Origin: Parcubacteria group bacterium
Lineage (GTDB): Bacteria > Patescibacteriota > Minisyncoccia > Phycocordibacterales > 21-14-all-47-15
Direction: 5' to 3'
Assembly: GCA_016181845.1 (NCBI GenBank)
Contig: JACOYO010000003.1
Location: forward strand, 16,185-80,184
Length of the DNA: 64,000 nt
Translations under genes and position numbers: made by a program
In this document: piece by piece, positions 1-64,000 of the stretch
Numbering within the stretch: the stretch's first letter is position 1
Layout: the number at the start of each line of letters is the position of its first letter
Notes under the pieces: generated by a model
Seen by the model: only the letters and a program-made list of their open reading frames with translations
What the model was told of the DNA's origin: nothing
Database searches by the model: none

Positions 1-444
1 GCTTTATCAGTTGAAAAGAATTATCCGCATCGGGCCGCGCTTTATGATAAACTCCTCTCTTCCGAGACAAAAAACGCCCAAAAAGAAACCGTTGACGCGG
101 TGACGTTTGCGGTGGTAAGCACGGCGTACACCGTGCACGCGCGCGCGATTGTGGCGCTTACTGAATCAGGCCTCACCGCGCGTATGCTCTCGCGATATCG
201 TCCGGAACAGCTGATCATCGTAATGAGCCCGCGCGAAGAAACCATCCGCCAGCTCTCGCTTTCTTTCGGATGTTCATCCGCGCATATTGATGCGTTCACC
301 GATATCACCGAGGTGATGAAAACAGTGCGAACTTTTGTACTGACAAACAAAATTGCAAAAAAGGGAGACCGCGTGGTTATCGCCGCGGGTATTCCATTTG
401 GCAAATCCGGTGGCACCAACCTGCTTTTGGTTCAAGTAGTGTAA
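1..444 (+). CDS. pyk: pyruvate kinase, C-terminal fragment (5' end outside window)
   Basis: Frame 1 is open from nt 1 and reads ...VALTESGLTARMLSRYRPEQLIIVMSP...KGDRVVIAAGIPFGKSGGTNLLLVQVV, which is the typical PK C-terminal regulatory domain; stop at 442-444. Confidence 0.75.
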   Translation, partial: ALSVEKNYPHRAALYDKLLSSETKNAQKETVDAVTFAVVSTAYTVHARAIVALTESGLTARMLSRYRPEQLIIVMSPREETIRQLSLSFGCSSAHIDAFTDITEVMKTVRTFVLTNKIAKKGDRVVIAAGIPFGKSGGTNLLLVQVV

Positions 445-455
445 AAACTATAAAC

Positions 456-782
456 ATGATATCAATTGATGATTTTGCAAAAGTGGATATGGCTGTCGGG
501 AAAATTTTGTCTGCAGGAAAAATGCCCGATGCTGACAAACTTTTAATACTAAAAGTGGACTTTGGAGAAGAAGCGCTACGACAAGTGATTTCAGGAATCG
601 CGCTTCACTTCCCCGCTCCTGAAACATTAATCGGGCGCAAATTTATTTTTGTAACCAATCTTGAGCCGCGCGTCATTCGCGGCTTTGAAAGCCACGCGAT
701 GATTTTGGCCGCAAACACACCAGACGCATTTTCTCTGCTTGAAGTAACCGATGCAATCCCCGCCGGCACAAAGTTGAAATAG
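456..782 (+). CDS. tRNA-binding (EMAP/CsaA/YgjH-like) domain protein
   Basis: 108 aa; ...GKILSAGKMPDADKLLILKVDFGEE...IGRKFIFVTNLEPRVIRGFESHAMILAA matches the OB-fold tRNA-binding domain found at MetRS C-termini and in CsaA. Confidence 0.65.
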   Translation: MISIDDFAKVDMAVGKILSAGKMPDADKLLILKVDFGEEALRQVISGIALHFPAPETLIGRKFIFVTNLEPRVIRGFESHAMILAANTPDAFSLLEVTDAIPAGTKLK

Positions 783-895
783 ACTTACTTGTGAGCTAAA
801 CTACTTGGGGGGGTTAACCTCCAAATATATTTTGATGGTAGTTTTATCCCCTTTCTTTGTTTGAGTTGCAATCTATTTATTATATAATTGATAAT

Positions 896-1024
896 ATGAT
901 GGGATATTATAGTGGCTGGGGTATGATGGGAGGCGCAGGCACGTTCGGCATTATCACATGGCTTGTGATATTTGTTGATTTCGTGCTACTCGGCATCTGG
1001 CTCTGGAAACAAATCAATAAATAA
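896..1024 (+). CDS. putative 42-aa hydrophobic micro-protein (MMGYYSGWGMMGGAGTFGIITWLVIFVDFVLLGIWLWKQINK)
   Basis: Absent from the ORF track because it is short. ATG at 896 sits directly after a TTGCAA-17-GATAAT-like promoter (about 870-895), so it may be leaderless. It encodes one predicted TM helix; stop at 1022-1024. Confidence 0.25.
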   Translation: MMGYYSGWGMMGGAGTFGIITWLVIFVDFVLLGIWLWKQINK

Positions 1025-1028
1025 GAGT

Positions 1029-1790
1029 ATGTTTAATTTATCGGGTAAAGTCGCATTGGTAACCGGTGGGAGACGCGGCATGGGTAAGTCACACGCGCTT
1101 TTTTTGGCGCGCCAAGGAGCTAAGGTTATCGTAACTGATATCAATGAAAATGAATGCGCGCCGGTAGTTGAAGAAATAAATGCGGCGGGCGGCGAAGCAA
1201 TGTGCGTCAAAATGGATGTTTCGGACAAAGCTGACGTAGATTCTGCTTTTGACCAAGCGATACGGAAATTCGGGCGTCTTGATATTTTGGTCAACAACGC
1301 AGGAATCTACATCCAAAAACCAGCGATGGAATTAAGCGAGGAAGAGTGGGATAAAACGATAACTGTTAATCTCAAGGGTCAGTTTCTCTGCGCCAAGCGT
1401 GCCGCAAAAGAAATGTCAAAAAATAAATGGGGGCGGATTATCAATATCGCTTCCGTTGCGTCCGGTCAGGTTGGTATCGGTATCGCCGGCGGCGCGCACT
1501 ACACGGCATCAAAAGGCGGCGTTATTGGAATGTCGGAAACACTTGCTATTGAATGGGCGCCTTTGGGCATCAATGTAAATGTTATCGCTCCCGGAGCAAT
1601 AGATACACCCATGGTACAAGCGGCGCAAATGCCGAAAGACGCGATGGACGCCATGCTTTCACGCGTTCCGCTAAAAAGAATCGGGAAACCGGAAGAAGTC
1701 TCCGCTATGATTGTCTTTCTTGCTTCAAATGAAGCAAGTTATATTACCGGAGCAACTTTCTATGTAGACGGCGGATGGCTTGCGGCTTGA
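1029..1790 (+). CDS. SDR-family oxidoreductase (3-oxoacyl-ACP reductase FabG-like)
   Basis: Start moved to M20 of the track ORF (MFNLSGKVALVTGGRRGMG...). Carries the TGGxxGxG Rossmann motif, NNAG, and S...YxxxK (YTASK). Confidence 0.85.
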   Translation: MFNLSGKVALVTGGRRGMGKSHALFLARQGAKVIVTDINENECAPVVEEINAAGGEAMCVKMDVSDKADVDSAFDQAIRKFGRLDILVNNAGIYIQKPAMELSEEEWDKTITVNLKGQFLCAKRAAKEMSKNKWGRIINIASVASGQVGIGIAGGAHYTASKGGVIGMSETLAIEWAPLGINVNVIAPGAIDTPMVQAAQMPKDAMDAMLSRVPLKRIGKPEEVSAMIVFLASNEASYITGATFYVDGGWLAA

Positions 1791-1791
1791 A

Positions 1792-1820
1792 TTGACATTT
1801 ATAACTCATTATAGTATACT
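1792..1820 (+). promoter_or_regulatory. sigma-70-like promoter TTGACA-17-TATACT upstream of the csp gene
   Basis: TTGACA 1792-1797, 17-nt spacer, TATACT 1815-1820; followed by an approximately 100-nt leader, as is typical for cold-shock genes. Confidence 0.5.
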
Positions 1821-1918
1821 CAACTAATCAAATCAGAACTGTAAGAGAAACGAAGTCGGGTTTTTTCATACAGCATTTTGTATTTGAATATTTACTCGAA
1901 TAAGTTTCTTTTATCGCA

Positions 1919-2119
1919 ATGAATCAAGGAACAATCGCGCGTCTCACTGATCGTGGATTCGGCTTCATTGCTCGTGAAGGTGAAGAGAAAGATCTTTTCT
2001 TCCATTCAAGCGGGCTTTCAGGCGTACAATTCAACGAACTTCAGGAAGGCGACAAGGTATCTTTTGAAGTTACCAACGGTCCGAAAGGTCCGAGCGCAAC
2101 AAACGTTACGCGAATCTAA
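1919..2119 (+). CDS. cspA: cold-shock protein (CspA family)
   Basis: 66 aa; GTIARLTDRGFGFIAREGEEKDLFFHSSG... carries the RNP1/RNP2 cold-shock-domain motifs. Confidence 0.9.
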   Translation: MNQGTIARLTDRGFGFIAREGEEKDLFFHSSGLSGVQFNELQEGDKVSFEVTNGPKGPSATNVTRI

Positions 2120-2126
2120 TGAAACA

Positions 2127-2158
2127 AAATCCCCCGACAGACCGTCGGGGGATTTTGT
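2127..2158. terminator. bidirectional intrinsic terminator hairpin (copy 1 of a repeated 32-bp palindrome)
   Basis: aaaatcccccgac-agacc-gtcgggggatttt: a 13-bp stem flanked by an A-run and a T-run. Confidence 0.6.
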
Positions 2159-2204
2159 TTCATAATCGGCATACACATCAGGCATACCGACATCCGGTCG
2201 CATT

Positions 2205-2238
2205 CAAAAAATCCCCCGACAGACCGTCGGGGGATTTT
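2205..2238. terminator. bidirectional intrinsic terminator hairpin (copy 2, identical to 2127-2158)
   Basis: Identical palindrome 78 bp downstream, between convergent csp (+) and gdh (-). Confidence 0.6.
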
Positions 2239-2245
2239 GTATTAG

Positions 2246-3499
2246 TCAGCCTCCGCGTATGTGCGAGGCTTCCAAAATGTTCTTCACTGATTTGGCATAC
2301 GCGCATACGCGCAAATTTTTGTCCGTCACGTATATGCTGTCTGCCACATCCGTTGTTTGTCTCTTTAGTTTTTGAAACACTTCTTCCGTGGTCCACCGAT
2401 ACCCATATAAATTCTGGACCCACTCAAAATAACTGACGATGACACCGCCGGCATTTGCCAGGATATCCGGGATAACATACACGCCGTTTTTGTATAATAG
2501 AGCATCAGCTTCGGCGGTAATCGGAGCGTTCGCAAGCTCCAATATAATCTGCGCTTTAATCCGCGGAGCGTTCTCAATGGTTATTTGTCCACCAAGCGCC
2601 GCGGGAATGAGCACATCACAAGGAATTTCAAGGAGCTCTTCATTGCTTATTTTTTGAGCGCTTCTCAAAGACCCATGCGAGATATCCGCTAACGCAGTCC
2701 CCGATTTCTTTGCTTGGGCAAGCACATGGATTGGCAAACCTTCTTTTTCAAAGAGCCCACCGCTTGAATCGCTCACCGCGATAATCTTGCATCCTTTTTC
2801 TGAAAGAATGTCAGCCGCGTTGAGACCAGCATTCCCAAACCCCTGAATCGCCACCGTACGATGCGGCAATTGCAATTTGTTGCGTCGCTGGAGAAGGTAT
2901 TCAAGAATATAAACACCACCAAGAGCCGTCGCGACATCGCGTCCGCGAGAACCTCCGAACATAAGTGGCTTTCCTGTGATAACGGCAGGCGCGCTGACTC
3001 CTGAAAGTTTCTCATACTCATCCCTCATCCACGCCATAATTTGAGGATTGGTATACACGTCCGGAGCCGGAATGTCTTTTTGCGGTCCAAGATTGGGATA
3101 GAGACCACGCACAAATCCGCGGCTCAATCGTTCAAGCTCCCAAATTGAAAGCATTTTTGGATCAACTTCCACTCCCCCCTTTGCTCCGCCGAAAGGTAAG
3201 CCCGACAAAGAAGTCTTTAGGCTCATAAGAAACGCGAGTGTACTGACTTCTTCCAAATCAATATCCGGATGGAAACGAATGCCTCCCTTGGTCGGACCAA
3301 GCGCGTCGTTATACTGCACACGATACGCGTTAAACCTTTTTATTTTTCCGGAATCCATCCGCACAGGTATCGTAAAAATATACACGCATGCCGGATGTGT
3401 CAGTAAAAATGTTTCTTCCGGAGAAAGCGGAAGTTCTCCGTCAAGTAGGGCTAAATATTCTTCGGCATGCGTACATGCCGTTTTATCTTTTGAATTCAT
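2246..3499 (-). CDS. gdhA: Glu/Leu/Phe/Val dehydrogenase family, glutamate dehydrogenase-like
   Basis: 417 aa; ...GGIRFHPDIDLEEVSTLAFLMSLKTSLSGLPFGGAKGGV... (catalytic Lys in GGAKGG) plus a C-terminal NAD(P) Rossmann domain (GFGNAG). Confidence 0.8.
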   Translation of the reverse strand: MNSKDKTACTHAEEYLALLDGELPLSPEETFLLTHPACVYIFTIPVRMDSGKIKRFNAYRVQYNDALGPTKGGIRFHPDIDLEEVSTLAFLMSLKTSLSGLPFGGAKGGVEVDPKMLSIWELERLSRGFVRGLYPNLGPQKDIPAPDVYTNPQIMAWMRDEYEKLSGVSAPAVITGKPLMFGGSRGRDVATALGGVYILEYLLQRRNKLQLPHRTVAIQGFGNAGLNAADILSEKGCKIIAVSDSSGGLFEKEGLPIHVLAQAKKSGTALADISHGSLRSAQKISNEELLEIPCDVLIPAALGGQITIENAPRIKAQIILELANAPITAEADALLYKNGVYVIPDILANAGGVIVSYFEWVQNLYGYRWTTEEVFQKLKRQTTDVADSIYVTDKNLRVCAYAKSVKNILEASHIRGG

Positions 3500-3528
3500 A
3501 CGCTTCTCCTTTCGGACGATGAGCAGTG

Positions 3529-4506
3529 TTAAGAAGAATGAGTATCCAGGTTTCGTTCAAACTCATGTAATCGTTTCCAGATACTCCGCAATTCGGTAAT
3601 CGTTGTCCAATTATGGATAAACAGCGCAAGGCTTCCGTGTACTTGGGAAAAAGCATTTGAGACTTGAATCAAGACTCCAAGCGTAATAACACCGGTAAAC
3701 AATCCGGGTGCCATGATAAGATACGGCACAATGACCATGCATTGGTCATAGGTATTCAACCAAATGTCAAAATACCCATAATGCAAAAAGAGACGCTGAT
3801 AATTAAACCGAATTCCGGCAAATAATTCTTTCAGAATCGGCAGAGAAGCATGTTCAATTTTATTGTCCTCGCCATACACCAATTCTTTGCGAAACGCCGC
3901 CTCCACTTTTTGATTATTGTATTCAAGCCCCGGCAATTTAATACCGACAAACCAAGAAATAATCATTCCACCAACACTCACCAGAAGCGCCGCCCAGACG
4001 AGCGACCCGGGGATGTCCTTGATAATCGGCAAATCGACGCCATGTCCCAATTTCCACAAAACCGGAAGAAAAGCGATGAGGGTCATGAGCGCTCGTATCA
4101 CTTGCAGACCGAGCGATTCCACAATGCGCGCAAACCGATAGGTGTCTTCTTGGATACGCTGACTCGCTCCTTCAATCTCTGCCGCCACATTTCGCCAACG
4201 CGGAATATAATCAAACGTTATTGCCTCGCGCCAACGCAATGAATAGAGACGGGTAAAATAAGCAGTTATGGTTGCTAGAAGGACATAGGGCATTGCAATA
4301 GAAAGAAACGTTCTTATACTTTTCCAAAATTCAGACAAAGAATGTTCCGTCGCTTTTTGCAACATGTCATAAAATCCACCGTACCAATCATTTATCAGCA
4401 CAGACATGTGCACTTGCGCGTAGAGAGAACAAAATAAAAATACGCCGCCACCATATGCCCAAAACATCCATTTTTTGTTTAGGAAAAAGGCTCGTATCAT
4501 GAGCAT
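3529..4506 (-). CDS. polytopic membrane protein, SbmA/BacA-like (putative peptide/antibiotic uptake permease)
   Basis: 325 aa with multiple TM segments. The ...RIQEDTYRFARIVE... and ...QVSNAFSQVHGSLALFIHNWTTITELRSIWKRL... regions resemble the SbmA_BacA family. Called from memory, not searched. Confidence 0.4.
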   Translation of the reverse strand: MLMIRAFFLNKKWMFWAYGGGVFLFCSLYAQVHMSVLINDWYGGFYDMLQKATEHSLSEFWKSIRTFLSIAMPYVLLATITAYFTRLYSLRWREAITFDYIPRWRNVAAEIEGASQRIQEDTYRFARIVESLGLQVIRALMTLIAFLPVLWKLGHGVDLPIIKDIPGSLVWAALLVSVGGMIISWFVGIKLPGLEYNNQKVEAAFRKELVYGEDNKIEHASLPILKELFAGIRFNYQRLFLHYGYFDIWLNTYDQCMVIVPYLIMAPGLFTGVITLGVLIQVSNAFSQVHGSLALFIHNWTTITELRSIWKRLHEFERNLDTHSS

Positions 4507-4637
4507 ACCCCACGTTTAATTTGTGTTTTGAGAACTTGTTTTGGGAACTTAGTTCCCAAGATGTCAAAGAAATAACTGCCCTAAAACTACTCCTCTCCGC
4601 CAATAAAAGCAATCAAACTCCATGAAGGACCGAGACT

Positions 4638-4669
4638 CCGTGAAGGACCGTCCTTCACGGGTGTTTTTG
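4638..4669 (+). repeat. palindromic hairpin plus T-tract (copy of the gtgaaggaccgtccttcac repeat family)
   Basis: ccgtgaaggaccgtccttcacgg then gtgtttttg. Related copies at 7551-7571 and 59039-59053. Confidence 0.5.
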
Positions 4670-4677
4670 ATTCAACA

Positions 4678-4749
4678 AATTCGGCTATCGCATAGCCGAA
4701 TTCGGCAACAAATTCGGCAACAAAAATTCGGCTATCGCATAGCCGAATT
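4678..4749. promoter_or_regulatory. two identical 25-bp palindromes (aattcggctat-cgc-atagccgaatt) bracketing two ttcggcaacaaa direct repeats; putative operator
   Basis: Palindromes at 4678-4702 and 4725-4749, about 140 bp upstream of typA. Confidence 0.4.
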
Positions 4750-4886
4750 TGAATGTTTTGGAAAAACTATACTTTTTCTTTTTGATATGGTATTATGTGG
4801 TTTACTCGCTTAAGGGTCGGTTCAAAATCTCCAAGCGCATGGGGATTTTTTCTTTCAGAAAAGCGCGCGTATTAAAATCTCTACTT

Positions 4887-6683
4887 ATGGACATCCGAAA
4901 CATCGCTATCATCGCCCACGTGGACCACGGGAAGACAACGCTCACCGACGCGATTCTTTCGCAGACCCACGCAGTCGACACCGGCATCAGCATGGACAGC
5001 AACGCGCTTGAGAAAGAGCGTGGCATTACGATTTACTCAAAAAACGCGTCGGTAATCTATAAAGGGACAAAAATAAATATTGTTGATACGCCAGGACACG
5101 CCGATTTCGGTTCCGAAGTGGAACGCGTGCTTCGCTCTATAGACTCGGTGCTTTTGGTGGTGGACGCGCAGGAAGGCCCGATGCCGCAGACACGATTCGT
5201 ATTGAAAAAATCCTTGGCGCTCGGATTGCGCCCAATTTTGGTTATCAATAAAATTGATAAGCCCGCCGCAAACCCCGACCATGTACACAACGAGGTTTTT
5301 GAACTTTTCTCGGAGCTCGGCGCTACGAACGAACAGCTTGATTTCCCGGTCATATACGCTATCGGCCGTGACGGTATCGCGAAAAAAAATCTCACGGACG
5401 ATTCAAAAGATATCACTCCACTTTTGGATATGGTGTTGAGCCATGTGCCAATCGCTTCGGGAAAAGAAAGCGAGCCTTTTTGCGCACAGCCGTTTAATCT
5501 CGCGTATGACAATTTTTTGGGACGGCTTGCTATCGTCCGCGTATATGGCGGCACTCTCGCGCAAGGCGCCGCGGCGTATGTCAAAAAACCGACCGGCCAG
5601 GTAATCAAAGGAAAAATCACAAAGCTTTTCACATTCTCCGGTATTTCACGCGTGGACACCGACACAATAACCGCTGGCGACATTGCAATTATCGCTGGGC
5701 TCCCCGATGCGTACATCGGCGACACAATCACCGATTCTCCGGACGTGCCGCATCTTGAGGCTATCGCCATAGACGAACCGACCATCGAACTGACCTTTTT
5801 AATAAATAATTCGCCTTTCGCTGGACGTGAAGGAAAATTCGTCACCAGCCGCCAGCTCCGCGAACGTCTTGAAAAAGAGCTTGAGGTCAACGTGGGCCTT
5901 AAAGTTGATTTTGATTCCGCAAGCGGAGGTGGCGAACAATTCACCGTCTACGGACGCGGCGAGCTACATATCGCTATTCTTATTGAAAATATGCGGCGTG
6001 AAGGGTACGAGCTTCAGGTTTCTCAGCCGCACGTCATCATGAAGACAATAGACGGCGTACGCCAAGAACCGTTTGAAGAAATTGTGGTTGATGTACCGGC
6101 CGAAATGCAGGGCGTCGTGATTGAAAAACTAAGCGCGCGTGGAGCGATGATGCAAAAAACGCACATGCACGAAAAGCGAATACTCCTTTCATTTGAAGGA
6201 CCGAGTCGCGGACTGTTCGGCTATCGAAACATGTTTATTATAGACACCAAAGGCGAAGGCATCCTTGCTACGCGCACAGTTGGCTATCGTCCGTACGCGG
6301 GAGAAATCGCCCACCGCGACACCGGCTCCATGATTTCACAGGCGGCCGGAAAAGCCGTCGCGTTTGCTTTGGACAACCTACAGAATCGCGGCACCCTCTA
6401 TATCAAAGAAAATACCGAGGTATACGAAGGCATGATTATCGGCAACACAACCAAAGGCGACGAGCTGACTGTCAATCCGCTCAAAGGCAAACAGCTCACT
6501 AACATGCGCGCGTCCGGTTCCGACGAAGCGATTCGTCTCGTGCCGCCGCACATCCTCTCCATTGAAAGCGGGCTTGAAATTATGGCTGATGATGAGTATT
6601 TGGAAGTTACACCCAAAAGCGTCCGCTTGCGAAAAAAATATCTCACCGAAAACGACCGCGCCAAAGCGCGCAGGAAAGAATAG
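4887..6683 (+). CDS. typA: translational GTPase TypA/BipA
   Basis: Start moved to MDIRNIAIIAHVDHGKTTLTD (G1 motif); DTPGHADF (G3), NKIDK (G4). 599 aa, EF-G-like domains. Confidence 0.9.
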   Translation: MDIRNIAIIAHVDHGKTTLTDAILSQTHAVDTGISMDSNALEKERGITIYSKNASVIYKGTKINIVDTPGHADFGSEVERVLRSIDSVLLVVDAQEGPMPQTRFVLKKSLALGLRPILVINKIDKPAANPDHVHNEVFELFSELGATNEQLDFPVIYAIGRDGIAKKNLTDDSKDITPLLDMVLSHVPIASGKESEPFCAQPFNLAYDNFLGRLAIVRVYGGTLAQGAAAYVKKPTGQVIKGKITKLFTFSGISRVDTDTITAGDIAIIAGLPDAYIGDTITDSPDVPHLEAIAIDEPTIELTFLINNSPFAGREGKFVTSRQLRERLEKELEVNVGLKVDFDSASGGGEQFTVYGRGELHIAILIENMRREGYELQVSQPHVIMKTIDGVRQEPFEEIVVDVPAEMQGVVIEKLSARGAMMQKTHMHEKRILLSFEGPSRGLFGYRNMFIIDTKGEGILATRTVGYRPYAGEIAHRDTGSMISQAAGKAVAFALDNLQNRGTLYIKENTEVYEGMIIGNTTKGDELTVNPLKGKQLTNMRASGSDEAIRLVPPHILSIESGLEIMADDEYLEVTPKSVRLRKKYLTENDRAKARRKE

Positions 6684-6785
6684 ACAGCACGACAAAAATT
6701 GACAAAATTATAATATATGTATAATTAAAAACGTAACTCGTTCTTTTCAACGCGGCTTGATTACAAAAGCAAGCCGTAAATACTA

Positions 6786-7472
6786 TTGGCGAAACCCTTA
6801 ATGAAAGGAAAAACCGCCATGGATAAACAAACCGGTAAATTAATTGCAAAGATAGCGGAGAACCTCCCCGACTTAAACAAGGACACTATGCAGTGGTGGA
6901 TAGAGAATCCGGATGCTCTTAAAAGAACGATCCAAGAATCTTTGCGCCCGCCTGGACAAAATCGTAAATGGCGCGAAAAAAACGGCGTCATCTACTTCTC
7001 GGTCACCAGCGACGGCACGGATGGCCCGGGGTGGATCAAGCGTCTAGAAGATCCGGAAGGCAACGGTTCCAGCCACGTTGATGACAATGCCAGGTGGGTA
7101 CTCCGTTCGCCGGACTTCAAACCGACAAGTGGTGTGACGACCAAGTGCGCTATTCTCAAGGGCACACTCTTCAAGGGCGACCACCGGATCACGAAGAATG
7201 TTCGCGCCGAGGCTGACAAGCGCAAGCTCTCGAAGCCCGACGCCGAACTGGCCTGCCTCATCCGTGAGAAGTTCACGAACAAGGAGATCGAAGCGATGGG
7301 CTTGATGTACATTGTTGCCATGCACGAACCCATCAACGACTCTGGCGGCAATCCGAGCTTGCTGTTCGCACTCTGTGAATACAATGATTGCTGGTTCGGC
7401 GCGCTCAACGACAAGTCTGACAGGTTGTGGCATCGTGAAGGTGGATTCGCCTTCGCCGTGTCGCAGTATTAA
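6786..7472 (+). CDS. hypothetical protein (no recognisable domain); compositionally chimeric
   Basis: 228 aa. Codon usage switches near nt 7030 from AT-rich (AAA Lys) to GC-rich (AAG Lys, GGC, CTC), unlike the neighbouring genes. Confidence 0.45.
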   Translation: MAKPLMKGKTAMDKQTGKLIAKIAENLPDLNKDTMQWWIENPDALKRTIQESLRPPGQNRKWREKNGVIYFSVTSDGTDGPGWIKRLEDPEGNGSSHVDDNARWVLRSPDFKPTSGVTTKCAILKGTLFKGDHRITKNVRAEADKRKLSKPDAELACLIREKFTNKEIEAMGLMYIVAMHEPINDSGGNPSLLFALCEYNDCWFGALNDKSDRLWHREGGFAFAVSQY

Positions 7473-7479
7473 TATACAA

Positions 7480-7528
7480 GCCCCGTTGCTTTTTGTTTCC
7501 AAACAAAATCAACGGGGCTATTTTTTTT
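7480..7528 (+). terminator. intrinsic terminator after the hypothetical gene
   Basis: gccccgttg...caacggggc stem followed by T8. Confidence 0.6.
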
Positions 7529-7581
7529 AAACACCTCTGTGAAGAGCCGTTTGTGAAGGACCGTCCTTCACAGAGGTGTTT
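7528..7581. repeat. nested palindrome containing the gtgaaggaccgtccttcac repeat, with alternative pairings
   Basis: aaacacctctgtgaag...tgtgaaggaccgtccttcacagaggtgtttt. Either tgtgaag copy can pair with the single cttcaca, so the two hairpins are mutually exclusive. Confidence 0.45.
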
Positions 7582-7594
7582 TGGTTAGAAAGCA

Positions 7595-7623
7595 TTGACG
7601 AAAAAAAGATTTGCTAGTATTAT
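7595..7623 (+). promoter_or_regulatory. sigma-70-like promoter TTGACG-17-TATTAT for the second csp gene
   Basis: TTGACG 7595-7600, 17-nt spacer, TATTAT 7618-7623. Confidence 0.5.
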
Positions 7624-7727
7624 GCTCCGTATCAAAACAGCAGGGCTAGAAATAGAATGGGAGTTGAGTTTTATTTCGTTAAAGACCGAGTTTTGAAGAA
7701 TTACTCAATTTTATTTTATTTGTAGTT

Positions 7728-7928
7728 ATGCAACAAGGCACTATCGCCAGACTGACAGACAAAGGCTACGGATTCATTTCGCGCGAAGGAGAAGCAAAAG
7801 ACCTTTTCTTTCACGCAAACGAACTCCGAGACGTCAGATACGACGAACTCAAAGAGGGAGACAGCGTTTCCTTTGAAATCGCCGAAAGCCACAAAGGCAT
7901 GCACGCAGTAAATGTGTCGCGCGTCTAA
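7728..7928 (+). CDS. cold-shock protein (CspA family), second copy
   Basis: 66 aa; GTIARLTDKGYGFISREGEAKDLFFHAN... Confidence 0.9.
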   Translation: MQQGTIARLTDKGYGFISREGEAKDLFFHANELRDVRYDELKEGDSVSFEIAESHKGMHAVNVSRV

Positions 7929-7945
7929 ATAGACTTTCCGTCGAT

Positions 7946-7995
7946 AAAAATAGCCCTTATTATTGCTTTTTTAGGCAATATAGGGGCTATTTTTT
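7946..7995 (+). terminator. intrinsic terminator
   Basis: aaaaatagccc...ggggctatttttt. Confidence 0.55.
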
Positions 7996-8112
7996 ATACA
8001 GAATCCAAGCCTTATTTTTTTACGAAAAAATTGACAAAAATATATAAACGTGCTAGAGTATTCAAATACGGCTAAAGAGAGCCGTTTTTAATTGGCTTAA
8101 AATATTCAAATT

Positions 8113-8673
8113 ATGGGTAATATCATTGGCTTATTTTTACTTGGAAATGTCATAACAAACGGCACTTTTGGCATAAGCATACTTCCTGCGCCCATCGTTG
8201 CCCAAAAAGAAGCGCCTGCAACTCCGGTCGCTCCATTGGACGAAAAAGAAATCCTCTGGCTCGCGCGCGGTGTTTATTCGGAAACTAAAAACGAAGAAGA
8301 AATGCGCCTTATCGCATGGGTCATCCGCAATCGTGTTGAGACAAAATACCGCGGCACCACTTATCAGGAAGTGGTAACAAGCGAGAAGCAATTTTCAGGA
8401 TTCCATGTATCAAGTTCGGAATACAAAAACAATCGCTCGCTTGATTATAGCGACATCAAAAACAAAGATTGGCGCGCGGCGCTTGCTATCGCAAAAAAAG
8501 TTTATACTGCAGATGAATCGGAGCGGCCATTTCCAAAAACGGTTCGCCACTTCTACTCTCCTGCATTGATAGACACTGCTCCGGAATGGGCGCGCGAAGA
8601 AAACCCGTATCAAAATATCGCATATTCGGAAATACCAAACCCTAATTTCGTTTTCTACAACGCAATTCAGTAA
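8113..8673 (+). CDS. SleB-like cell-wall hydrolase (Hydrolase_2 family)
   Basis: 186 aa, N-terminal hydrophobic segment. ...ILWLARGVYSETKNEEEMRLIAWVIRNRVETKYRGTTYQEVVTSEKQFSGF... matches the SleB/CwlJ catalytic domain pattern. Confidence 0.65.
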   Translation: MGNIIGLFLLGNVITNGTFGISILPAPIVAQKEAPATPVAPLDEKEILWLARGVYSETKNEEEMRLIAWVIRNRVETKYRGTTYQEVVTSEKQFSGFHVSSSEYKNNRSLDYSDIKNKDWRAALAIAKKVYTADESERPFPKTVRHFYSPALIDTAPEWAREENPYQNIAYSEIPNPNFVFYNAIQ

Positions 8674-8711
8674 AAAAACCGCTATTCCAATATACTGGAA
8701 TAGCGGTTTTT
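8672..8711 (+). terminator. intrinsic terminator (bidirectional)
   Basis: aaaaaaaccgctattccaatatactggaatagcggttttt. Confidence 0.6.
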
Positions 8712-8727
8712 AATTTGTTTGAAAACA

Positions 8728-9441
8728 TCAAAATTGTTTTTGAACCGTAAAACCTGATGTTTTCAAATAATCAGGACATGGGAAATGCGCTCTAACGGTT
8801 ACTAGAGCTGTGTTTATATTTCCTTCCTGAATAATAAAATACGACCTTTCAACTTGTGTGGATTTAAGCATCATTGACAATTTCATTTCCATCATACTTT
8901 TTGTAGGTACGCTGATTTCAATAAATCCGGATTTTTTCGGCACAACAGAAAACATCGGCTTTCCGTTCAATAATTTTTGAAACTCGCTTAAAACACTGAC
9001 TCCCGGGGAAAACACGTGTTCAAACTTGGCAACAGATCCAACGCACATATTAATTAAAAACTGTTCTCGCGCTTGGAAAGCTTGCACATAATAGGCGAGC
9101 ATTTTTATTTCTGAACGGTTTAAATCTCCTTCAAATGACGGCATAACACCCGACTTCCCGTGGCGAATCACATCTTCTATGGCTCCTTGGTCGCCAAGCA
9201 GGTGTCTCATTTCATTATAATCGGTAAAATTACGCGGCTTCACAGCCAAACTTTTTGCAATCTCACCGTTTCCGTCTCCATATACCCCGTGGCAAAACAT
9301 ACACCGTTCTTGATAAAGACGCCCGACTTGTCTCATCGCTTCGTCGTCAAGATTCGTTGATTCAACCAACGCAGTTTGCAAAGAAATTAAGACGAAAACA
9401 CTTATAGCAACGATGCCACACAACACCACGCGATACTTCAT
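8728..9441 (-). CDS. secreted mono-haem c-type cytochrome (class I) with a C-terminal domain of unknown function
   Basis: Start moved to MKYRVVLCGIVAISVFVL (GGAGG 5 nt upstream). CMFCHG is a CxxCH haem-binding motif; a Met ligand candidate sits in GVMPSF. Confidence 0.65.
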   Translation of the reverse strand: MKYRVVLCGIVAISVFVLISLQTALVESTNLDDEAMRQVGRLYQERCMFCHGVYGDGNGEIAKSLAVKPRNFTDYNEMRHLLGDQGAIEDVIRHGKSGVMPSFEGDLNRSEIKMLAYYVQAFQAREQFLINMCVGSVAKFEHVFSPGVSVLSEFQKLLNGKPMFSVVPKKSGFIEISVPTKSMMEMKLSMMLKSTQVERSYFIIQEGNINTALVTVRAHFPCPDYLKTSGFTVQKQF

Positions 9442-9573
9442 ATAACTCCTCCAATGTAAGATATAATTGACAAGGTACAAAACACGAATTTAAAAAAGTA
9501 TACATGACATACTTCAAAAATCAACTGTTTGTTCTTTGGAATTTGGAATTAGAAAATGAGATTTTGTAAAATT

Positions 9574-9592
9574 ATGGACATCCGATGTCCAT
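9574..9592. repeat. palindrome atggacat-ccg-atgtccat overlapping the UDG stop codon
   Basis: Core ggacatcNgatgtcc is shared with 63635-63661. Confidence 0.5.
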
Positions 9593-10227
9593 CATTTTAA
9601 TGTATGGTTATTATTTGTGATTGATACAAGAATCTTTTTTATGATCTTAAAATCGTTTTTGAGCGTGCCGCGCATACTGCCGTTGTAGAGCGCAACTGCC
9701 GGATGATAGAGCGGGATGAGTGTTACCGCGCCGTAAGCAGTTTTTCCTTCAAACGACGCGCCGTGCAAAACACTGATCGGCTTCAACGCCGAAGCAAGCC
9801 CTAAATGTTCAAAAATATATTTCATTGAATAACGCCCGAGGGTCGCGATAACGCGCGGTCGTATAATTTCTATTTGCCGATTTAAAAAAGGAGCATACAG
9901 GGCGATTTCTTCAGGAATCGGGTCACGATTGTCTTGCGGTCTATCTTTCACGATGTTGGTGATATAAACATCTGCCCGCAAAAGTCCGATACTTTCAAGA
10001 AGCGTGTCAAGCATTTTCCCAGCCGCGCCGCAAAACGGCCGCCCAGAAAGCGCTTCTTTTTCTCCTGGCGCTTCGCCGATAAACATAATTTTTGCGTCGT
10101 GGCTTCCATCTCCAAGCACTGGGTAATAGTTGTTTTGTTTCCGATATTTATACAGCGAAGAATCGGTGAGATTCCACACCTCGTCGCGTATTGCTCGAAG
10201 TTGTTCTGTCTTACTTTCTTGTTGCAT
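9592..10227 (-). CDS. uracil-DNA glycosylase, family 4
   Basis: Start moved to MQQESK... Family-4 motifs IGEAPGEKE and GRPFCGAAG are present, plus a C-terminal HPAV/HPSP-like segment. Confidence 0.8.
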   Translation of the reverse strand: MQQESKTEQLRAIRDEVWNLTDSSLYKYRKQNNYYPVLGDGSHDAKIMFIGEAPGEKEALSGRPFCGAAGKMLDTLLESIGLLRADVYITNIVKDRPQDNRDPIPEEIALYAPFLNRQIEIIRPRVIATLGRYSMKYIFEHLGLASALKPISVLHGASFEGKTAYGAVTLIPLYHPAVALYNGSMRGTLKNDFKIIKKILVSITNNNHTLK

Positions 10228-10260
10228 ATTTGTATCGTAGCACAAACCAAACATGAATAA

Positions 10261-10309
10261 CTTGGAGGTCGAGACTTGGAGGCTCAACCTCCAAGTCTCG
10301 ACCTCCAAG
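10261..10309. repeat. 49-bp perfect palindrome (22-bp arms) in a divergent promoter region
   Basis: cttggaggtcgagacttggagg-ctcaa-cctccaagtctcgacctccaag. Confidence 0.6.
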
Positions 10310-10396
10310 TGATTGCTCCACATAAAAAGCTGTGCTACACTGCCGGTTTAGATAGAAAGTCTTTTGTCATTATCAACAACAAGATGGAGGAGTGTG

Positions 10397-11227
10397 ATGA
10401 CACCGGTGTCCGATTTGATTGAACCAAAAGAATTTGATTTTGCAATTGAACAATTGCGCGTGTTTTTTAGGGGAAAAGGATTTATAGAGGTGCCTACGCA
10501 ACATCGTCAGAGCATTCTCGCCGCCTGCGAAGACCCGAGCACCATAGCGACATACACCTACGCAGGACAAACCTGGCCGCTTCCTCAAACTGGACAAATG
10601 TGGCTTGAATATGAATTATTAAAAAATCCTAAAACCCCCGGCTTTTATTGCGTAAGTTACAGTTTCCGCCAAGAGCCAAACCCGATACCCGGCCGTCACG
10701 ACCTCACTTTCCCGATGTTTGAATTTGAACTGAAGGGCGATATGAATAACCTGCTTTCGCTCGAACAAGAACTGATTATTTTTTTGGGAATGAATCGCGG
10801 CATAGAAATAGAGTACAGAGACATAGCCGAAAAATATGGCGTTTCAGAACTCAAGGCAGAACACGAGACGCGCATGGAGAAAGAATTCGGTCCTGTTATT
10901 TTTTTGAAACACTTCCCCATGCGTACGTCGCCTTTTTGGAACATGAAAAATGACGGGGTTGTGGCAAACAAAATTGACGTCATTCTCTACGGCATAGAAA
11001 CCATCGGCTCGGCAGAGCGGAGCGCAGACCCGGAAGAAATGCGGCGGCAATTTTACACCATCAGCGACGGAATGTATGCAAAAATTCTTTTTTCTCATTT
11101 CGTGAAAGAACGGGTTCAAACAGAACTGGGAGTCTTCCTTTCGTCGTTTAAATTTTTCCCGCGATGCGGCGGCGGTATCGGCATGACACGCTTTATCCGC
11201 GCCCTAAAATTGGCGGGCAAATTATAA
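10397..11227 (+). CDS. class-II aminoacyl-tRNA-synthetase catalytic-core paralog lacking an anticodon-binding domain (AsnA/EpmA-like)
   Basis: Start moved to MTPVSD (GGAGG upstream). Motif 2-like FRQEPNPIPGRHDLTFPMFEFE and motif 3-like CGGGIGMTRF. About 276 aa, which is the size of archaeal-type AsnA. Confidence 0.5.
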   Translation: MTPVSDLIEPKEFDFAIEQLRVFFRGKGFIEVPTQHRQSILAACEDPSTIATYTYAGQTWPLPQTGQMWLEYELLKNPKTPGFYCVSYSFRQEPNPIPGRHDLTFPMFEFELKGDMNNLLSLEQELIIFLGMNRGIEIEYRDIAEKYGVSELKAEHETRMEKEFGPVIFLKHFPMRTSPFWNMKNDGVVANKIDVILYGIETIGSAERSADPEEMRRQFYTISDGMYAKILFSHFVKERVQTELGVFLSSFKFFPRCGGGIGMTRFIRALKLAGKL

Positions 11228-11233
11228 AAACAA

Positions 11234-11268
11234 ACGGCTCATTCGCATAAAGCGATGAGCCGTTTTTT
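11234..11268. terminator. bidirectional intrinsic terminator
   Basis: acggctcat-tcgcataaagcg-atgagccgttttt. Confidence 0.55.
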
Positions 11269-11278
11269 AATTTGGATA

Positions 11279-11938
11279 TCAAAATATTTTGTACTTATCT
11301 CCTTCCGCGATTTCGTCAATAAATCCTTTTTCAAGGGCTTCTTCCGCAGAGAAGATGGTGCCGTTTCCGTCATTTGCAAAGGAAAGTTTTTCTATTTCTG
11401 ACAGAGACAATTTGGAATGTTTTTCTAAAATCCTATTCCCGTATTGCTCGTCTTCAGCAAGATATTTTTCTATTTTTCTTATGCGGTTTTTCATACTCGG
11501 ATGATAAACAACCGTAATATCCTTTTCTGACGGGTGTATCAAGAAAAAACTATGCGGCGCCGCGACACGCTTCGTACACCCCTGAAGAACTATCAACGCC
11601 ATGGAAAGACATTTTCGTTCGACAATCCCGACCACTGGCGCTTTCAGGAAAATAGTCAAAAAATCATAAAACGACATTCCGGCATTCACACTTCCTCCGT
11701 CATTATTAATGATAAGAAAAATATCTTTGTCCGGAGAATCTAAGCTCAACTCTATTAAATCGCCCTTGATGCCGCCGGTTTTTTTCTCTGTAATTTCTCC
11801 CGTTAGTAAGACGATTCTTTTTTTCAATAAAACGTGCTTAAATTCCTCATCATCGTCTAGCGATTGAAAATCACCGTCAGAAGTTGCCTCATCCTCATCC
11901 AAATCACCTTCACATAATCTGCGATTTTTCTTTCGCAT
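11279..11938 (-). CDS. ClpP-family serine protease-like protein with an acidic N-terminal extension
   Basis: ...RIVLLTGEI..., ...LIINNDGGSVNAGMSFYDFL..., CLSMALIV (Ser) and FLIHPS (His) line up with the ClpP core. The N-terminus is unusually rich in D/E. Confidence 0.55.
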   Translation of the reverse strand: MRKKNRRLCEGDLDEDEATSDGDFQSLDDDEEFKHVLLKKRIVLLTGEITEKKTGGIKGDLIELSLDSPDKDIFLIINNDGGSVNAGMSFYDFLTIFLKAPVVGIVERKCLSMALIVLQGCTKRVAAPHSFFLIHPSEKDITVVYHPSMKNRIRKIEKYLAEDEQYGNRILEKHSKLSLSEIEKLSFANDGNGTIFSAEEALEKGFIDEIAEGDKYKIF

Positions 11939-12150
11939 ATACCCCCCTGCGTAAGGTTTTACAATGTCCCCTCTTCTCTCTATTTATACCCTACGCCCAG
12001 TTTGAGATAAAGTAAAAGCTCGTCATATAAATAAGCCGTTGCTTTGAAAGATTGTCTAGATTGACAAAATCGTTGTATTGCTTGATTCTTTTAAGTAGTA
12101 CCGTGCTTTTTGACAGCTTTTTACTAACGGAATAATGCGGAGGCAAAAAA

Positions 12151-13455
12151 ATGAGACCATGTTATCGGGTCAAAAGCGGAGTGCTTGATAACGGCCTTCG
12201 TTTTTATACCCAATACGATGATAGTTCTTCAAGAGAAATGGCAGTCCTTGCCGTAAACGTAGGCTCTATCCATGACCCAGACGATAAAAAGGGGCTTGCG
12301 CATACGTTAGAACATGTGATATGCGCAAAAACAAAAAACTTGAGCGCCAAAAGTATTGATGCTTTGTTTGCAAGAAGGATGGGTGGACCGGATGATAATT
12401 TCTTTATTACTACGAGCCGCACCTGCACAACATACGGTCCGGCAGATTACTTAAAAAAATCTCACAGCCAGGAGCTTTTTAAAATTTTTGCCGAGATGAT
12501 ACGAAATCCGATACTCTCAACCGACATCAAAAAAATCGAGCAAGCGGCAATCAATCAGGAACATTATCTGCGCGGGGAAGATATCGCGGAAATTTATATC
12601 GTGGATATCTTGTATGGCATACTCTTCTCCAAAAGCCCTGTCGGCTACCCTGTGGACGGTGTCATGCCTGACGTGCGAAATATTCGCATAAAAGACTTGA
12701 GAAACCACGCCGAAAGATTTTATAGGCCGTCAAACACATTCGTTGTATACTTGGGGCCAAAACACACCGAGGCCCGAAAAATAATAAACGATGCTCTTGG
12801 AGATTGGGGGTTGAAGCATGCGCCAGACACACCAGGGTTAGACGACTTGTTCATGCAACCATTCGCTCCGCTGGCGAAGTCAATGCTCACGACCATCAAG
12901 TGTCGCGGCATCCGTCAATGGCATGTTTGCATCGGGCTTCCGACTGAACCATATAGGAATGACGCCACGGCGCTTGATATTCTTGCGCGAATTCTTTCTG
13001 ACCGCCTCTACCATCGGCTTCGCACAGAAAATATACGCTGGAAACAAGGCGTGTATCGCGCTCCAGTATGGACTGAACACACATTTGCTCATGGGCTTTT
13101 CGCATCGCACTTTGCGACGCTAGATGGAGATTTCGTGCCGCGCATCATTGATACATTTCAAAAGGAATGTATGCGCTTGGGCGAAACACTCATCAGCCGC
13201 GAGGAGATTGAGACATGGGTCGGTTTTATGTACGATTACGAGTTTATGGATTGTTTTCAGAGGTCCCCGGGTAATTTGACCGACATGATTATTGACGCGG
13301 TGTCAAACGGCGACACCGACCTTGCGGAATTACACCAGCGCGGTGAAAAGCTTCTTAGTTTCCGCACGCAAGGAGGGAGAAAAATGCTCCGTGATATATC
13401 TCGGAAATATCTCGGCAATACCGCGACAGTAATCATGAAACCGGAGCCAGCATAA
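12151..13455 (+). CDS. M16-family (insulinase/pitrilysin-like) zinc peptidase
   Basis: The inverted zinc motif HxxEH appears as GLAHTLEHVIC. 434 aa. Confidence 0.8.
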   Translation: MRPCYRVKSGVLDNGLRFYTQYDDSSSREMAVLAVNVGSIHDPDDKKGLAHTLEHVICAKTKNLSAKSIDALFARRMGGPDDNFFITTSRTCTTYGPADYLKKSHSQELFKIFAEMIRNPILSTDIKKIEQAAINQEHYLRGEDIAEIYIVDILYGILFSKSPVGYPVDGVMPDVRNIRIKDLRNHAERFYRPSNTFVVYLGPKHTEARKIINDALGDWGLKHAPDTPGLDDLFMQPFAPLAKSMLTTIKCRGIRQWHVCIGLPTEPYRNDATALDILARILSDRLYHRLRTENIRWKQGVYRAPVWTEHTFAHGLFASHFATLDGDFVPRIIDTFQKECMRLGETLISREEIETWVGFMYDYEFMDCFQRSPGNLTDMIIDAVSNGDTDLAELHQRGEKLLSFRTQGGRKMLRDISRKYLGNTATVIMKPEPA

Positions 13456-13464
13456 CGCCACCAC

Positions 13465-13504
13465 CCCGCCTAAGGCATTTCTTTTCTGCCTTGGGCGGGT
13501 TTTG
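13465..13504 (+). terminator. intrinsic terminator
   Basis: cccgcctaaggca...tgccttgggcgggtttt. Confidence 0.55.
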
Positions 13505-13589
13505 TTTACCCTGAATTCCAGAATTAATTGCAACACTCATGCGGCAAAACACAGCGTCTTTACAAAGCTTACAAAGGGCTGCTTGGTTT

Positions 13590-13639
13590 ACTTAGTGGTT
13601 GAACCTCTCAGTGAAAGACTATGCCAGTATACTGGCATA
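13590..13639. repeat. composite dispersed repeat: acttagtggttgaacc... palindrome (R2) next to the tatgccagtatactggcata palindrome (R1)
   Basis: The same R2+R1 juxtaposition recurs at 46704-46785. Confidence 0.6.
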
Positions 13640-13822
13640 CCATCTGACCTCTATGATATTCCGCTCGCGAAGCGGAAACGGATTGCCGTCTTTATGGTTT
13701 TTCTTCTTGCGCGTACTTGCATACTTGGTAGCTCAACTGCTAAATCAAGTGTTGCGATTAATTCTGGAATTCACCTACCATGTCATTGATAATTATCACC
13801 TTTTGGCTTACACTTGATATAT

Positions 13823-14596
13823 ATGATGAATATTAAAATAAAAAATTATCTCGGCATCGCAGGCATTATCGTATTGCTTGCGATTACATACTGGGCTGTC
13901 AGTGTTGCCAACAATATTGAACCGCCGATAACCAGAAGCTTCAGTGTGAGCGGCGAAGGAAAAGTTACGGCCATCCCTGATGTCGCTGTATTTTCATTCG
14001 GTGTTCTGACAGAGGGAAACACTGACCTCGCTTCATTGCAGGAAAAAAACACTGAAGCATCAAACAAAGCGATTGCTTTTGTAAAAGAAAACGGCGTGGA
14101 ACAAAAAGATATTGGAACGCAAGGATACTCAATAAATCCGCGATATCAATATTCAAACTGCAACGGCCTGCTCTCAAGCGGCTCAAACATCTGCCCTCCT
14201 CCTGAAATTGTCGGATATACAATTTCACAAACCATACAAGTAAAAATGCGCGATTTCAAAAAAATAGGAACAATCATGCGCGGAGTTGTTTCAAACGGAG
14301 CCAATACCGTTTCAGGATTATCGTTTGATATTGATAACCGGACAACACTTGAAAATGAAGCGCGTGCAAAAGCGATTGCTACCGCTGAAGCGCGTGCAAA
14401 AACAATGGCAAAAGCAGGCCATTTCAAAATTGGAAAAATGATTTCAGTTAGCGATGGGGGCATATACGTCCCAACTGTATATCGCGCCTTCGGCGCATCG
14501 GATATAAGCTCCATTGAAGCAAAAGCGGCTCAATTGATAGAGCCCGGCTCACAAGATATTAGCGCAAACGTTACGCTTATATACGCTATAAAATAA
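13823..14596 (+). CDS. SIMPL/DUF541-family periplasmic protein (YggE-like)
   Basis: N-terminal TM/signal segment; ...SGEGKVTAIPDVAVFSFGV... and the overall pattern are typical of DUF541. Confidence 0.7.
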   Translation: MMNIKIKNYLGIAGIIVLLAITYWAVSVANNIEPPITRSFSVSGEGKVTAIPDVAVFSFGVLTEGNTDLASLQEKNTEASNKAIAFVKENGVEQKDIGTQGYSINPRYQYSNCNGLLSSGSNICPPPEIVGYTISQTIQVKMRDFKKIGTIMRGVVSNGANTVSGLSFDIDNRTTLENEARAKAIATAEARAKTMAKAGHFKIGKMISVSDGGIYVPTVYRAFGASDISSIEAKAAQLIEPGSQDISANVTLIYAIK

Positions 14597-14673
14597 CGCG
14601 TGAGGTGAATCCAAACCCAACACAAAAGAACATTCTAAAGCAACATGATTGCCCTTTTTGGCAATTTCTGTAG

Positions 14674-14704
14674 CCTATAAAAAGAGTCTTTTTATAGGTT
14701 TTTT
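14674..14704 (+). terminator. intrinsic terminator
   Basis: cctataaaaagagtctttttataggtttttt. Confidence 0.55.
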
Positions 14705-14751
14705 GACTATAAATATAGTTACGTATATTTTCTCAATAGAGGAGGTCTAGC

Positions 14752-16353
14752 GTGAAAAATCTGAAAGATACGTACAAGGATTGGATGGGAATACATCCGT
14801 GGGATTGCAATAATATCTCCTACAAACCATGTCTTGAAAATTTTGTAGACGGAATATGGAGAGAGGTGGCAAATACAAGATATGTTGACAACCCATTGGA
14901 TGGAACGCCAATGTTTCGCATGCCTGACACAAGCTTGGATGAAATTGCTCCGTTTGTTTCTTTCTTAAAAACATGTCCCGAAGGCGGGTTGCATAATCCG
15001 TTCAGGAACACGGAGCGGTATCGGGAATATGGAGCGGTTTTTGGCAAAGCGGCGAATATGCTTTCCGATGCTTTTATTGCCGATTATTTTACACGCTTGA
15101 TACAATGCGTAATGCCAAAAAGCTACGCGCAAGCGTATGGAGAGGTCGCTGTCACGCGAGACGCGCTTTATAATTTGAGCGGAGACGGAGTCCGCTCTTG
15201 CGCCGAATGGAAAGGCATCCCAGGCGATAGAATGGGCCAGCGGGCGGAAGAACATAGATTCCCACACGGACCCGTGGCAATTATCGCCCCGTTTAATTTC
15301 CCGCTGGAAATCCCGGCGCTTCAGCTTGCAGGTGCGCTTGCCATGGGTAATAAAGTGCTTATCAAAGGCGCGAGCACGGTTGACGTCGTTATTGAAGCAT
15401 TCATTCGCATGCTCCTCTCCTGCGGCATGCCGAAAAATGATGTCGCGCTTATTCATTGCGGTGGCGCAGTGATGGAAGAAATTATCAGACAAGCAGAGCC
15501 GTCAATGACGCAATTTACCGGCAGTTCTGAAGTGGCGCAAAAATTGATCGCGCTTACCAACGGAAAAATAAAAATTGAAGACTCCGGATTTAATTGGAAA
15601 ATATTGGGGTCGGATTGTCCTTATTATGAACAGCGTTTGCTTGATTATGTAGCGTGGCAATGCGACCAGGACGCGTATGCCGCGTCTGGTCAAAAATGTT
15701 CGGCGCAATCGCTTCTTTTTGTTCACTCCAACTGGAAAGAAGCAGGTATCATAGAAAAAATCGCCAAGTATGCCATGCAAAGAAATCTTGAAAACTTGAC
15801 CATCGGCCCGCTTCTGTCTGTCGGGACAAAAGATATTTTGCTTCATATTGAAGCGTTGTCGCACATTCCCGGATTTGACCTTCTTTTCGGCGGGGAGCCG
15901 CTTGGTGGACATACAATTCCGGAACAATACGGCGCAATGGAGCCCACCGCGGTATCCCTTTCACTGAAAGCATTTCTTGAAAAAAAGAGTTTTTCTATTG
16001 CGACAAAAGAAATATTCGGCCCGTTTCAGATTATTGTAGATTACAAAGAAAGCGAACTGTCAACGGTACTTGAGATTGTCGGCAACATACAACACAAACT
16101 CACAGCGGCGGTGGTGTCTGACGATATTTCATTTATCAATCAGATTGTCGGTGCCACCGCAAACGGGACGACATATGCAGGATTGCGCGCGCGTACGACC
16201 GGTGCTCCAGAGTGGCATGGATTTCACCCGGCGGGTGTGCTTGCCGCAAACATCGGCACCATAGAAGCCGTGCGCGAAGTATGGTCGTATGGAAGAACTG
16301 TCGTGTTTGACAATGGTTCTGTGCCGAACGGCTGGGAACCGATACAAACATAA
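14752..16353 (+). CDS. aldehyde dehydrogenase superfamily, ALDH4/1-pyrroline-5-carboxylate-dehydrogenase-like
   Basis: GTG start with GGAGG upstream. NAD motif QFTGSSEVAQ, Glu-region IEDSGFN, catalytic Cys in SGQKCSAQS. 533 aa. Confidence 0.65.
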   Translation: MKNLKDTYKDWMGIHPWDCNNISYKPCLENFVDGIWREVANTRYVDNPLDGTPMFRMPDTSLDEIAPFVSFLKTCPEGGLHNPFRNTERYREYGAVFGKAANMLSDAFIADYFTRLIQCVMPKSYAQAYGEVAVTRDALYNLSGDGVRSCAEWKGIPGDRMGQRAEEHRFPHGPVAIIAPFNFPLEIPALQLAGALAMGNKVLIKGASTVDVVIEAFIRMLLSCGMPKNDVALIHCGGAVMEEIIRQAEPSMTQFTGSSEVAQKLIALTNGKIKIEDSGFNWKILGSDCPYYEQRLLDYVAWQCDQDAYAASGQKCSAQSLLFVHSNWKEAGIIEKIAKYAMQRNLENLTIGPLLSVGTKDILLHIEALSHIPGFDLLFGGEPLGGHTIPEQYGAMEPTAVSLSLKAFLEKKSFSIATKEIFGPFQIIVDYKESELSTVLEIVGNIQHKLTAAVVSDDISFINQIVGATANGTTYAGLRARTTGAPEWHGFHPAGVLAANIGTIEAVREVWSYGRTVVFDNGSVPNGWEPIQT

Positions 16354-16363
16354 CATTCTATTT

Positions 16364-16392
16364 GGGGAGCAGTTTCAACTGCTCCCTTTTTT
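16364..16392 (+). terminator. intrinsic terminator
   Basis: ggggagcagtt-tca-aactgctccctttttt. Confidence 0.6.
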
Positions 16393-16502
16393 GAATCTGT
16401 TGAAGTAAAACTTCAGCAGGCGGGGCTTGCTTTCTTTTTTTGTGAGGGCTATCTTACAATTAGATTCTTTTCTTTTATAAATCGTTGTTGTGCGGAGGGT
16501 TT

Positions 16503-16970
16503 ATGACAGATCTCGGGCACAGAAAAGAAATATTGGTTGCAAAAATCATCAGGAGCCTCAAGTGTGACCATACATGGATTCTAAACGCTGCGCAGTCAAA
16601 CCACACGGAAGACGCCGAGGGCAAGGATGTCATCGTTTACACAAAACAGGGAGAATTTTATATTCAAATAAAAAGCTCGTTAAAAAAAGCGGAAGATTTT
16701 GTACAAGATAAAAAATACCGCAAACGTTATAAAAAAATGTATGTGGTGACGCACCATGACAAAGAAAAAACCACCTGTCACACCATGCCGGCACCAAACG
16801 AAAACGCATATCCTTTTATTATCGTTTTGGTAATATTCCAAAAACAAAAGGGATATCAAAATCAAAATGTTGATATAATGAAGGCGATAGAAGATATTTC
16901 TCTCGTCTTAAAAAAAATAAAGATAACACTCAACATTATCAAGCAACATATTGACGAGTTGGAACAGTAA
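16503..16970 (+). CDS. small PD-(D/E)xK-fold nuclease-like protein (Mrr-cat/Hjc-like), very AT-rich
   Basis: Start at MTDLGHRK (GGAGGG upstream). ...EDAEGKDVIVYTKQGEFYIQIKSS... fits the D...(E/Q)xK restriction-endonuclease-like core. Confidence 0.4.
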   Translation: MTDLGHRKEILVAKIIRSLKCDHTWILNAAQSNHTEDAEGKDVIVYTKQGEFYIQIKSSLKKAEDFVQDKKYRKRYKKMYVVTHHDKEKTTCHTMPAPNENAYPFIIVLVIFQKQKGYQNQNVDIMKAIEDISLVLKKIKITLNIIKQHIDELEQ

Positions 16971-16993
16971 AATAAAGAGCGAGCCTATAAAAA

Positions 16994-17032
16994 ATCCGCC
17001 CGGGTATCTTGCCGATACGCCGGGCGGTTTAA
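16994..17032. terminator. bidirectional terminator shared by convergent genes
   Basis: ccgcccgggtatc...gatacgccgggcggttt. Confidence 0.55.
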
Positions 17033-17042
17033 TGCAAAAAAC

Positions 17043-18632
17043 TTAAAAATATTTTCTGCTTCTTCGTAACGATTTTCTTGGCAGACAATAACGGCCATTG
17101 ATGATAAAAATAATGGCCCTTTTTCCATTCGCATATTGTACAACGTGCGAGTTGGAATGACTGCTTGGACCGCCTGCCTCATACTCAAGCATGCCTGTGC
17201 TTTTGCCAGCGCTATAACAACCGTCAATGATTCCAGCAGTATGATTGTGCCCTTTGGTAACCTTTATACCAATGGTTGAAAGATTTTTGGTTGTCCCGCG
17301 TGAACCATTCGGTCCATTATCGCCATGGAGACTGTACTCAACACCGGATAATACGAAACTTTCATCCGGTTTCAAAAACCGCACACGTTTCGCGGCAATT
17401 TTTTTGGCATATAATATGAAGGGGTCATCATACTCAATCCCCCTTTCTGTCATCCGAATGCTTTCCTTAGCCGTTATCGACATTTTAAGATAAAAGTCTG
17501 CATTCACGGGGTCAGTTTTGAAATTGGCTTCTTTCATCCATCTCGTCAAAGCGCGGTCATGATTGCTTGAAACAACTACTGATTTGCAGTTGCGCGGTGT
17601 ATGTTGATTTACAAAACGAACAGCATCTTCAACTTCTGTGCGAACGCATTCCTTGCCGGCTTTCCATTTGCCATAGCCGGTAAGCCAATCGTCTTTGTGA
17701 TGATGATTGCGGGTGTGGAAATCTAGAAGGTCGTGCCAAATCAAATGTCTCGGATTCAAGAGGGTTAGCAAACTGTTTTTCGCGGTAAAAGTCGCTTTCA
17801 CTACATGGGATGAAATAAATCGCTGATGCACGTCGCCCATGCTTATAGAAAGCGCCGGTTTTGCGCGCTTTATTCCTTCAGGAGTAAATTCCATATCAAG
17901 GTCAATAAAAGCGCCTTTTCTATCGGCATTCAGCTCCCGCACATAAAACACATCGCCGTCAATCTCCACAATCAACGCGCCGAAACAATGATTAAACGCG
18001 GCGATGACGCCTTGTTTGGTATCCGTGTAATTCGGCAATGTACAAGCACCAGTGGTAAGCATTAGTTTTGGGTGTTTGTGTTGCGGAGTCGCGATTGAAG
18101 AGAGCGCCCGATTCCCGTGTCCGACAATACCGCTCATGTTTTTGGTGAGCGTATCCATACGCGACAGCGGCATTCCCGCGGCCCATTGTATTTTTACGTC
18201 TCCCAAAATCATAATGCGGTCATTCAACGCGATTCTCCCACGGCAAAGATACGGAAGCACTTCCTTGCACCACCACTCATGCTCAATATTTTTTTGAGTC
18301 CATTGGCTCGTTGGATTTTTGTACCTTCCCGGAATAACCACGAGCTCGGCATTGTAAAATTTGGTTGCTTGTTGCAAAGATTGCCAAAATTTTGGATGAA
18401 TCGGCGTCGCGTTTTGAGCCGCCGTGATAATATATATTTTTGCCTTTGGCAGATTACTGCGCATCAATACCGGCTTAGACGGCAATCGCGGAGTGGTCGT
18501 CCGATGCCCGCATCCGGTGCAAAGATAGCGTGGATTAGAGGTCTGATTTGTGGTATGGCCAGCTTTCACCAAATTGGTGTCGCCACATTTCGGACAAGAC
18601 TTAGACTCTGATTGGTTTGGTTTTTTAGCCAT
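17043..18632 (-). CDS. large hypothetical protein: N-terminal 4-Cys zinc ribbon (InsA/IS1595-type), then an unknown domain, then a calcineurin-like metallophosphoesterase-like C-terminal half
   Basis: CPKCGDTNLVKAGHTTNQTSNPRYLCTGCGH resembles the IS1/IS1595 transposase zinc ribbon. Downstream, the order of motifs SMGDVHQ, SNHD and KGHNHT resembles phosphoesterase motifs I, III and V. No DDE domain was recognised. Confidence 0.4.
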   Translation of the reverse strand: MAKKPNQSESKSCPKCGDTNLVKAGHTTNQTSNPRYLCTGCGHRTTTPRLPSKPVLMRSNLPKAKIYIITAAQNATPIHPKFWQSLQQATKFYNAELVVIPGRYKNPTSQWTQKNIEHEWWCKEVLPYLCRGRIALNDRIMILGDVKIQWAAGMPLSRMDTLTKNMSGIVGHGNRALSSIATPQHKHPKLMLTTGACTLPNYTDTKQGVIAAFNHCFGALIVEIDGDVFYVRELNADRKGAFIDLDMEFTPEGIKRAKPALSISMGDVHQRFISSHVVKATFTAKNSLLTLLNPRHLIWHDLLDFHTRNHHHKDDWLTGYGKWKAGKECVRTEVEDAVRFVNQHTPRNCKSVVVSSNHDRALTRWMKEANFKTDPVNADFYLKMSITAKESIRMTERGIEYDDPFILYAKKIAAKRVRFLKPDESFVLSGVEYSLHGDNGPNGSRGTTKNLSTIGIKVTKGHNHTAGIIDGCYSAGKSTGMLEYEAGGPSSHSNSHVVQYANGKRAIIFIINGRYCLPRKSLRRSRKYF

Positions 18633-18775
18633 CGTCTCCTCCTTTTTCTAAGTTTTCAAAGAAAATCTACTGTCTGAAGCGTAACAAAAAAGCGCCTCTT
18701 TGGATGCGTGACGCGCTGTGGATAAGTGGCCGTGCAACAATTTTTTCTTTCTTGCAAGAAGAAAAATTGCCGTTT

Positions 18776-19060
18776 CTATACCCCCAATATATCCCGCAGT
18801 CCTTTCGGAGCAGTCCACGGCGGGTCAAAGGTGATGTCCACCTTGACTGCATCGGGTTTTAGTTCGTAAATTTTTTCTTCAACTTTTTCAACTATTTCAT
18901 TGCCAAATGGGCAAAATGGTGTCGTGAGCGTCATAAGCACTCCCACTTCCCCATTCTCTATGGAGATATCGTAAATGAGCCCGAGAGTATACACATCAAT
19001 ATCAAGCTCCGGGTCTTTTACTTCTTTCAATTTTTCTATCACGAGTTCTTTGGTAATCAT
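18776..19060 (-). CDS. sufT: Fe-S assembly protein SufT (DUF59/MIP18 family)
   Basis: 94 aa; ...VKDPELDIDVYTLGLIYDI... DUF59 signature. It overlaps the sufC stop by 4 nt. Confidence 0.7.
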   Translation of the reverse strand: MITKELVIEKLKEVKDPELDIDVYTLGLIYDISIENGEVGVLMTLTTPFCPFGNEIVEKVEEKIYELKPDAVKVDITFDPPWTAPKGLRDILGV

Positions 19061-19821
19061 ACGGATGTGTTTTTATCATTTTTATCGGCACAAAGCAATT
19101 TCGTATACCCTTTTTCTTCAATCTCTTTTGCGAGTTCTGTGCCGCCGGAGCGAACTATTTTTCCTCCATACATAATATGCACCACATCAGGCGAGAGACG
19201 TTTCAAAATCGCGTCATAGTGCGTAATGAGTAGAAAGCCGGTGCCATTTTCTTTGGCAAGCGTTTGTATAGCCGAATAAATCCGCACGATAGCGTCTTTA
19301 TCAACTCCGGAATCTATTTCATCTAAAAAAGCGAACGCCGGTTTTAGGACTGCAAGCTGAATAATCTCGGATTGTTTTTTTTCACCACCCGACATGCCAA
19401 CATTCACTTGCCGTTTCAAGAGTGAAACATCAAATCCTAATTTTTCGGTAATTTTTTCCGCGTACGAATAAAAATCAAGCACCGGCATTTTTGCGCCGGC
19501 AATATGCTGATGCGCTTTATGCAAAAAAGAGATAAGCGTAACCCCATGTATTTCAGGCAGTTGCTGAAGTGACAAAAACAATCCGGCCCGCCCTTTTTCA
19601 TCAGGAGACATACCGATGATATTTCTTCCGCCCAAAAGCATTTCGCCCGACACAAGCGTATACCGCGGATGCCCCATTACCGCATTCACCAAACTGCTTT
19701 TTCCGGAACCGTTTTGCCCCATGAGAATATGGATTTCCCCGGGCTTAATTTCCATATTCACTCCAGACACAACACTCTTTCCACTAGCCGATACGGTAAT
19801 ATTTTTTAATAATACGGTCAT
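19057..19821 (-). CDS. sufC: Fe-S cluster assembly ATPase SufC
   Basis: Walker [14 protein letters not shown] signature LSGGEKK, Walker B FLDEIDSG. Confidence 0.9.
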   Translation of the reverse strand: MTVLLKNITVSASGKSVVSGVNMEIKPGEIHILMGQNGSGKSSLVNAVMGHPRYTLVSGEMLLGGRNIIGMSPDEKGRAGLFLSLQQLPEIHGVTLISFLHKAHQHIAGAKMPVLDFYSYAEKITEKLGFDVSLLKRQVNVGMSGGEKKQSEIIQLAVLKPAFAFLDEIDSGVDKDAIVRIYSAIQTLAKENGTGFLLITHYDAILKRLSPDVVHIMYGGKIVRSGGTELAKEIEEKGYTKLLCADKNDKNTSV

Positions 19822-20213
19822 ATTTTTTTAGAATTATGGTTTTGATATTGCTCCAGACCTTTTTCTAGAGCGCGGTACGCGAGAAGAGCGCACGGCTCAC
19901 GCGCAGGATTTATTGAAGAAATACCGAGCAACATATATATGTCTTTTGGTGTTATTTTTTGGAGTTCTTTTTTGGTCATCCCTTTTATTTTTTCAGTAAG
20001 AAGCGACGCTCCGGCTTGGCTGATAGCGCATCCGCTCCCATCAAATGAAACCTCTTTAGCACGCCCGCTCGCGTCAAAAAGTATATAGAGCACGAGCGTA
20101 TCGCCACACGACGGATTTGAACCGTCTTGTTTGATATCAAACAAAAGAAGCGCGCCTTTGTTCCGCGGATTTCTATAATGGTCTAAAATATGTTCTTTGT
20201 ATAATTCTTCCAT
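19818..20213 (-). CDS. sufU: SufU/IscU-type Fe-S scaffold (NifU N-terminal-like)
   Basis: NPSCGD...GSGCAISQA... provides the cysteine ligands of the SufU type. Confidence 0.8.
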   Translation of the reverse strand: MEELYKEHILDHYRNPRNKGALLLFDIKQDGSNPSCGDTLVLYILFDASGRAKEVSFDGSGCAISQAGASLLTEKIKGMTKKELQKITPKDIYMLLGISSINPAREPCALLAYRALEKGLEQYQNHNSKKI

Positions 20214-20413
20214 AACTACAGTATACTGATTTTCCGCGCTTTTTCTTCAATCAGAATGCTTCGCGTCTAAAAAATGATATTCGTTTTGCTTTACGAAAAA
20301 TGAAAAACTCCTCGCAAGACTCGTCAAACAATTTCATTTTTCTACAAAACTCGTTCATTTTTAAAGCCGCTACGCAATGATTTCAGAAAAAGCGCGGAAA
20401 ATTTGTTTTTTTA

Positions 20414-21748
20414 TCATACACTCATCTCTATCAGCTTGTTCATCTCAACAGCATATTCAAGTGGCAGTGCTTTCACAATCGGCTCAATGAATCCGCCCAC
20501 CGCGAGCCGCACCGCATTTTCTTCGCTGAAGCCGCGGCTTTTGATATAAAAAAGTTCATCGTCGCCCAATCTCCCGACGCGCGCCTCGTGTGAAATATCC
20601 GCGGTTTGACTTTCGTCTTTGATAGATGGGTAGGTATCGGCCGATGACTCATTATCTAAAATAAGCGAATCGCACGACACCGATGAGCGCGCATTTTCTG
20701 TTTTCGGCAACACACGCACCAATCCGCGATAAACCGCCGTCCCGCCTTTGGTTGAAATTGATTTTGAACGAATCGTGGAAACCGTATCGGAAGCCACGTG
20801 TACCGCTTTCGCCCCAGTATCTTGGATTTGCCCTGAAGCGGCGAGCACAATGCTTAAACTGTCTGATTTCGCACGCTTTCCCAAAAGTACGGATGACGGA
20901 TAAAGCATGGTCACCGCGCCTCCCATATTACCGTTTATCCACTGTATTTCAGCGTCTTCAAACACCAGCGCGCGTTTTGTATTCAGATTGTACGTATTTT
21001 TTGACCAATTTTCAACGCTGATGTATTTCATTTTTGCGCCCTTTTTTACAAAAAGCTCAACACAGCCTGCGTGGAGAGACGAGCGCGTGTACGACGGCGC
21101 CGAACATCCTTCTATGTACGACACTTCCGAACCTTCATCTGCAATAATGAGCGTATGCTCAAATTGCGCCGACGCTTCTTTGTTCATTCGAAAATACGCC
21201 TGGAGCGGAAGCTCCACTTTCACTCCATGCGGCACATAGATAAACGTGCCACCGCTCCAGAGCGCCGCGTGAAGCATGGTAAATTTATGGTCGTGCGCCG
21301 GCACACATGTGGTCATGAAATATTCTTTCACCATTTCCGGATATTTTTCAAGCGCCGTGTCCATATTTTCAAAAATCACTCCCTGTGCCTTGAGTGATTC
21401 TTTGAGATGGTGATAGACAACCCCAGAATCATACTGCGCGCCGGCACCGCTTAATGCGTGCTTTTCCGCTTCCGGAATACCGAGCTTTTCAAACGTCTCT
21501 CTGATTTCAGACGGCACTTCATCCCACGACGTTGTCTCTTTTGAGCCCGGAGCCGTAAAATAGCTCATGTTTTCAAAATCAAGCCCGCTTAAATCGGGCC
21601 CCCACGTTGGCAATGTGGTTTTTTGATATAACTCGTACGCTGTAAGCCGTTTTTCAAGCATCCATTTCGGCTCTTTTTTGAGCGCGGAAATATGCCGAAT
21701 CAATTCTGGAGAGAGCTTTTTGCTTTGGTCTTTCGTCATTATTGACAC
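20414..21748 (-). CDS. sufB: Fe-S cluster assembly protein SufB
   Basis: 444 aa; the SufB/SufD beta-helix region is conserved (…ENARSSVSCDSLILD…). Confidence 0.85.
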   Translation of the reverse strand: MSIMTKDQSKKLSPELIRHISALKKEPKWMLEKRLTAYELYQKTTLPTWGPDLSGLDFENMSYFTAPGSKETTSWDEVPSEIRETFEKLGIPEAEKHALSGAGAQYDSGVVYHHLKESLKAQGVIFENMDTALEKYPEMVKEYFMTTCVPAHDHKFTMLHAALWSGGTFIYVPHGVKVELPLQAYFRMNKEASAQFEHTLIIADEGSEVSYIEGCSAPSYTRSSLHAGCVELFVKKGAKMKYISVENWSKNTYNLNTKRALVFEDAEIQWINGNMGGAVTMLYPSSVLLGKRAKSDSLSIVLAASGQIQDTGAKAVHVASDTVSTIRSKSISTKGGTAVYRGLVRVLPKTENARSSVSCDSLILDNESSADTYPSIKDESQTADISHEARVGRLGDDELFYIKSRGFSEENAVRLAVGGFIEPIVKALPLEYAVEMNKLIEMSV

Positions 21749-21819
21749 TATACCTAAAATATGACGAATTGTAAATAAACTACACTAAAATTATTAACAT
21801 ATCTTGTCTACTATGCCAG

Positions 21820-21843
21820 TATACTGGCATAGTGAAGATAAGA
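21820..21843. repeat. R1 palindrome copy (actatgccagtatactggcatagt)
   Basis: 24-bp perfect palindrome between sufB and rpoD. Confidence 0.6.
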
Positions 21844-21881
21844 ATATATTATTAAGAAATATGTTCTTTTAGATACGCGTG

Positions 21882-23156
21882 TTAGTAATTCCGCAGACGG
21901 TTTGATTTTTGATGCTGGCGGATTTTGTCGTGGGCTTTGGCTTCAATCTGGCGGATGCGTTCACGAGTAACGCCGAATTCTTTGCCCACTTCTTCAAGCG
22001 TATGCACAATACCATCGGTTAAACCATGCCGCATTTCAAGAATTTTTCGCTCTTTCGGAGTCAGGTCGTCAAGAATTTCTTTGACCTGGTCGGATAAAAT
22101 TCTACGCGATGCTTCCTGGTCTGGAGACAAAATTTTTTCATCGGGGATAAAATCGCCGAGCGTAGATTTTTCATCCTCGTCATCAACCGGTTTCTCAAGC
22201 GAAATCGTGTCTTGGTCAATCTGCTGAATGGTATGGATTTTTTCCACCTCTATGCCCATTTCGGTCGCCACTTCTTCTGGCAGTGGGTCGCGCCCTAGGT
22301 CTTGCGCGAGCCGTCGCGCCACTTTTTTGTATTTTGCAATCGTTTCAACCATGTGCACCGGAATACGGATAGTGCGCGATTGGTCCGCGAGCGCCCGAGT
22401 AATCGCCTGCCGTATCCACCACGTCGCATACGTTGAAAATTTATACCCCTTGGTCCAATCAAATTTTTCAACCGCTTTGAAAAGCCCGAGATTCCCTTCT
22501 TGAATCAAGTCAAGCAATGTCATGTCATGGCTCCTGCCGATATATTTTTTTGCAATGGAAACAACCAAACGCAGGTTTGCTTTCGCAAGCATCGCGCGCG
22601 CTTCTTCATCTCCTTTTTCTATCCGCTTGGCGAGCTCTTTTTCTTCAGCTCCAGACAACAGCGTATACCGTCCGATTTCTTTCAAATACATCTGAACGGA
22701 ATCATACGAGCCGTCTTTTGTGTATTCATATCTCCCCAGCGGCTTTTCTTTTTTAGCGTCTTCGAGCAAATCCCCGCCATCAACAACGCCGATTCCCACC
22801 TCTGCAAAACGGTCATAAAGACGGTCAAGAAACGAGATGTCGTCTTCTATGTATGGAAACGCTTTCAGCAATTCCGCGTACGTGATAAATTTCCGCTCTT
22901 TTCCTTTTGAAATCAATTCAGCAACCTTTTCTTCAACAGAACGCTTATCACGCGTCTTTTTTTTGTGCCCCACTCCGGATGAAACGGTTGTCCGCGCTTT
23001 AAGCAAAAGAGCTTTTTGTTTTTTTCTGCTAGACGCGCGCAGAGCCTTGCGCGCGGCATTCTCGGTCTTCTTCTTTTGTCTTATGCCATCTGCTTTGCGG
23101 ACAAGACGAGCGCCGCGGCGCGTTTTTTTTTCGATTATAGATTGTTTTGTCGGCAT
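21882..23156 (-). CDS. rpoD: RNA polymerase sigma-70 factor RpoD (Lys/Arg-rich N-terminus)
   Basis: Start moved to MPTKQS. Region 2.4 motif [13 protein letters not shown], regions 3 and 4.2 present. The N-terminal 80 aa is highly basic. Confidence 0.9.
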
Positions 23157-23163
23157 AATTATA

Positions 23164-24882
23164 TTATTTATCAAAAACCATGAGCAACTCAATGGCGGCG
23201 GTTAATCTTTGATATTCTTTGAGAAAATCCTCTGCTTGCTCCGTGTTGTGTTCGCGTTCAGCGCGGCGAAGCAGGAGCGCGACGCGTTCCCGCGCGTCAA
23301 TCGTATAGGCAATTTCCAGATTAATAAGCAATTCTTCAACTTCTTTTTGTAATACATCGCGGTCTCGCGATATTTGTTCAGCTTCAAAAATATATTCATT
23401 TTTTTCTGCCGTATCAAGCGCCAGCGCGCCGGCGTAGCGGTCTTCTCCGACAATACGCCTATAGGCGTCTTTTATTTTCGCTACCTCTATCATAGCGTTA
23501 TCTTGGCTTTCTTGCCAGAACATAATCCCCAAAAGATTTCGCTCTATCTTTTCTTTGCGCGGCATGTTGACTTCCGTCATCCGTTTTTCTGCCATGACTG
23601 CTGACGATTCTTTTTTTTGTAGAGCCGCGCGGCGCATTTCTTCCCACACTGGCTCTTCCCCAACCCCCAAAAATCGGGCAATTTTTGTCACAAATTGCGC
23701 GCGAGCTATACTGCTTTTTATTTTGGCGACATACGGTATCACTTTTTGTTCAATGCCTGAACGCAACAACCGCTCGTCGGTATATGTACTGCGCAAAAAG
23801 GTCAAGTAAAAATCAACCACATGCTCCGACTCTTTCACTAAAGCGCTCCAGCGCGACGCATCGCTACCGATAATATCCGCCGGGTCGGCGCCCGATGGAA
23901 GCGCCGCCACCTTGCTATCCATACCGCATTCCAACGTATGCATCATTCCGCGGTCAAGCGCACCTATGCCAGCCGCGTCACCGTCAAAAGCAAAAATAAT
24001 CGTATTGGCAAAACGGCGGATTGCCTGTACGTGATGCTCGGTAAGCGCGGTGCCGGAAACCGCCACCGTATTTGAGAATCCCGCCTGGTGCGACAAAATA
24101 AGGTCTACCTGCCCCTCCACTAAGATACAAGTATTTGTTTTTTTCATCGCCGCTTTTGCTTTATCATATCCGTATAAGGCGTGTGATTTATCATACAAAA
24201 CCGTTGCCGGTGAATTGACATATTTGCCGGCATGCTCTGCTTCCGCGCCAAATATCCTGCCGGAAAAAGCAATAATTTTCCCAGAATAATCAAAAATCGG
24301 AAACATAATTCTGCCCCTAAACCTGTCATAGTATCCTTTTGGGTTTGAAATCGTAAGTCCCGCTTTTTCAATCATCACGTCGGAAAATCCGCGCTCTTTC
24401 AGGTGCGCGTATAATTGCCGCCAATCATCCGGAGCATAGCCGATTCTAAAAAGAGCTACTGTCTCTCTCGCAACTTTTCGCGACAAGAGATATTCAATTG
24501 CGTGAGAATTCTGCGCGAGTTTCTTTTCAAAAAAAAGCGCCGCGGCTTCCAAAACGCCATAGAGCGCCTCTTTTTCTGAATATTCTTTTTTATCATACGG
24601 AGCGAGCTCAACGCCTGCGCGTTCAGCCAAAAGTTTAAGAGCGCCGGAAAAATCAAGCCCTTCTATTTCCTGGACGAACGTGAATATGTCGCCTCCCTTG
24701 CCGCATCCGAAACAATGAAAAGTCCCTCGTGCTTGAGAAACGATGAAAGACGGGGTTTTTTCGGAATGAAACGGACAAAGAGCTTTGATACTGTTTCCGG
24801 CTCGCCCAAGCTTTACATACGATTCCACAACATCCGTAATGCTTAACCGTTCTTTGATTTGTTCAACGGTTGATGATGACAT
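23164..24882 (-). CDS. dnaG: DNA primase DnaG
   Basis: CHC2 zinc finger [11 protein letters not shown]...[10 protein letters not shown]; Toprim domain (EGQVDLIL...DGDAAG). Confidence 0.9.
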
Positions 24883-24933
24883 AAACGTTCAAACTAATTG
24901 ATGTTACAAAGGTTACAAAGGAGAAGCCTTTGT

Positions 24934-24966
24934 AAGTTATCCACAACGAAGGAGGAACCTTTGTAA
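24934..24966. repeat. 30-bp dispersed repeat carrying a perfect DnaA-box sequence (TTATCCACA) in the dnaG/rpoC intergenic region
   Basis: aagttatccacaacgaaggaggaacctttgtaa is identical to the 3' end of uvrB (36822-36852, inverted). A degenerate copy lies at 46799-46828. Confidence 0.55.
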
Positions 24967-24974
24967 AAACCTAT

Positions 24975-27900
24975 TTATTCTGCCGGTGAAATTTCTTCTT
25001 CTTTTGCTATCTCGTCTTGATGATGCGCCTTACTGCGAAATCCGGTGCCCGCCGGTATCAATCTCCCGATAATAACATTTTCTTTCAGGCCGCGCAGATG
25101 GTCACTGCCTCCCCTGATTGCGGTATTGATAAGCGTGCGCGAAGTGTACTGAAATGACGCGGCAGACAAAAAACTTTGCGTGGTGAGAGACACTTCGGAA
25201 ATGCCGAGTAGCACGGGTTCGGCTTTTGCTCCTTCTCCGCCTGATTGCGCGACTTCCTTATTTTCTTTTGTGAGCTCAACACCGCCGACAATCTCTCCCG
25301 CTCCGAATTTGGTATCACCCGGGTCTTTCACGCGTTTGCGTGAAAACATCTGGCGGATAATCACTTCAATATGTTTTCTTGAAATGGATGCTCCCTGCAA
25401 TTCGTATACTTTGTTTATTTCATGAATAATATAATTTTCAGCGCGCTCTTTCCCTCCATATTTGAAAATTTCTGAAATATCCGCCTGCCCGTCGGTCAAC
25501 AAATCACCTTTCTTGATTTTATCACCCGCCGCGACAATGGGCATACGACGAAACGGTATGGCGTATTCTATCGTACCGGCTTTTTTGTCAGTCTTTTTGA
25601 CCGGAGCATCGGAAAGCACTGCGATGGTGTGTTCTTTTCCTTTAGTAACGACTTCCATCACTTCGCCATCCGAAGTGCTGACCACCGCCGGAATTTTCGG
25701 GCTTCGCCGTTCAAAAATTTCTTCAACACGCGGGAGACCCATAGTGATGTCGCCACCAACAGATGCAATGCCTCCAGAGTGGAAGGTACGCATTGTGAGT
25801 TGTGTGCCCGGCTCGCCGATTGCCTGCGCGGCGATAATGCCGACCGCTTCACCAAGAGCGACGAGGTGATTTCTTCCAAGGTCAAGACCGTAACACTGCC
25901 TGCATATTCCGGTATCTGAAGTGCAACGCAATGGAGAGCGCACCTCTGCTGAAACAATTTGACGTTTTTCAATTTCCTGCGCCATTTCTTTGGTCACCAG
26001 CGAACCGTGCTTATAAAGAATGGTGTCGTTTTCATCTTTGATGTCCGAGGCGAGCACCCTTCCACGCACATTGCGCGAAAGCGGCACGTGAATTCCCGAC
26101 ACATCTTCGGCGGTAATCGTGATTGATTCCTTTGTGCCGCAATCCTCTTCCGCGATAACCACATCCTGCGACACATCCACCAAACGGCGTGTAAGATATC
26201 CTGCTTTCGCGGTGTTTAAGGCCGTATCGGCAAGTCCTTTTCGCGAACCGTGCGTCGTGATGAAATATTCAAGCGGCGACAACCCTTCTTTATTGGAAGG
26301 AATAACAGGAAAATCAATCGCTTCTCCTGCCGTATTGACGATGATGCCTTTCATGCCGCTCATCTGCACGATTTGTTTCAAAGAACCGCGCGCTCCGGAC
26401 GAAACCATGTCGCTCACCGAGCCATCTGTCTCAAGCGTTCCTGGAATAATTTTTTCAATTTCGCTTACAACCTGTTGCCAGACTTCAATCACTTTTCTCC
26501 GTCGTTCCTCGTTAGAAAGAAGGCCCTCGTTGTATTGTTTCCAAATTTCATTTTCTTTCTCGCGCGCCGCGGCGATAATTTCTTTTTTTTCTTTCGGCAC
26601 CTTCACGTCATCAATACCCCACGTAATGCCCGATTTGGTCACATAGCGATATCCGAACGCTTTAATTTTATCAAGCACCGGTGGCGTGGCATCAATACCA
26701 TAACGAGCGATGAGATCCTCAATAATGTTCCCCATCTCTTTTTTATCAACGGCTTTGTTTATATATGGAAAATCTTTCGGAAGTACGCTGTTGAAGAGCA
26801 GGCGTCCGACGGATGTTTCAAAGACCCCCCCTTCAAACGCTTGGTATTTGGGGCTGTCGGTACTCATCACTTTCATTTTTGCGCGAAAACCAACGCGTCC
26901 AAAATCATACGCGCTAATCGCATCGTTCGGGCTTGCAAAAAATAATCCTTCTCCTTTATCTCCCGAAACTATTTTGGTCATCCAGTAGCATCCGAGCACC
27001 ATATCAAGCTGTGGATTTACAATCGGATTGCCGTTGCCAGGCTTGAGAAGATTTTTTGCCGCGGACATAAGCTCTCGCGCCTCGCGCTGTGCATGTTCCG
27101 ACAATGGCACGTGCACAGCCATTTGGTCGCCGTCAAAGTCTGCGTTGAATGCCGTACACACAAGCGGGTGCACCTGAATTGCGTTGCCTTCAATAAGCAC
27201 AGGCTGAAACGCTTGGATACCAAGACGGTGCAAGGTCGGCGCGCGATTCAAAAGCACATATTTGTCGCGGATGACCTCTTCAAGCATTGCCCACACTTCA
27301 GGAATACCTTCATCTATCAAACGTCCTGCTCCGCGGATGTTAAATGCCAATTCATTTTTGAGCAGTTTTGCAATAACAAATGGTCTGAATAATTCAAGCG
27401 CCATGTGTTTTGGCAAGCCGCATTGGTGCAGTTTCAAATCAGGTCCAACAACAATCACCGAGCGCCCTGAATAGTCAACGCGCTTGCCGAGTAGGTTTTG
27501 TCTGAAAAGACCGTGTTTGCCTTTCAGCGAATCGGAAAGAGACTTGAGAGCGCGCTTTTGCGACGCGCTGATTGCCGCTCCGCCGCTCCCGACGCCATGC
27601 CGTATTGAGTTGTCTATAAGCGCGTCAACTGCTTCCTGCAAAATACGTTTTTCATTGCGCAAAATTACATCAGGCGCGCCGATTTCTTTTAATTTTTTCA
27701 GGCGATTATTGCGATTGATAACACGGCGATAGAGGTCGTTCACGTCAGAGGTCGCGTGACGGCCTCCTTCAAGCGCCACCATCGGGCGGAGCGCTGGCGG
27801 AGTGACTGGAATTGCCGTCAAAAACATCCATTCAGGACGCACCCCTGAATGAAGCATCGCCTTAACGAGCGAAAGCTTTTTATGAAGACGCTGACGGTCT

Positions 27901-28634
27901 GCGGCACCTGCATTTTCAATCGCCTCTTCTATATTTTCTTTGAGCGTCGTGAGATTCAGGTTTTTGAAAATTTGATACACCGCTTCCGCGCCAATCCCCG
28001 CCTCAAACGAGTGCCCGTATTTCAGCACGTATTTATGGTAGAGACCTTCTTCAATGACTTTGCCTGGCGCAAGCATTTCCACTTCTTTTTTCGCAGAAGA
28101 GAGCATGTCTTTGAGCGCCGCCTTATCATCTTCTTTCGTAATTTGTTTTACCTTTGTGCGATATTCATTATCAAGCGCTTTGACTATTTTTGCTTTCTCG
28201 TCTTCGTTAACACTCGTAATAATGTAGCCGGCGAAATAAATAACTTTCTCAAGATCGGCGATAGAAAGATCAAGGAGCGTGCCCATTTTGGAAGGAATCC
28301 CGCGCAAAAACCAAATATGCGCCACCGGAAAAGCGAGTTCAATATGTCCCATGCGCTCGCGGCGAACAATAGACCGCGTTACTTCCACTCCGCATTTTTC
28401 GCAGATGATATCTTTGTAGCGTATGCGGCGATATTTCCCGCAGTAACATTCATAATCTTTTTCCGGACCAAAAATCCGCTCGTCAAACAGACCGCCGCGC
28501 TCGCTTCTGCCGGTGCGGTAGTTTATGGTTTCCGGCTTCGTTACCTCTCCGTATGACCATTCTTTGATACGTTCCGGCGATGCAAGCACAAGCGTAATGT
28601 GGTTAAAATCTTTTGTATTGTTGAAAGTTTTCAT
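24975..28634 (-). CDS. rpoC: DNA-directed RNA polymerase subunit beta'
   Basis: 1219 aa; the zinc-binding CxxC...CxxC N-terminus and the NADFDGD catalytic motif are present. Confidence 0.95.
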   Translation of the reverse strand: MKTFNNTKDFNHITLVLASPERIKEWSYGEVTKPETINYRTGRSERGGLFDERIFGPEKDYECYCGKYRRIRYKDIICEKCGVEVTRSIVRRERMGHIELAFPVAHIWFLRGIPSKMGTLLDLSIADLEKVIYFAGYIITSVNEDEKAKIVKALDNEYRTKVKQITKEDDKAALKDMLSSAKKEVEMLAPGKVIEEGLYHKYVLKYGHSFEAGIGAEAVYQIFKNLNLTTLKENIEEAIENAGAADRQRLHKKLSLVKAMLHSGVRPEWMFLTAIPVTPPALRPMVALEGGRHATSDVNDLYRRVINRNNRLKKLKEIGAPDVILRNEKRILQEAVDALIDNSIRHGVGSGGAAISASQKRALKSLSDSLKGKHGLFRQNLLGKRVDYSGRSVIVVGPDLKLHQCGLPKHMALELFRPFVIAKLLKNELAFNIRGAGRLIDEGIPEVWAMLEEVIRDKYVLLNRAPTLHRLGIQAFQPVLIEGNAIQVHPLVCTAFNADFDGDQMAVHVPLSEHAQREARELMSAAKNLLKPGNGNPIVNPQLDMVLGCYWMTKIVSGDKGEGLFFASPNDAISAYDFGRVGFRAKMKVMSTDSPKYQAFEGGVFETSVGRLLFNSVLPKDFPYINKAVDKKEMGNIIEDLIARYGIDATPPVLDKIKAFGYRYVTKSGITWGIDDVKVPKEKKEIIAAAREKENEIWKQYNEGLLSNEERRRKVIEVWQQVVSEIEKIIPGTLETDGSVSDMVSSGARGSLKQIVQMSGMKGIIVNTAGEAIDFPVIPSNKEGLSPLEYFITTHGSRKGLADTALNTAKAGYLTRRLVDVSQDVVIAEEDCGTKESITITAEDVSGIHVPLSRNVRGRVLASDIKDENDTILYKHGSLVTKEMAQEIEKRQIVSAEVRSPLRCTSDTGICRQCYGLDLGRNHLVALGEAVGIIAAQAIGEPGTQLTMRTFHSGGIASVGGDITMGLPRVEEIFERRSPKIPAVVSTSDGEVMEVVTKGKEHTIAVLSDAPVKKTDKKAGTIEYAIPFRRMPIVAAGDKIKKGDLLTDGQADISEIFKYGGKERAENYIIHEINKVYELQGASISRKHIEVIIRQMFSRKRVKDPGDTKFGAGEIVGGVELTKENKEVAQSGGEGAKAEPVLLGISEVSLTTQSFLSAASFQYTSRTLINTAIRGGSDHLRGLKENVIIGRLIPAGTGFRSKAHHQDEIAKEEEISPAE

Positions 28635-28721
28635 AAAATTAGCGAATTAGGTTTTAGTTTATTTTCCAGAGAAAATTATGCGCGTTCTGCGAATAATACA
28701 GGTTCGTAATTCATGACTTGA

Positions 28722-31700
28722 TTAAGTAAGCGGACCTTTATTTTTCTGCAATTCCACATCAAGCGCCAGTCCGCGCAACGTATTGAGGAGCACATTAAAC
28801 GACGCCGGAATGTTGGTTTGTTTAATTGATTCTCCTTTAACGATTGCGTCAAACGCCGCAGACCGACCGACAATATCATCCGATTTTATCGTGAGCATTT
28901 CACGAAGCGTGTGCGCCGCTCCGTATCCTTCCAAAGCCCAGACTTCCATTTCTCCAAACCGCTGGCCTCCTCCCTGCGCCTTTCCGCCGAGCGGCTGTTG
29001 TGTGATGAGCGAATACGGTCCGATAGAACGCATGTGTATTTTGTCTTCAACCATGTGGTGTAATTTCATGATGTACATATACCCGATGGCGATATCCTGC
29101 TCAAAAGGTTCTCCAGTGCGCCCATCAAAGAGCGGCACTTTTCCGTTTTCAGAAAATCCTGCTTTGACCAATTCTTCTTTTATTTCTTTGTCCGTCGCGC
29201 CCAAAAATGTCGGGGTAATTGCCTGATAATTGAGAGTGTGCGCGGCAAGCCCCAAATGCAGTTCAAGAATCTGCCCCAAGTTCATACGGGAAGGCACACC
29301 GAGCGGCGTCAGGATGACATCAATCGGGTCGCCATCCGCGGTATATGGCATATCTTCTACCGGAAGAATTTTTGAAATAACTCCTTTGTTGCCGTGGCGT
29401 CCGGCAAGTTTGTCGCCGACCGACACGTTTCGTAGCTGTGCCACTTCAATATGGATGCGCTTGATGATGCCTGATTCCAGCTGGTCTCCGCGCTCGCGTG
29501 AAAATACTTTCACACCGACTACTCTGCCCTGTTTGCCGTGTTCCATCCGAAGCGAAGTGTCTTTTACATCACGCGCTTTTTCTCCGAAAATAGACCGGAG
29601 GAGGCGTTCTTCGGGAGTGAGTTCTGTCTCGCCTTTCGGCGTAATTTTGCCGACTAAAATATCATTCGGACGCACTTCAGCTCCAATGCGGACGATGCCG
29701 TCTTCATCCAAATCTTTCAGTTTTGATTCCCCGACATTCGGGATGTCGTGCGTTGTCACTTCCGGACCCAGTTTCGTATCGCGGACATTCACCACAAATT
29801 CATCCATGTGGATACTGGTAAATTTGCTGTTTTTTACCAATCGTTCCGAAAGAATAATTGCGTCTTCGTAGTTTGCTCCGCTCCATGACATAAACGCGAC
29901 ACGGACATTTTGTCCAAGCGCTATCTGCCCGCGGTCAGACGACGATGTGTCTGCAAGAATCGCTCCCTTTTTTATTTTCTGTCCGACATCAACCGACGGA
30001 CGCTGATGAAACGCGGTGAATCCGTTGGTACGCGAGAAATTCACGAGCGTATAGATATGCTCTTTCCCTTTGCTATTTTGAACCACAATTTTTCGCGCGT
30101 CAGCGGAATGCACCGTGCCGTCTTCTTCGGCGATAATTATTCTTCCGCTGTCTTTTGCCGCCATTTCTTCCACTCCTGTCGCCACAATCGGCGCTTCCGG
30201 CAACACGCATGGCGTCGCCTGTTTCTGCATGTTAGAACCCATGAGTGCCCTGTTTGCGTCATTGTGTTCCAAGAAAGGAATGGTTGATGCCGCGATAGAA
30301 AACGCCTGATTTGGAGCAACATCAATGTAATGTACTTCTTTTTTTGGAACTAACTTCGGACGCCCTCCGGAACGAACTTCAACCATATCTTCGCGAATCA
30401 TATTATCTTCATACGGAACAGCGGCGTGCGCGATATTAAAACCCTCTTCTTCAAGTGCGTTCATATATTCAACCTTGCCAGTAATATGCCCGTTCTCAAC
30501 TTTGACATACGGCGTTTCAATAATACCGAAATCGTTGACACGAGCGTATGAGGAAAGTGTCAAAATAAGACCGATGTTCGGACCTTCTGGCGTCTGGATA
30601 GGACACACGCGGCCATAGTGAGACGGGTGCACGTCACGCACCTCAAAACCGGCACGCTCGCGCGTCAGCCCCCCAGGACCAAGCGCGGAAAGTCTGCGCA
30701 AGTGCTCAATTTCGTAGAGAATATTTTCCTGCATCATAAATTGAGACAGCTGGTTTGTCGTAAAAAATTCTTTCATGCGCGCCTGAAGCGGGCGTGCGTT
30801 GATGAAATGTATCGGCAGGGTGGAATCCTGGTCAATGGTTGACATTCGGTCTTGAATTTGCCTTTTTATTTGCGACAATCCGACGCGGAGTTTCTGTTGC
30901 ATCATTTCCCCCACCGCGCGAATGCGCCGCGAACCTAAGTGGTCTATATCGTCTTCTTGCGCGCCTGGCGTATTATTGAGAGTAACAATATGCGCAATAA
31001 TGGTCGCGATATCGTCCACCGAAATAGTCGTCCTCTCCATATCGCTTTGGGACATGCCTTTTGTAAAACGTTTATTAAAACGAAACCGCCCAACGCGCGA
31101 CAGGTCATAGCGTTCCGCGCTGAAAATATTTTTGAAAAAATCACGCGCGTTTGCAACCGAAGCAAGCTCTCCGTCGCGCAATTTTTTATAAATATCAATA
31201 TATGCTTCATCGGCTGTTTTCGCCGAATCCTTGTGAAGGGTTGTTTTTATCGCTTCTTGCGCGCGTGCATTGCCGTTAAATAACTTGAGCACATCTTCGT
31301 CGGAATCAATATTGCCAAAGGCGCGAATAAGAGCGGTGGCGGTAAATTTTCTTTTTCGGTCAATGCGCACGTAGAGCGCGCCGTCAACTTCCGATTCAAC
31401 TTCAATCCACGCCCCGCGGGCAGGGATAATTTTTGCGCCAAAAAATGGCCTTCCTTTCAATTCCTGAAGCGTAAAAAAGGCGCCAAAACTGCGCGCCAAC
31501 TGCGGCACAACCACACGCTCAACACCATTGATGACAAACGTGCCGTGTTTTGTCATGAGCGGAAAATCAGCTAAAAACATTTCTTGTTCTTTGGTTGTAT
31601 GTAAGTGCTTATTAGTCAGGCGTACCATGACACGAAGCGGCGCTTCATACGACATTTTATTTTCTTTTGCGTAAAATTCATCGTGCTTCGGTTCTCCCAC

Positions 31701-31883
31701 TTCCACCGACAAAAATTCAAGAGTGAATTTGTCTCCGGTGTAATCGTTGAGCGGCGAAAACTCCATGAACAGTTCTTTCAAACCGGCAAGAAGAAGCCAC
31801 TTATATGAATCAACCTGTGTTTGCACAAGATTGGGCAACGTAACAAGCGGCGGACGATACTTTGAAAAAAATTTTTTTTCCAT
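28722..31883 (-). CDS. rpoB: DNA-directed RNA polymerase subunit beta
   Basis: 1053 aa; conserved rifampicin-cluster and catalytic regions (...GEMEVWALEGYGAA...). Confidence 0.95.
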   Translation of the reverse strand: MEKKFFSKYRPPLVTLPNLVQTQVDSYKWLLLAGLKELFMEFSPLNDYTGDKFTLEFLSVEVGEPKHDEFYAKENKMSYEAPLRVMVRLTNKHLHTTKEQEMFLADFPLMTKHGTFVINGVERVVVPQLARSFGAFFTLQELKGRPFFGAKIIPARGAWIEVESEVDGALYVRIDRKRKFTATALIRAFGNIDSDEDVLKLFNGNARAQEAIKTTLHKDSAKTADEAYIDIYKKLRDGELASVANARDFFKNIFSAERYDLSRVGRFRFNKRFTKGMSQSDMERTTISVDDIATIIAHIVTLNNTPGAQEDDIDHLGSRRIRAVGEMMQQKLRVGLSQIKRQIQDRMSTIDQDSTLPIHFINARPLQARMKEFFTTNQLSQFMMQENILYEIEHLRRLSALGPGGLTRERAGFEVRDVHPSHYGRVCPIQTPEGPNIGLILTLSSYARVNDFGIIETPYVKVENGHITGKVEYMNALEEEGFNIAHAAVPYEDNMIREDMVEVRSGGRPKLVPKKEVHYIDVAPNQAFSIAASTIPFLEHNDANRALMGSNMQKQATPCVLPEAPIVATGVEEMAAKDSGRIIIAEEDGTVHSADARKIVVQNSKGKEHIYTLVNFSRTNGFTAFHQRPSVDVGQKIKKGAILADTSSSDRGQIALGQNVRVAFMSWSGANYEDAIILSERLVKNSKFTSIHMDEFVVNVRDTKLGPEVTTHDIPNVGESKLKDLDEDGIVRIGAEVRPNDILVGKITPKGETELTPEERLLRSIFGEKARDVKDTSLRMEHGKQGRVVGVKVFSRERGDQLESGIIKRIHIEVAQLRNVSVGDKLAGRHGNKGVISKILPVEDMPYTADGDPIDVILTPLGVPSRMNLGQILELHLGLAAHTLNYQAITPTFLGATDKEIKEELVKAGFSENGKVPLFDGRTGEPFEQDIAIGYMYIMKLHHMVEDKIHMRSIGPYSLITQQPLGGKAQGGGQRFGEMEVWALEGYGAAHTLREMLTIKSDDIVGRSAAFDAIVKGESIKQTNIPASFNVLLNTLRGLALDVELQKNKGPLT

Positions 31884-32204
31884 ATACTCTCTTACTCAAT
31901 TATTATTGATAATGCCTCCCGCAATACATCAAAAAAAGAAAGCCGCCTTTTTTCAAAAGGCCTTCGTACAAAAAATATAAAAATTATTTGAGTATATTGG
32001 GTAACAAAATGCTTTTGCTTTTTGAACACACAAGAAACCTCCCATTTCTCTGTGCCAGTAAGCGCATTTACTACTTGCCCTATCAATCCACTCCCAAAAC
32101 TCAATCCTTATTGATATGCACACAGTGTAGCGTATGAGCTGTTTCTTGTCAAATTTTCATTTGTCAATTCAATTGTGGATAACTTTAGCGATTTTATATT
32201 CGCT

Positions 32205-32237
32205 AAAAAAGTCCGATCAATATTGATCGGACTTTTA
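32205..32237. terminator. bidirectional intrinsic terminator
   Basis: aaaaaagtccgatcaatattgatcggactttt. Confidence 0.55.
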
Positions 32238-32354
32238 CTTTTTACGGCGATATTTTTTTACAGTAAACAAAGGGCTACCATTTATAACTTTGTTAGTAAA
32301 CAACTATAATATTTTTAATAAATTACCCTGTGACAAAGACCGCATGGAAACGAG

Positions 32355-33599
32355 TTATATATTTTTATTTTGCATTCTTCGCTTTCGATGAAAACTTATG
32401 GCAAACCGATGGGCTTCGGCATTTGCAAAGAGGATATCAGCTTCGTGCCGTATCGCGAGCACGCGGTCGCCGATGATTTTTTTCGGGCGATGACGCTCGT
32501 CTTTGACCACGCCGACCACAGGGATTGCCACGCCAGCCGAAACAAGCGCGTGCTTCGCCGCATTCACTTGCGCGGTTCCGCCGTCAACAACAATCAAACG
32601 TGGCAGTGGCCACTCGGCATGCGCAAGCCGTCGCGAAAGAATTTCTGACAGCGCGCGCGTATCATTCACCCCTTCAAAACTCTTTATATTAAATTTCCGA
32701 TACTCATTTTTTTGTGCCTCGCCGCCCTCAACAACTGTCATCACGCCAACAGACGCTGAACCTGAAAAATGCGCCACGTCATACGCTTCTATTTTGAAAG
32801 TAGAATATGAAAAGTTGAGAGTCGGCGTATTTTTGATAAGAGAAACATCTTGAATATGTTTCAGCGCAAAAATAGTTTTTTTAATTTCATGCGCGCGTTC
32901 AAATGCGCGGTGTTTTGCCGCTTCTCGCATCTCCCGCTCCAATTTTTTAATAAGCATGCCTTTTTTTCCTTCAAAAAAAAGTTTCAGATTTTGTATGATT
33001 TTTGCGTATTCTTTTTTTGAAATCGCTCCAGTGCATACGCCAGGGCATAACCCTATTTGAGTATTAAAACAGGGCTTTTCTTGCCTAAGACGGCATACAT
33101 CGCGAAATGGAAAAATTTTTCTCACAATTTTCAACGCTTCTCGAAGCTGGTTGCCATATGTAAAAGGACCGAATACGTCTTTGACTTGGACGTCGGGTTT
33201 CCAAGTTAACTTGGAAACCCGACGTCCAAGTAGTTCACGTTCCCGCGCCAGAAGCACTCGCGGAAAATCTTCGTCGGTAATGACGACATAATTAAAGCTT
33301 TTGTCGCTCTTTTCTTTTGAATTGTATTTCGGTTGGTGTTTTTTTATCAGCGCCGCTTCAAGAATGAGCGCTTCAAGCACTGAATCGGTTTCTACCACGC
33401 GCACATCACGCGCTTGTTCGAGCATCTCCGCAATAATTGGCCCGCGGGCGCTCATGAGATCCGACGAAAAATAACTTCTTATCCTATCACGAAGCGATGT
33501 CGCCTTACCGATATACAAAATATCTTTTCGCGCGCCCAAAAACTGATACACTCCAGGCGTATCCGGCAAATTTATTTTATTTAGTCGATTTTTTTGCAT
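32355..33599 (-). CDS. uvrC: excinuclease ABC subunit C, short form (GIY-YIG plus RNase-H-like endonuclease domain, no C-terminal (HhH)2)
   Basis: N-terminal GIY-YIG (PGVYQFLG...ILYIGKA) and a C-terminal VVDGGTAQVNAA... domain. 414 aa. Overlaps the uvrA stop. Confidence 0.8.
   Translation of the reverse strand: MQKNRLNKINLPDTPGVYQFLGARKDILYIGKATSLRDRIRSYFSSDLMSARGPIIAEMLEQARDVRVVETDSVLEALILEAALIKKHQPKYNSKEKSDKSFNYVVITDEDFPRVLLARERELLGRRVSKLTWKPDVQVKDVFGPFTYGNQLREALKIVRKIFPFRDVCRLRQEKPCFNTQIGLCPGVCTGAISKKEYAKIIQNLKLFFEGKKGMLIKKLEREMREAAKHRAFERAHEIKKTIFALKHIQDVSLIKNTPTLNFSYSTFKIEAYDVAHFSGSASVGVMTVVEGGEAQKNEYRKFNIKSFEGVNDTRALSEILSRRLAHAEWPLPRLIVVDGGTAQVNAAKHALVSAGVAIPVVGVVKDERHRPKKIIGDRVLAIRHEADILFANAEAHRFAISFHRKRRMQNKNI
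33185..33230. repeat. 46-bp perfect palindrome inside the uvrC coding sequence, in frame
   Basis: cttggacgtcgggtttccaagtt|aacttggaaacccgacgtccaag encodes LGRRVSKLTWKPDVQ. The cttgga(g/c)gtcg...ccaag theme is shared with 10261-10309. Confidence 0.6.
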
Positions 33600-36225
33600 G
33601 GTTGTTCAATGCCCTCTTGAGATACACTCCGGTATGAGAACCATCTTTCTCCGCCACTTCTTCGGGAGTGCCTTTGGCGACAATCTTTCCGCCGCACGCG
33701 CCTCCCTCGGGCCCGATGTCAATCATGTAGTCGGCATTTTTTATAATCTCCATATTGTGCTCTATCAGCACCACCGTATTGCCGCGGTCTACAAGACTCT
33801 GTAATATCTCAATCAATTTTCGCACATCTTCATAGTGCAGACCCACCGTCGGTTCATCAAGCAGATAAATGGTGCGCTCTGTAAACGGGCGATATAATTC
33901 CGAAGAAATTTTTACCCGCTGAGCTTCACCGCCTGAAAGTGTCGTCGCAGATTGTCCAAGCTCAAGGTATCCAAGCCCAACTTCATTCAAAGACTTGAGC
34001 CGGTCGGAAATTGCCGGAATATCTTCAAAAAAAGCGAGCGCTTCTTCAACCGTCATTTTGAGCACTTCATAAATATTTTTATGCTTGTATTTCACTTCAA
34101 GCGTTTCTTTTTCAAATCGTTTTCCGCCGCACACATCGCACGGCACGTACACCGTCGGCAAAAAGTGCATTTCAACCGCTATTTCTCCGTTGCCTTGGCA
34201 CGTTTCGCACCGTCCTCCTTTTACATTGAAACTGAAGCGTCCTGATTTCCACCCGCGCAAGCGCGCTTCTTCGGTAGAAGCAAAGAGGTCACGAATATGT
34301 GTCCATGCCCCTGTATACGTGGCGGGGTTAGAGCGCGGCGTACGTCCGATTGGCGATTGGTCAATCATCACAGCGCGTCCGGCATATTCCGTCCCATCAA
34401 ATGAAGCGCAGTTAAATACTTCATTGCTTCTATAGCGCCGATCAAACCTCGCCTGCAGATTTTTATAAATAATTTCATACAAAAGAGAAGATTTGCCCGA
34501 ACCTGATACTCCGGTAATCGCTACAAGTTTCCCCAGTGGAACGTCTACATTTATATTTTTAATATTGAATATGTTTGCCCCGCGGATTTTGAGCGAACCC
34601 TTATCGTTCGTGCGCCGCTTTTCCGGAATGGGAATTTCTTTTTCTCCGCGCAGGTACGCAAGAGTGAGCGATTCGCCAGCGCCATTTTCGGGCAATTTTT
34701 TTGCCGTCAATAATTTTTCTAAATGGTCGGCGACGACCACATGTCCGCCGTGCACGCCGGCGCCCGGGCCGATGTCAACGATATAATCGGACGCAAAGAT
34801 AGTATCTTCATCGTGTTCAACTACAATCATTGTATTACCGAGGTCGCGCAAACGTTCAAGTGTTTTGATAAGCCGCGCATTATCACGCTGATGGAGCCCG
34901 ATAGTCGGCTCATCAAGCACATAGAGCGCCCCAACGAGACCGGAACCAAGCTGGCTTGCAAGACGAATGCGCTGGGCCTCGCCTCCGGAAAGCGTATTGG
35001 CGCGGCGGTCAAGCGTGAGGTATTCAATGCCAACATTCACCATAAACGAAAGCCGGTCCATAATTTCACGCACCACAACCGCGGATATTTTCTTTTCCCG
35101 CGCAGAAAGTTTGAACCTGTTGAAAAATTCATCAGCTTCTTCAATAGACATGCCGGTTACCTCCACAATGTTTTTACCGCCCACTCGCACCGCGAGAGCT
35201 TCAGGACGCAGACGCGCGCCATGGCAGGTGTCGCAGAGGTCTTCGCCGAAGAAATGTTTCGTGCCGAGTCCGTTGCATGCCGGGCACGCGCCATACGGAG
35301 AATTAAACGAGAACAACCGCGGCTCAATTTCCGGATATGAAAAACCGTCGTTGGGGCACGCAAATTTTGACGACATTAAAAATTCGCTCGTTTCACGTGA
35401 CTGGTTTTTTGCCGATGTTTGTTTTTTTGAATTGGCAGTATTGAGATTGAAAACAACGCGCACCAATCCTTCCGTTTCATTCATCGTGCGTTCCAATGCT
35501 TCGGCAAGCCGTTCACGCGCGGCTTTTTCGTCATCGTGAAACTCGGAAAAATAGAGTGTGTCTACGAGCACGTCTATATCATGTTTTTTTTGTTTTGAAA
35601 GTTCTATGCGGTCACGCAGATTGTGCATGTTTCCATCTATTCGCACCTTGCTATATCCTTTGCCAAGCAAATCATACAGAAGCTGATAGTATTCCCCTTT
35701 CCGTCCGCGCACCACCGGCGCCATAATGGCGACAGTCGCCGTATCAATAGCCACCTCCATCACTTTTTCTGAAGGCGCGTCTCTAAATTCACGCACTTTT
35801 TCCAGTGTAAAATTCAAAATCTCTTCATTGGAAAGTTTTTTTATTTCTTCTCCGCAAATGAGGCAATACGGTTTTCCGATACGCGCAAAAAGCACCCGCA
35901 GATAATCATAAATCTCGGTGATAGTCGCCACCGTTGAACGCGGATTGTTGGAACGGCTTTTTTGGTCAATAGAAATAGCGGGTGACAAACCGACAATCTC
36001 ATCAACATCTGGCTTTTGAAACTGGCGCAAAAATTGCCGCGCGTACGAAGAGAGCGACTCCACGTACCGCCGTTGCCCTTCGGCAAAAATCGTATCAAAA
36101 GCGAGCGAAGACTTGCCGGAACCGGAAAGCCCCGTGAATACGATCATTTTATTTCGCGGCATCTCAACCGTAATATTTTTCAGATTGTTCGTCCGCGCGC
36201 CTTTTACGATAATTTTGTTGTCCAT
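33577..36225 (-). CDS. uvrA: excinuclease ABC subunit A
   Basis: Two ABC ATPase modules ([10 protein letters not shown] / [10 protein letters not shown]) with LSGGEAQR signatures and zinc-finger Cys clusters. Confidence 0.95.
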
Positions 36226-36244
36226 ACTGATTTATTATCATCTC

Positions 36245-36296
36245 TAATTTTTCCTGCGACTATGCCAGTATACTGGCATAGTCGCAGGAAAAATTA
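36245..36296. repeat. 52-bp perfect palindrome carrying the R1 core (tatgccagtatactggcata)
   Basis: taatttttcctgcgactatgccagta|tactggcatagtcgcaggaaaaatta. It makes the track ORFs 36016..36297(+) and 36244..36432(-) end in the same peptide. Confidence 0.7.
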
Positions 36297-36513
36297 AGAA
36301 ATTAAACAAAAAGCTAAATCCCCCGCTCTTTGCCGTAGAGGGGGTATACCGCGCTTTATATATTGATAACGTATCATCTTTCGACAAAAAAGCAACAGCA
36401 ACAGATGGAGTCATTGTCTGATTTGTCCACACCTTTATTTTTATTTATGCCGGAAAATTGATAGAATAAAAAGACAATCGTAATATACATTCGGTCGAAT
36501 ATTATAAAATTAA

Positions 36514-36723
36514 ATGAGTTCTTTAATAATCAGCATGGATAAAGATAATTACTATACGCTCTCGGCATTCTCATATCTTATTATCGCCGTCGTGTTCGCT
36601 TTTACCATCTTCAACAACGGCAGTGTCGTGATAAATAATTGGCTCTTTCCTGTATGGCTCAATTGGGTAGTCATTCTGCTTTCCGGCTATCTTTCATACG
36701 AGTCGTTCCAAATGAAAAAGTAA
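36514..36723 (+). CDS. small membrane protein (2 TM), hypothetical
   Basis: 69 aa, hydrophobic. Confidence 0.3.
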   Translation: MSSLIISMDKDNYYTLSAFSYLIIAVVFAFTIFNNGSVVINNWLFPVWLNWVVILLSGYLSYESFQMKK

Positions 36724-36821
36724 TCCGCTTTTTTCTATATTAAAAATCGCCTCCTGGCCATGCGCCGCGGGGGCGTTTTTTAATTCTATCTCCCACTCTT
36801 CACATCAAAAAACCTTTATAT

Positions 36822-38861
36822 TTACAAAGGTTCCTCCTTCGTTGTGGATAACTTCTGCAATATCAAAAGTTCATCGCGCAAAAGCGCCGCGGTTTCAAAA
36901 TCAAGGATTTTTGCCGCCGCGTTCATTTGTTTTTCTTTTTCGGTGATTATTTTTTGAAGTTTTTTTGGATTCGCCGCGAATTTTTCTTTATCAATTACAA
37001 GCACCGCATTCACGGCTTTCGCGTGTTCGCTTTGCAATGCTTCGGTAATATCGTGGATCTTTTTCTCTATGGTTTTTGGAGTAATTCCATGTTTTTTATT
37101 ATAAGCAATCTGCAATGCTCTACGGCGATTGGTTTCGCTTATCGCCCGCTCCATGGAGCCAGTAGTAGTATCGGCATAGAGAATAACCCGCCCGAAAACA
37201 TTGCGCGCCGCGCGCCCGATAATCTGGACAAGCGATGTTTCGCTCCTCAAAAACCCCTCTTTGTCTGCATCCAAAATACCGATAAGCGACACCTCCGGCA
37301 AATCAAGCCCTTCCCGCAAGAGATTCACACCGACAATCACGTCAAATTTTCCTTTTCTAAAATCGGTGAGAATTCCGATGCGTTCCATGGTTTTAATTTC
37401 ACTGTGCAAGTATTCGGCTTTGATTTTTTTCTCTTTGAGATACGCACTCAAATCTTCAGCCATTTTTTTGGTGAGCGTCGTCGCAATCGCACGGTATCCT
37501 TTTTTAATTTCTTTTTCCGCTTCGGTAATAAAGTCGGCAATCTGTCCTCGATACTTCCCTTTTTCTATCACTCCGCGCACTTCCACTTCGGGGTCTGTTA
37601 ATCCGGTCGGGCGGATAATTTGTTCAACCACTTGCTTACTTTTCTCGCGTTCATAATTTGCCGGCGTCGCCGAAGTAAAAATTACTTGCCCGATGCGCTT
37701 TTCAAATTCATGAAATTTAAGCGGGCGATTATCCTGCGCCGAGGGCAGACGAAATCCATATTCAACGAGCGTTTTTTTGCGCGCGGCATCTCCTTCATAC
37801 ATGCCGCCGATTTGCGGCACGGTTACGTGCGATTCATCTATGATGATGAGAAAGTCTGGCGTTCCGTCTTTGTGATGCGGGAAATAAGAGAGTAGCGTGT
37901 CGGGCGGTTCTCCAGGCGCTTTGCCAGAAAAATGCCGCGAATAATTTTCAATGCCATTGCAATATCCGACTTCTCTGATAAGGGCGATATCATGATTAGT
38001 ACGACGCTTGAGTCGTTCGGCATCGAGCATCTTGCCCGCCGCTTCAAGTTCTTTCAGCCGCTCTTTTAATTCCGCTTGAATGCTTTTCACCGCGATAGCC
38101 CGGCGTTTTTCATCGGTCACAAAGTGTTTCGCCGGAAAAAGAAAAATCTCCCGCGGCTCACTAATAATACTTCGCGAGATAGCATCTAATTGAATTATGT
38201 TTGTTATCCGCCCGTCCGAAAGTTCCAGACGATAGAGCACTTTCTCATGCGGCGGCATCACCTCAACGACATTGCCAATAGCGCGAAAAGTGCCGGTGGT
38301 TACATCGGCATTAGTGCGTTCATAATAAATCTTGATAAGTTTACGCATCAAGTCGGCGCGGCTTATCCGCGTCTCGCGCGCAATCTGAAGATGTTCTTCT
38401 TTGTATTCTTCCGGGCTTCCTAAGCCATAAATACAAGATACCGAAGCGACAATAACCACATCGCGGCGTGTCAAAAGCGCCTGCGTGGACGCGTGGCGAA
38501 GCCGGTCAATCTCTTTGTTGATTTGCGCGTCTTTTTCAATATAGGTATCGCTTATCGGCATGTACGCTTCCGGCTGATAATAATCGTAGTAAGAAACAAA
38601 ATAATGCACCGCGTTATTGGGGAAAAATTCTTTATACTCTTGTGCGAGCTGTGCCGCTAGTGTTTTATTATGCGCGATAACGAGCGTCGGCTTCCCTATC
38701 GCCGCAATAACATTTGCCGCCGTAAACGTCTTCCCCGAGCCGGTCACGCCCAAAAGCGTCTGGTGGCTCATCCCTTTTTTCAAACCTTCTACGAGCGACA
38801 AAATTGCCTTCGGCTGGTCTCCTGCTGGCTTATATTCACTTCGTAATTTAAACGATTGCAT
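36822..38861 (-). CDS. uvrB: excinuclease ABC subunit B
   Basis: Helicase motifs (GVTGSGKT, DESH), a C-terminal UvrC-interacting coiled coil (…LRDELLILQKL…) and the typical 679 aa. Confidence 0.95.
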   Translation of the reverse strand: MQSFKLRSEYKPAGDQPKAILSLVEGLKKGMSHQTLLGVTGSGKTFTAANVIAAIGKPTLVIAHNKTLAAQLAQEYKEFFPNNAVHYFVSYYDYYQPEAYMPISDTYIEKDAQINKEIDRLRHASTQALLTRRDVVIVASVSCIYGLGSPEEYKEEHLQIARETRISRADLMRKLIKIYYERTNADVTTGTFRAIGNVVEVMPPHEKVLYRLELSDGRITNIIQLDAISRSIISEPREIFLFPAKHFVTDEKRRAIAVKSIQAELKERLKELEAAGKMLDAERLKRRTNHDIALIREVGYCNGIENYSRHFSGKAPGEPPDTLLSYFPHHKDGTPDFLIIIDESHVTVPQIGGMYEGDAARKKTLVEYGFRLPSAQDNRPLKFHEFEKRIGQVIFTSATPANYEREKSKQVVEQIIRPTGLTDPEVEVRGVIEKGKYRGQIADFITEAEKEIKKGYRAIATTLTKKMAEDLSAYLKEKKIKAEYLHSEIKTMERIGILTDFRKGKFDVIVGVNLLREGLDLPEVSLIGILDADKEGFLRSETSLVQIIGRAARNVFGRVILYADTTTGSMERAISETNRRRALQIAYNKKHGITPKTIEKKIHDITEALQSEHAKAVNAVLVIDKEKFAANPKKLQKIITEKEKQMNAAAKILDFETAALLRDELLILQKLSTTKEEPL

Positions 38862-40101
38862 CTGTTTTATAGTAATTATTCAAAAAATTTTTTTTATATA
38901 ATTCAAAATTATTGTCTACAATACTACGGCGAATTTTTTTCACCAAATTCACGATAAAAAAGAGATTATGAATTGACGCAAGTGTCGCCGCAAACATTTC
39001 TTTTGCGCGAAAAAGATGTGCCACATACGCGCGAGTATAATGCGCGCATGTATAGCATCGGCATTCTTTTTCTATCGGTGAAAAATCTTCCCGATATTGC
39101 GCGTTCAGAATGTTCATTCGCCCATCGTGTGTGTAGAGCGTGCCGTTTCGCGCCATACGTGTCGGCGCCACACAATCAAACAAATCTATCCCGTTTTCAA
39201 TTCCGCCAAATAAATCGGAGGGCTCGCCGATGCCAAGCAAATGCCGCGGCTTATCCTTCGGCAAGAGCGCATTGACCCAGCCCACGGCGGTGTTCATGTC
39301 TTCTTTGTCAAACGAGCCGCCGATGCCAAACCCATCAAACCCTCGGTCGCCAGATTTCATTTGAGAAATAATTCTCGCGCTCTCTTCGCGCAAATCTCTA
39401 AATCGCCCTCCCTGCACAATACCAAAAAGCGCCTGCTTTCTCCCACTTGGTGGTTGAGCCTCCAGGTGAAAATCAAGACAGCGCTTTGCCCAGCGGTGCG
39501 TGCGCTCCGTCGCTTCTTCTTGGTACGCGCGCGGCGCTTTGGGCGATGTGCATTCATCAAACGCGAAAATGATATCAGCGCCGATGTTGTGCTGAATCTC
39601 AATGGAACGCTCAGGCGTAAAACGATGTTCACTGCCATCCAAATGTGAACGAAACGTGACTCCGTCTTCATCAATTTTTGCCAGCGCAATATCTTCTCCA
39701 TTTTCTTCGCTGAAGCTCTCTCCGTTTTTTTCTCCTTTGGCAATCTTACTCACATTAGTACCAAATGCCGCGCCAAGAGAAAATGCCTGAAATCCGCCAG
39801 AGTCAGTCATTGTCGGTCCATGCCAATTCATGAAGTTATGCAGACCACCCGCTTTTTTCACGCGCAAGTCGCCCGGTTCAAGATACAAATGATATGTATT
39901 CGCGAGCACCACTTGCGCGCCGAGAGATGCAACCTGCTCCGGCGACAATGCTTTTACCGATGCTTTCGTGCCGACAACAACAAACGCCGGCGTTTCAATA
40001 CTGCCATGCGGCGTCGTTAATATACCGGCGCGGCCAAGCGCATTCGGTATCTTTTTTTGTATGGAAAAATTTATTGGCGACATGGCGAAACTATACCACA
40101 C
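38848..40101 (-). CDS. tgt: queuine tRNA-ribosyltransferase
   Basis: ...VVGTKASVKAL... and the C-terminal zinc site CRCYTC...H. 417 aa; the real start may be M6. Confidence 0.9.
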   Translation of the reverse strand: MWYSFAMSPINFSIQKKIPNALGRAGILTTPHGSIETPAFVVVGTKASVKALSPEQVASLGAQVVLANTYHLYLEPGDLRVKKAGGLHNFMNWHGPTMTDSGGFQAFSLGAAFGTNVSKIAKGEKNGESFSEENGEDIALAKIDEDGVTFRSHLDGSEHRFTPERSIEIQHNIGADIIFAFDECTSPKAPRAYQEEATERTHRWAKRCLDFHLEAQPPSGRKQALFGIVQGGRFRDLREESARIISQMKSGDRGFDGFGIGGSFDKEDMNTAVGWVNALLPKDKPRHLLGIGEPSDLFGGIENGIDLFDCVAPTRMARNGTLYTHDGRMNILNAQYREDFSPIEKECRCYTCAHYTRAYVAHLFRAKEMFAATLASIHNLFFIVNLVKKIRRSIVDNNFELYKKNFLNNYYKTDAIV

Positions 40102-40188
40102 AATACAAGAAAATATATAATGGCTACTGAAAATATGTTGTAAAATAACGTTTTTTCTAGAACTTGCGCCCGCATAATATAAAAATAC

Positions 40189-40217
40189 TTGACAAATAAT
40201 TTGAATAGTGTATATTA
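40189..40217 (+). promoter_or_regulatory. sigma-70-like promoter (TTGACA-16/17-TATATT) reading into the ORF-poor region
   Basis: TTGACA at 40189-40194. Confidence 0.4.
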
Positions 40218-40229
40218 TAAAAGTAATTA

Positions 40230-40900
40230 TTTATCATGGTTGACGAATTTTGTCGGCGTGTGATAAGATGATTGAGTTCTTTTCAACGGCAGGTCAATCT
40301 TAAATCTAAGATTGATTTGCTAAATATCAAGAGAGTCAAAAGTAAAGGAGACCCCACGATGGCACGAGCATCCCCGTTGACGTGCATGTACGCCAACAAA
40401 ATAAAGACAATTGTGAACGACGATACAACCATCCCCTGATCCCTGGTCGACGGCGCCCGATAGTTGTTGGGATGCTATACCATGGGGGTATAGATTATTC
40501 TCAACGCTAAACGGGATAGCCACCCGAAAAGGAAAAGGAGAAAAAAATGGTCCCTCGAGCCCCGACCTAGGGAGGTTTCCTCCCTAAAAAAATAAAGATG
40601 GAGTGGTGGGAAGCGATACTTTACTTTACTAAAAAATAACAAGTGATAATAAAAGTCTATAAAAAAAGTATTGTTTCCCAATTATCCCCCATGACCTCAC
40701 TGCCGCTCTCGCCTACTCTCCCTATGGGAGAATAATAGTAGACGGAAGAGCGACCGGAGAACCGGTACTGCGCTATGCCGGCAGTACCTAAGGAGGATCC
40801 AATGGACCGACTAGGTCGGCCACCCTAGTGAAGGTGGCCACATTAAAATCCAGCCCGCAGTAAGTTTACGTTTTGCGTAAACCCTGCGGGCTTTTTAGTT
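40230..40900 (+). other. ORF-poor, hairpin-rich locus with several SD-led micro-ORFs; candidate structured RNA or micropeptide locus
   Basis: No ORF of 60 aa or more. Hairpins: ggccacc...ggtggcc, ggtactgc...gcagtacc, gggagg...cctccc. Micro-ORFs behind AAGGAG(G): 40359-40439 (MARASPLTCMYANKIKTIVNDDTTIP), MVPRAPT, MEWWEAILYFTKK, MDRLGRPP. The locus ends in a strong terminator. Confidence 0.3.
40852..40896 (+). terminator. strong intrinsic terminator ending the ORF-poor locus
   Basis: agcccgcag-taagtttacgttttgcgtaaac-cctgcgggctttttt. Confidence 0.6.
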
Positions 40901-40960
40901 TGTATATTTCTAAAAAACGACGAGCATGCTAGAGTATGGAAAGAAGATGTTTTACATATA

Positions 40961-40989
40961 TTCACTTAGTGGTTGAACCACTAAGTGAA
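40961..40989. repeat. R2 palindrome copy (ttcacttagtgg-ttgaa-ccactaagtgaa)
   Basis: 29 bp; related copies at 13590-13616, 46733-46755 and 49951-49976. Confidence 0.6.
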
Positions 40990-41008
40990 CATAACAAAGG
41001 AGCCGCGT

Positions 41009-41860
41009 ATGAATGAGCCCGTTTCAAAAAAAGACCCTTCTTTTGAAATTACGTTATTTACAGCAATGGACCAAACCGGAAGAATGAGAAACTCGCAAGA
41101 GTCGGACCGACCACTTTGGGATAATAACCCGGAGATTATTAAGGAGCTCAATCGGATTGCTTTTAGAAAAATCATATTGATGGGAAGAAAAACATACGAA
41201 CTCCTCCTGCACGACGCGACCAAGCATGTTTTTTTAAATGACGCGGCGATTATTTTCGTTCTCACAAAAAAGCGCGGCGATGAACTTATTAAAAAAGAGC
41301 ACACCTCACACGTGTATGCTATTAATGCGCTTGAAGGTATAAGAAATTTTTGGTGGTTATTGGAAGAAGCATTTGAGGAAAAAAGGAGACAAAAAATAAC
41401 AGCGTGCCGCAAAGTACAAAATGACTGGAGAAAGAAACCGGAAACGACTGGCACAAAAGAAAACTCCGAATCGCCGATGTCTAATCCAAAAGATAAAGAA
41501 CTGGTTGAACAACTAGAAAAAACAATAGATAGTATAGAGCAAGAAAAAATCCCAATCCAACCGGAAATTGTGGTGCTTGGAGGCGTTAGTTTGTATCAAG
41601 AAATGATTGATTATGCCACTGCTATCTATGCATTTCTGATTCATGCTGAATTTACCGGCGAAGAAAAATTCCCTCTCTTTTTCAATGAGCAAGACTGGGA
41701 AATTAAAGGGGAGATGGACTCTAAAGAAAAAGATTCCAACGGATATCCCCTTTTTACGTCAATAACATATCGGCGAAAAGCCCAGCCAGAAAAACATCTG
41801 CCTTTTTTCAGGCCGGATTTGCCTCCTTTGCCTGTGGAAAAAGAAAAATCAAAAAAATGA
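41009..41860 (+). CDS. dihydrofolate-reductase-fold protein with an approximately 80-aa Lys/Glu-rich insertion
   Basis: Start at MNEPVSKK (AAAGGAG upstream). The N-terminal half has ...LFTAMDQTGRMRN...PLW...ILMGRKTYELL...; the C-terminal half has ...IVVLGGVSLYQEMIDYATAIYAFLIHAEFTGEEKFP...DWE, which matches the DHFR pattern. Confidence 0.55.
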   Translation: MNEPVSKKDPSFEITLFTAMDQTGRMRNSQESDRPLWDNNPEIIKELNRIAFRKIILMGRKTYELLLHDATKHVFLNDAAIIFVLTKKRGDELIKKEHTSHVYAINALEGIRNFWWLLEEAFEEKRRQKITACRKVQNDWRKKPETTGTKENSESPMSNPKDKELVEQLEKTIDSIEQEKIPIQPEIVVLGGVSLYQEMIDYATAIYAFLIHAEFTGEEKFPLFFNEQDWEIKGEMDSKEKDSNGYPLFTSITYRRKAQPEKHLPFFRPDLPPLPVEKEKSKK

Positions 41861-42052
41861 GTATACTGATTGCCTCGCGGCTTGTGTCGCGGGGCAATTT
41901 TTATTCTAGAAAAACAGCGCGAAAGATTACCGATACAGTATCGTTACTACGATACTCGTTATGTTTGCAAAAATACCAAGCATCATAAAAAACATTGCGA
42001 GGTCGTCTTTGAGCACGCTTCTTTTTATATGGATAGGCATAAGCGAATATGA

Positions 42053-42268
42053 TTAGGCAAACAACCAAAAGACATAGCCAGCGACCAAAAAGAATACTCC
42101 TAGACCGCCCAAAAACTGCTCTCGTTTCATTTCAGCAAAAACACGGCTGTCTATTTTATGCTCATACAAAAAACGATGGTGCACCATGAGCGCCATGAAA
42201 CCAATGAGTATCGCGCCGAGCGTTTGCAGGGTATAACTGATAAAAATAAACGATATATTGAAAAACAT
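42053..42268 (-). CDS. small membrane protein, hypothetical
   Basis: 71 aa, two hydrophobic helices. Confidence 0.3.
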   Translation of the reverse strand: MFFNISFIFISYTLQTLGAILIGFMALMVHHRFLYEHKIDSRVFAEMKREQFLGGLGVFFLVAGYVFWLFA

Positions 42269-42372
42269 AGTATTGTTCTGTTAGGAATAAAGCCGCATCA
42301 AAAAAGCGACGACGGCAACCAGTATAAAAAGCGATAGGGTGATAAAAAACTCGCGCATACGGTAACAAAACA

Positions 42373-42822
42373 TTAGCGTCTCCCATAAAGGCCGACATAT
42401 TCCGCTTCTTCTATTATACTTTCTCGCATCGCTTCTTTCAATTGCCCGACTTGCGCTCCAGCCGGAATACAGAGTGGCTTGTCTAACGCGTAGAGTTTGA
42501 AAAAATAACGATGCGGAGCGACTCCTTTCGGCGGACACGGACCGCCGTAACCAACAACGCCAAAATCAGTCTCCCCCTCCACCGCGCCGTTTGGCGCGCT
42601 CTGTTCCGCTATTTCTTTTGTATCGGGAGAAATATTCCACATGGTCCAATGCGTAAAAATCTTTCCGTCGGTTGCATCCGGGTCATCCATAATAAGCGCG
42701 AGCGTTTTTGCTTCTTTGGGGACATCTTCAAATAACAGACGCGGGTTGATATTGCTACCATCGCATGTATATTTTGCAGGGATTATTTCTTTTTCCTGAA
42801 ATATGTCGCTCGTAATTTTCAT
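42373..42822 (-). CDS. YbhB/YbcL-family phosphatidylethanolamine-binding protein (PEBP)
   Basis: ...DPDAT....HW...GYGGPCPPKG..HRYFFKLYALD matches PEBP signatures. Confidence 0.8.
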   Translation of the reverse strand: MKITSDIFQEKEIIPAKYTCDGSNINPRLLFEDVPKEAKTLALIMDDPDATDGKIFTHWTMWNISPDTKEIAEQSAPNGAVEGETDFGVVGYGGPCPPKGVAPHRYFFKLYALDKPLCIPAGAQVGQLKEAMRESIIEEAEYVGLYGRR

Positions 42823-42828
42823 AGTATG

Positions 42829-43158
42829 TTACCGATTGTCTCCGCTTCCGCCAATGGTGCCGCGCGCTTTGCGTGATTGCAGTTTTTCCAAATTGTGCGC
42901 CGCGATATCTTTCAGCGACAAATCAAACTCGGTGGCAATTTGCGCAAGATACCACAGCACATCGCCCAATTCTTTTTTTATATCTTCTCTTTTTTCTTCC
43001 GTCACGACGCCTTCTTCATCGCGAAAAATTTTTTTCACTTTGCCCGCCACTTCACCCGCTTCGTTCACGAGTCCCAACGCCGGGTACACATATCGTTCGC
43101 CAATTTTTGGATATATTGCCGTGTCTCTGCTTTGTTTTTGATAGTCATCAAATGTCAT
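42829..43158 (-). CDS. MazG-like nucleotide pyrophosphohydrolase
   Basis: ...LGLVNEAGEVAGKVKK......EELGDVLWYLAQIA... shows the EExxE/D...D pattern of the all-alpha NTP-PPase fold. Confidence 0.7.
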   Translation of the reverse strand: MTFDDYQKQSRDTAIYPKIGERYVYPALGLVNEAGEVAGKVKKIFRDEEGVVTEEKREDIKKELGDVLWYLAQIATEFDLSLKDIAAHNLEKLQSRKARGTIGGSGDNR

Positions 43159-43207
43159 GTTTGATTGGTATTTAGTATAAGTATAGTATATACGAAACTA
43201 AAATGCG

Positions 43208-44032
43208 TTAAAACAAGGTCTCTTTTTTTATGTCATCCTTTTTTTCTTTTGTCTGATTGGCTATTTTTTGGCGCGCGTCAAGCTGGGCATCACGCGCCGC
43301 TTCACGATACCTGCAATAATCGCAGTCTGCGCTCTGCGCTGGGACCGCGCCATCGTCAAGCGCTTTTTTTGCATGCGTAAGCGTTTTTTCAATCCACCCG
43401 TCGTCGCCGGTATAAGGGATAAGCTTCACGTCAAACTCAAGCTTCCCGTCAAAAGCTTCTTTGTCTGTACTGCCATTGCAATATACAAAATAGCCCGTGC
43501 TTGAAACTTGGAAGCCATTGCGCCGAAGAAGCCATTGATAAAATTCCATTTGTCTTTTATATCCGATTTGCCAATCTGCGTCTAAACTTACCTCGCCGTC
43601 TTTTGATGTCGCTTTGTAATCAACGACGATGAGCTCGCCCTCTGGATTAACCCAAATATCATCAACGCCTCCTGTCACCAAAAAATTGGTCGGCTCGTGC
43701 AGATAGGTTACCCCGCCGCGAAGCGAATCGCGCCATTCATTCATTTTTGAGTGCTGGAAAGGAACAGCGTCAACACCATATTGCTTCATCAGCGGATGAG
43801 CGCTTCCTTTCGCGCGGTGCGCGTCAAATTCTTTTTTCAAAAGCGCGTCAACGGCGGAATTGAGTGAAAATGGAAATCCTGGCGGCCGCGCCACGCCAAG
43901 ACGGCGGTCAAGATAAAAACATTTCGGACATTCCAAAAATAAATCAACTTTTGAACGTGAGAGACGAAACGGCTCTTTTGATTCCGGAATATACAGATTT
44001 CTTATCCGTTTTGGATTGTAATATTGAGACAT
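43208..44032 (-). CDS. stand-alone PD-(D/E)XK nuclease with Cas4/RecB-like cysteine cluster
   Basis: N-terminal CPKCF and C-terminal CDYCRY give four Cys, as for the Cas4-type Fe-S cluster. Core D...EL.VVDYK (D/ExK). Confidence 0.6.
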   Translation of the reverse strand: MSQYYNPKRIRNLYIPESKEPFRLSRSKVDLFLECPKCFYLDRRLGVARPPGFPFSLNSAVDALLKKEFDAHRAKGSAHPLMKQYGVDAVPFQHSKMNEWRDSLRGGVTYLHEPTNFLVTGGVDDIWVNPEGELIVVDYKATSKDGEVSLDADWQIGYKRQMEFYQWLLRRNGFQVSSTGYFVYCNGSTDKEAFDGKLEFDVKLIPYTGDDGWIEKTLTHAKKALDDGAVPAQSADCDYCRYREAARDAQLDARQKIANQTKEKKDDIKKETLF

Positions 44033-44105
44033 ACGCGAAGTATACCGTATTTAGCATACGGTATCCAGTACGACACGAGGAAAACCCAAAGACGATTGTG
44101 TTTGC

Positions 44106-46037
44106 TTAATGCGCAATCAGCTGGTTGGCAATCATGAATATATTGCCGAGCAATGACGCGCTTTTGGCATTTGATTGCGGCGCTTCGGATGGAGGTGGCG
44201 GAGCAATACTGCCGTCTAAAGGAGCGGTAAATCCTGTTGGTTCCGTTTGTGGCGGAGGTGGCGCTATCTGTTGCTGTTCTTGCTGGAGCATCATTCCGCT
44301 ATCTATTGGTTGTATGATTGGCATTATTGAAGTGCGCTCTCCTTCCTGAAAACCTTGTTCTGTTTGCGGCATTTGCGGTATAAATTTTTCCCCTTCTATT
44401 CTCATCATATTGTCGTCTCCCATCATCGGTCTTTCAAAAGATTGCCGGTCGTCAAATTTCTGCTCGCCTTCAAAAATCCGCTGTTGTACATCGCGCTGAA
44501 ATTCTTCAGGATTCTTAAAATGTTCCAATGACGGCATCCCTTCGCGCACGCATCGCTCAATCGTCCCGCCGATGTCAGACGGCGCGCGACTGCTATCAAG
44601 CGCCCCTTTCACGCAATCACGCGCGGATTCCGGCACAGCATTGAGATTAAAATGTTCTTGAAATCCTTTTTTGATTTCGCGCTCGCGAATATTCCTCTCA
44701 TCATCTTTTCCTTTCATCATTCCATTCTCTCCATGCTCAAAGCCGCCATTAAAATCTTCCAGCATATTGCCTTGCATGTCTCTGAAATCGCCTCGCGGTT
44801 GCTCGCCGCTGAATTGTTCAAAACATCCGCGTATTTCTGACTCCGCTTTTTGGCGTTCTTCTTGAGACATCTTGCCCATATTTTGCAATCCTTCTTTGCC
44901 GATGCGTTCAGTAACGCAAGATTCCACCTCCGGAGGCATGTTTCCCATAAACCCGCCTTCACCATTTTCAGGTCCTCCCATTCCGCCGAATTGTTCAAAA
45001 CATTTTTGCGCGGTGTCGCCAATATTTTTTCCTGGCATCTTGGTGCCGGCGCGAATGCCTTCAATCACGTCAGACCCGAGAGCGTCTTTTAAGCATTGCG
45101 ACACTGGAGCAGGCGCTTCATCAAGCATTTTTCTAAATTCTCCGACATGGCGGTTAATATTTTCAAGCTCATCTGGAGGTATCAGCCCATGCTCTTGCGC
45201 AAACGCAAAACAGGCATCCTGATGCGCGGGGTCTTCGCAATATGTTTGACATTCTTCGCGCTTACAGCCACCGGGGCCTTTGCCACCCGTTTTCCTAGCC
45301 ATTTCAGCGTCTTTTGCAGAAACAAATCCCGCTTTTTCACCAAAAGCAAGACATTCTTCAAAATGAGAGTCGTCGTTGCAGTATGCTTCACATTCTTTTT
45401 TGCCTTTGCATCCGCCCGGCATTTGTCCGCTCTTCATAAGGGGGGCGATACGCCTTGCTTCCGCAAGTTCTTCGGGAGGAATAAATCCGGCTTTTTCAGC
45501 AAACGCCAAACACTCATCTATGTGCGCGCCGTCTTCACAATATGCCTGACATTCTTTTTTCCCCTTACAACCCCCGGGCGGCACCGCGCCGTCTTTCAGC
45601 GCTTTTGCCACTTGTTTTGCTTCTTTTAATTCATCGGGCGGAATAAGACCGTGTTTTTCTCCAAACGCGACGCACTCTTCAATATGCGCCACATCTTCGC
45701 AATACGTATCGCAAGCCCCCTTTGAAGCACAGCCGCCAGGCCCGCTTGTTTCTCCAAGTTGCGCGAATTTCTTTGCCTCCCGTAATTCATCTGGCGGAAT
45801 TAAATTATATTTTTCTGCAAAAGAAAGACATGCATTGACATGCGACAAATCGTCACAATACGCACGGCACGCTTTTTCGTCCTTACAATCCCCCAATTCT
45901 GAAACCGGAAATACGATGTCTTGTGCCGTAAGCGCCTGCGCGGAAGAAACGCCAACTGCTCCGATGCCGACAATAACCGCTATAAAAAAAATCGCGTATC
46001 TCGTAAAAAGAAAAATATTTTTGTGCCGCATAAACAA
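44106..46037 (-). CDS. secreted protein with five tandem 4-Cys modules (about 49 aa each) and a long acidic, Gly/Met/Gln-rich, Pro-terminated tail
   Basis: Signal peptide ...GAVGVSSAQA. The repeat consensus is approximately GGCKGKKEC.AYCEDxxHI.EC.AFAEK.G.IPPDEL.EA, with C-x5-6-C-x3-C-x8-C spacing. Confidence 0.55.
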   Translation of the reverse strand: MFMRHKNIFLFTRYAIFFIAVIVGIGAVGVSSAQALTAQDIVFPVSELGDCKDEKACRAYCDDLSHVNACLSFAEKYNLIPPDELREAKKFAQLGETSGPGGCASKGACDTYCEDVAHIEECVAFGEKHGLIPPDELKEAKQVAKALKDGAVPPGGCKGKKECQAYCEDGAHIDECLAFAEKAGFIPPEELAEARRIAPLMKSGQMPGGCKGKKECEAYCNDDSHFEECLAFGEKAGFVSAKDAEMARKTGGKGPGGCKREECQTYCEDPAHQDACFAFAQEHGLIPPDELENINRHVGEFRKMLDEAPAPVSQCLKDALGSDVIEGIRAGTKMPGKNIGDTAQKCFEQFGGMGGPENGEGGFMGNMPPEVESCVTERIGKEGLQNMGKMSQEERQKAESEIRGCFEQFSGEQPRGDFRDMQGNMLEDFNGGFEHGENGMMKGKDDERNIREREIKKGFQEHFNLNAVPESARDCVKGALDSSRAPSDIGGTIERCVREGMPSLEHFKNPEEFQRDVQQRIFEGEQKFDDRQSFERPMMGDDNMMRIEGEKFIPQMPQTEQGFQEGERTSIMPIIQPIDSGMMLQQEQQQIAPPPPQTEPTGFTAPLDGSIAPPPPSEAPQSNAKSASLLGNIFMIANQLIAH

Positions 46038-46081
46038 AATAAAAAACTGTTAAAAAAGCGAAGATGTATTCTTCGCCGCTG

Positions 46082-46351
46082 TTAATTGCCGAAAGGATTT
46101 TTATATCCCTTAAACGGGTTGGTCGTGTTCCCTGCTCCGAAAGGGTTGGTATCCGGAATTTTACCACCAACATCTTCAGCCGGATTTGAAACGTTTGACA
46201 CATTCTCCAGCGCTTTCCCAACATCAACCACATCGCTTTCTGTCGCCGGAGCAATGCTCTTTTTGTTCCAAAGAAACCATCCTGCAAGTATGATAATAAT
46301 GACCGCAACCACTATGACCAATGGTGAATATATATTTTGTTTCTCTTCCAT
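46082..46351 (-). CDS. small N-terminally anchored protein with NPF repeats
   Basis: 89 aa; TM helix LVIVVAVIIIILAGWFLW followed by ...NPFGAGNTTNPFKGYKNPFGN. Confidence 0.35.
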   Translation of the reverse strand: MEEKQNIYSPLVIVVAVIIIILAGWFLWNKKSIAPATESDVVDVGKALENVSNVSNPAEDVGGKIPDTNPFGAGNTTNPFKGYKNPFGN

Positions 46352-46703
46352 ATTATATTTAGTATAGCAAGACGGTTTTTCTATTCAAGAAAAAGTTATG
46401 CACATGAGCCACACTCAAAACTCCAATTGCAAAAAAGCCCCGCGAAAGGGCTTTAGAATGTGTCTGTCTATGATACCTGTCACCAGCAGAAAGCGTGGGG
46501 ATTTTAATCCTGTGTACGCAGAGAATTATCCCCGCTTTCTGCCGGTGAATGTCCGGCAAAAAATAACCTTATTCTTTATTCTTATTTGGGAACACCAGTT
46601 TTATATTGTATCATAACTCATTCACTCCACAAGTGCATAACTTGTAAATTCAAGAATACATGACTCTTACAAAGTCATACAAATGGTAGCGCTTTGTAGA
46701 TGG

Positions 46704-46785
46704 TATGCCAGTATACTGGCATAGTCTTTGTCACTTAGTGGCTCAACCACTAAGTTGATACTGAGAGGTTGAGCCACTAAGTTTG
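46704..46785. repeat. composite dispersed repeat: R1 palindrome (46704-46723), then R2 palindrome (46733-46755), then a partial R2
   Basis: tatgccagtatactggcata ... acttagtggctcaaccactaagt ... ttgagccactaagt. Confidence 0.6.
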
Positions 46786-46910
46786 TCAAAACAAAGAAAA
46801 CAAAGGTTAGCCCTTTGTTGGAGATAACTTTTTGACGACGCGGAAGCAAAAACATCTTTTATAAGCGGCGCGCGACAATACGCCACGCCGCAAAAAAAGA
46901 AATTTTAATT

Positions 46911-47162
46911 CTATTGTTTGCCCATTTTCGGAGCAACGAAGATAAGATAGATAGCCGACAAACCGACTAAATCGTAGATAATGCGGGAGAGAACGGAGGC
47001 GCTGCCAAAAAGAGTGGCCACGAGATCAAAATTGAAAAACCCGACAAGGCCCCAATTAATGCCGCCGATAATCACCAAGACGAGAGCAATCCAGTCAATA
47101 GCACTAAGTTTATTCATCATAACGTTATGATTGTTATGTTTATAGATTAGTAAAACGACCAA
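46911..47162 (-). CDS. DUF378-family small membrane protein
   Basis: ...IDWIALVLVIIGGINWGLVGFFNFDLVATLFG...LSRIIYDLVGLSAIY... is typical of DUF378. The true start may be the internal MMNKLS. Confidence 0.65.
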   Translation of the reverse strand: MVVLLIYKHNNHNVMMNKLSAIDWIALVLVIIGGINWGLVGFFNFDLVATLFGSASVLSRIIYDLVGLSAIYLIFVAPKMGKQ

Positions 47163-47260
47163 TATATATTATACCAAAACGCACACTTAAACGGTCAAAA
47201 GTTATCCACCTATGAAAAAACAGCCGCGGTTGTATATATCGCGGCTGTTATCATTGCTGA

Positions 47261-47980
47261 TTAAAACAAGCTTTTGGGAGGCGAGTTTTTCCTTTCCCAT
47301 GTAACCCGCAAAAGGTCATATTTATTTTCTTTATTCGCGGGATATTCCTGATAGTTATTTGGATTCTGCTTCCAGTGGACGCTGTCAATCGGCGGCAAAA
47401 TCGTATCCCCGGAAAAATTCTCACAAATTAAAAACATATATATTCTATCGGCATAATCAAGAATCCGTCGATAGAGAAGGCGGCCTCCTATAGCCACTAT
47501 TTCTTTTTCAAGACGCGGTTCTGTCTCCACTTTATATAGTTGTTTTGGGGACAATTTTTTCTCCTTAATCAGCTTTTGTCTTTGCAACTCAATATTTTTC
47601 TCGTCATTCTCATGTTTTGCTTCCTCCAACCGGTGCGTAGAGTGCCATATATTCCTCACTTTGCCGAGCGACCGCACAACTTGAACGGGATAATTTTCTG
47701 GCGGGCTGAAATTTTTATTCTTCGTCAGAATAAAACACGAGTGTCTTTTTTTGTCTGTAAGAATGTATCTGCCGTAATCGTAATTGCTAAATGCCTGAAA
47801 TGTGGTTGGTCCCATAACAACACATTTATCTCGCGTGAGAGATTCTAATTGTCTGAATACTTCCGGCATATCCTCTGCCCAAGGATACCTGTCTCCACTC
47901 CTCGTATGCCCGCCCATTTCTTGAAATATGCAAAAGCTGACTTTGAATGGATCTGTGCGCGAAGCATCGCTTGTTTGCAT
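47261..47980 (-). CDS. second dihydrofolate-reductase-fold paralog with a Lys/Glu-rich coiled-coil-like insertion
   Basis: Start moved to MQTSDAS (GGAGG upstream). ...KVSFCIFQEMGGHTRSGDRYPW...VVMGPTTFQAF... and ...IVAIGGRLLYRRILDYADRIYMFLI...FSGDTILPP..D...W. Confidence 0.55.
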   Translation of the reverse strand: MQTSDASRTDPFKVSFCIFQEMGGHTRSGDRYPWAEDMPEVFRQLESLTRDKCVVMGPTTFQAFSNYDYGRYILTDKKRHSCFILTKNKNFSPPENYPVQVVRSLGKVRNIWHSTHRLEEAKHENDEKNIELQRQKLIKEKKLSPKQLYKVETEPRLEKEIVAIGGRLLYRRILDYADRIYMFLICENFSGDTILPPIDSVHWKQNPNNYQEYPANKENKYDLLRVTWERKNSPPKSLF

Positions 47981-48210
47981 GACAAAACCTCCGCAGATAA
48001 TGATTGGAATGTGTGCGTATGTCAACGTACTTCCCTTTTTATGCACTATACGCCTCCATGAGACATTTATAAAGGTTCTTAAAGGTTCCTCTTGGCAAAC
48101 CCGCGAAGAACATAATGCGCGCCGTAACCGTACTTTACAAACAGCATAGGAAAGCACAACATAAAAGACAGAAAGCATTATTTGATAATTATATAATGGA
48201 GGATTTTGCC

Positions 48211-49245
48211 ATGAGCAACAGTGACCGCCAGATCGGCCTCACCTTAACGCAACATATTCGTTTTGAGCAGACGAATCACAGAATGGCCACGGGAAAATTA
48301 TCCGGCCTCCTCAATGAAATTCTTGTGGCGGCAAAAATCATCTCGCAAGAGGTGAACACCGCTGGCTTAAAAGCAGAATTGCTTCTTGGTATGACGGGTA
48401 CCGTCAACGTTCACGGCGAAGACCGTCAGAAATTAGACGAGTATTCCAACAATACTTTCATTCACATTCTTGAGCGTTCCGGATATCTTGCCGTTATGGG
48501 TTCCGAAGAAAATGATTCGCCGATACCTATTCCGGAAACATACAAAAGCGGAAAATATGTGCTTCTTATGGACCCATTGGATGGGTCATCCAACATAGAT
48601 GTCGGTGTAAGCATCGGCACCATTTTTTCAATTTATGAACGAGTGAGCCAGAGCGGCGCCGGCACGCTCAAAGACCTGCTTCAGCCGGGGCATCGGCAGA
48701 TAGCCGCTGGATATATCTTATATGGATCAAGCACCATCTTTGTGTACACTACCCGCGGCGGAGACGTGCATGGTTTTACTCTTGACCCGCATACCGGTGA
48801 ATTTCTTCTGTCGCATCCCAACATTGTCATTCCTAAAAAAGGGACGATTTACAGCATCAACGAAGGAAATTCCAATTCATGGAGCCGCGGTCAGAGAAAA
48901 TACATTAACTATCTGAAAGCATCCGACCAAAACACCGGACGTCCATACAAAAGCCGCTATGTCGGTTCGTTTGTTTCTGACTTCCATCGCACACTGCTAA
49001 AAGGCGGCATATTCATGTATCCGTCCGACCAAAAATCTCCCAACGGAAAACTGCGGTTGGGATATGAATGCAATCCGATGGCGTTCATTGTTGAAAAAGC
49101 CGGAGGTAAAGCAAACAACGGAAGTCGCCGTATTCTTGATATCATCCCGACGACACTTCATGAAAGGACTCCGCTCTATATCGGAAGTCCCGAGGATGTA
49201 GAGATGGCGGAAAAATATTTGGCGGAAGATGCAAAAAATCGATAA
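48211..49245 (+). CDS. fbp: fructose-1,6-bisphosphatase, class 1
   Basis: Start at MSNSDRQ (GGAGGA upstream). ...LLMDPLDGSSNID... metal-binding motif; 344 aa. Confidence 0.9.
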   Translation: MSNSDRQIGLTLTQHIRFEQTNHRMATGKLSGLLNEILVAAKIISQEVNTAGLKAELLLGMTGTVNVHGEDRQKLDEYSNNTFIHILERSGYLAVMGSEENDSPIPIPETYKSGKYVLLMDPLDGSSNIDVGVSIGTIFSIYERVSQSGAGTLKDLLQPGHRQIAAGYILYGSSTIFVYTTRGGDVHGFTLDPHTGEFLLSHPNIVIPKKGTIYSINEGNSNSWSRGQRKYINYLKASDQNTGRPYKSRYVGSFVSDFHRTLLKGGIFMYPSDQKSPNGKLRLGYECNPMAFIVEKAGGKANNGSRRILDIIPTTLHERTPLYIGSPEDVEMAEKYLAEDAKNR

Positions 49246-49270
49246 CCAATTCTCACTCGGGAGTTCACTA

Positions 49271-49903
49271 ATGCCATTCTTTCTTCGGCAATATGAAAAA
49301 ATAACACTCGTATGCGTCTCCGTAATCGTCTGGTATTCTTTTTACGAAATATGGGGATTGCATCACTGGACAAAAGTAATCTTGTTTGACAACGGCTGGT
49401 GGCTTGATACTCTCGGACATTTTATCGCCGGAATCCTCGGCGCTATAAATTTGCTTTGCATGTATCAAGTGTTTGATTCAAAACGAATTTTTTGTTTTGC
49501 TGGAAGCGGACATTTGGTCACCACCATCACCGGCAAAATGCTTTTCTTTGCGTTTGTGTGGGAGGTGGGAGAAATGCTCTATGACATGCAAATTGAGGCA
49601 AGCGCTCCGAATGGCACTTATCTCATTCGCGCGCAACTAAATTCGCTTGATACCGTTCTTGATATCGGCGCCACTTGGAGCGCGGCTTTCTTCACTTCTC
49701 TCGTGTATGTGGGATACAACGCGCTTCGCGAAAAAGTGTATCCTGACGAATACAAAAAAGAAGAATTGAAAGAATTTTTCAGAATGGCTTCTTACATCGC
49801 GGAAAAAACCGCCGCGTACAGAAAAGAACACCGGAAAGTTCTTCGTATGTGGTTCCGCAAAGCGCTAAAAAAACATTTTGCGGAAAAGGAAAAGAACAGA
49901 TAA
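49271..49903 (+). CDS. polytopic membrane protein, hypothetical
   Basis: About 210 aa with several TM helices and a basic C-terminal tail. Confidence 0.4.
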   Translation: MPFFLRQYEKITLVCVSVIVWYSFYEIWGLHHWTKVILFDNGWWLDTLGHFIAGILGAINLLCMYQVFDSKRIFCFAGSGHLVTTITGKMLFFAFVWEVGEMLYDMQIEASAPNGTYLIRAQLNSLDTVLDIGATWSAAFFTSLVYVGYNALREKVYPDEYKKEELKEFFRMASYIAEKTAAYRKEHRKVLRMWFRKALKKHFAEKEKNR

Positions 49904-49920
49904 CCATACCAAACTAAAAG

Positions 49921-49946
49921 CTCGCGTATCACATCGCGAGCTTTTT
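49921..49946 (+). terminator. intrinsic terminator
   Basis: ctcgcg-tatcacat-cgcgagctttttt. Confidence 0.55.
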
Positions 49947-49950
49947 TGTT

Positions 49951-49976
49951 ACTTGGTGGTTAAACCCCCAAGTGAA
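49951..49976. repeat. R2-variant palindrome (acttggtggttaaacccccaagtgaa)
   Basis: Degenerate relative of acttagtggttgaaccactaagtgaa. Confidence 0.45.
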
Positions 49977-49989
49977 ATGTTTTTGGAAT

Positions 49990-50487
49990 TCATTGTGTTT
50001 TTTCAGCAAAACGAAAAGCAAGAAAAGCGACTGCGAGCGAAAGCAAGAAAAGCGACGCGCCGTAAAAACACGGAGTGGCAAATGGGTTGGTGATGAGGAC
50101 GCCGGAGCAATTCACTCCTTCGCCGGGCGCGGCAAGATAAAATCGCACTATTTGAGATATCGCGTTTGTCCACGCAAAAAGATTGCCCGCGACTAAAAAC
50201 CACACCAGATATTTTTGTTGTTCACGCTTGCGCGATTCATCGCGGTCATACAAAATCAACAGCGACCAAACGAAGCCGGCAAGAAACGCAAACGCGCCGT
50301 AAAAGCATGGCGTCGTAGCCGGATGCGGATACATTGTTCCTGAAAATTGGAACCACGAACCGCCGTACGTAAAAAAACGCGCAAAGTCGGTGTATGTGGT
50401 ATACCACGCAAATATGGTACCCAAAAAAAGTACGAAACTCGCAAGCGCGGGCAAATGAACCCGCCATGATTGCATATTATGATTCAT
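49990..50487 (-). CDS. membrane protein with internally duplicated halves (TPCFYGA...FL repeated)
   Basis: 165 aa; ...TPCFYGAFAFLAGFVWSL... and ...TPCFYGASLFLLSLAVAFL.... Confidence 0.4.
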   Translation of the reverse strand: MNHNMQSWRVHLPALASFVLFLGTIFAWYTTYTDFARFFTYGGSWFQFSGTMYPHPATTPCFYGAFAFLAGFVWSLLILYDRDESRKREQQKYLVWFLVAGNLFAWTNAISQIVRFYLAAPGEGVNCSGVLITNPFATPCFYGASLFLLSLAVAFLAFRFAEKTQ

Positions 50488-50538
50488 AGATTTATATTAT
50501 AACAAACGATAAGGATTTTGCTCGTTGTTATGATAGGA

Positions 50539-50680
50539 CTTGCTTTTTAAGACGTCCGACTTCTGCAATGGTAAAATATCTGCACTTGCCACAAATAAAG
50601 TAATTACCACATCAGAAGTCGGACGTCTAAACGGCCAATGTCGATGTGTTACCATTGCAGAGGTCGGGCGTCTAAAGAGG
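50539..50680. promoter_or_regulatory. inverted-repeat triplet allowing alternative pairings, in a divergent intergenic region
   Basis: agacgtccgacttctg-caatggtaa ... cagaagtcggacgtct ... ttaccattg-cagaggtcgggcgtct. Confidence 0.35.
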
Positions 50681-50720
50681 TAATTTCTTTCCATCACAAA
50701 ACAAAAAGGAGGTGATAACC

Positions 50721-50990
50721 TTGAAAAAAACGCAAATACTTTTTAACGCAGTGGCGGGGCTCATGCTCACGGCAGGGGTAATTGCAGGATGCGGAGAAGG
50801 CCCGAATGGGCAACCACGAGACCCATTCTCACCATCGGTAAGTGACATCACTCAACCAACAACGAATCCGTCTTCTTCTTCCTCTTCCACGACGGCGGTC
50901 AGTACTTCATCGTCGCCCACCCAAAATATCTCAGGAGCCACGACTTCAACGTCTGGCGCGGCTTCTGGAGCCACCTTCATCGGCGGGTGA
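50721..50990 (+). CDS. Ser/Thr-rich lipoprotein
   Basis: TTG start 8 nt after AAAGGAGG. MKKTQILFNAVAGLMLTAGVIAGC ends in a lipobox, and the mature part is a Ser/Thr-rich low-complexity linker. Confidence 0.45.
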   Translation: MKKTQILFNAVAGLMLTAGVIAGCGEGPNGQPRDPFSPSVSDITQPTTNPSSSSSSTTAVSTSSSPTQNISGATTSTSGAASGATFIGG

Positions 50991-51255
50991 CCCGCCCCCT
51001 TCCTTATGCCCTCGGCAAAACATTGGTTTCTGTCGGGGGCATTCTTTATTTCGTCTAGCGAGGAGCGAAATGAGAATCGCAATTCTCATTTCGTCCGAGC
51101 GAAGACGAAACACAGGTTAATACATCGCAGCTAGGCTAGCGAGATTGTACTAGCAAAGCGAGTTCCTGAAATACCTCGGAGCTTTGCTCCGAGGAACCTT
51201 TATATTTGTGCTATTTTTTATACAGTCTTCACAAAAAGAAAAACCTGTGCTATAA

Positions 51256-52092
51256 TTGTTAAAAATCATTATGCAGAAAAAATATCTCCCATCCAAACAC
51301 CGGCCGAAACAAGCGCGCGCGACAAATCAGAAAAAAACATCGTGGGGTCCGGTCGCATCATGGTATGACACTATGCTCGCGGACACGGAATCATATCAAC
51401 GGAAAGTCATCCTCCCAAACTTGCTCCGTCTTTTGGATATTAAAAAGGGAACGCGCATGATTGATATCGCCTGCGGACAAGGTTTTTTTACCAATGAGTT
51501 CGCGCGAAACGGGGCGCGTATCACCGGCACCGACATTTCTCCGGAACTTATCGCCATTGCAAAAAAAGATTCACCAAAAGAAGCTGGCTTTGCCGTCTCC
51601 CCCGCCGACACGCTTTCTTTTGCAAAAAACGATAGCGTTGACGCCGTCACTATTATTTTGGCAATACAAAACATCAACCCAATTCATACAGTCTTTCGCG
51701 AATGTTTCCGCGTCTTGCGCGCTGGCGGCACTCTCAATATGGTAATGAACCATCCGTCGTTTCGTATTCCAAAATCAAGCGATTGGCAATTTGACGCCGG
51801 CGCAAACACGCAATACCGCCGCATCAGCCGCTATCTTTCGGAATCACGGGCAGAGATTGAAATGCACCCTGGCGACAAAAAGAATGCCGCCAAAACTATT
51901 TCATTTCACCGCCCGCTTCAAGTTTATATAAAAAATCTTACCAACGCGGGCTTCCTAATTGACCGCCTGGAAGAATGGGCGTCGCACAAAAAAAGCGGGC
52001 GCGGTCCGCGGCAAACCGCAGAAGACACCGCGCGAAAAGAGATTCCACTTTTTTTATTTCTCCGCGCAAGAAAAAATACGCTGTCTAAATAA
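51256..52092 (+). CDS. class I SAM-dependent methyltransferase
   Basis: Motif I IDIACGQGFF, then ARITGTDIS.... Confidence 0.8.
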   Translation: MLKIIMQKKYLPSKHRPKQARATNQKKTSWGPVASWYDTMLADTESYQRKVILPNLLRLLDIKKGTRMIDIACGQGFFTNEFARNGARITGTDISPELIAIAKKDSPKEAGFAVSPADTLSFAKNDSVDAVTIILAIQNINPIHTVFRECFRVLRAGGTLNMVMNHPSFRIPKSSDWQFDAGANTQYRRISRYLSESRAEIEMHPGDKKNAAKTISFHRPLQVYIKNLTNAGFLIDRLEEWASHKKSGRGPRQTAEDTARKEIPLFLFLRARKNTLSK

Positions 52093-52151
52093 TCATAGAT
52101 AATCACTCATAATAACTCTTATACTTTTCTTATATTTTATACTCTTAATAT

Positions 52152-52191
52152 ATTCGCGGTCGCGAATATATTAAGAGTATGTTAAAGTCAA
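52152..52191. repeat. AT-rich 18-bp-arm inverted repeat (actcttaatatattcgcg / cgcgaatatattaagagt)
   Basis: Lies between the methyltransferase and the pseudouridine-synthase genes. Confidence 0.45.
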
Positions 52192-52253
52192 TAAATTCAT
52201 AAATTTACATAAATTCAAAATAATAAAAATAAAATAAATTTAAACTTACGTTT

Positions 52254-52973
52254 ATGCGCATTCAAAAATATCTTTCAGGAAAAGGCATCCTCTCACGACG
52301 CGAAGCGGAGCGAGCGCTTGTGGCTGGGCGTATCCGTGTTAATGGCGTTGTGGTGAAAACGCTCGGCACGAGTGTCAATCCGGATATCGACCGCGTTGAA
52401 TTCACGGAAGGAAAAACGAAGCACGGAAAGTCAGCGCAAAAAACATTCGCTGTATACAAACCGCGCGGTATCGTTTGCTCACAAAACAGCGCGGAAGGAA
52501 AAACTATTTTTGACCTTTTGCCGGCGTTAAAAAAATTTAATCTCAATACAGTCGGGCGGCTTGATAAAGAAAGCGAGGGGCTCTTGCTTCTTTCAAACGA
52601 TGGCGTAATCGCCAGCGCCATTACCGGAGACAAGCATCTGGTTGAAAAAGAATACGAGGTAACCGTGCGCGAGCGCGTCACTCCGTCTGCGCTGAAAAAA
52701 ATGGAGAGTGGCATTAAACTGGAAGACGGCATGACGCTTCCAGCAAAAACAAAAAAAATAAAAGAGCACGTGTTTCGCATTATTCTTGTTGAGGGCAGAA
52801 ATCATCAAATACGCCGCATGACAAACGCACTGCGCCTCACGATAAGCTCACTCAAGCGCGTGCGTATCGGCAACATAACGCTTAATAATATCCCGTCCGG
52901 AACATACCGAGAATTAACCAACAAAGAAGCCCTGGATTTAAAGGATATCGCGTTTCAAAAGACAAAAAAATAA
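52254..52973 (+). CDS. rluB: RsuA/RluB-family 23S/16S rRNA pseudouridine synthase (S4 domain plus catalytic domain)
   Basis: S4 RNA-binding N-terminus and a GRLDKESEGLLLLSNDG catalytic-Asp motif. Confidence 0.8.
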   Translation: MRIQKYLSGKGILSRREAERALVAGRIRVNGVVVKTLGTSVNPDIDRVEFTEGKTKHGKSAQKTFAVYKPRGIVCSQNSAEGKTIFDLLPALKKFNLNTVGRLDKESEGLLLLSNDGVIASAITGDKHLVEKEYEVTVRERVTPSALKKMESGIKLEDGMTLPAKTKKIKEHVFRIILVEGRNHQIRRMTNALRLTISSLKRVRIGNITLNNIPSGTYRELTNKEALDLKDIAFQKTKK

Positions 52974-52978
52974 AGTGC

Positions 52979-53007
52979 TTGACAAATATATTGAAAGGTG
53001 CTATACT
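52979..53007 (+). promoter_or_regulatory. consensus sigma-70 promoter TTGACA-17-TATACT
   Basis: TTGACA 52979-52984, 17-nt spacer, TATACT 53002-53007. It starts a 5' leader of about 220 nt. Confidence 0.55.
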
Positions 53008-53090
53008 TGCAACAGTATTGAAAATGACTCTTGGATAACGTAGATTAAAAATAGGTTATCATAGAAAGGAAAGGGCAAAACTTCGTACGA

Positions 53091-53169
53091 AATCTCGGAC
53101 AAGTTGCCGACTCTATCCCTAGTGAAAGGGATTTTGACGTCGTCAATTTATCCGAGATTTTGTTTTTTG
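53091..53169 (+). terminator. leader-embedded branched hairpin plus T-tract (attenuator or riboswitch-like expression platform)
   Basis: aatctcggacaa...(atccctagtgaaagggat)...(ttgacgtcgtcaa)...ttatccgagattttgttttttg. Confidence 0.4.
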
Positions 53170-53232
53170 AAACATTTTTCTCTAAAAATCGGAGAAAAAT
53201 CATAAACCACCATCTCTAGAAAGGAGACGGTC

Positions 53233-53793
53233 ATGAAAACAAATCGCTCGAGCTTTCTATCAGTAATTTTCCTTTGCGCGGCGATGATTGTGTTCACCGC
53301 CGCCTCCAACGCTTCTGCCATTACTCCGGATGAGTGGCAGGAGTTAATCAACCGTTTGGAGTATTTTGATCTTATTCCGGACGGAGAAGTCGCGGTGCTT
53401 AATGACTGTGGCGTAAGAACTGAGAAATACAAAATCTTGTTCGGCGCGCTTCATGGTGTGCGCGTCAGCGGTCCGAATATGCCGCGATTTGATGAAAATC
53501 TTCCCGATAAACCGAGAATAAGGGGGAACAATTTTGTGGTAACACTCGGCGCCGGGGAAAATGGATACACCGGTCCATGGGGATATGAAATATTCACAAT
53601 CCCCAGAGACGATACCCTTTTTGCCATTATTTTGGGAAAAATGGAATCGGTGAGACCGATATGGTTTTTGAGATGGTATCCAATTTCTGCAAAAGAATTT
53701 AAAAAATTTTGCGGAAATTATGTACCATACGACCCGCTTGGAATCGGGAAAACATGGGCTCCGGATGGTAGTGGCCCATTAACATTAAAATAA
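53233..53793 (+). CDS. secreted hypothetical protein
   Basis: Signal peptide MKTNRSSFLSVIFLCAAMIVFTAASNASA (AAAGGAG upstream). No recognisable domain. Confidence 0.5.
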   Translation: MKTNRSSFLSVIFLCAAMIVFTAASNASAITPDEWQELINRLEYFDLIPDGEVAVLNDCGVRTEKYKILFGALHGVRVSGPNMPRFDENLPDKPRIRGNNFVVTLGAGENGYTGPWGYEIFTIPRDDTLFAIILGKMESVRPIWFLRWYPISAKEFKKFCGNYVPYDPLGIGKTWAPDGSGPLTLK

Positions 53794-53845
53794 GCATTAT
53801 TTTGCGGGCTTTGCTAACGCAAAGCCCGCTTCACGATTATTTTTG

Positions 53846-53882
53846 CAAAACAAAAGGCAGTCTGAATGCTAGACTGCCTTTT
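53846..53882 (-). terminator. intrinsic terminator of the minus-strand His-rich gene
   Basis: aaggcagtct-gaatgct-agactgcctt, with a T-tract on the minus strand. Confidence 0.5.
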
Positions 53883-53899
53883 AACGTACTCTGGGGCTC

Positions 53900-54241
53900 T
53901 TATTTATGGTGCGGACATTGATGCCCGTCGCCGTGGCCGCCGCCATGTTCTTCACCGCCGGCTTGGTGATGCGGACATACATGCCCGTCTTTCTGCATGT
54001 GTTCATGATTCATGCCGGGGTCAGACGGTGCTGGCGCGGGGGCAGGAGCGGCTTCAGGAGTAGCTTTTTCTCCATCCGCTTTGTGCATCGGACAACCGGC
54101 CATATGACCGCCTTCAGGGGTCATCATTTCATGACCGCCCATCCCCTTGCCTTCATCGTGACCGCCGCAGGCAAACACACTGCCCAAGCCGAAAAATAAT
54201 CCAAAAACCACTGCCAACAAAACCACAGTTGCCTTTTTCAT
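53900..54241 (-). CDS. His/Met/Cys-rich putative metal-binding (lipo)protein
   Basis: Signal and lipobox-like ...LGSVFAC. The mature part is packed with H, M, C, G: GGHEMM, GCPMH, HEHM, HVCPHH, HGGGHGDGHQCPHH. Confidence 0.55.
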   Translation of the reverse strand: MKKATVVLLAVVFGLFFGLGSVFACGGHDEGKGMGGHEMMTPEGGHMAGCPMHKADGEKATPEAAPAPAPAPSDPGMNHEHMQKDGHVCPHHQAGGEEHGGGHGDGHQCPHHK

Positions 54242-54477
54242 GCATATTCCTCCTAAATGAAGGATTTATAATAGCCGTTTCGGAGGCAACATCTGCCGCA
54301 CGGCACCGTACTTCTATTACTGATTTAACGCTAGGCTTCAGCAATCCTTTTGTCAAGCCATACGTATATGAACTTGTTCAGCAATTTGTCAAATCGGTAT
54401 CCATCTTTAAAAACATCGCCGTAGTGATACACTAAAAAGCAGTTGTTCATTGTATAACATTATTCAAGGAGGCTCCA

Positions 54478-56211
54478 TTGCGAAAAATTTTTAACGCCGT
54501 TGCTTTGTATTGCTATATTCTTTTTCTATCGTCAGAAGCTCAAGCCTTCATTAAACAAAAAGAAATAGCGCTCACGTTTGATGACGAGATACGCTCTGCC
54601 CTCTTTTTTGGCAATGGCGGCCTATCGGAAACCTTAAAAGAAAATGACGCGCATGCGACTTTTTTTGTTTTGGGCTATCAGGTAAAGTCTTCTCCGGAAC
54701 TTTTCAAAACTCTCACGGCCCAAGGACATGAGATTGAAAATCACACATGGGGGCATGAAAATCTTTCCAAACTGGTAACACAGGGGGGTGTTGAAGTCGC
54801 GTTAAAAAACATTGAGAAGACGTCGTCTGAAATTCTATCTGTAACAGGACGCCGGCCAACTTTTTTACGCCCGCCGTATTGGGCGATGCCGAAAGATTTG
54901 AAAGTGGCTCTCGAAAAAACCGGCTATCGGGTGATGATGATTGGAAGTCCTGATATCAATACGCTCGATTATGAAGATGCCGACAAGAAGCGCCCGTCAT
55001 CAGTGCTTGCATCGCGAGTGATAAAAATAATAACCAAACGAGAAACGCACGGCACCTATCGGCATGTCTTGGTATTTCACCAGACGCCACAAACGAGAGA
55101 TACGTTAAGAGAAATTCTTCCGATACTTCGGCGGCAAGGATACAGTTTTGTCACGCTTCAAAAGTTTTTTACTCTTCCCGAAAAAGCGGCACAAGAAATA
55201 GATATTTTTGTTCAATATGTTTCTCTCGCAAAACCTCCACTCATTTCAGAAATACCGGTGCGCGCGCTTTATTTGAGCATTGATAACCTCTCGAACAAAA
55301 AGAAAATCGCTTCCATTGAGCGTATTCTTGAAACAACCGATGCGAATGCCTTGGTTATTGATTTCAAAATTGACGCGATTGCACCTGAAAAAATAATTCG
55401 TGGACTCTTAGCGCAATTCAAAAAATCAAAGATGTATCTGATCGCAAGAATCAGTGTCATGCAAGATTCCCGCTTCGCGCGACGCAATCCAGGCGTAGCG
55501 TTACATCGGCCGGATGGCAGCCTTTGGTGGAGCGGACGAAAAGAATGGGGGCGATACTGGGTAGACCCGGCAAGTCCAGAAGTTTTGGCCTACGCCATTG
55601 AGGTCGCGAAGCGCGCGGTAGACCTTGGATTTGATGAAATCAATTTTGATTACATCCGCTTCCCCACTGACGGCGACCTCCGTTCAATCGTGTATCCGAT
55701 TTATAATCCGAACACGGCAACAAAATCGTCAGTCATGAATCGTTTTTCGAGCGAACTCACGAAGGCATTGAGGTCCTACCGCCCGCATATCAAACTTTCC
55801 ATTGACCTTTTCGGCGAAGTAGTCGCGTTTGGTCATGAAAAAGAAATCGGACAAGAACTTTCTGGAGCCGCGACATATTTTGACGTCGTCGCTCCGATGG
55901 CATATCCGTCTCATTATCGCTGTGGCGAGTTCGGATTAAAAGACCCGACCGCGCACCCGTACCTGGTGTATATAAAAACGCTTGCTCCGGCAAAAAAATT
56001 TCTTGCAAAAAACTATCCAAAGGTAATTATTCGTCCTTGGATTCAGGCGTTTAGCATACCGAGCATTTATCGGTGCGGCCCTTACGTACCCTACGGACCT
56101 GAAAAGATACGAGAGCAAATTCAAGCAGGCATGGACCTTGATATTTCCTCCTTTATGCTCTGGAATGCCGGAAGTATTTACTCACCGCAATACTTTCTGG
56201 CAAAACAATAA
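54478..56211 (+). CDS. PgaB/IcaB-like polysaccharide deacetylase (CE4 NodB domain) with a C-terminal glycoside-hydrolase-like domain
   Basis: TTG start behind AAGGAGG. CE4 motifs LTFDDE and NHTWGHE; the C-terminal ~300 aa resemble the PgaB C-terminal (GH-like/DUF4015-type) domain. Confidence 0.6.
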   Translation: MRKIFNAVALYCYILFLSSEAQAFIKQKEIALTFDDEIRSALFFGNGGLSETLKENDAHATFFVLGYQVKSSPELFKTLTAQGHEIENHTWGHENLSKLVTQGGVEVALKNIEKTSSEILSVTGRRPTFLRPPYWAMPKDLKVALEKTGYRVMMIGSPDINTLDYEDADKKRPSSVLASRVIKIITKRETHGTYRHVLVFHQTPQTRDTLREILPILRRQGYSFVTLQKFFTLPEKAAQEIDIFVQYVSLAKPPLISEIPVRALYLSIDNLSNKKKIASIERILETTDANALVIDFKIDAIAPEKIIRGLLAQFKKSKMYLIARISVMQDSRFARRNPGVALHRPDGSLWWSGRKEWGRYWVDPASPEVLAYAIEVAKRAVDLGFDEINFDYIRFPTDGDLRSIVYPIYNPNTATKSSVMNRFSSELTKALRSYRPHIKLSIDLFGEVVAFGHEKEIGQELSGAATYFDVVAPMAYPSHYRCGEFGLKDPTAHPYLVYIKTLAPAKKFLAKNYPKVIIRPWIQAFSIPSIYRCGPYVPYGPEKIREQIQAGMDLDISSFMLWNAGSIYSPQYFLAKQ

Positions 56212-56218
56212 CTGATCC

Positions 56219-56262
56219 AAAAACCCCGCGCGCCAGAATACTACGCGGGGTTTCTTTTTTTA
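56219..56262 (+). terminator. intrinsic terminator
   Basis: aaaaccccgcg...cgcggggtttcttttttt. Confidence 0.6.
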
Positions 56263-56286
56263 TATTTTTAGAAAAACTTTTACAAA

Positions 56287-56520
56287 TCGTGAATTACGAA
56301 ACTCTCTTTTTGACACGGCCGCAGGGTTGAAAAGCGAAGAAGCTTTTCAAAACCTTTTGAGATATATTGCGAGTTTGAGAAGCAATATATCCAAAAGGTG
56401 TACTGCTCATGTAATGAGAGGAGCTTGGTTTTTGCGAAGCAAAATACGAGCCCGAGGACAAGCGAGGCCGCCGCTGGAAGCGGCCGAGCGGTGTCAAAAA
56501 GAGAGTTTCGTAATTCACAG
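56287..56520. mobile_element. MITE-like element: 28-bp perfect terminal inverted repeats flanked by a 7-bp direct repeat TTACAAA
   Basis: TIR-L gtgaattacgaaactctctttttgacac (56290-56317). TIR-R gtgtcaaaaagagagtttcgtaattcac (56491-56518). TTACAAA at 56280-56286 and 56521-56527. The GC-richer core of about 170 bp has no ORF. Confidence 0.5.
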
Positions 56521-56547
56521 TTACAAACAGACGGATTATATGCAATA

Positions 56548-57813
56548 ATGCTCTTATCTATGGATTCAGTTCGCGACATTGCAACCCTAACCGCTCTTTT
56601 TTTCTCGCTTTATTTTGAGATTTTTATGCTGATTACCTATTTGGAACGCAGAAAAATCTTGCATGAACGAGTGCGCTTGCCAACAGATACACACGCTGGT
56701 CTTCCAGGGGTAACCATCATTGTGCCCTGCTACAACGAAGAAAACACGCTCACAAAGACAGTGGAGTCATTGCTAAATGTAGACTACCCGAAAGACAAAC
56801 TGCATATATTGGCAATCAACGATGGCTCCACCGATGATACCGCGCTCGTACTTAAAAAATATATCGGTCATCCGCAAATAAAAGTTATCAATAAAGAAAA
56901 CGGGGGCAAACACACGGTTCTCAACCTCGGCATCGCGCGCGCCACGACCGATTTTGTCGGCTGTCTTGATGCTGATTCATACGCCAAACCAGACGCACTT
57001 ATTCGTCTTATGCGGCGTTTTGAAAATCCTCTCGTCATGGCGGTAGTGCCGTCGCTCCACGTCTCAAGCGCGGAAACACTTATCCAAAAAATGCAGTTAG
57101 TGGAATATGTTATCGGCACCTTTTTGCGAAGCATTCTTGGCGAATTAAACGCGCTATACGTCACCCCGGGACCGTTTTCTATTTTCAGAAAAAGCGTATT
57201 TGAAACTATCGGCTATTACAAACAAGCGCACAACACCGAGGATATGGAAATGGCGCTCCGCATGCAATCGCACGGTCTCATGATTGCAAGCGCCCATGAT
57301 GCCGTCGTCTACACCTCATCGCCGCGCACTCCGAAAACGCTCTACCGCCAGCGCGTGCGGTGGGTGTCGGGCTTTCTAAATAATGTGCGGGATTACCGCC
57401 ACATGCTCTTTCGCTTTCGTTATGGACATATCGGCGGTTTTATTCTGCCAATGATGCTTCTTTCAACGGCAACGGTGTTGTTTGTTGTGTCTATGTTTGC
57501 TTATGATATTTTTCTGATAACAAAGGAGACCGTATTCCGTTTTGAAGCGCTCAATACGAAAATATTTGAATTGTCGCATCCAATATGGAACTGGTTTTTC
57601 TTTTACACCTCTCCCGCGCTATTCGCCGGAGCCGCCGTCTTTTTTGTACTGCTTTGTTTTATTATCATCGGAGCCACGCTATCAAAGAGCAATTACCGCC
57701 TTACGACATTTGACATCGCCTGCTACGCCTTCCTCTACTCGCTCATCGCGCCATTTTGGATTATTCGCTCGCTTGCAAATGTCGCCTTGCGCAAACAATC
57801 CGCGTGGCGATAA
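56548..57813 (+). CDS. family-2 glycosyltransferase, PgaC/IcaA-like processive beta-glycan synthase
   Basis: Start moved to MLLSMDS, downstream of the MITE. GT2 motifs INDGSTDDT, CLDADS (DxD) and QRVRWVSG (QxxRW); TM helices at both ends. Confidence 0.7.
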   Translation: MLLSMDSVRDIATLTALFFSLYFEIFMLITYLERRKILHERVRLPTDTHAGLPGVTIIVPCYNEENTLTKTVESLLNVDYPKDKLHILAINDGSTDDTALVLKKYIGHPQIKVINKENGGKHTVLNLGIARATTDFVGCLDADSYAKPDALIRLMRRFENPLVMAVVPSLHVSSAETLIQKMQLVEYVIGTFLRSILGELNALYVTPGPFSIFRKSVFETIGYYKQAHNTEDMEMALRMQSHGLMIASAHDAVVYTSSPRTPKTLYRQRVRWVSGFLNNVRDYRHMLFRFRYGHIGGFILPMMLLSTATVLFVVSMFAYDIFLITKETVFRFEALNTKIFELSHPIWNWFFFYTSPALFAGAAVFFVLLCFIIIGATLSKSNYRLTTFDIACYAFLYSLIAPFWIIRSLANVALRKQSAWR

Positions 57814-57825
57814 CCCTCTCATCAT

Positions 57826-58482
57826 ATGCAAAAAGATTGGAAAAAATACGCGCTCGCTCTCGCTATCACTGCCGCCATTTTTATCACCGCGATAAGCATC
57901 AGCTCGTTGATAGACAACAAACGAGTAGACGAAATCCGCTCAATGCAAGATTCTATCTCTTTGAGCATTCTTTCTTCTGAAACGCAATTCAATTTACTGA
58001 AACAGGCTTCGTGCGACGACCTTTTCAGCTCCGAGCTCGGAAAAGAATTGGGGGATATGTCCGACCGCCTTTCATACATGGAATCAGCGGGCCGCGGCGA
58101 AGACCCCGACATTATAATACTGAAGCAATATTATTCACTGCTTGAAATAAAAGATTATATTTTGATAAGCTCCGCAAATAAATGTAAACATCCGCCGACC
58201 ATCGTGCTCTATTTCTACCGTGCTGATTGCCCCGACTGCGACAAGCAGGGCGATGTGCTTACCTACATCCGCCAGCATTACCCCGACAATATCCGCATCT
58301 ATTCGTTTGATTATGATTTGAATGTTTCAGCAATAAAAACGCTCGCCACTCTTTATAAAATAAAAGAGCCGCTCCCGGCATTTGTCGTAAGCGGCAAAAC
58401 ATATAACGGCTTCCATTCCGTAGAAGACATGCAAACGCTCGTACCGCAACTCGCCACGACTAGTGTAGAAAAAGTGAAATAA
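57826..58482 (+). CDS. membrane-anchored thioredoxin-fold thiol:disulfide oxidoreductase
   Basis: N-terminal TM anchor; CxxC active site in YFYRADCPDCDKQ. Confidence 0.65.
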   Translation: MQKDWKKYALALAITAAIFITAISISSLIDNKRVDEIRSMQDSISLSILSSETQFNLLKQASCDDLFSSELGKELGDMSDRLSYMESAGRGEDPDIIILKQYYSLLEIKDYILISSANKCKHPPTIVLYFYRADCPDCDKQGDVLTYIRQHYPDNIRIYSFDYDLNVSAIKTLATLYKIKEPLPAFVVSGKTYNGFHSVEDMQTLVPQLATTSVEKVK

Positions 58483-58484
58483 TT

Positions 58485-58994
58485 TTACCGCCCTGCTTTC
58501 TGCTGTTGTTTATACACAAAAAACCACAGATAGAGCGTAATGAGCAAAACGATATCGGGAATAAAAATTATCGGTTCCGACCAGGGAATGCCGTTGACTT
58601 CAAAATGAGAAACTGGCCAGAGGAACGGCGTCGGAAAAAAGGCGTATGAATGCGTGCCGATATCAAAAAGAATGTGGAGACCCCACGCGTACATCGGCAA
58701 AAACGGTTTGCCGAGCAATTTCCACACAATTAAAAATACAACGGCAAAAATAATAATACTGTGCGTGACATTATATAATTGCACTATATACTCGGGAATC
58801 ACTACGGTGCTCGGCGGCTCAACACCATTATTGAAATGCGGGAAGACCGCAAAACCAAAAAGCGCTACAACAAAAAATATCCCGAATGAAAATAAATCTG
58901 GCGCAATACCGAAGAAAAATGACTGCCAAAACTGGCGGCGTGTTCGCCTGCCAAACGCAAGCGACCCCCATAACCCGTGAGAAAGAATGTCCAT
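58485..58994 (-). CDS. YdjM-like membrane-bound metal-dependent hydrolase (DUF457)
   Basis: MDILSHGLWGSL... N-terminus and His-rich TM segments are typical of DUF457. Confidence 0.5.
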   Translation of the reverse strand: MDILSHGLWGSLAFGRRTRRQFWQSFFFGIAPDLFSFGIFFVVALFGFAVFPHFNNGVEPPSTVVIPEYIVQLYNVTHSIIIFAVVFLIVWKLLGKPFLPMYAWGLHILFDIGTHSYAFFPTPFLWPVSHFEVNGIPWSEPIIFIPDIVLLITLYLWFFVYKQQQKAGR

Positions 58995-59059
58995 GGTTTA
59001 ATTATATCCTATTTTAGTCCACCAATCATAACTCCTGCGAAGGACGGTCCTTCACGGAT

Positions 59060-59099
59060 TTCGGAGCCTAAGTTGTTCTAACTGCCCGACAGGGATTCG
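59060..59099. repeat. 40-bp direct repeat copy 1 containing a 19-bp copy of the tRNA-Gln 3' end
   Basis: tcggagcctaagttgttctaactgcccgacagggattcg; identical copy at 59250-59289. Confidence 0.6.
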
Positions 59100-59249
59100 G
59101 TCACAAATAATTTTTTTACAAAAAATTTTCGCGACCCCGGCTCGGCCTCGACTTCTCCGCTTCGCTACGAAGTCGGCTTCGCGGCCTGCGCCTTTCTCAT
59201 CCCTGCGGCGCAGAGAACACCGAGAACACCCAAGTCTCCAATGCTCCGC

Positions 59250-59289
59250 ATCGGAGCCTAAGTTGTTCTAACTGCCCGACAGGGATTCG
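59250..59289. repeat. 40-bp direct repeat copy 2 (tRNA-Gln 3'-end fragment)
   Basis: Identical to 59060-59099. An inverted TTCGAATCCCTG fragment also lies at 59369-59380. Confidence 0.6.
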
Positions 59290-59430
59290 AACATTACATG
59301 TTCAGTACAGGTTTCCCATTTTTTCGCCATGCTTGCGAGCATGCCTCAAAAATATGGGAGAACCTTTTCGAATCCCTGACGAAAGTGCCATCGGGCACTT
59401 TCTTCCGTCATTTCTTCGCTTCGCTCCGAA

Positions 59431-59501
59431 CTGCCCGACAGGGATTCGAACCCCAATTAACGGCTTCAAAGGCCGCTGTCCTACCATTAGACGATCGGGC
59501 A
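59431..59501 (-). tRNA. tRNA-Gln (anticodon UUG)
   Basis: Manual fold of the reverse complement. Acceptor UGCCCGA/UCGGGCA has U1:A72, as in bacterial tRNA-Gln. D-stem GUCU/GGAC; anticodon stem GCGGC/GCCGU with loop CUUUGAA; T-arm UGGGG-UUCGAAU-CCCUG; discriminator G; CCA not encoded. Confidence 0.7.
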
Positions 59502-59506
59502 ACAAA

Positions 59507-60559
59507 TTATTTTTCTTCTTTTTCTTCGCCTGCTATACGTATGAGTGCCAACTCAAGCGGCAATTCCGGAATGACAAATTTTCCGACCGACTGATACGCG
59601 GTGATAAGCTCCGAGAGCACTGCTGAATTGAGCGCCGCGGTCTTGTCTTTCGCCAAGCTCTCCGCAAACGCAAAGTCTTCGGCGGTCAATTCTTCTATAA
59701 TCGCCTCTTTCATATCCGTCGCGAAACGAAGCAAAAGCGCCGCGCGGAGCTTCTGCAAGATTAAATAAAGATAGAGCTTCATGTCAATACCGGCGCTTGC
59801 CGCCTTGCGCGCCGAGGCAATCCCCATACTTGCGTCTTTCCCCGCCACGGCTTTCACAAAATCATTCACTAATTCCGACGACGGCGCGCCGGTTATCATT
59901 TCAACATGCGCGTGCGGGATTTTTTTGCCTTCAGCCGAGCCAAGCACTTTTTGCAAAACGCCCTGCGCGTCGCGGAACGACCCTTCGCCCAAAAGCGCTA
60001 TCAGATCGGCCGACGCGCTCTCAAGCTTCACCCCTTCCTCTTCCGCCACTTTCGCAATCATTTTTTTCAAGATTGATTGTGTCGGCTTTTTGAAATGGTA
60101 GGTCTGACAGCGCGACACGATAGTTTCTGGCAGTTTGTGTAGTTCGGTCGTTGCCAAGATAAACACGGCGTGTGCCGGCGGCTCTTCTAGCGTCTTCAAC
60201 AGCGCGTTGAACGCTTCTTTGGTGAGCATATGTACTTCGTCAATAATGTAGACTTTGTATGGCGACTCAAACGGAAACGTACGCACTGATTCGCGCAATT
60301 CGCGGATATCATCAATCCCGCGGGTAGACGCCGCATCCATCTCATAGCAATCTTTGTCGGTGCACCCGATAGTCCGTGCCACAATCCGCGCGATGCTCGT
60401 CTTGCCCGTGCCTCGGGGCCCAGCAAAAAGATAAGCGTGGGCAATCTTGCCGGAAGCAAGCGCCCGCTCAAGGCCAGCGACCACATGTTCCTGCCCCAGC
60501 ACTTCTTTGAAGTTTTCTGGGCGATATTTGCGATATAATGCCAGTGCTATGTCAGCCAT
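59507..60559 (-). CDS. dnaX: DNA polymerase III subunit gamma/tau, short form (domains I-III)
   Basis: Start moved to MADIALALYRKYRP. Contains ...GQEHV...GKIAHAYLFAGPRGTGKTS (Walker A), DEVHML (Walker B) and the SRCQ box. About 350 aa. Confidence 0.85.
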   Translation of the reverse strand: MADIALALYRKYRPENFKEVLGQEHVVAGLERALASGKIAHAYLFAGPRGTGKTSIARIVARTIGCTDKDCYEMDAASTRGIDDIRELRESVRTFPFESPYKVYIIDEVHMLTKEAFNALLKTLEEPPAHAVFILATTELHKLPETIVSRCQTYHFKKPTQSILKKMIAKVAEEEGVKLESASADLIALLGEGSFRDAQGVLQKVLGSAEGKKIPHAHVEMITGAPSSELVNDFVKAVAGKDASMGIASARKAASAGIDMKLYLYLILQKLRAALLLRFATDMKEAIIEELTAEDFAFAESLAKDKTAALNSAVLSELITAYQSVGKFVIPELPLELALIRIAGEEKEEK

Positions 60560-60632
60560 AACCGCCAGTATAACAAAAAAAACCGCACTTTTGAATGGTG
60601 CTGGGAGCGCCATTCAAAAGTGCGGCGTGTCT

Positions 60633-60932
60633 CTATTCGTGAAGGTAAATAATTTTCCATCCACGCGGAAGAGTAAGTTGATTCCTTGAAGCTTGATAGC
60701 AGGTATTGCATTGCAGAGAGTGCTTGATAACCTCATTGCTTTTCACAACGTTTTTGAAAAGGATTTTCCGCCCGCACTTCGTTACAAAAACGGTCTCCGG
60801 GTCATAATCTTTTGACCCATCTATCAAAACAATCGCATGAATGCGTGTTTGTTCCTCCGGATATTTCTTCATTTTTTTCCACCATTTTCTTTTTCGTATT
60901 GGTAAAAAAATTAAATATTCAGGGTCATACAA
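60633..60932 (-). CDS. hypothetical small basic protein
   Basis: 99 aa; overlaps the 3' end of the upstream gene by 22 nt. No motif recognised. Confidence 0.2.
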   Translation of the reverse strand: MYDPEYLIFLPIRKRKWWKKMKKYPEEQTRIHAIVLIDGSKDYDPETVFVTKCGRKILFKNVVKSNEVIKHSLQCNTCYQASRNQLTLPRGWKIIYLHE

Positions 60933-61771
60933 TAAACCGACCCTCCGCCTTTTTTTATTTCTGCCATATCTGCTTCATACACGATAAACCCACGCGCTTT
61001 TAATTCATGGGAAAGTTTTCTCGTCCCCTTCGCCATGATGATATTATTTCCAATCGCGAGGAGATTACACCCAAACGCGCACGCGTCCGCTTCCGTCACT
61101 TCTATTTTATTTATCGGGAGCGCCGAGATAACGGTGAGAGATTCTTTATCAAAGGCCCCCGGATAATATACGAGCGCATCCTTTGTATCTACACCATCTC
61201 CTGATATCGGCATAAACGCCGTGTCAAGATGATAGAATCGCTCATCTACCAGTTTGAGCGGGATGATATCCGCTTCCATGCGTGCTTCATCAAGCGCGTA
61301 TTGAAGATGCGTCAACGTATCTTTCGGCGCACGAAATCCATGCCCAAAAAATAACTGATTGCCACAAAATATAGCTTCGCCGCCGCCCTCAAACGTCACT
61401 CCCATGGGCAACACGATTACCTCAAATCCGTTTTGCTCAAACCATTGCCGATAAAACTTCTGCTCATCCTGCCTCTCTCTGTGTTTGAATGAAGCAAGAA
61501 TGACCTGTTTCTTTTCGGAATCGCCATGCGATGGAAGCACAAGACCGGCGTTTCTGACAAAAAACATATCGGGCAAATCGGCTTGATGGTTAATGCAGGA
61601 AATGTGGGCATTACAAAATTCAATATACTTACACACTCCTTCCAATTCCATTTGGACCAGAGCATAATCAATAGTGTGTTTTTCTTTCATCCACACATTG
61701 ATATTTCTATAATCCTTAGGATACTGCAATAAATTACCCGGACACATGAGGATATTCGTTGCTTTTTCCAT
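60911..61771 (-). CDS. amidinotransferase-superfamily protein (DDAH / arginine-deiminase-like)
   Basis: C-terminal GGGSVYCMTL places a catalytic Cys in the superfamily-typical GGGxxxCMT context. 286 aa. Confidence 0.6.
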   Translation of the reverse strand: MEKATNILMCPGNLLQYPKDYRNINVWMKEKHTIDYALVQMELEGVCKYIEFCNAHISCINHQADLPDMFFVRNAGLVLPSHGDSEKKQVILASFKHRERQDEQKFYRQWFEQNGFEVIVLPMGVTFEGGGEAIFCGNQLFFGHGFRAPKDTLTHLQYALDEARMEADIIPLKLVDERFYHLDTAFMPISGDGVDTKDALVYYPGAFDKESLTVISALPINKIEVTEADACAFGCNLLAIGNNIIMAKGTRKLSHELKARGFIVYEADMAEIKKGGGSVYCMTLNI

Positions 61772-61854
61772 AAGATGGCACCTCCATTGCTGTACAATTA
61801 TTCATTGTTATCAAACATCACCTTTCTTGTACGCTACAAGAAATAGATTATCGT

Positions 61855-61889
61855 GTCAAAAAAACCAGCGCTACACAATGTAGCGCTGG
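61855..61889 (-). terminator. intrinsic terminator of the lyase gene
   Basis: ccagcgctaca-caa-tgtagcgctgg, with a T-tract on the minus strand. Confidence 0.55.
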
Positions 61890-61911
61890 GAGGCATAAGA
61901 AAAAAATTAAA

Positions 61912-63288
61912 TTAGAGTATTTCCTTAAATCTTGCTTGGAAAAATCGGAGCGTTTGGGGCGCGTAAATCATCTTGAGTCCGCGAATTGCTCTGCGTTTTT
62001 TATACAGCGCGATAATACTATCGGCAACGTAATCCAGATGCTCGCGCGTATAAACACGACGCGGAATAGTTAGGCGCACAAGCTCCAAACCGTCGTATGG
62101 TTCATCACCATGCTGACCTGAAACGATCCCACGTTCCATACTGCGCACTCCTGATTCAGCGTATATCGCCGCGGCAAGCGCCTGCGCCGGAAATGCTTTT
62201 TGAGGAATGTGCGGCACAAATCGCTTCGCATCCAAAAATACCGCGTGCCCGCCGACAGGGGTCACAATCGGCACGCCAGATTTTTCCAGCCGCTCGCCCA
62301 GTGCTTCCACCTGCCCGACCCGATGCGCGATATAATCATCGTCGGTCATTTCTTGAATACCGCGCGCCATCGCCTCAAGGTCGCGCCCGGCAAGCCCGCC
62401 GTAAGTATGCAGGCCTTCCCAGATGACCACAAGCTCGCGCATTTTTTGAAACACTTTTTTGTCGCGCAATGCGATGAAGCCGCCGATGTTCACAAGCGCG
62501 TCTTTTTTTGCCGACACCGTCACCCCATCCGCAAACGAACAGATTTTTCGGACAATCTTTTTTACCGATGTGCACCGATATCCTTTTTCACGCTGTTGTA
62601 TGAAATACGCATTCTCCACCAGACGTGTTGCGTCAATATAGAGCGGAATATTATATTTTTTTGAAATCGCGCGCACGGATTGCAAATTTTTTATTGAGAA
62701 CGGCTGACCGCCAGCCATATTCACGCACGCTTCCATACTGATGTACGGGATTTTCACTCCTTCTTTTTTTGCTTTGAGAATAAGCGCGAGTAATTTTTTG
62801 GTATCAATGTTTCCTTTGAAAAGAGAGCTATTTCTTGGGTCAATCGCCTGCGCAACAGACACATCGTGCCATACCCCACCCGCGAGTTCTTGATGCGCGC
62901 GGCGTGTCGTGAAATAGAGATTATTTGGAATCCAGTCGCCTTTTCCGATAAGCGCTTTTGACATGATGTGCTCGGCGCCGCGGCCTTGATGCGTCGGCAC
63001 CGTATATGGAAATCCATACACTTCTGCGATTACTTCTTTCAAATGCGTGAAATTTTTACTCCCCGCATACGCTTCATCACCAAGCATCATACCCGCCCAT
63101 TGATTGTCCGACATGGCGCTCGTGCCTGAATCGGTGAGGAGGTCAATAAACACATCTTCAGATTGAAGTTCAAATGTGTTAAACCACGCTTCTTGTATCG
63201 CATGCTTACGTGCTTCGTGAGAAATGAGGCGAATCGGCTCTATTGATTTGATCTTAAACGGCGGCGGTAAGATAATCTTTTTGCCCAT
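61912..63288 (-). CDS. beta-eliminating lyase (tryptophanase / tyrosine phenol-lyase family), PLP-dependent
   Basis: 458 aa. The PLP-Lys sits in ...VTVSAKKDALVNIGG...; the N-terminal ...FKIKSIEPIRLISHEARKHAIQEAWFNTF... is typical of TnaA/TPL. Confidence 0.8.
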   Translation of the reverse strand: MGKKIILPPPFKIKSIEPIRLISHEARKHAIQEAWFNTFELQSEDVFIDLLTDSGTSAMSDNQWAGMMLGDEAYAGSKNFTHLKEVIAEVYGFPYTVPTHQGRGAEHIMSKALIGKGDWIPNNLYFTTRRAHQELAGGVWHDVSVAQAIDPRNSSLFKGNIDTKKLLALILKAKKEGVKIPYISMEACVNMAGGQPFSIKNLQSVRAISKKYNIPLYIDATRLVENAYFIQQREKGYRCTSVKKIVRKICSFADGVTVSAKKDALVNIGGFIALRDKKVFQKMRELVVIWEGLHTYGGLAGRDLEAMARGIQEMTDDDYIAHRVGQVEALGERLEKSGVPIVTPVGGHAVFLDAKRFVPHIPQKAFPAQALAAAIYAESGVRSMERGIVSGQHGDEPYDGLELVRLTIPRRVYTREHLDYVADSIIALYKKRRAIRGLKMIYAPQTLRFFQARFKEIL

Positions 63289-63322
63289 AAGACACCTCCT
63301 TTGTCAAATAACGCTTTTGTCT

Positions 63323-64000
63323 TCAAACTATCTCTTTCATATCGTTTGTCAAATGAGCGCGGACTATCGTTTCTACCTCACGAGCGTCTTTTGCTTCCAT
63401 CAATTTCGTGCGCAATTCTTTTGCCCCATCAAACCCATTCACATACGCTTTGTAATGTTTTTTCATAATGGCAAAATTTTTATGCGCGCCGAGTTCTTTT
63501 TCAAAAAGTTTTGTATGCTCAACCATCACACGAAGTTTTTCTTCAATTGTAATCTCTTTTTGAATTTCCTTTTGTTTCGATAAACCTTGCGATATATCGC
63601 AAGGTTTTGATTTTGATTTTTTATCATCAGTCAGAATGTTGGACATCGGATGTCCAACATTTGCGAAAAGCCACGGGTTGCCGAATATTGCGCGTCCAAA
63701 CATAACACCGTCGGCGCCAGTCGCGCGCGCTTTTTCTTTAGCGTCTGCCATGTCTTTCACGTCGCCGTTTCCGATGATGAGCGCGCCAGTTCCCTTCGCA
63801 AGATCCACCGCACGCGCAACCCGATCCCACTGCGCCGGCGCTTTTGACATTTCTTTTCTCGTGCGCGCGTGAATCGTAAGCGCGGCGATACCGGTTTCCA
63901 AAAGTGCCGGAATCCACGCTTCCGTTTCGTCTTTGTTGTAGCCCACGCGCGTCTTAACCGACACCGGCAAATCACCGGCGCCCTCTTTTGCGGCATAAAT
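63323..64000 (-). CDS. dus: tRNA-dihydrouridine synthase, C-terminal part (5' end beyond window)
   Basis: ...VKTRVGYNKDETEAWIPALLETGIAALTIHARTRKE... is the Dus TIM-barrel and FMN region. Frame is open to the window edge. Confidence 0.75.
   Translation of the reverse strand: MYAAKEGAGDLPVSVKTRVGYNKDETEAWIPALLETGIAALTIHARTRKEMSKAPAQWDRVARAVDLAKGTGALIIGNGDVKDMADAKEKARATGADGVMFGRAIFGNPWLFANVGHPMSNILTDDKKSKSKPCDISQGLSKQKEIQKEITIEEKLRVMVEHTKLFEKELGAHKNFAIMKKHYKAYVNGFDGAKELRTKLMEAKDAREVETIVRAHLTNDMKEIV
63635..63661. repeat. 27-bp palindrome inside the dus coding sequence, in frame
   Basis: aatgttggacat-cgg-atgtccaacatt encodes NVGHPMSNI. Its core ggacatcNgatgtcc is shared with 9574-9592. Confidence 0.55.

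Follow-up and report, generated by a model that had tools for sequence, protein, structure and literature searches.

The A1 protein of bacteriophage T5 is among the oldest unsolved phage proteins: its biochemistry has yet to be demonstrated, and it has neither a Pfam family nor a solved structure. It is both essential and sufficient for degradation of the Escherichia coli chromosome in vivo, and it is toxic; degradation of cellular DNA has been established genetically for T5 A1 only, and activation of a host nuclease by A1 is an option that the authors of the T5 study keep open (bioRxiv 10.64898/2026.04.02.716235). The same work describes A1 as predominantly a gene of the Demerecviridae (bioRxiv 10.64898/2026.04.02.716235). 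The Patescibacteria are without nucleotide synthesis, and their proposed reliance is on DNA import together with DNA-degrading enzymes (PMC11665869). Our limited literature search found no paper that mentions A1, or the "DNA transfer protein", together with Patescibacteria, which is not proof of novelty.

The window analysed here is a stretch of 64,000 nucleotides from a Parcubacteria group bacterium (GCA_016181845.1, JACOYO010000003.1:16185-80184). It contains two convergent ORFs separated by a spacer of 72 nt: a small ORF (16485/16503..16970, plus strand) and an A1-like gene (17043..18632, minus strand) that encodes a protein of 529 aa, composed of a zinc ribbon and a T5 A1-family body. The convergent pair had been picked out in a sequence-only reading of the window, and both ORFs are real and under purifying selection: dN/dS amounts to 0.05-0.11 for the A1-like gene and 0.12-0.16 for the small ORF, with dS near saturation in the estimates for both, and pN lies far under pS in both genes. 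In our judgement the 529-aa gene is probably a chromosomally fixed ("domesticated") nuclease of the phage T5 A1 family that would break down non-self or damaged DNA for nucleotide salvage.

Family, motifs and predicted fold of the A1-like protein

Residues 58-515 of the window protein match the profile phrog_1745 ("DNA transfer protein") over profile positions 80-539 of 542 (E 3.6e-144, 482 bits). By tblastn the protein matches 1132 phage records annotated as A1 or DNA transfer protein, at least 80% of the query being covered in 1106 of them; the A1 proteins of Tequintavirus are 31-33% identical (E 1e-62), and the "DNA transfer protein A1" of the T5-like phage SP15 is 33% identical at 86% coverage (E 1e-62). 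This sequence comparison places the 529-aa protein in the T5 A1 family of phage proteins. Since the profile runs unbroken over residues 58-515, the "unknown middle domain" of an architecture that the sequence-only reading did not recognise turns out to be part of a known family. The window protein is homologous over residues 58-515 to T5 A1, a hallmark of the Demerecviridae, and has in common with it the two-domain body, every metallophosphoesterase motif and many residues of the N-terminal domain. In the A1-family N-terminal domain (residues 58-260; 17853..18461, minus strand), which is covered by the phrog_1745 profile, nine positions are invariant from the window protein through T5-type A1: T70, Q73, N74, T194, G195, N201, Y202, H215 and E223. 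The metallophosphoesterase catalytic domain (residues 261-515; 17088..17852, minus strand) carries motifs I-V in the order GDVH (266-269), HDLLD (300-304), SNHD (356-359), HG (436-437) and GHNH (461-464), the motif residues being GD267xH269, HD301xxD304, N357-H358, H436 and GH462xH464. This is the canonical metallophosphoesterase order (DxH, GDxxD-like, GNH[DE], H, GHxH). The three phosphoesterase motifs noticed earlier are there in the order then given, and none of the five varies among 20 homologues or in A1 of the T5 type. Across six A1 proteins (those of the window, a T5-like phage, Xoo-sp13, RHEph15, L047 and P0112) the invariant residues are G266, D267, H269, H300, D301, D304, N309-H311, S356-H358, H436, G437, H462 and H464.

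Ahead of this body lies a 4-Cys zinc ribbon (CPKCG...CTGCG; residues 13-46; 18495..18596, minus strand) with C13, C16, C38 and C41. It scores 27.6 bits against NF050000 (IS1_IS1595_Zn), for which the cutoff is 28, and 23.6 bits against NF048018. The ribbon proposed from the sequence is there. It is present in most Patescibacteria copies as well as in phages L047 and P0112, and is missing from P0031, P0053, P0073, P0083 and the A1 proteins of the T5-like phage, Xoo-sp13 and RHEph15; T5-type A1 has in its place a Cys-free N-terminus of ~100 residues. Targeting to nucleic acid or to protein is probably what the ribbon contributes, and it is dispensable, because it was lost several times. The full architecture, ribbon included, recurs at 47-56% identity in uncultivated phages (IMG/VR L047-L051 and the 93-kb contig L009), where the gene has terminase, capsid and primase neighbours; the gene of the window, by contrast, stands alone amid housekeeping genes. 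In total the A1 family is very large: clustered at 50% identity it forms about 2000 clusters, and it is found in 302 IMG/VR contigs besides the 1132 phage records. It is overwhelmingly phage-borne, and among uncultivated phages the form with a zinc ribbon is common.

The ribbon is also what favours the name under which this protein is deposited. The window protein is identical to P0001, which NCBI records name, like P0005, P0035 and P0070, an "IS1 family transposase", and its N-terminal ribbon resembles, at a borderline score, that of IS1/IS1595. Against this, residues 58-515 belong to the A1 family, and a search for terminal inverted repeats and target duplications found neither. The model NF033558 (transpos_IS1) reaches 15 bits, where its cutoff demands 100, and touches residues 13-44 only, that is, the zinc ribbon. 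The sequence-only reading was right to see no DDE transposase domain; because any such domain is absent, the transposase reading is refuted, and we give it practically no chance. With this wrong annotation, transposase counts in CPR genomes come out too high.

Pfam Metallophos models do not match the A1-like protein at E up to 1, and the PDB profile search returned no solved structure matching it by sequence; for this reason the fold is taken from an AlphaFold2 model, itself of moderate confidence (pLDDT 73.7, pTM 0.75). The catalytic domain is modelled at pLDDT 80-95, while residues 149-216 are of low confidence and disordered. The best Foldseek matches in the PDB are to the DP1 subunit of PolD (9f29_A, 8ppt_A, 6hms_A; probability 1.0, ~390 columns), followed by Vps29, the B-subunits of Pol zeta and Pol delta, and Mre11, with PP5 also found; the TM-scores are low (~0.3). 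DP1 is a two-domain (OB plus phosphodiesterase) protein. Because ~390 columns exceed the 255 residues of the catalytic domain, part of the N-terminal domain should lie within the DP1 match, whose extent is known from the column count and not from a residue-level alignment. The model thus supports a C-terminal half that is a calcineurin-type metallophosphoesterase with a beta-sandwich, Mre11- and DP1-like, in agreement with the phosphoesterase fold expected from the motifs. Archaeal DP1, an Mre11-like 3'-5' proofreading exonuclease, and the related B-subunits of eukaryotic Pol delta and zeta are the structures that the predicted model resembles most. However, similarity in sequence is undetectable (10-12% identity), the TM-scores are ~0.3, the DP2 partner is missing here, and the A1-type gene is a bacterial or phage one. 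The likeness is one of fold only and does not amount to membership. Mre11/SbcD likewise shares the calcineurin-type fold and the motif order, but Foldseek (E 0.08-0.14) and hhalign (probability 26%) give weak matches, and there is no similarity to the capping domain. In E. coli SbcD the GHIH motif is aligned with motif V of the A1-like protein by hhalign, as a local match only (E 7e-4). No Rad50/SbcC-type ATPase lies beside the gene pair, the neighbours being the small ORF and the SufT-like gene and the one ABC-type ATPase nearby being SufC; for want of such an ATPase, the SbcCD-like logic once suggested for the pair fails.

Chromosomal setting, composition and phylogeny

The A1-like gene is flanked on one side by genes for UDG, a Clp-like protease, an M16 peptidase, SIMPL and aldehyde dehydrogenase (Aldedh), and on the other by those for SufT/C/U/B, RpoD and DnaG; RpoB/C and UvrA/B are encoded within the same window. 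Evidently, the window is core Parcubacteria chromosome. In the neighbourhood of the gene we found no phage genes and no integrase, and no terminal repeats bracket the gene pair, only short imperfect repeats (79-87% complementarity) that do not enclose it. Nor does the gene have A2 or dmp neighbours in the window, as compared with SP15. In T5, A1 is a phage pre-early gene accompanied by A2 and dmp, whereas the window gene is chromosomal and has no first-step-transfer context. The missing A2/dmp context does not bar family membership, because it belongs to the way of life of T5 and not to the protein family.

Directly upstream and on the same strand lies the Suf iron-sulfur assembly operon, and the A1-like gene might be taken for an accessory gene of it: it has the same orientation, a gap of 143 nt parts it from the SufT-like gene, and two synteny groups of genomes have it downstream of the Suf cluster at a distance of no more than 5.4 kb. 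In the genomes of the second group, however, unrelated genes on both strands intervene between the Suf cluster and the A1-like gene, and in L001, L005 and L008 the latter is nowhere near Suf genes. It has, moreover, a strong Shine-Dalgarno sequence of its own (AAGGAGG, 18638..18644, minus strand, 5 nt upstream of the ATG as read from the sequence) within the 143-nt gap, and its homologues are phage nucleases. A Suf function is scarcely credible.

The composition of the A1-like gene (GC 0.455, GC3 0.457) equals the genome mean, and in its dN/dS of 0.05-0.11 and dN of about 0.16 it is on a par with Aldedh and SIMPL. The gene is single-copy and syntenic. The 22 chromosomal copies from Patescibacteria are monophyletic (support 76/100), and their sister group consists of the genuine phages L047-L051 (98/100), of which L047 has genes for terminase, portal, capsid and scaffold. 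It is this combination of a core chromosome, genome-average GC, housekeeping-like dN/dS and a single clade sister to phages that argues for a domesticated phage nuclease. The mobile-element origin that had been considered for the locus is accordingly upheld, the source being a phage of the T5 A1 family. One branch of A1 has thus long been resident as an ordinary Parcubacteria chromosomal gene under housekeeping-level constraint. Within the Patescibacteria the gene is sporadic, occurring in about 20 of 185,579 GTDB species, a count that comes from a pattern-limited scan; it is kept in very small, streamlined genomes, in shifting positions. In one case, L011, the tree conflicts with the synteny, which indicates some horizontal exchange.

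Given a family that is overwhelmingly phage-borne, the gene could also be the remnant of a cryptic prophage or a selfish gene that brings the cell no benefit. Strong purifying selection, catalytic residues intact across the clade and a fully ameliorated composition speak against it, as do the lack of adjoining phage genes or repeats and the retention of the gene in streamlined genomes. This reading is already largely refuted and in our view very improbable. An "empty site" comparison with related metagenome contigs, queried with Aldedh, was uninformative, because the relatives fetched were all at most 54% identical and had no synteny in common with the window.

The convergent small ORF

The small ORF (16503..16970, plus strand) encodes 155 aa from an ATG preceded by GGAGG, or 161 aa from a TTG at 16485. 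Its GC content of 0.363 is the lowest among 45 genes (z = -2.9) and its GC3 of 0.417 is ordinary (z = -0.9). The AT-richness therefore reflects a content rich in Lys, Ile and Asn, and gives no support to the view of the gene as a compositionally foreign neighbour. Its family consists of nine proteins and a copy in L010, all without annotation, and a deep profile search for distant relatives yielded only the nine close members. Pfam gave no match for five members or for the window copy, the PDB profile search gave none either, and Foldseek against the PDB or BFVD returned nothing significant, the best being the PD-(D/E)xK nuclease CinB (E 0.03). The AlphaFold2 model (pLDDT 66.7) has the topology alpha-beta-beta-beta-alpha-beta, with predicted strands at 42-47 and 50-57 after a helix at 4-22. 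All four residues of the motif E9...D42...Q55xK57 are invariant, and hhalign places this motif on residues 195-222 of EcoKMrr (GIDGV...VQAK), non-significantly (E 0.61, probability 0.09). As it would in an Mrr catalytic domain, D42...Q55-x-K57 falls on predicted beta2/beta3 after the helix of E9, in a model of only moderate confidence; unlike Mrr, the small ORF has no N-terminal DNA-recognition domain, and its family is confined to about 10 members in one Parcubacteria lineage. The small ORF is possibly an Mrr-like, lineage-specific PD-(D/E)xK nuclease. It is the D...QxK motif and the predicted topology that point to the restriction-endonuclease fold foreseen for it, whereas a significant match was found nowhere in the Foldseek, Pfam, PDB profile and hhalign searches, and the fold is on that account a suggestion at the level of a motif.

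Between the two genes lies a hairpin (16996..17027) of 13 GC-rich base pairs, which is interrupted by a single bulge, closed by a loop of 5 nt and bordered by an A-run and a T-run; it folds at -24.3 kcal/mol (z = -2.63 against shuffles) and is a probable bidirectional terminator. On the other side, a terminator scan found two terminator-like hairpins on the plus strand after the aldehyde dehydrogenase stop (16364-16387, with 10 pairs and a T-run, and 16415-16431). As these upstream hairpins isolate it, the small ORF would form a transcription unit of its own. These signals and its own Shine-Dalgarno sequence indicate that it is transcribed independently of the A1-like gene.

The two genes do occur together, in all seven contiguous loci and in one split assembly. 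In a survey of 26 A1-like loci of Patescibacteria, however, 18 lack the small ORF, which is not a required partner, and the pairing is limited to eight closely related, collinear genomes. The co-occurrence predicted for the pair therefore holds among close relatives only, and it is explained by shared ancestry, being confined to one collinear block. A convergent ORF of 199 aa that follows the A1-like gene in L003 and L014 is not homologous to the small ORF.

These data bear on the proposal that the pair is a two-nuclease module for anti-phage defence or superinfection exclusion, in which the A1-like protein would destroy invading linear DNA and the Mrr-like protein would serve as sensor, co-effector or immunity factor. 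Both proteins bear motifs of nuclease type, the small ORF always lies beside the A1-like gene in the seven contiguous loci, and T5 A1 brings about wholesale degradation of DNA. Phage genes captured by cells, moreover, are often turned against phages. Yet neither protein has a defence match in PADLOC-DB v2 (for the A1-like protein only a Cas12f zinc-ribbon match at E 0.022, for the small ORF nothing), and the surroundings are housekeeping genes and not a defence island. The substitution rate and the stability of synteny resemble those of the neighbouring housekeeping genes, unlike those of typical defence genes; the small ORF is absent from most A1-like loci and belongs to a separate transcription unit, and its nuclease fold is putative. 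The defence system envisaged in the sequence-only reading is thus not borne out, and we consider such a module unlikely.

Cellular role and the Clp-fold protease

We infer a cellular role in DNA turnover and nucleotide salvage, as against defence; the salvage role is purely conjectural. An ancestor of the Parcubacteria lineage would have captured the A1 gene from a phage, and the protein would now be a cytoplasmic, divalent-metal-dependent DNase. Its targets most likely would be imported, damaged or invading DNA, and not the intact chromosome of its own cell, to which the window homologue, in contrast to T5 A1, is presumably non-lethal. The products of DNA breakdown would feed nucleotide salvage in an organism unable to make nucleotides. 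Phage A1 genes adjoin genes of nucleotide metabolism, namely dmp in SP15 and a dNMP kinase in L088; no salvage or competence genes adjoin the A1-like gene of the window. A non-lethal cellular homologue offers a handle for the biochemistry of A1 and for how self DNA is spared, and it is a candidate enzyme to be considered in asking where Patescibacteria get their nucleotides.

A candidate associated gene encodes a non-canonical Clp-fold serine protease (11279..11938, minus strand), 5.1 kb from the A1-like gene. It scores 88 bits with PF00574 and 66 bits with TIGR00493 (clpP), for which the cutoff is 308.6; the Ser-His-Asp triad is invariant in this Clp-like family. Among the 26 Patescibacteria loci, 11 have the Clp-like gene at most 6 kb from the A1-like gene, in at least four arrangements, and five have it at less than 1 kb. 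In phage contigs L075, L088 and L121 it lies directly downstream and overlaps the A1 stop codon, the pairs being situated in DNA-metabolism modules away from the capsid genes. It could be with this protease, and not with the small ORF, that the nuclease forms a functional module, the two genes having been inherited together from phages; the protease would activate or remove an otherwise toxic nuclease. Their recurrent proximity, the overlap in the three phage contigs, the invariant triad and scores far under the genuine ClpP cutoffs are all in keeping with this. On the other hand, of 101 loci from phages or other sources only 3 show the pairing, and it is missing from the sister phages L047-L051; in the window the protease is four genes away, and inherited synteny with the Clp protease of the cell itself could account for the proximity seen in Patescibacteria. 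Such a module appears improbable to us.

The domesticated nuclease that we favour may be carried one step further. Ultra-small, nucleotide-auxotrophic Patescibacteria might have turned A1, the "host-chromosome shredder", into a resident housekeeping DNase, safeguarded by the Clp-fold protease, the zinc ribbon or both, which would convert imported or host-derived DNA into nucleotides. This extension is doubtful; if true, it would give the A1 family its first cellular role and provide a natural system for how A1 discriminates between target and protected DNA, a question that T5 itself also poses.

Two other candidates for the Clp-like family were set aside: the gene after A1 in the sister phage L047 is not Clp-like, and the 199-aa ORF of L003 and L014 matches the family unconvincingly (probability 20%). 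As a neighbour of A1-like genes, the Clp-like family is more widespread than the small ORF.

A1 identity of the 529-aa protein

The larger of the two genes (17043-18632, minus strand), on a 114-kb contig of a Parcubacteria-group MAG, encodes a 529-aa protein that has the features first listed for it, a zinc ribbon near the N-terminus (residues 13-46; CPKCG...CTGCG) and, after it, the motifs GDVH, SNHD, and GHNH; with HDLLD and HG included, the order is GDVH, HDLLD, SNHD, HG, GHNH. The sequence-only reading had not recognized this architecture and spoke of an unknown middle domain, which no longer stands. The PHROGs family phrog_1745 ('DNA transfer protein') covers residues 58-515 end to end (E 3.6e-144), and tblastn matched 1132 phage records, mostly annotated as 'A1 protein' or 'DNA transfer protein A1'; what looked like an unknown middle domain and a phosphoesterase is, judged by this similarity, the T5 A1 body. 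Identity to the Tequintaviruses (T5-like phages) is 31-33% (E about 1e-62) and to a Xanthomonas jumbo phage 39%; other matches were from Vibrio, Flavobacterium, Caulobacter, and Rhizobium phages. Pfam returned only weak zinc-ribbon matches, the NCBIfam IS1/IS1595 zinc-binding domain scored 27.6 bits on residues 13-46 (cutoff 28), and no solved structure matching the A1 family by sequence was found. A 2026 preprint describes T5 A1 as an essential protein and predicted metallophosphatase, toxic in E. coli, that is required for host chromosome degradation in vivo and also suffices for it; its nuclease activity has as yet no in vitro demonstration (10.64898/2026.04.02.716235).

The residues G266-D267-x-H269, D301, D304, N357-H358, H436-G437, and H462-x-H464 are invariant in 20 homologues (44-75% identity). 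The catalytic-motif residues are also identical in the A1 proteins of T5-like phages, Xoo-sp13, and RHEph15 and in two zinc-ribbon phage A1 proteins, as are T70, Q73-N74, T194-G195, N201-Y202, H215, and E223 in the N-domain. The AlphaFold2 model (pLDDT 73.7, pTM 0.75) is confident for residues 220-515 and poor for residues 149-216. Its best PDB matches are to DP1 of archaeal polymerase D, an Mre11-like proofreading exonuclease that it resembles in predicted fold (probability 1.0, E about 1e-4, ~390 aligned columns), followed by Vps29, the B-subunits of Pol delta and zeta, and Mre11. The TM-scores are low (about 0.3), and the resemblance to DP1 and Mre11 therefore indicates fold class, not close kinship. 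In a profile comparison with E. coli SbcD motif V alone aligned (E 7e-4). The phosphoesterase-like nature proposed earlier thus draws support from the order and invariance of the motifs and from the predicted fold, though not from the Pfam Metallophos models.

At NCBI this protein (P0001) and its relatives P0005, P0035, and P0070 are named 'IS1 family transposase'. The IS1 transposase model reaches 15 bits (cutoff 100), its match being confined to the zinc ribbon, in line with the earlier remark that a DDE transposase domain is missing; no terminal repeats were found around the gene pair, and the A1-like gene is single-copy and syntenic. The annotation is wrong, an artefact of the N-terminal zinc ribbon.

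Phage relatives and chromosomal residence

Of 588 relatives from a deep protein search, the top 120 are 45-77% identical and nearly all full length; the named sources among these 120 are Parcubacteria, Lloydbacteria, Kaiserbacteria, Paceibacterota, and Minisyncoccota, with contigs up to 784 kb. An exhaustive search of cluster representatives gave 2071 clusters at 50% identity (1002 with E below 1e-30), and the entire Patescibacteria group falls into just one of them. The GTDB scan, limited by its peptide patterns, yielded 37 loci. All that are 58-76% identical belong to Patescibacteria; the 34-47% range consists of scattered MAGs (Proteobacteria, Acidobacteria, Flavobacteria, and others), one of which (L026) encodes a tail sheath and an endolysin. 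In IMG/VR, 302 viral contigs contain relatives, many with a zinc ribbon. The best of these (L047-L051) are 54% identical, and genes for terminase, portal, major head protein, scaffold, and primase-helicase are present on L047; a further relative, P0112 at 47%, is encoded on a 93-kb contig that is phage-like. In the Patescibacteria genomes the A1-like gene stands alone amid housekeeping genes.

A neighbour-joining tree built from 114 unique sequences groups the 22 chromosomal copies from Patescibacteria in one clade (bootstrap 76/100), whose sister is the phage group L047-L051 (98/100). Within this clade the tree tracks two synteny groups, in both of which the A1-like gene lies downstream of the Suf cluster. 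One locus, L011 from Patescibacteria UBA6023, breaks the agreement by combining group-2 synteny with a group-1-type A1 gene: the latter nests with the window's group (76% identity), and its SufC is at about 49%, its Suf proteins and synteny being those of the other group. This conflict suggests occasional exchange, possibly a horizontal replacement within the lineage. Sister phages and most chromosomal copies have the zinc ribbon; four relatives (P0031, P0053, P0073, P0083) have lost it or had it replaced, and T5-type A1 is without it. For P0012 (L131:873-2429), called with a late start (473 aa), tblastn finds the zinc-ribbon N-terminus encoded upstream in the same frame, and some 'ribbon-less' family members may therefore be start-codon artefacts. 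The simplest history would be a single capture of a phage zinc-ribbon-A1 gene by an ancestor of this Parcubacteria lineage, followed by mainly vertical descent.

One flank of the pair holds cytochrome c, uracil-DNA glycosylase, class-II tRNA-synthetase-like, Clp-like protease, M16 peptidase, SIMPL, and aldehyde dehydrogenase (Aldedh) genes. The other holds SufT-like, SufC, SufU, and SufB genes, then RpoD and DnaG (named by 95% and 75% identity to annotated L130 genes); RpoC, RpoB, UvrA, UvrB, BipA, and GdhA lie farther along the window. No phage module, integrase, or nearby tRNA gene is present in this setting. In GC (0.455) and GC3 (0.457) the A1-like gene sits at the mean of 45 window genes. 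Comparison with the L010, L007, and L011 orthologues gives pN 0.14-0.16 and pS 0.65-0.86, with dN/dS about 0.05-0.11 and dS near saturation; SufC, Aldedh, and SIMPL fall in the same dN/dS range, and Aldedh and SIMPL have the same dN (about 0.16). Evidently, the A1-like gene behaves as a long-resident, constrained host gene. The M16 peptidase gene (12151-13455, plus strand) is absent from the syntenic block of L010, L130, and L132, and Pfam returned nothing at E up to 1e-5 for a 643-aa ORF at 44106-46037 (minus strand).

The gene occupies other positions in phages. Whereas A1 of T5-like phages lies in the pre-early region, in Rhizobium phage RHEph15 and Xanthomonas phage Xoo-sp13 it sits inside a replication module (primase, DnaB helicase, A1, ligase, Pol I). 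In two phage contigs giant ORFs of 1738 aa (L075:232-5448) and 2840 aa (L121:1449-9971) terminate at the A1-like start codon or overlap it, the former matching DarB-like antirestriction (phrog_10089).

The convergent small ORF and the Clp-fold neighbour

On the plus strand, the small ORF starts at 16485 (TTG) or 16503 (ATG) and ends at 16970; the ATG has GGAGG upstream and is the start of the 155-aa public record, P0121. As first described, it converges with the A1-like gene, on a 72-nt spacer. It is a real gene: its family comprises nine members and the L010 copy, 46-60% identical, and its dN/dS is 0.12-0.16. The claim that it is compositionally foreign found no support: its GC (0.363) is the lowest among the window genes but its GC3 is ordinary (z = -0.9). 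For the suggested restriction-endonuclease fold there are hints in motif and predicted topology. The model (alpha-beta-beta-beta-alpha-beta, pLDDT 66.7) places conserved E9 on helix 1, D42 on strand 2, and Q55-x-K57 on strand 3, an arrangement shared by PD-(D/E)xK nucleases, here in the QxK variant known from Mrr. With hhalign exactly this conserved segment falls on EcoKMrr residues 195-222, though at E 0.61; the best Foldseek match, the PD-(D/E)xK nuclease CinB, has E 0.03, and BFVD, Pfam, and PDB profile searches gave no match. From motif and predicted topology, a PD-(D/E)xK-type nuclease is no more than a reasonable guess. Most relatives (P0122, P0124, P0274-P0278, and the L010 copy) have a Lys/Arg-rich N-terminal tail of ~45 residues (MKRRGKIKRRQKRERR...) that is missing from the window ORF and P0123.

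The two genes were also proposed to be a pair. They do recur in eight genomes, and the small ORF is convergent to the A1-like gene wherever context is visible (the window, L010, L130, L131, L132, L214, L215); in the Lloydbacteria assembly GCA_016214585.1 they lie at the ends of two contigs. Both of these (L006, ending at 7892, and L007, ending at 4113) stop 70-150 nt from the convergent spacer, so this assembly breaks exactly at the hairpin region. All eight genomes, however, share one collinear block (Aldedh, small ORF, A1-like, SufT-like, SufC) with A1 proteins at 74-77% identity, and common descent thus explains the co-occurrence. The small ORF is missing from the other 18 of 26 Patescibacteria A1-like loci. 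Two terminator-like hairpins upstream of the small ORF, a separate Shine-Dalgarno sequence for each gene, and a 13-bp GC-rich spacer hairpin (-24.3 kcal/mol) flanked by A- and T-runs show that the genes are transcribed as separate units. They may be linked in function, but nothing found here supports this.

When ORFs within 6 kb were clustered over 24 Patescibacteria loci, the most recurrent neighbour of the A1-like gene was a non-canonical Clp-fold serine protease (window copy 11279-11938, minus strand). These proteins score 21-66 bits against the genuine ClpP cutoff of 308.6 (TIGR00493), and several score best with the phage 'head maturation protease, ClpP-related' model, below its cutoff too; their Ser-His-Asp triad is invariant. 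In an HMM census, 11 of 26 Patescibacteria loci have the protease gene within 6 kb of the A1-like gene, with at least four different arrangements among them, and 3 of 101 phage or other loci have it near A1. In four group-2 genomes (L011-L013, L020) the protease gene is immediately downstream and convergent, at 88-911 bp; L001, L022, and L023 are further such loci. The three phage-contig genes (L075:7024-7716, L088:10559-11197, L121:11569-12255) overlap the A1 stop codon and lie among primase/helicase genes, not capsid genes. Protease and A1-like protein may form a real nuclease-protease module, or their proximity may be inherited synteny. In the closest relatives (L010, L130, and L132) two tandem Clp-like paralogues precede SIMPL; in the window a single Clp-like gene is followed by the M16 peptidase gene.

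Proposed role in DNA turnover

The A1 family was already known, though it is poorly understood, and its zinc-ribbon form is common in uncultivated phages; A1 has been described as predominantly a Demerecviridae gene (10.64898/2026.04.02.716235). Our literature search found no paper connecting A1 with Patescibacteria, and the clade of chromosomal, constrained copies appears to be new. The protein is thus clearly re-identified and its annotation corrected, and the domestication story is credible and comes with a partner hypothesis that can be tested; no new mechanism is demonstrated.

The A1-like protein would be a cytoplasmic divalent-metal DNase, its location being deduced from an N-terminus that is a zinc ribbon and not a signal peptide. 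The defence-pair idea finds support only in part: of the defence or mobile-element origin first proposed for the pair, a phage-derived A1-like gene is what stands. For defence itself, PADLOC had no match to the large protein and no defence-system signature was found for its gene; together with the housekeeping-like evolutionary rate and synteny, this leads us to favour DNA turnover over dedicated defence. Nucleotide biosynthesis is missing in Patescibacteria, which have been proposed to depend on DNA import and DNA-degrading enzymes (PMC11665869). Phage A1 lies near nucleotide-metabolism genes, namely dmp (5'-deoxynucleotidase) in the T5-like phage SP15 (L127, 4732-5466) and, directly after the A1/Clp-like pair of L088, dNMP kinase (11208-11765). 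On these two grounds, the most economical hypothesis is that the enzyme serves the salvage of nucleotides from imported or foreign DNA. The phage neighbours would also fit a role of A1 itself in supplying or removing nucleotides.

Follow-up and report, generated by a model that had tools for sequence, protein, structure and literature searches.

How does a perfect palindrome come to lie in frame within a DNA-repair gene such as uvrC, and does it represent an inserted element? The gene occupies positions 32355 to 33599 on the minus strand of a stretch of 64,000 nucleotides (64 kb) from a Parcubacteria-group bacterium, in the following referred to as the window. It encodes a UvrC protein of 414 amino acids, a short form without the (HhH)2 domain, and its first 23 nt are shared with the end of uvrA. 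The Pfam domains found in the ORF are GIY-YIG, UVR and UvrC RNase H-like. The original prediction described a perfect 46-bp palindrome at positions 33185-33230. The letters at these positions (cttggacgtcgggtttccaagttaacttggaaacccgacgtccaag) are indeed palindromic, and perfect pairing runs one base further on each side, resulting in a palindrome of 48 bp (33184-33231) that consists of two 24-nt arms without a spacer and is centred on GTTAAC. In structure, the palindrome comprises two 23-nt hairpin units joined as an inverted dimer. It is read in frame, and codons 124 to 138 encode LGRRVSKLTWKPDVQ, as had been stated. Likewise, the assertion that a palindrome of this length does not arise by chance in coding DNA holds: for arms of 24 bp, a stretch of 64 kb is expected to contain about 64000 x 4^-24, or roughly 2e-10, such palindromes.

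An identical UvrC protein is annotated from a Parcubacteria-group MAG, and the sequence is known from one assembly only. The single assembly would be compatible with an artefact of library preparation or assembly, for example an inverted chimera or an assembly graph in which the path folds back on itself. Such an artefact would, however, need two precise strand switches with junction k-mers that exist in the reads. Moreover, the reading frame of the gene is maintained on either side of the palindrome, with a net change that is a multiple of 3, and similar in-frame palindromes occupy this loop in dozens of assemblies that are independent and were obtained with different assemblers. A second protein of the window, Dus, is found with both of its palindromes (described below) on three contigs (NCBI and Logan). 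We consider an artefact very improbable.

A location of the segment in a surface loop had been proposed as a check. In the AlphaFold model of UvrC, residues 125-138 are predicted to form a coil, as are residues 163-176, 248-268 and 355-360, and the predicted confidence (pLDDT) is low at residues 126-130 (below 50), 185-190 and 253-265. The model is of moderate quality (mean pLDDT 75, pTM 0.41, based on an alignment of 28 sequences), and there is no solved structure that spans UvrC residues ~100-260. Among relatives, the loop between GIY-YIG and the next UvrC domain varies in length from ~5 to 50 residues.

At the level of RNA, the 101-nt region around the palindrome folds with -54.9 kcal/mol (z = -7.5). 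The palindrome is not an intrinsic terminator or attenuator, since the stem is not followed by a T-run on either strand. Using gathering as well as permissive thresholds, Rfam matches the palindrome only with generic miRNA-precursor models, far below threshold; the sole gathering-level match over the window is a tRNA. We note that another palindrome, of 20 bp, is located upstream of uvrA. Its other copies adjoin sufB and a SIMPL/DUF541 gene, which is no obvious repair regulon, and a reading as an SOS box was rejected.

The resident hairpin unit in uvrC

The half of the palindrome that is 5' in the mRNA (arm 1, 33208-33231, minus strand) contains the 23-nt unit ACTTGGACGTCGGGTTTCCAAGT, which runs from 33231 to 33209, and its codons specify residues L124 to L131 (LGRRVSKL). 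The consensus of the unit is ACTTRG-N11-CYAAGT, comprising a 9-bp stem and a 5-nt loop, and its location is at uvrC codons ~123-131. UvrC was aligned with 27 orthologs of 61-87% identity (alignment A1), and the DNA of the nearest ones was read codon by codon; homologous loci from other genomes and metagenomes are denoted by L-numbers (L001 etc.). At the position of the palindrome the orthologs share a conserved ELLG-xxxSK-L, and 8 of the 15 residues encoded by the palindrome align with conserved residues. Compared to its nearest relatives, the protein of the window has 3-5 residues in addition.

The same picture emerges at the level of DNA. Arm 1 is identical to the corresponding codons of L002 at 20 of 24 positions and to those of L006 at 18 of 24. 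The 23-nt unit is found in register at the same uvrC codons in L002, L005, L006, L167, L168 and L169, down to an identity of 62%. The respective hairpins read ACTTGGACAtcggaTGcCCAAGT (L002), ACTTAGGGGttctaCCCCTAAGT (L005), ACTTGGACGtccaaCGTCCAAGT (L006), ATTTGGAGGcaaggCCTCCAAAT (L168) and ACTTGGAAGctcaaCTcCCAAGT (L169), and L167 retains a hairpin remnant of 6 bp. In L001 an upstream insert of 12 nt has shifted the hairpin, the stem of which is extended to 14 bp. The 15 residues encoded by the palindrome are not an insertion, contrary to what had been proposed; arm 1 is orthologous to a resident hairpin unit, which was in place before orthologs with a present identity of 62-87% diverged.

The stem of the resident hairpin carries mirrored (compensatory) substitutions, some of which change the encoded protein (in L005, a G is replaced by R and an S by P). 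Across 9 sequences, 91% of the cells are paired and changes on both sides occur in 5 of 9 pairs. This level of covariation is reached by none of 500 shuffles, and slid controls collapse. Arm 1 itself has decayed, with 2 of 9 stem positions unpaired. A hairpin that is kept at the same codons by compensatory changes, even where these alter amino acids, together with the very stable RNA stem, would be consistent with a functional structure. Such a structure might be an mRNA hairpin of uvrC, or a DNA cruciform or protein-binding site, that is under selection, for example because it throttles UvrC synthesis downstream of the overlapping uvrA, and the doubling would then have strengthened it. However, a strong hairpin in this loop is present in only 18 of the 134 uvrC genes surveyed below, and the close relatives L003 and L004 have no hairpin at the orthologous codons. 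The hairpin sequences are also unrelated between lineages, and neither a T-run nor an Rfam family points to a known element.

The original prediction had likened the palindrome to Rickettsia palindromic elements (RPEs), which comprise about 100-150 bp, encode a conserved peptide and form clean insertions relative to orthologs (PMC10969869). There are common features: palindromic DNA that is in frame in housekeeping genes, peptide additions that are compatible with the fold, and possibly families of multiple copies. For the latter, the unit pattern has several matches in the 64 kb (see below), while the 24-nt arm and the 48-mer are unique in the window. The differences concern all three hallmarks. 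The unit has 23 nt (48 bp in total), the peptides vary by copy, half of the palindrome is ancestral, and the net gain amounts to 3 codons. A conserved peptide is not observed, as the other copies of the unit in the window are intergenic or probably so, and the reading frame differs in L018. The uvrC palindrome is therefore not an RPE, with respect to size, conserved peptide and clean insertion alike. Of the proposed protein-coding-tolerant mobile palindromes, the tolerance of coding sequence is retained, with one palindrome in a predicted coil of UvrC and two in frame in Dus, whereas the insertion of the 15 uvrC residues is not.

A dispersed family of units in the window

The unit is not restricted to uvrC. 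The pattern ACTTRG-N11-CYAAGT has 6 matches in 64 kb compared to 0.09 expected, and beyond uvrC the window contains 4-5 copies of the unit, which are intergenic or probably so and are found in divergent as well as convergent spacers. The original prediction had pointed to a motif shared with an intergenic palindrome near 10261-10309, and this motif was recovered: CTTGGASGTCG has 5 matches in the window (1.2 expected), all of them within the palindromes at 33184-33231 and 10260-10310. The shorter ACTTGGA occurs 12 times in the window, 8 times in these two palindromes. The palindrome at 10260-10310 (51 bp) consists of 23-nt arms and a 5-nt loop around the unit ACTTGGAGGctcaaCCTCCAAGT (10274-10296), and is probably located in the spacer between divergent genes for a UDG and a class II tRNA-synthetase-like protein. 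The uvrC hairpin of L001 is identical to this unit at 22 of 23 positions. A further copy, ACTTAGTGGttgaaCCACTAAGT (40964-40986), precedes the start of a DHFR-domain gene by ~25 nt, and ACTTGGTGGttaaaCCCCCAAGT (49951-49973), with one mismatch, lies between convergent genes. At 46733-46782, two 23-nt copies (one at 46733 and its degenerate inverted partner at 46760) that are 91% complementary and separated by a 4-nt spacer form an intergenic inverted dimer. Its architecture is the same as that of the uvrC palindrome. By these matches, the uvrC unit belongs to a dispersed family, and the palindromes in uvrC and at 10260-10310 are both built from the 23-nt unit.

A dispersed family might point to mobile palindromes comparable to REP/REPIN or to a miniature RPE, of which a unit or an inverted doublet would have been transposed in frame into uvrC. 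Several further observations are in favor of mobility. The inverted-doublet architecture of 46733-46782 recurs in the uvrC genes of L133, L121, L125, L099 and L027, and shared 8-mers are six times more frequent between hairpins of the same locus than between those of separate loci. L053 harbors an identical palindrome in both uvrC and uvrA. In L018 the unit is found in the same UvrC loop in a different reading frame, with an offset of ~4 nt, which hints at an independent acquisition. Finally, the insert in Dus is a true insertion with respect to the closest ortholog.

Against transposition into uvrC stands the orthology of arm 1, which is in register across orthologs of 62-87% identity, as well as the origin of arm 2, which copies the defects of arm 1 and for which there is no other template within the window. 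The uvrC palindrome is not flanked by a target-site duplication, and GTAG or CTAC is absent from the ends of the units, which start with ACTTRG and end with CYAAGT. Copies of the unit differ from each other at 7-9 of 23 positions, unlike those of a recently transposing family. A scan of about 58 ORFs of the window revealed no domain of a transposase, Y1/RAYT or integrase, and the unit pattern has no match in a collection of viral contigs.

REPs are reportedly extragenic, with a conserved GTAG head and a cognate Y1 transposase, and REP/REPIN doublets are said to be mobilised by RAYT transposases (Bertels and Rainey 2011; Nunvar et al. 2010). The units described here are similar in that they are palindromic, of 20-40 nt, present in many copies and often arranged as inverted doublets that form a larger hairpin. 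They are different in that the uvrC unit and its orthologous copies are intragenic and have no GTAG head, and in that the spacers of the doublets comprise only 0-11 nt. By location and by head motif, the uvrC palindrome is not a REP/REPIN. Taken as a whole, a mobile element is an unlikely source of the uvrC palindrome.

Origin of the second arm

Arm 2 (33184-33207, minus strand) encodes residues T132 to Q138 (TWKPDVQ) and the first two bases of V139. According to both the alignment and the codon reading, it has no counterpart in the uvrC orthologs: L002, L005, L006, L167, L168 and L169 have the homolog of arm 1 and are devoid of arm 2, and hence represent the outgroup state. Arm 2 is the exact reverse complement of arm 1 (24 of 24 positions), including the two positions of arm 1 that do not pair within the unit. 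In the 64-kb window there is no further copy of the 24-nt arm with up to 3 mismatches, and the 48-mer is likewise unique. Arm 1 is therefore the sole possible source of arm 2 within the window, and local copying is the simplest reading. We consider it probable, albeit not certain, that the 48-bp palindrome is the result of a template-switch doubling of an ancient, resident 23-nt hairpin in a permissive loop of UvrC, and not an inserted element, and that it is one instance of a clade-wide tendency to form perfect palindromes in coding loops and to keep them.

Quasi-palindrome or template-switch mutations (TSM) are described by the Ripley model, by the QP hotspots of E. coli and by the four-point TSM model. 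At the junctions of arm 2, the window reads TCC AAG TTA A|CT TGG AAA CCC GAC GTC CAA GT|C AAA. The corresponding sequence of L002 is CCC AAG TTA AAA AAT ATG AAA GTT AAA, in which TTAA and AAGT are both already present. A nascent strand ending in CCAAGTTAA (...AAGTTAA) would have paired its self-complementary TTAA with the same-sense strand during replication. It would then have copied 22 nt backwards (CTTGGAAACCCGACGTCCAAGT) and returned to the proper template at the AAGT microhomology just before GTC AAA. In this process, ~11 ancestral nt would be swapped for 20 new ones, a net gain of 9 nt, or 3 codons, by which the uvrC frame would be kept. Microhomologies at the two junctions are characteristic of a replication template switch (PMC7202029, PMC5453318, PMC8794818). 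A simulated switch from an L002-like ancestor, which is inferred and not observed, results in exactly the sequence of the window. The spacer in the simulation has 10 nt and is one base short; with the real 11-nt spacer of L002, the net gain of 9 nt is obtained by calculation. The doubled product may have survived because it sits in a predicted coil between GIY-YIG and the next domain, where length varies.

The event shares several properties with known TSM: arm 2 exactly reverse-complements its neighbouring sequence, both switch points show microhomology, a single event explains the clustered differences from the orthologs, and the process is one that makes and repairs perfect stems. Unlike most TSM cases, in which a few bases are converted or which concern non-coding or RNA genes, a whole 23-nt hairpin would have been doubled in frame in a protein gene, and products of this type are common and persistent across a bacterial clade. 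We also considered a 24-26-bp palindrome inserted into the loop of an L006-like hairpin. The latter model is ranked below the doubling, because it needs an extra 16-nt deletion downstream and ignores the match of arm 1 to L002 at 20 of 24 positions. Against the doubling, the same species or genus yielded no allele that is devoid of arm 2. The nearest relatives have identities of 87% and 77%, and a metagenome scan for closer ones reached 60% identity at best.

The same window contains a cleaner before-and-after case than uvrC. The Dus gene (63323-64000, minus strand) carries a linker insert of ~33 amino acids; the closest ortholog (L171) is without the insert, and L170 has part of it. The original prediction had suggested a search for further copies inside other genes, and the 64-kb window contains two other in-frame coding palindromes, both inside the Dus insert. 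The first (63582-63607, minus strand, encoding KPCDISQGL) is perfect and comprises 26 bp. The Dus gene of L170 reads AAA CCT TGC GAT ATA TCG AAA GAA, compared to AAA CCT TGC GAT ATA TCG CAA GGT TTA TCG AAA in the window. That is, the window has the sequence of L170 plus 12 nt (CAAGGTTTATCG), and the additional nucleotides are the reverse complement of the upstream AAACCTTG together with a 4-nt repeat (ATCG). This insertion forms the right arm, extends a palindrome of 10 bp to 26 bp and adds 4 codons. The second palindrome (63635-63661, minus strand, 27 bp, encoding NVGHPMSNI) is also present in L170, with a mirrored pair of substitutions (AAT...ATT in the window versus ACT...AGT).

Comparable pairs of states exist in other uvrC genes. 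For example, the UvrC loop of L020, L037 and L071 contains a palindrome centred on CGATATATCG, with mirrored differences between species (L020 versus L037). For the palindrome of L020, the left arm has a homologous counterpart in the palindrome-free sequence of L032, and the right arm is new. In the inverted dimers of small hairpins, namely the one at 46733-46782 and those in the five uvrC genes listed above, the second copy is inverted without exception. This is expected from template switching but not from slippage.

A purely local origin leaves two observations unexplained. The first is the match of the uvrC unit to the intergenic copies, for which a dispersal route or a sequence-specific factor is missing. 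The second is the recurrence of hairpin families at non-orthologous sites and across genomes.

Perfect palindromes in uvrC genes of Paceibacteria

The survey is based on 166 uvrC-centred loci from genomes and metagenomes, which contain 134 recognisable uvrC genes (176 kb) of Paceibacteria. The number of perfect hairpins with stems of 9 bp or longer in these genes is 76, compared to about 7 expected. The hairpins cluster at positions that correspond to residues 120-139, 170-179, 260-269 and 350-359 of the UvrC of the window, all of which are predicted coil segments of the model. For stems of at least 10 bp, the density is 0.306 hairpins per kb in uvrC, 0.054 in uvrA and 0.070 in other ORFs, whereas 0.0086 are expected by chance. 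Perfect palindromes are thus 4-6 times denser in uvrC than in neighbouring genes, an enrichment that would not be expected from a generic mutational process. The correlation between the density of palindromes in the flanking regions and the presence of hairpins in uvrC is not significant (p = 0.057).

Several hairpin families recur across unrelated genomes at non-orthologous sites. These include TGTCAAAG...CTTTGACA, a C/T-rich family starting with CCCTCTCC, families with GGTTSAACC cores, and families with CGATATATCG centres.

The hairpins are mostly perfect or absent. When uvrC hairpins with 12 or more paired positions are sorted by their mismatches, 25 have none, 5 have a single one and 4 have two, compared to 0, 0.4 and 0.6, respectively, in codon-shuffled uvrC genes. 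The one-mismatch hairpins include 0 G.T and 3 A.C mismatches, a wobble test that rests on only 8 imperfect hairpins. The perfect-or-absent pattern argues for conversion or rapid turnover at the level of DNA and not for selection at the level of RNA. A functional structure, as considered above, could account for the recurrence of hairpins at the same four places in many lineages and for the excess of hairpins in uvrC over uvrA and other ORFs. However, the stems are strictly Watson-Crick, perfect hairpins far outnumber imperfect ones, which is not the outcome of RNA-level selection, and units occur in divergent and convergent intergenic spacers alike. We regard a selected structure as quite unlikely.

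In E. coli, template switching is known to make quasi-palindromes perfect (PMC7202029), and it can create as well as maintain stems (PMC8794818, PMC5453318). A process that creates, extends and re-perfects inverted repeats appears to be widely active in the genomes considered here, and it would account for the observation that hardly any of the coding palindromes are imperfect. A similar situation has been described for the mitochondrial genes of Nematomorpha, in which coding palindromes of up to 284 bp are located over conserved protein regions, are either perfect or absent, and have been proposed to result from template switching or repeat conversion (PMC6649704). Common to both are perfect inverted repeats in translated genes, gain and loss in specific lineages, concerted evolution of the arms and a possibly parasitic character. 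The repeats of the uvrC type differ from those of Nematomorpha in that they are short (20-50 bp), are located in variable coil segments of bacterial genes, and form dispersed sequence families.

A search of the literature on palindromes in coding genes of Parcubacteria or Patescibacteria returned nothing relevant, and no description of the pattern in candidate-phyla bacteria was found in that literature. We tentatively suggest that Paceibacteria, as members of the candidate phyla radiation, might hold a class of self-maintaining, perfect, in-frame coding palindromes, with families of units that spread between loci, conversion from arm to arm, growth by inverted doubling, and a several-fold concentration in uvrC.

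The window provides a natural before-and-after record of template switching that would give rise to in-frame insertions in proteins (3 codons in UvrC and 4 in Dus), and this record ties a replication error mechanism directly to the evolution of protein loops. We note that annotation requires caution, as mirrored substitutions in such hairpins mimic the covariation that is used to call functional RNA structures. A large group of uncultivated bacteria seems to generate perfect palindromes in its coding DNA, to preserve their perfection and to tolerate them. This raises the questions of whether hairpin-processing functions are missing in these reduced genomes, whether the palindromes are selfish DNA, and why uvrC is favored. 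If the suggested class of self-maintaining palindromes is true, it would be a bacterial counterpart of the coding palindromes in the mitochondria of Nematomorpha, and a link to the lack of hairpin-processing nucleases or to the control of UvrC expression is conceivable.

Recurrent palindromes in uvrC and other coding DNA

Unrelated Paceibacteria genomes carry recurring palindrome families of shared sequence in their coding DNA, at positions that are not orthologous. Such families are found at the uvrC-centred loci L037, L053 (in both uvrC and uvrA), L063, L024, L098, L099, L117 and L040, and also at L053, L066, L063, L129 and L147. One example is TGTCAAAG...CTTTGACA, a second is CCCTCTCC.../CCCCTCCCC.... 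In 134 uvrC genes (loci L001-L169), the density of perfect hairpins (stem ≥10 bp) is 4-6 times that found in uvrA or in other ORFs at these loci, and the uvrC hairpins are concentrated at four segments predicted as coil in the AlphaFold model of the window protein.

Hairpins in Dus and between genes

The gene encoding the tRNA-dihydrouridine synthase Dus (63323-64000, minus strand) contains a lineage-specific linker insert of ~33 aa, within which two in-frame palindromes are located (63582-63607 and 63635-63661, minus strand). The Dus ortholog at locus L170 retains the state that preceded a 12-nt inverted-copy insertion. The core TGGACATCnGATGTCCA occurs in the Dus coding palindrome, in the uvrC hairpin of locus L002 and in an intergenic hairpin of the window (9574-9592). 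Near-identical intergenic hairpins are also present in the window, paired in tandem or dispersed (2119-2163/2208-2238, 4678-4702/4724-4750, and 4638-4660 and 7552-7572).

If the ATG at 10323 is taken as the start of the UDG-family ORF, the 51-bp palindrome in the region 10260-10323 lies in frame at its N-terminus. The Pfam domain of this ORF begins well downstream of that ATG, and therefore a later start at 10242, with an intergenic palindrome, seems more likely.

The NER gene cluster and the palindrome upstream of uvrA

The window UvrC (32355-33599) is short (414 aa), terminating just past the RNase H-like endonuclease domain and lacking the (HhH)2 DNA-binding domain; its closest ~120 homologs (P0002-P0120) are all 399-450 aa long. 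The genes uvrB, uvrA and uvrC are contiguous on the minus strand (32355-38861), with a 23-nt overlap between the end of uvrA and the start of uvrC; this arrangement suggests that they form one NER operon.

The 20-bp perfect palindrome TATGCCAGTATACTGGCATA occurs in four copies in the window (13620-13639, 21810-21833, 36245-36296 and 46704-46723). One copy makes up the central part of a longer perfect palindrome of 52 bp, the near end of which is 20 nt upstream of where uvrA starts. Since the remaining copies neighbour sufB and a SIMPL/DUF541 gene, there is no obvious case for TATGCCAGTATACTGGCATA as an SOS box; it may serve as an operator or represent a further palindrome family with one extended member.

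Follow-up and report, generated by a model that had tools for sequence, protein, structure and literature searches.

R1, a dispersed palindromic repeat family of Parcubacteria and a putative site of a TrpR-family protein

The window analysed here, a 64-kb stretch of a Parcubacteria genome, shares synteny with Ca. Lloydbacteria (L005) and the Candidate Phyla Radiation (CPR) contigs L016, L028, L022, L011 and L039. Its UvrA matches MBI2046069.1 at 100% identity and a Ca. Lloydbacteria protein at 96%, and it encodes short forms of RpoB (1053 aa), RpoC (1219 aa) and UvrC (414 aa). The window contains four exact copies of the 20-bp perfect palindrome TATGCCAGTATACTGGCATA, the core of the repeat designated R1, together with a fifth, diverged copy bearing three mismatches to this core (Table 1); 100 dinucleotide shuffles of the same window yield no R1 match. 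A sequence-only reading of this DNA had already counted the four exact copies and placed all of them in intergenic DNA, both of which hold true, and the fifth copy is intergenic as well.

Copy 1 is situated with an M16 peptidase gene on one side and a DUF541 gene on the other. Copy 2 lies between rpoD, whose stop codon (21882) is 48 nt away, and sufB, whose -35 box (21775-21770) is at a distance of 34 nt; its earlier placement at 21820-21843 was off by about 8-10 nt. Copy 3 is the flawless 52-mer that the same reading had described, consisting of two spacer-free 26-nt arms with 100% complementarity, and the uvrA ATG (36225) begins 19 nt downstream. It contains the 24-mer ACTATGCC..GGCATAGT (36259-36282), shares the 24-mer ACTATGCCAGTATACTGGCATAGT at these positions with copy 2, and folds as RNA with -44.5 kcal/mol (z = -12). 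Copy 4, located in a 1.2-kb spacer, belongs to a hairpin of -49.7 kcal/mol. Copies 1 and 4 have in common a composite of about 64 nt, mutually inverted, in which R1 is combined with a second palindrome family (CACTTAGTGG..CCACTAAGTG). A second dispersed palindrome family, CACTTAGTGGTTGAACCACTAAGTG, occurs five times in the window (13587, 39442, 40961, 46730 and 49948) and is fused to R1 twice. The diverged copy, R1b, looks like a bidirectional intrinsic terminator and contains the symmetric change G4->T / C17->A, which matches the R1b subfamily of other genomes.

Table 1. Palindromes, repeats and further features of the 64-kb window (positions counted from its first nucleotide)
Feature	Position	Strand	R1 core	Description
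R1b copy (TATTCCAATATACTGGAATA)	8674-8711		8683-8702 (3 mismatches)	A-run/stem/T-run hairpin, convergent genes on either side
R1 copy 1	13586-13645	+	13620-13639	Core joined to half copy of the CACTTAGTGG..CCACTAAGTG palindrome family (composite unit)
R1 copy 2	21810-21833		21812-21831	Perfect 24-bp palindrome; imperfect extended hairpin at ~21796-21849
R1 copy 3	36245-36296		36261-36280	Perfect 52-bp palindrome in the uvrA leader
R1 copy 4	46698-46790	-	46704-46723	Core joined to large hairpin of the CACTTAGTGG family
Hairpin upstream of uvrA	36306-36344	-		CCCCCTCT..AGCGGGGG (CCCCC..GGGGG) with T-run
R2-like palindrome	63582-63607			26-bp perfect palindrome (..TTGCGATATATCGCAA..) inside dus CDS insertion; resembles palindromes bracketing distant TrpR-like genes
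Palindrome AATGTTGGACATCGGATGTCCAACATT	63635-63661			Perfect palindrome inside dus CDS insertion; related to 9574-9592
dus insertion	63582-63661	-		31-aa in-frame insertion
uvrC palindrome	33184-33231			48-bp perfect palindrome (ACTTGGACGTCGGGTTTCCAAGTT/AACTTGG...) inside uvrC CDS; related to 51-bp palindrome at 10260-10310
Inverted repeat	24934-24967 and 36821-36854			34-nt exact repeat; last nine codons and stop of uvrB copied into rpoC-dnaG spacer
tRNA-Gln repeats	59061-59108, 59251-59298, 59430-59502			tRNA-Gln and two partial copies of one gene end in 39-nt exact repeats
sufB promoter	21737-21775			TTTACA-17-TATAGT
Tandem repeat	45310-45579			159-bp repeat (53 aa) inside 643-aa protein
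ORF of 529 aa	17043-18632	-		N-terminal CxxC...CxxC zinc ribbon; no Pfam family

Palindromes are also present inside two coding sequences of the window. When compared with the 72%-identical Dus of Ca. Lloydbacteria, the dus gene contains an in-frame insertion, which resembles the way in which Rickettsia palindromic elements enter genes, and the uvrC palindrome falls in a segment where UvrC is 8 aa longer than the 87%-identical protein of L041 and locally divergent from it. The 34-nt repeat derived from the end of uvrB includes TTATCCACA, which is DnaA-box-like. The tRNA-Gln repeats are typical of integration scars, with no integrase nearby. In the sufB promoter, which is kept in L011, only 7 nt separate the -10 box from the ATG; the sufB mRNA is probably leaderless, with ATG 21739 rather than GTG 21748 as the true start. 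The 643-aa protein with the tandem repeat matches neither Pfam nor NCBIfam.

Restriction of the 20-mer to this window had been named earlier as an argument against a repeat family. The exact core recurs outside it, in three contigs of one Patescibacteria MAG and in Ca. Lloydbacteria, and also in 29 contigs of groundwater metagenomes with a GC content of 27-44%; many further R1 copies are found in related genomes. Viral contigs, phages and plasmids contain no match to the exact core, and a phage, plasmid or viral origin was rejected on this ground. A match in an Anaerolineales contig of 54% GC (L001), which is without the AC..GT flanks and adjoins a GntR gene, probably reflects chance or a GntR operator; about 0.5 chance matches to a 20-mer would be expected in 596 Gb. 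A sequencing or assembly artefact was likewise rejected, as the copies have unique flanks, are all intergenic and are carried by independent assemblies. The R1 sequence was found in no paper of the literature searched.

R1 takes three forms, namely solo copies, perfect palindromes of 38-52 bp with unrelated arms, and tandem arrays with a unit of 70/73 bp. The long perfect palindromes account for 7 of the 55 non-redundant sites and extend the core by 9-16 bp. The arrays (L010, L014, L019 and L029) repeat the complete unit nearly identically in up to eight copies, and their spacers are homologous to the inter-R1 spacers that flank a TrpR-like gene on either side in L022. TIGR arrays are composed of 36-nt units with spacers of 8-12 nt (PMC12045711). 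A CRISPR or TIGR array was rejected for the 70/73-bp arrays, in which the "spacers" are conserved and the whole unit is repeated.

Dyad symmetry is kept across R1 variants. Positions 4/17 are paired as GC in 36 cases, UA in 10, AU in three and GU in nine (other combinations, two), and positions 8/13 as GC in 40, GU in 10 and AU in three (other combinations, seven); the one-sided variants are transitions, and the complementarity of the R1 flanks is above that of all 500 shuffles. Several symmetric variants occur together in one genome. For such coexisting variants, independent half-site recognition alone is insufficient, and hairpin selection or self-templated correction fits equally well. Together with the long perfect arms, the symmetric variants suggest that hairpins or cruciforms form and undergo self-templated correction, beside recognition by a protein.

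The R1-rich genomes carry copies of R2 too, any second protein for R2 being hypothetical. Seven R1-rich contigs (L009, L014, L015, L022, L023, L027 and L033) also carry the TACGATATATCGTA palindrome, of the type that brackets distant TrpR-like genes, and a ACCAAGGGCGGTCCTTGGT hairpin similar to the GTGAAGGACCGTCCTTCAC family of the window.

Close relatives differ by gain and loss of R1 copies. In the uvrA leader, R1 is absent from L041, whose UvrA is 96% identical, and from L042 and L043; the CCCCCTCT..AGCGGGGG hairpin upstream of uvrA is common to the window and these three relatives, and about 75 extra nucleotides, containing the 52-bp palindrome, are present between this hairpin and the uvrA ATG in the window only, with no direct repeat flanking the insertion. 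The hairpin is preceded by a promoter-like sequence and could represent either a leader/attenuator or a small RNA. The spacer between the PDDEXK gene and mazG contains R1 in L028, and the orthologous spacer of the window is 49 nt long and without R1; in the suf operon of L014, R1 is absent upstream. At other places the repeat is kept: the copy 3' of rpoD is shared by the window, L011 and L022, with a stem extension that differs from one to the next, and flanks the TrpR-like gene in the latter two, and a copy 3' of a cell-wall hydrolase gene occupies the orthologous place in the window (8683) and L016. Short-read assemblies break at R1, and the Logan contig L006 starts or breaks exactly at the dyad axis. 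Dispersal in several Patescibacteria genomes, presence or absence between close relatives and tandem arrays support the earlier idea of a REP/MITE-like element, and R1 probably belongs to a lineage-specific set of dispersed, insertion-prone palindromic repeats of Parcubacteria.

A gene encoding a protein of 133-143 aa has R1 clusters on both sides in L011, L012 and L022, which were fetched only via R1. A protein search with its product returned 69 close relatives, all of them "hypothetical proteins" of Patescibacteria, and in the loci fetched only via the protein the R1-type sites almost exclusively adjoin the TrpR-like gene. L036/L037 has seven sites upstream and four downstream of this gene, with one degenerate site elsewhere in 20 kb, and 11 of the 12 R1-type sites of L036 are no more than 600 bp from it. 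All three sites of L038 are at the gene (two upstream and one nine nucleotides past the stop codon), with none in the rest of the 15.7 kb, and L039 has one R1-type site on either side. The gene is bracketed by palindromes in ten of ten related genomes, these cases coming from one protein-based search and three R1-based contigs, and its distant homologues (L044-L047) are bracketed by other 20-bp palindromes. The 64-kb window itself contains no TrpR-like gene or remnant. Its 529-aa ORF was considered as a fused TrpR-like domain and rejected, since a weak tblastn match was unconfirmed and the hhalign probability was 0.4%.

The palindromes of the distant homologues (36-54% identity) are built on CGATATATCG: CTACGATATATCGTAG, present twice, in L044 (41% identity); ACTACGATATATCGTAGT, upstream and downstream as 42-bp palindromes, in L045 (53%); TTCGATATATCGTAA, upstream and downstream, in L046 (36%); and TAGTGCGATATATCGCACTA, with two copies upstream and two downstream, in L047 (54%). 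The palindrome sequence changes as the TrpR-like protein diverges.

The linked protein is predicted to have a TrpR fold. It shows weak matches to the Pfam family Trp_repressor, a profile search retrieved the TrpR-like structures 3kor, 3frw and 3g1c, and with an AF2 model (pLDDT 80) the best 19 Foldseek matches in the PDB are all TrpR or TrpR-like (TM 0.66-0.77). Its N-terminus carries a conserved MPHVS and its C-terminus is extended, both features being missing from TrpR and HisR. It has neither HUH/Y1 motifs nor a recognisable catalytic domain able to move DNA. Members of the family have a predicted recognition helix of the LSxTTTxKLQ, STTNRY or STVART type. At E<=1e-3 the family numbers 2,149 representatives, of which 1,128 remain at E<=1e-10. 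TrpR-family factors such as TrpR and HisR/YerC recognise 20-bp palindromes with a lineage-specific consensus (PMC9413887).

R1 is most likely the binding site of the TrpR-like protein, since in related genomes it always brackets the gene of this protein and changes with it. We regard it as probable, with moderate confidence, that R1 is a dyad-symmetric site of a TrpR-family protein that has been dispersed as a REP/MITE-like element; the tight linkage to a gene for a TrpR-fold DNA-binding protein also lends weight to the earlier suggestion of a protein- or RNA-binding site. A homodimeric helix-turn-helix protein of about 133 aa with a TrpR fold would recognise the 20-bp core, presumably as double-stranded DNA by analogy with TrpR and HisR on 18-20-bp palindromes. 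R1 may have spread by a copy-and-paste or recombination route, in which solo copies such as the four in the window would be derivatives of gene-flanking copies, and the palindrome arms may have been lengthened by intrastrand template switching. The tandem arrays are built from the same R1-plus-spacer modules as those flanking the TrpR-like gene. Each transcribed copy would fold into a very stable hairpin, and R1 at gene ends could therefore also serve as a stem-loop at the 3' end of the RNA or as an insulator. A hairpin of -44 kcal/mol in the uvrA leader would be combined with a putative protein roadblock 19 nt ahead of the start codon, and R1 may affect the expression of uvrA or sufB. Against the binding-site reading, many copies are located at gene 3' ends or between convergent genes, where an operator role is not obvious. 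The absence of a TrpR-like gene or remnant from the window, the symmetric variants that coexist in one genome and the R2 copies of R1-rich genomes also count against it.

A further possibility, which we put forward tentatively and consider rather unlikely, is that the arrangement palindrome-(TrpR-like gene)-palindrome is itself a novel type of self-propagating or domesticated CPR element, in which a non-catalytic HTH protein and its palindrome take the roles that belong to RAYT and REP in Proteobacteria. If so, the TrpR-like family (>1,100 representative clusters) would diversify together with its palindromes, and gene-less derivatives (solo copies and arrays) would colonise intergenic DNA and gene leaders and rewire expression. 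No description of the R1 family or of a CPR TrpR-like gene bracketed by co-varying palindromes was found in the literature searched.

It is unlikely that R1 copies are primarily RNA structures (terminators or hairpins stabilising 3' ends) whose shared sequence is a by-product. With regard to gene ends, an association with which had been suggested as a check, most clusters follow a gene 3' end (about 18 in tandem and six in convergent contexts, against two that are possibly divergent), and this favours a role in RNA, as do the terminator-like shape of the 8683 copy, the covariation of the R1 flanks, two sense-strand G.U pairs in the rpoD-adjacent copy of L022, and the region 3' of rpoD, where three genomes keep the core and have stem extensions that differ yet remain complementary. 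When the G.U pairs were assigned to the strand of transcription, about 11 cases were consistent and three were not; this is suggestive, but the cases are too interdependent to be relied upon. The four canonical copies of the window are without a U-run, and R1 is found directly after a normal terminator in L017 and at 36320-36344; the canonical copies are thus not simple intrinsic terminators. Moreover, an exact stem of 20-24 nt is conserved across genomes of 27-48% GC, which a terminator does not need, and no Rfam family was matched by R1 in Rfam 15, the search that had been proposed, where tRNA-Gln was the only match of the window.

Also doubtful is that R1 is simply the operator of a conserved regulon of stress or DNA-repair genes (such as uvrA, sufB and an oxidative-stress defence gene), controlled by a transcription factor and without element-like behaviour. 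In its favour, R1 is a perfect 20-bp dyad, the site centre precedes the start codon by 42-52 nt at uvrA, at dus in L005 and at the TrpR-like gene in L011, L022 and L038, and some neighbours are stress genes (clpP, relA, rmuC, ahpC and MPG). The genes whose 5' end faces R1 are uvrA, sufB, DUF541, dus, clpP, relA, rmuC, dnaB, yqeY, leuS, gdh, a ZIP transporter gene, secDF, miaA, ahpC, L25 and mazG, many of which (leuS, gdh, secDF, miaA, L25, ZIP transporter, yqeY and mazG) make this a heterogeneous set; the uvrA site is missing in three relatives, including the one with 96% identical UvrA, and the suf site in L014. A fixed regulon is unlikely because the facing genes are heterogeneous and the uvrA site is not conserved, and six clusters between convergent genes and arrays of up to eight copies also speak against it. 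The apparent link to core operons noted earlier is incidental, because the neighbouring genes are heterogeneous across copies. A LexA/SOS box, prompted by the position at uvrA, was rejected, as no matching motif was found in the literature searched and the site is absent before uvrA in relatives; a sigma-70 promoter with TATACT as -10 box was rejected for want of a usable -35 box.

That R1 is a classical REP/REPIN, moved as single-stranded hairpins by a RAYT (Y1 HUH transposase) encoded elsewhere, appears improbable. R1 is indeed a multi-copy extragenic palindrome with presence/absence polymorphism, forms doublets spaced 22 nt apart in L012 and L036, and has one-sided variants that are transitions, which a hairpin could accommodate by G.T pairing. 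The TnpA-REP/RAYT partner that had been suggested is not borne out, however: the window encodes no RAYT/Y1 transposase and no integrase, a search of the window and about 330 kb of related loci turned up no Y1 transposase, no transposase Pfam family is present among the window genes, and phmmer with IS200/IS608 queries retrieved no IS200/IS608-like protein from the window or 47 related loci. The gene bracketed by R1 clusters encodes a TrpR-fold HTH protein instead of a Y1 enzyme, and the R1 palindrome is perfect, not imperfect, and without a GTAG-type head.

It is very improbable that R1 organises the chromosome as a parS-like centromere or a replication-related iteron: identical palindromes are clustered within tens of kb, one cluster is near dnaA in L002, and the tandem arrays of palindrome-containing units resemble plasmid centromeres such as sopC, but no ParA/ParB gene adjoins any cluster, many unrelated housekeeping contigs carry copies, the window has no GC-skew switch, and the presence of copies varies among close relatives.

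The genomes of CPR/Patescibacteria are very small and regarded as poor in repeats and regulators, and to our knowledge very little is known about their gene control. If R1 is the site of the TrpR-type protein, the two constitute a testable protein-DNA pair in organisms beyond culture, and natural insertions, such as that in the uvrA leader, allow effects on expression to be measured. If the whole protein family (>1,000 clusters) is always bracketed by co-varying palindromes, it would be a large natural data set on the evolution of a recognition code. R1 is also a marker that explains assembly breaks at particular places in these genomes.

R1 resembles REP-RAYT systems in its layout and the operators of TrpR and HisR in its form, although it lacks defining features of each. 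The dRS3/NIMEs of Neisseria and the BIMEs of E. coli, in which a dyad repeat of about 20 bp alternates with units of 50-150 bp in intergenic arrays, appear similar to the 70/73-bp R1 arrays. dRS3 is the target of IS110-type recombinases and of phage integration. The sequences and hosts are unrelated to those of R1 and no enzyme of this kind was seen here. Rickettsia palindromic elements and bacterial MITEs (reviewed in PMC10969869) are, like R1, palindromic insertions that differ between relatives, and other palindromes of the window are inserted in frame in dus and uvrC. R1 itself was seen only in intergenic DNA and is much shorter than the Rickettsia elements. As compared with MITEs, the palindrome provides inverted repeats, but neither a target-site duplication nor a parent IS with transposase was found, and the sole gene-bearing version of R1 carries the gene of an HTH protein.

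The operators of TrpR-family proteins (E. coli TrpR and the HisR/YerC of Firmicutes; PMC9413887) share with R1 a dyad of 18-20 bp, a lineage-specific consensus and the TrpR fold, and R1 upstream of the TrpR-like gene fits autoregulation. They differ in that R1 is also present right after the stop codon of its own gene, at 3' ends of unrelated genes and in arrays, and is not retained ahead of orthologous genes. The REP/REPIN-RAYT systems of Enterobacteria and Pseudomonas likewise consist of short, extragenic, multi-copy palindromes, variable between relatives and sometimes paired or clustered, the clusters of which flank a single-copy gene whose product presumably recognises them. In the present case the flanked gene encodes a TrpR-fold HTH protein, the hosts are Patescibacteria, and no transposition chemistry can be proposed; R1 and the TrpR-type protein may represent a new host-repeat partnership that is akin to REP-RAYT and different in its chemistry.
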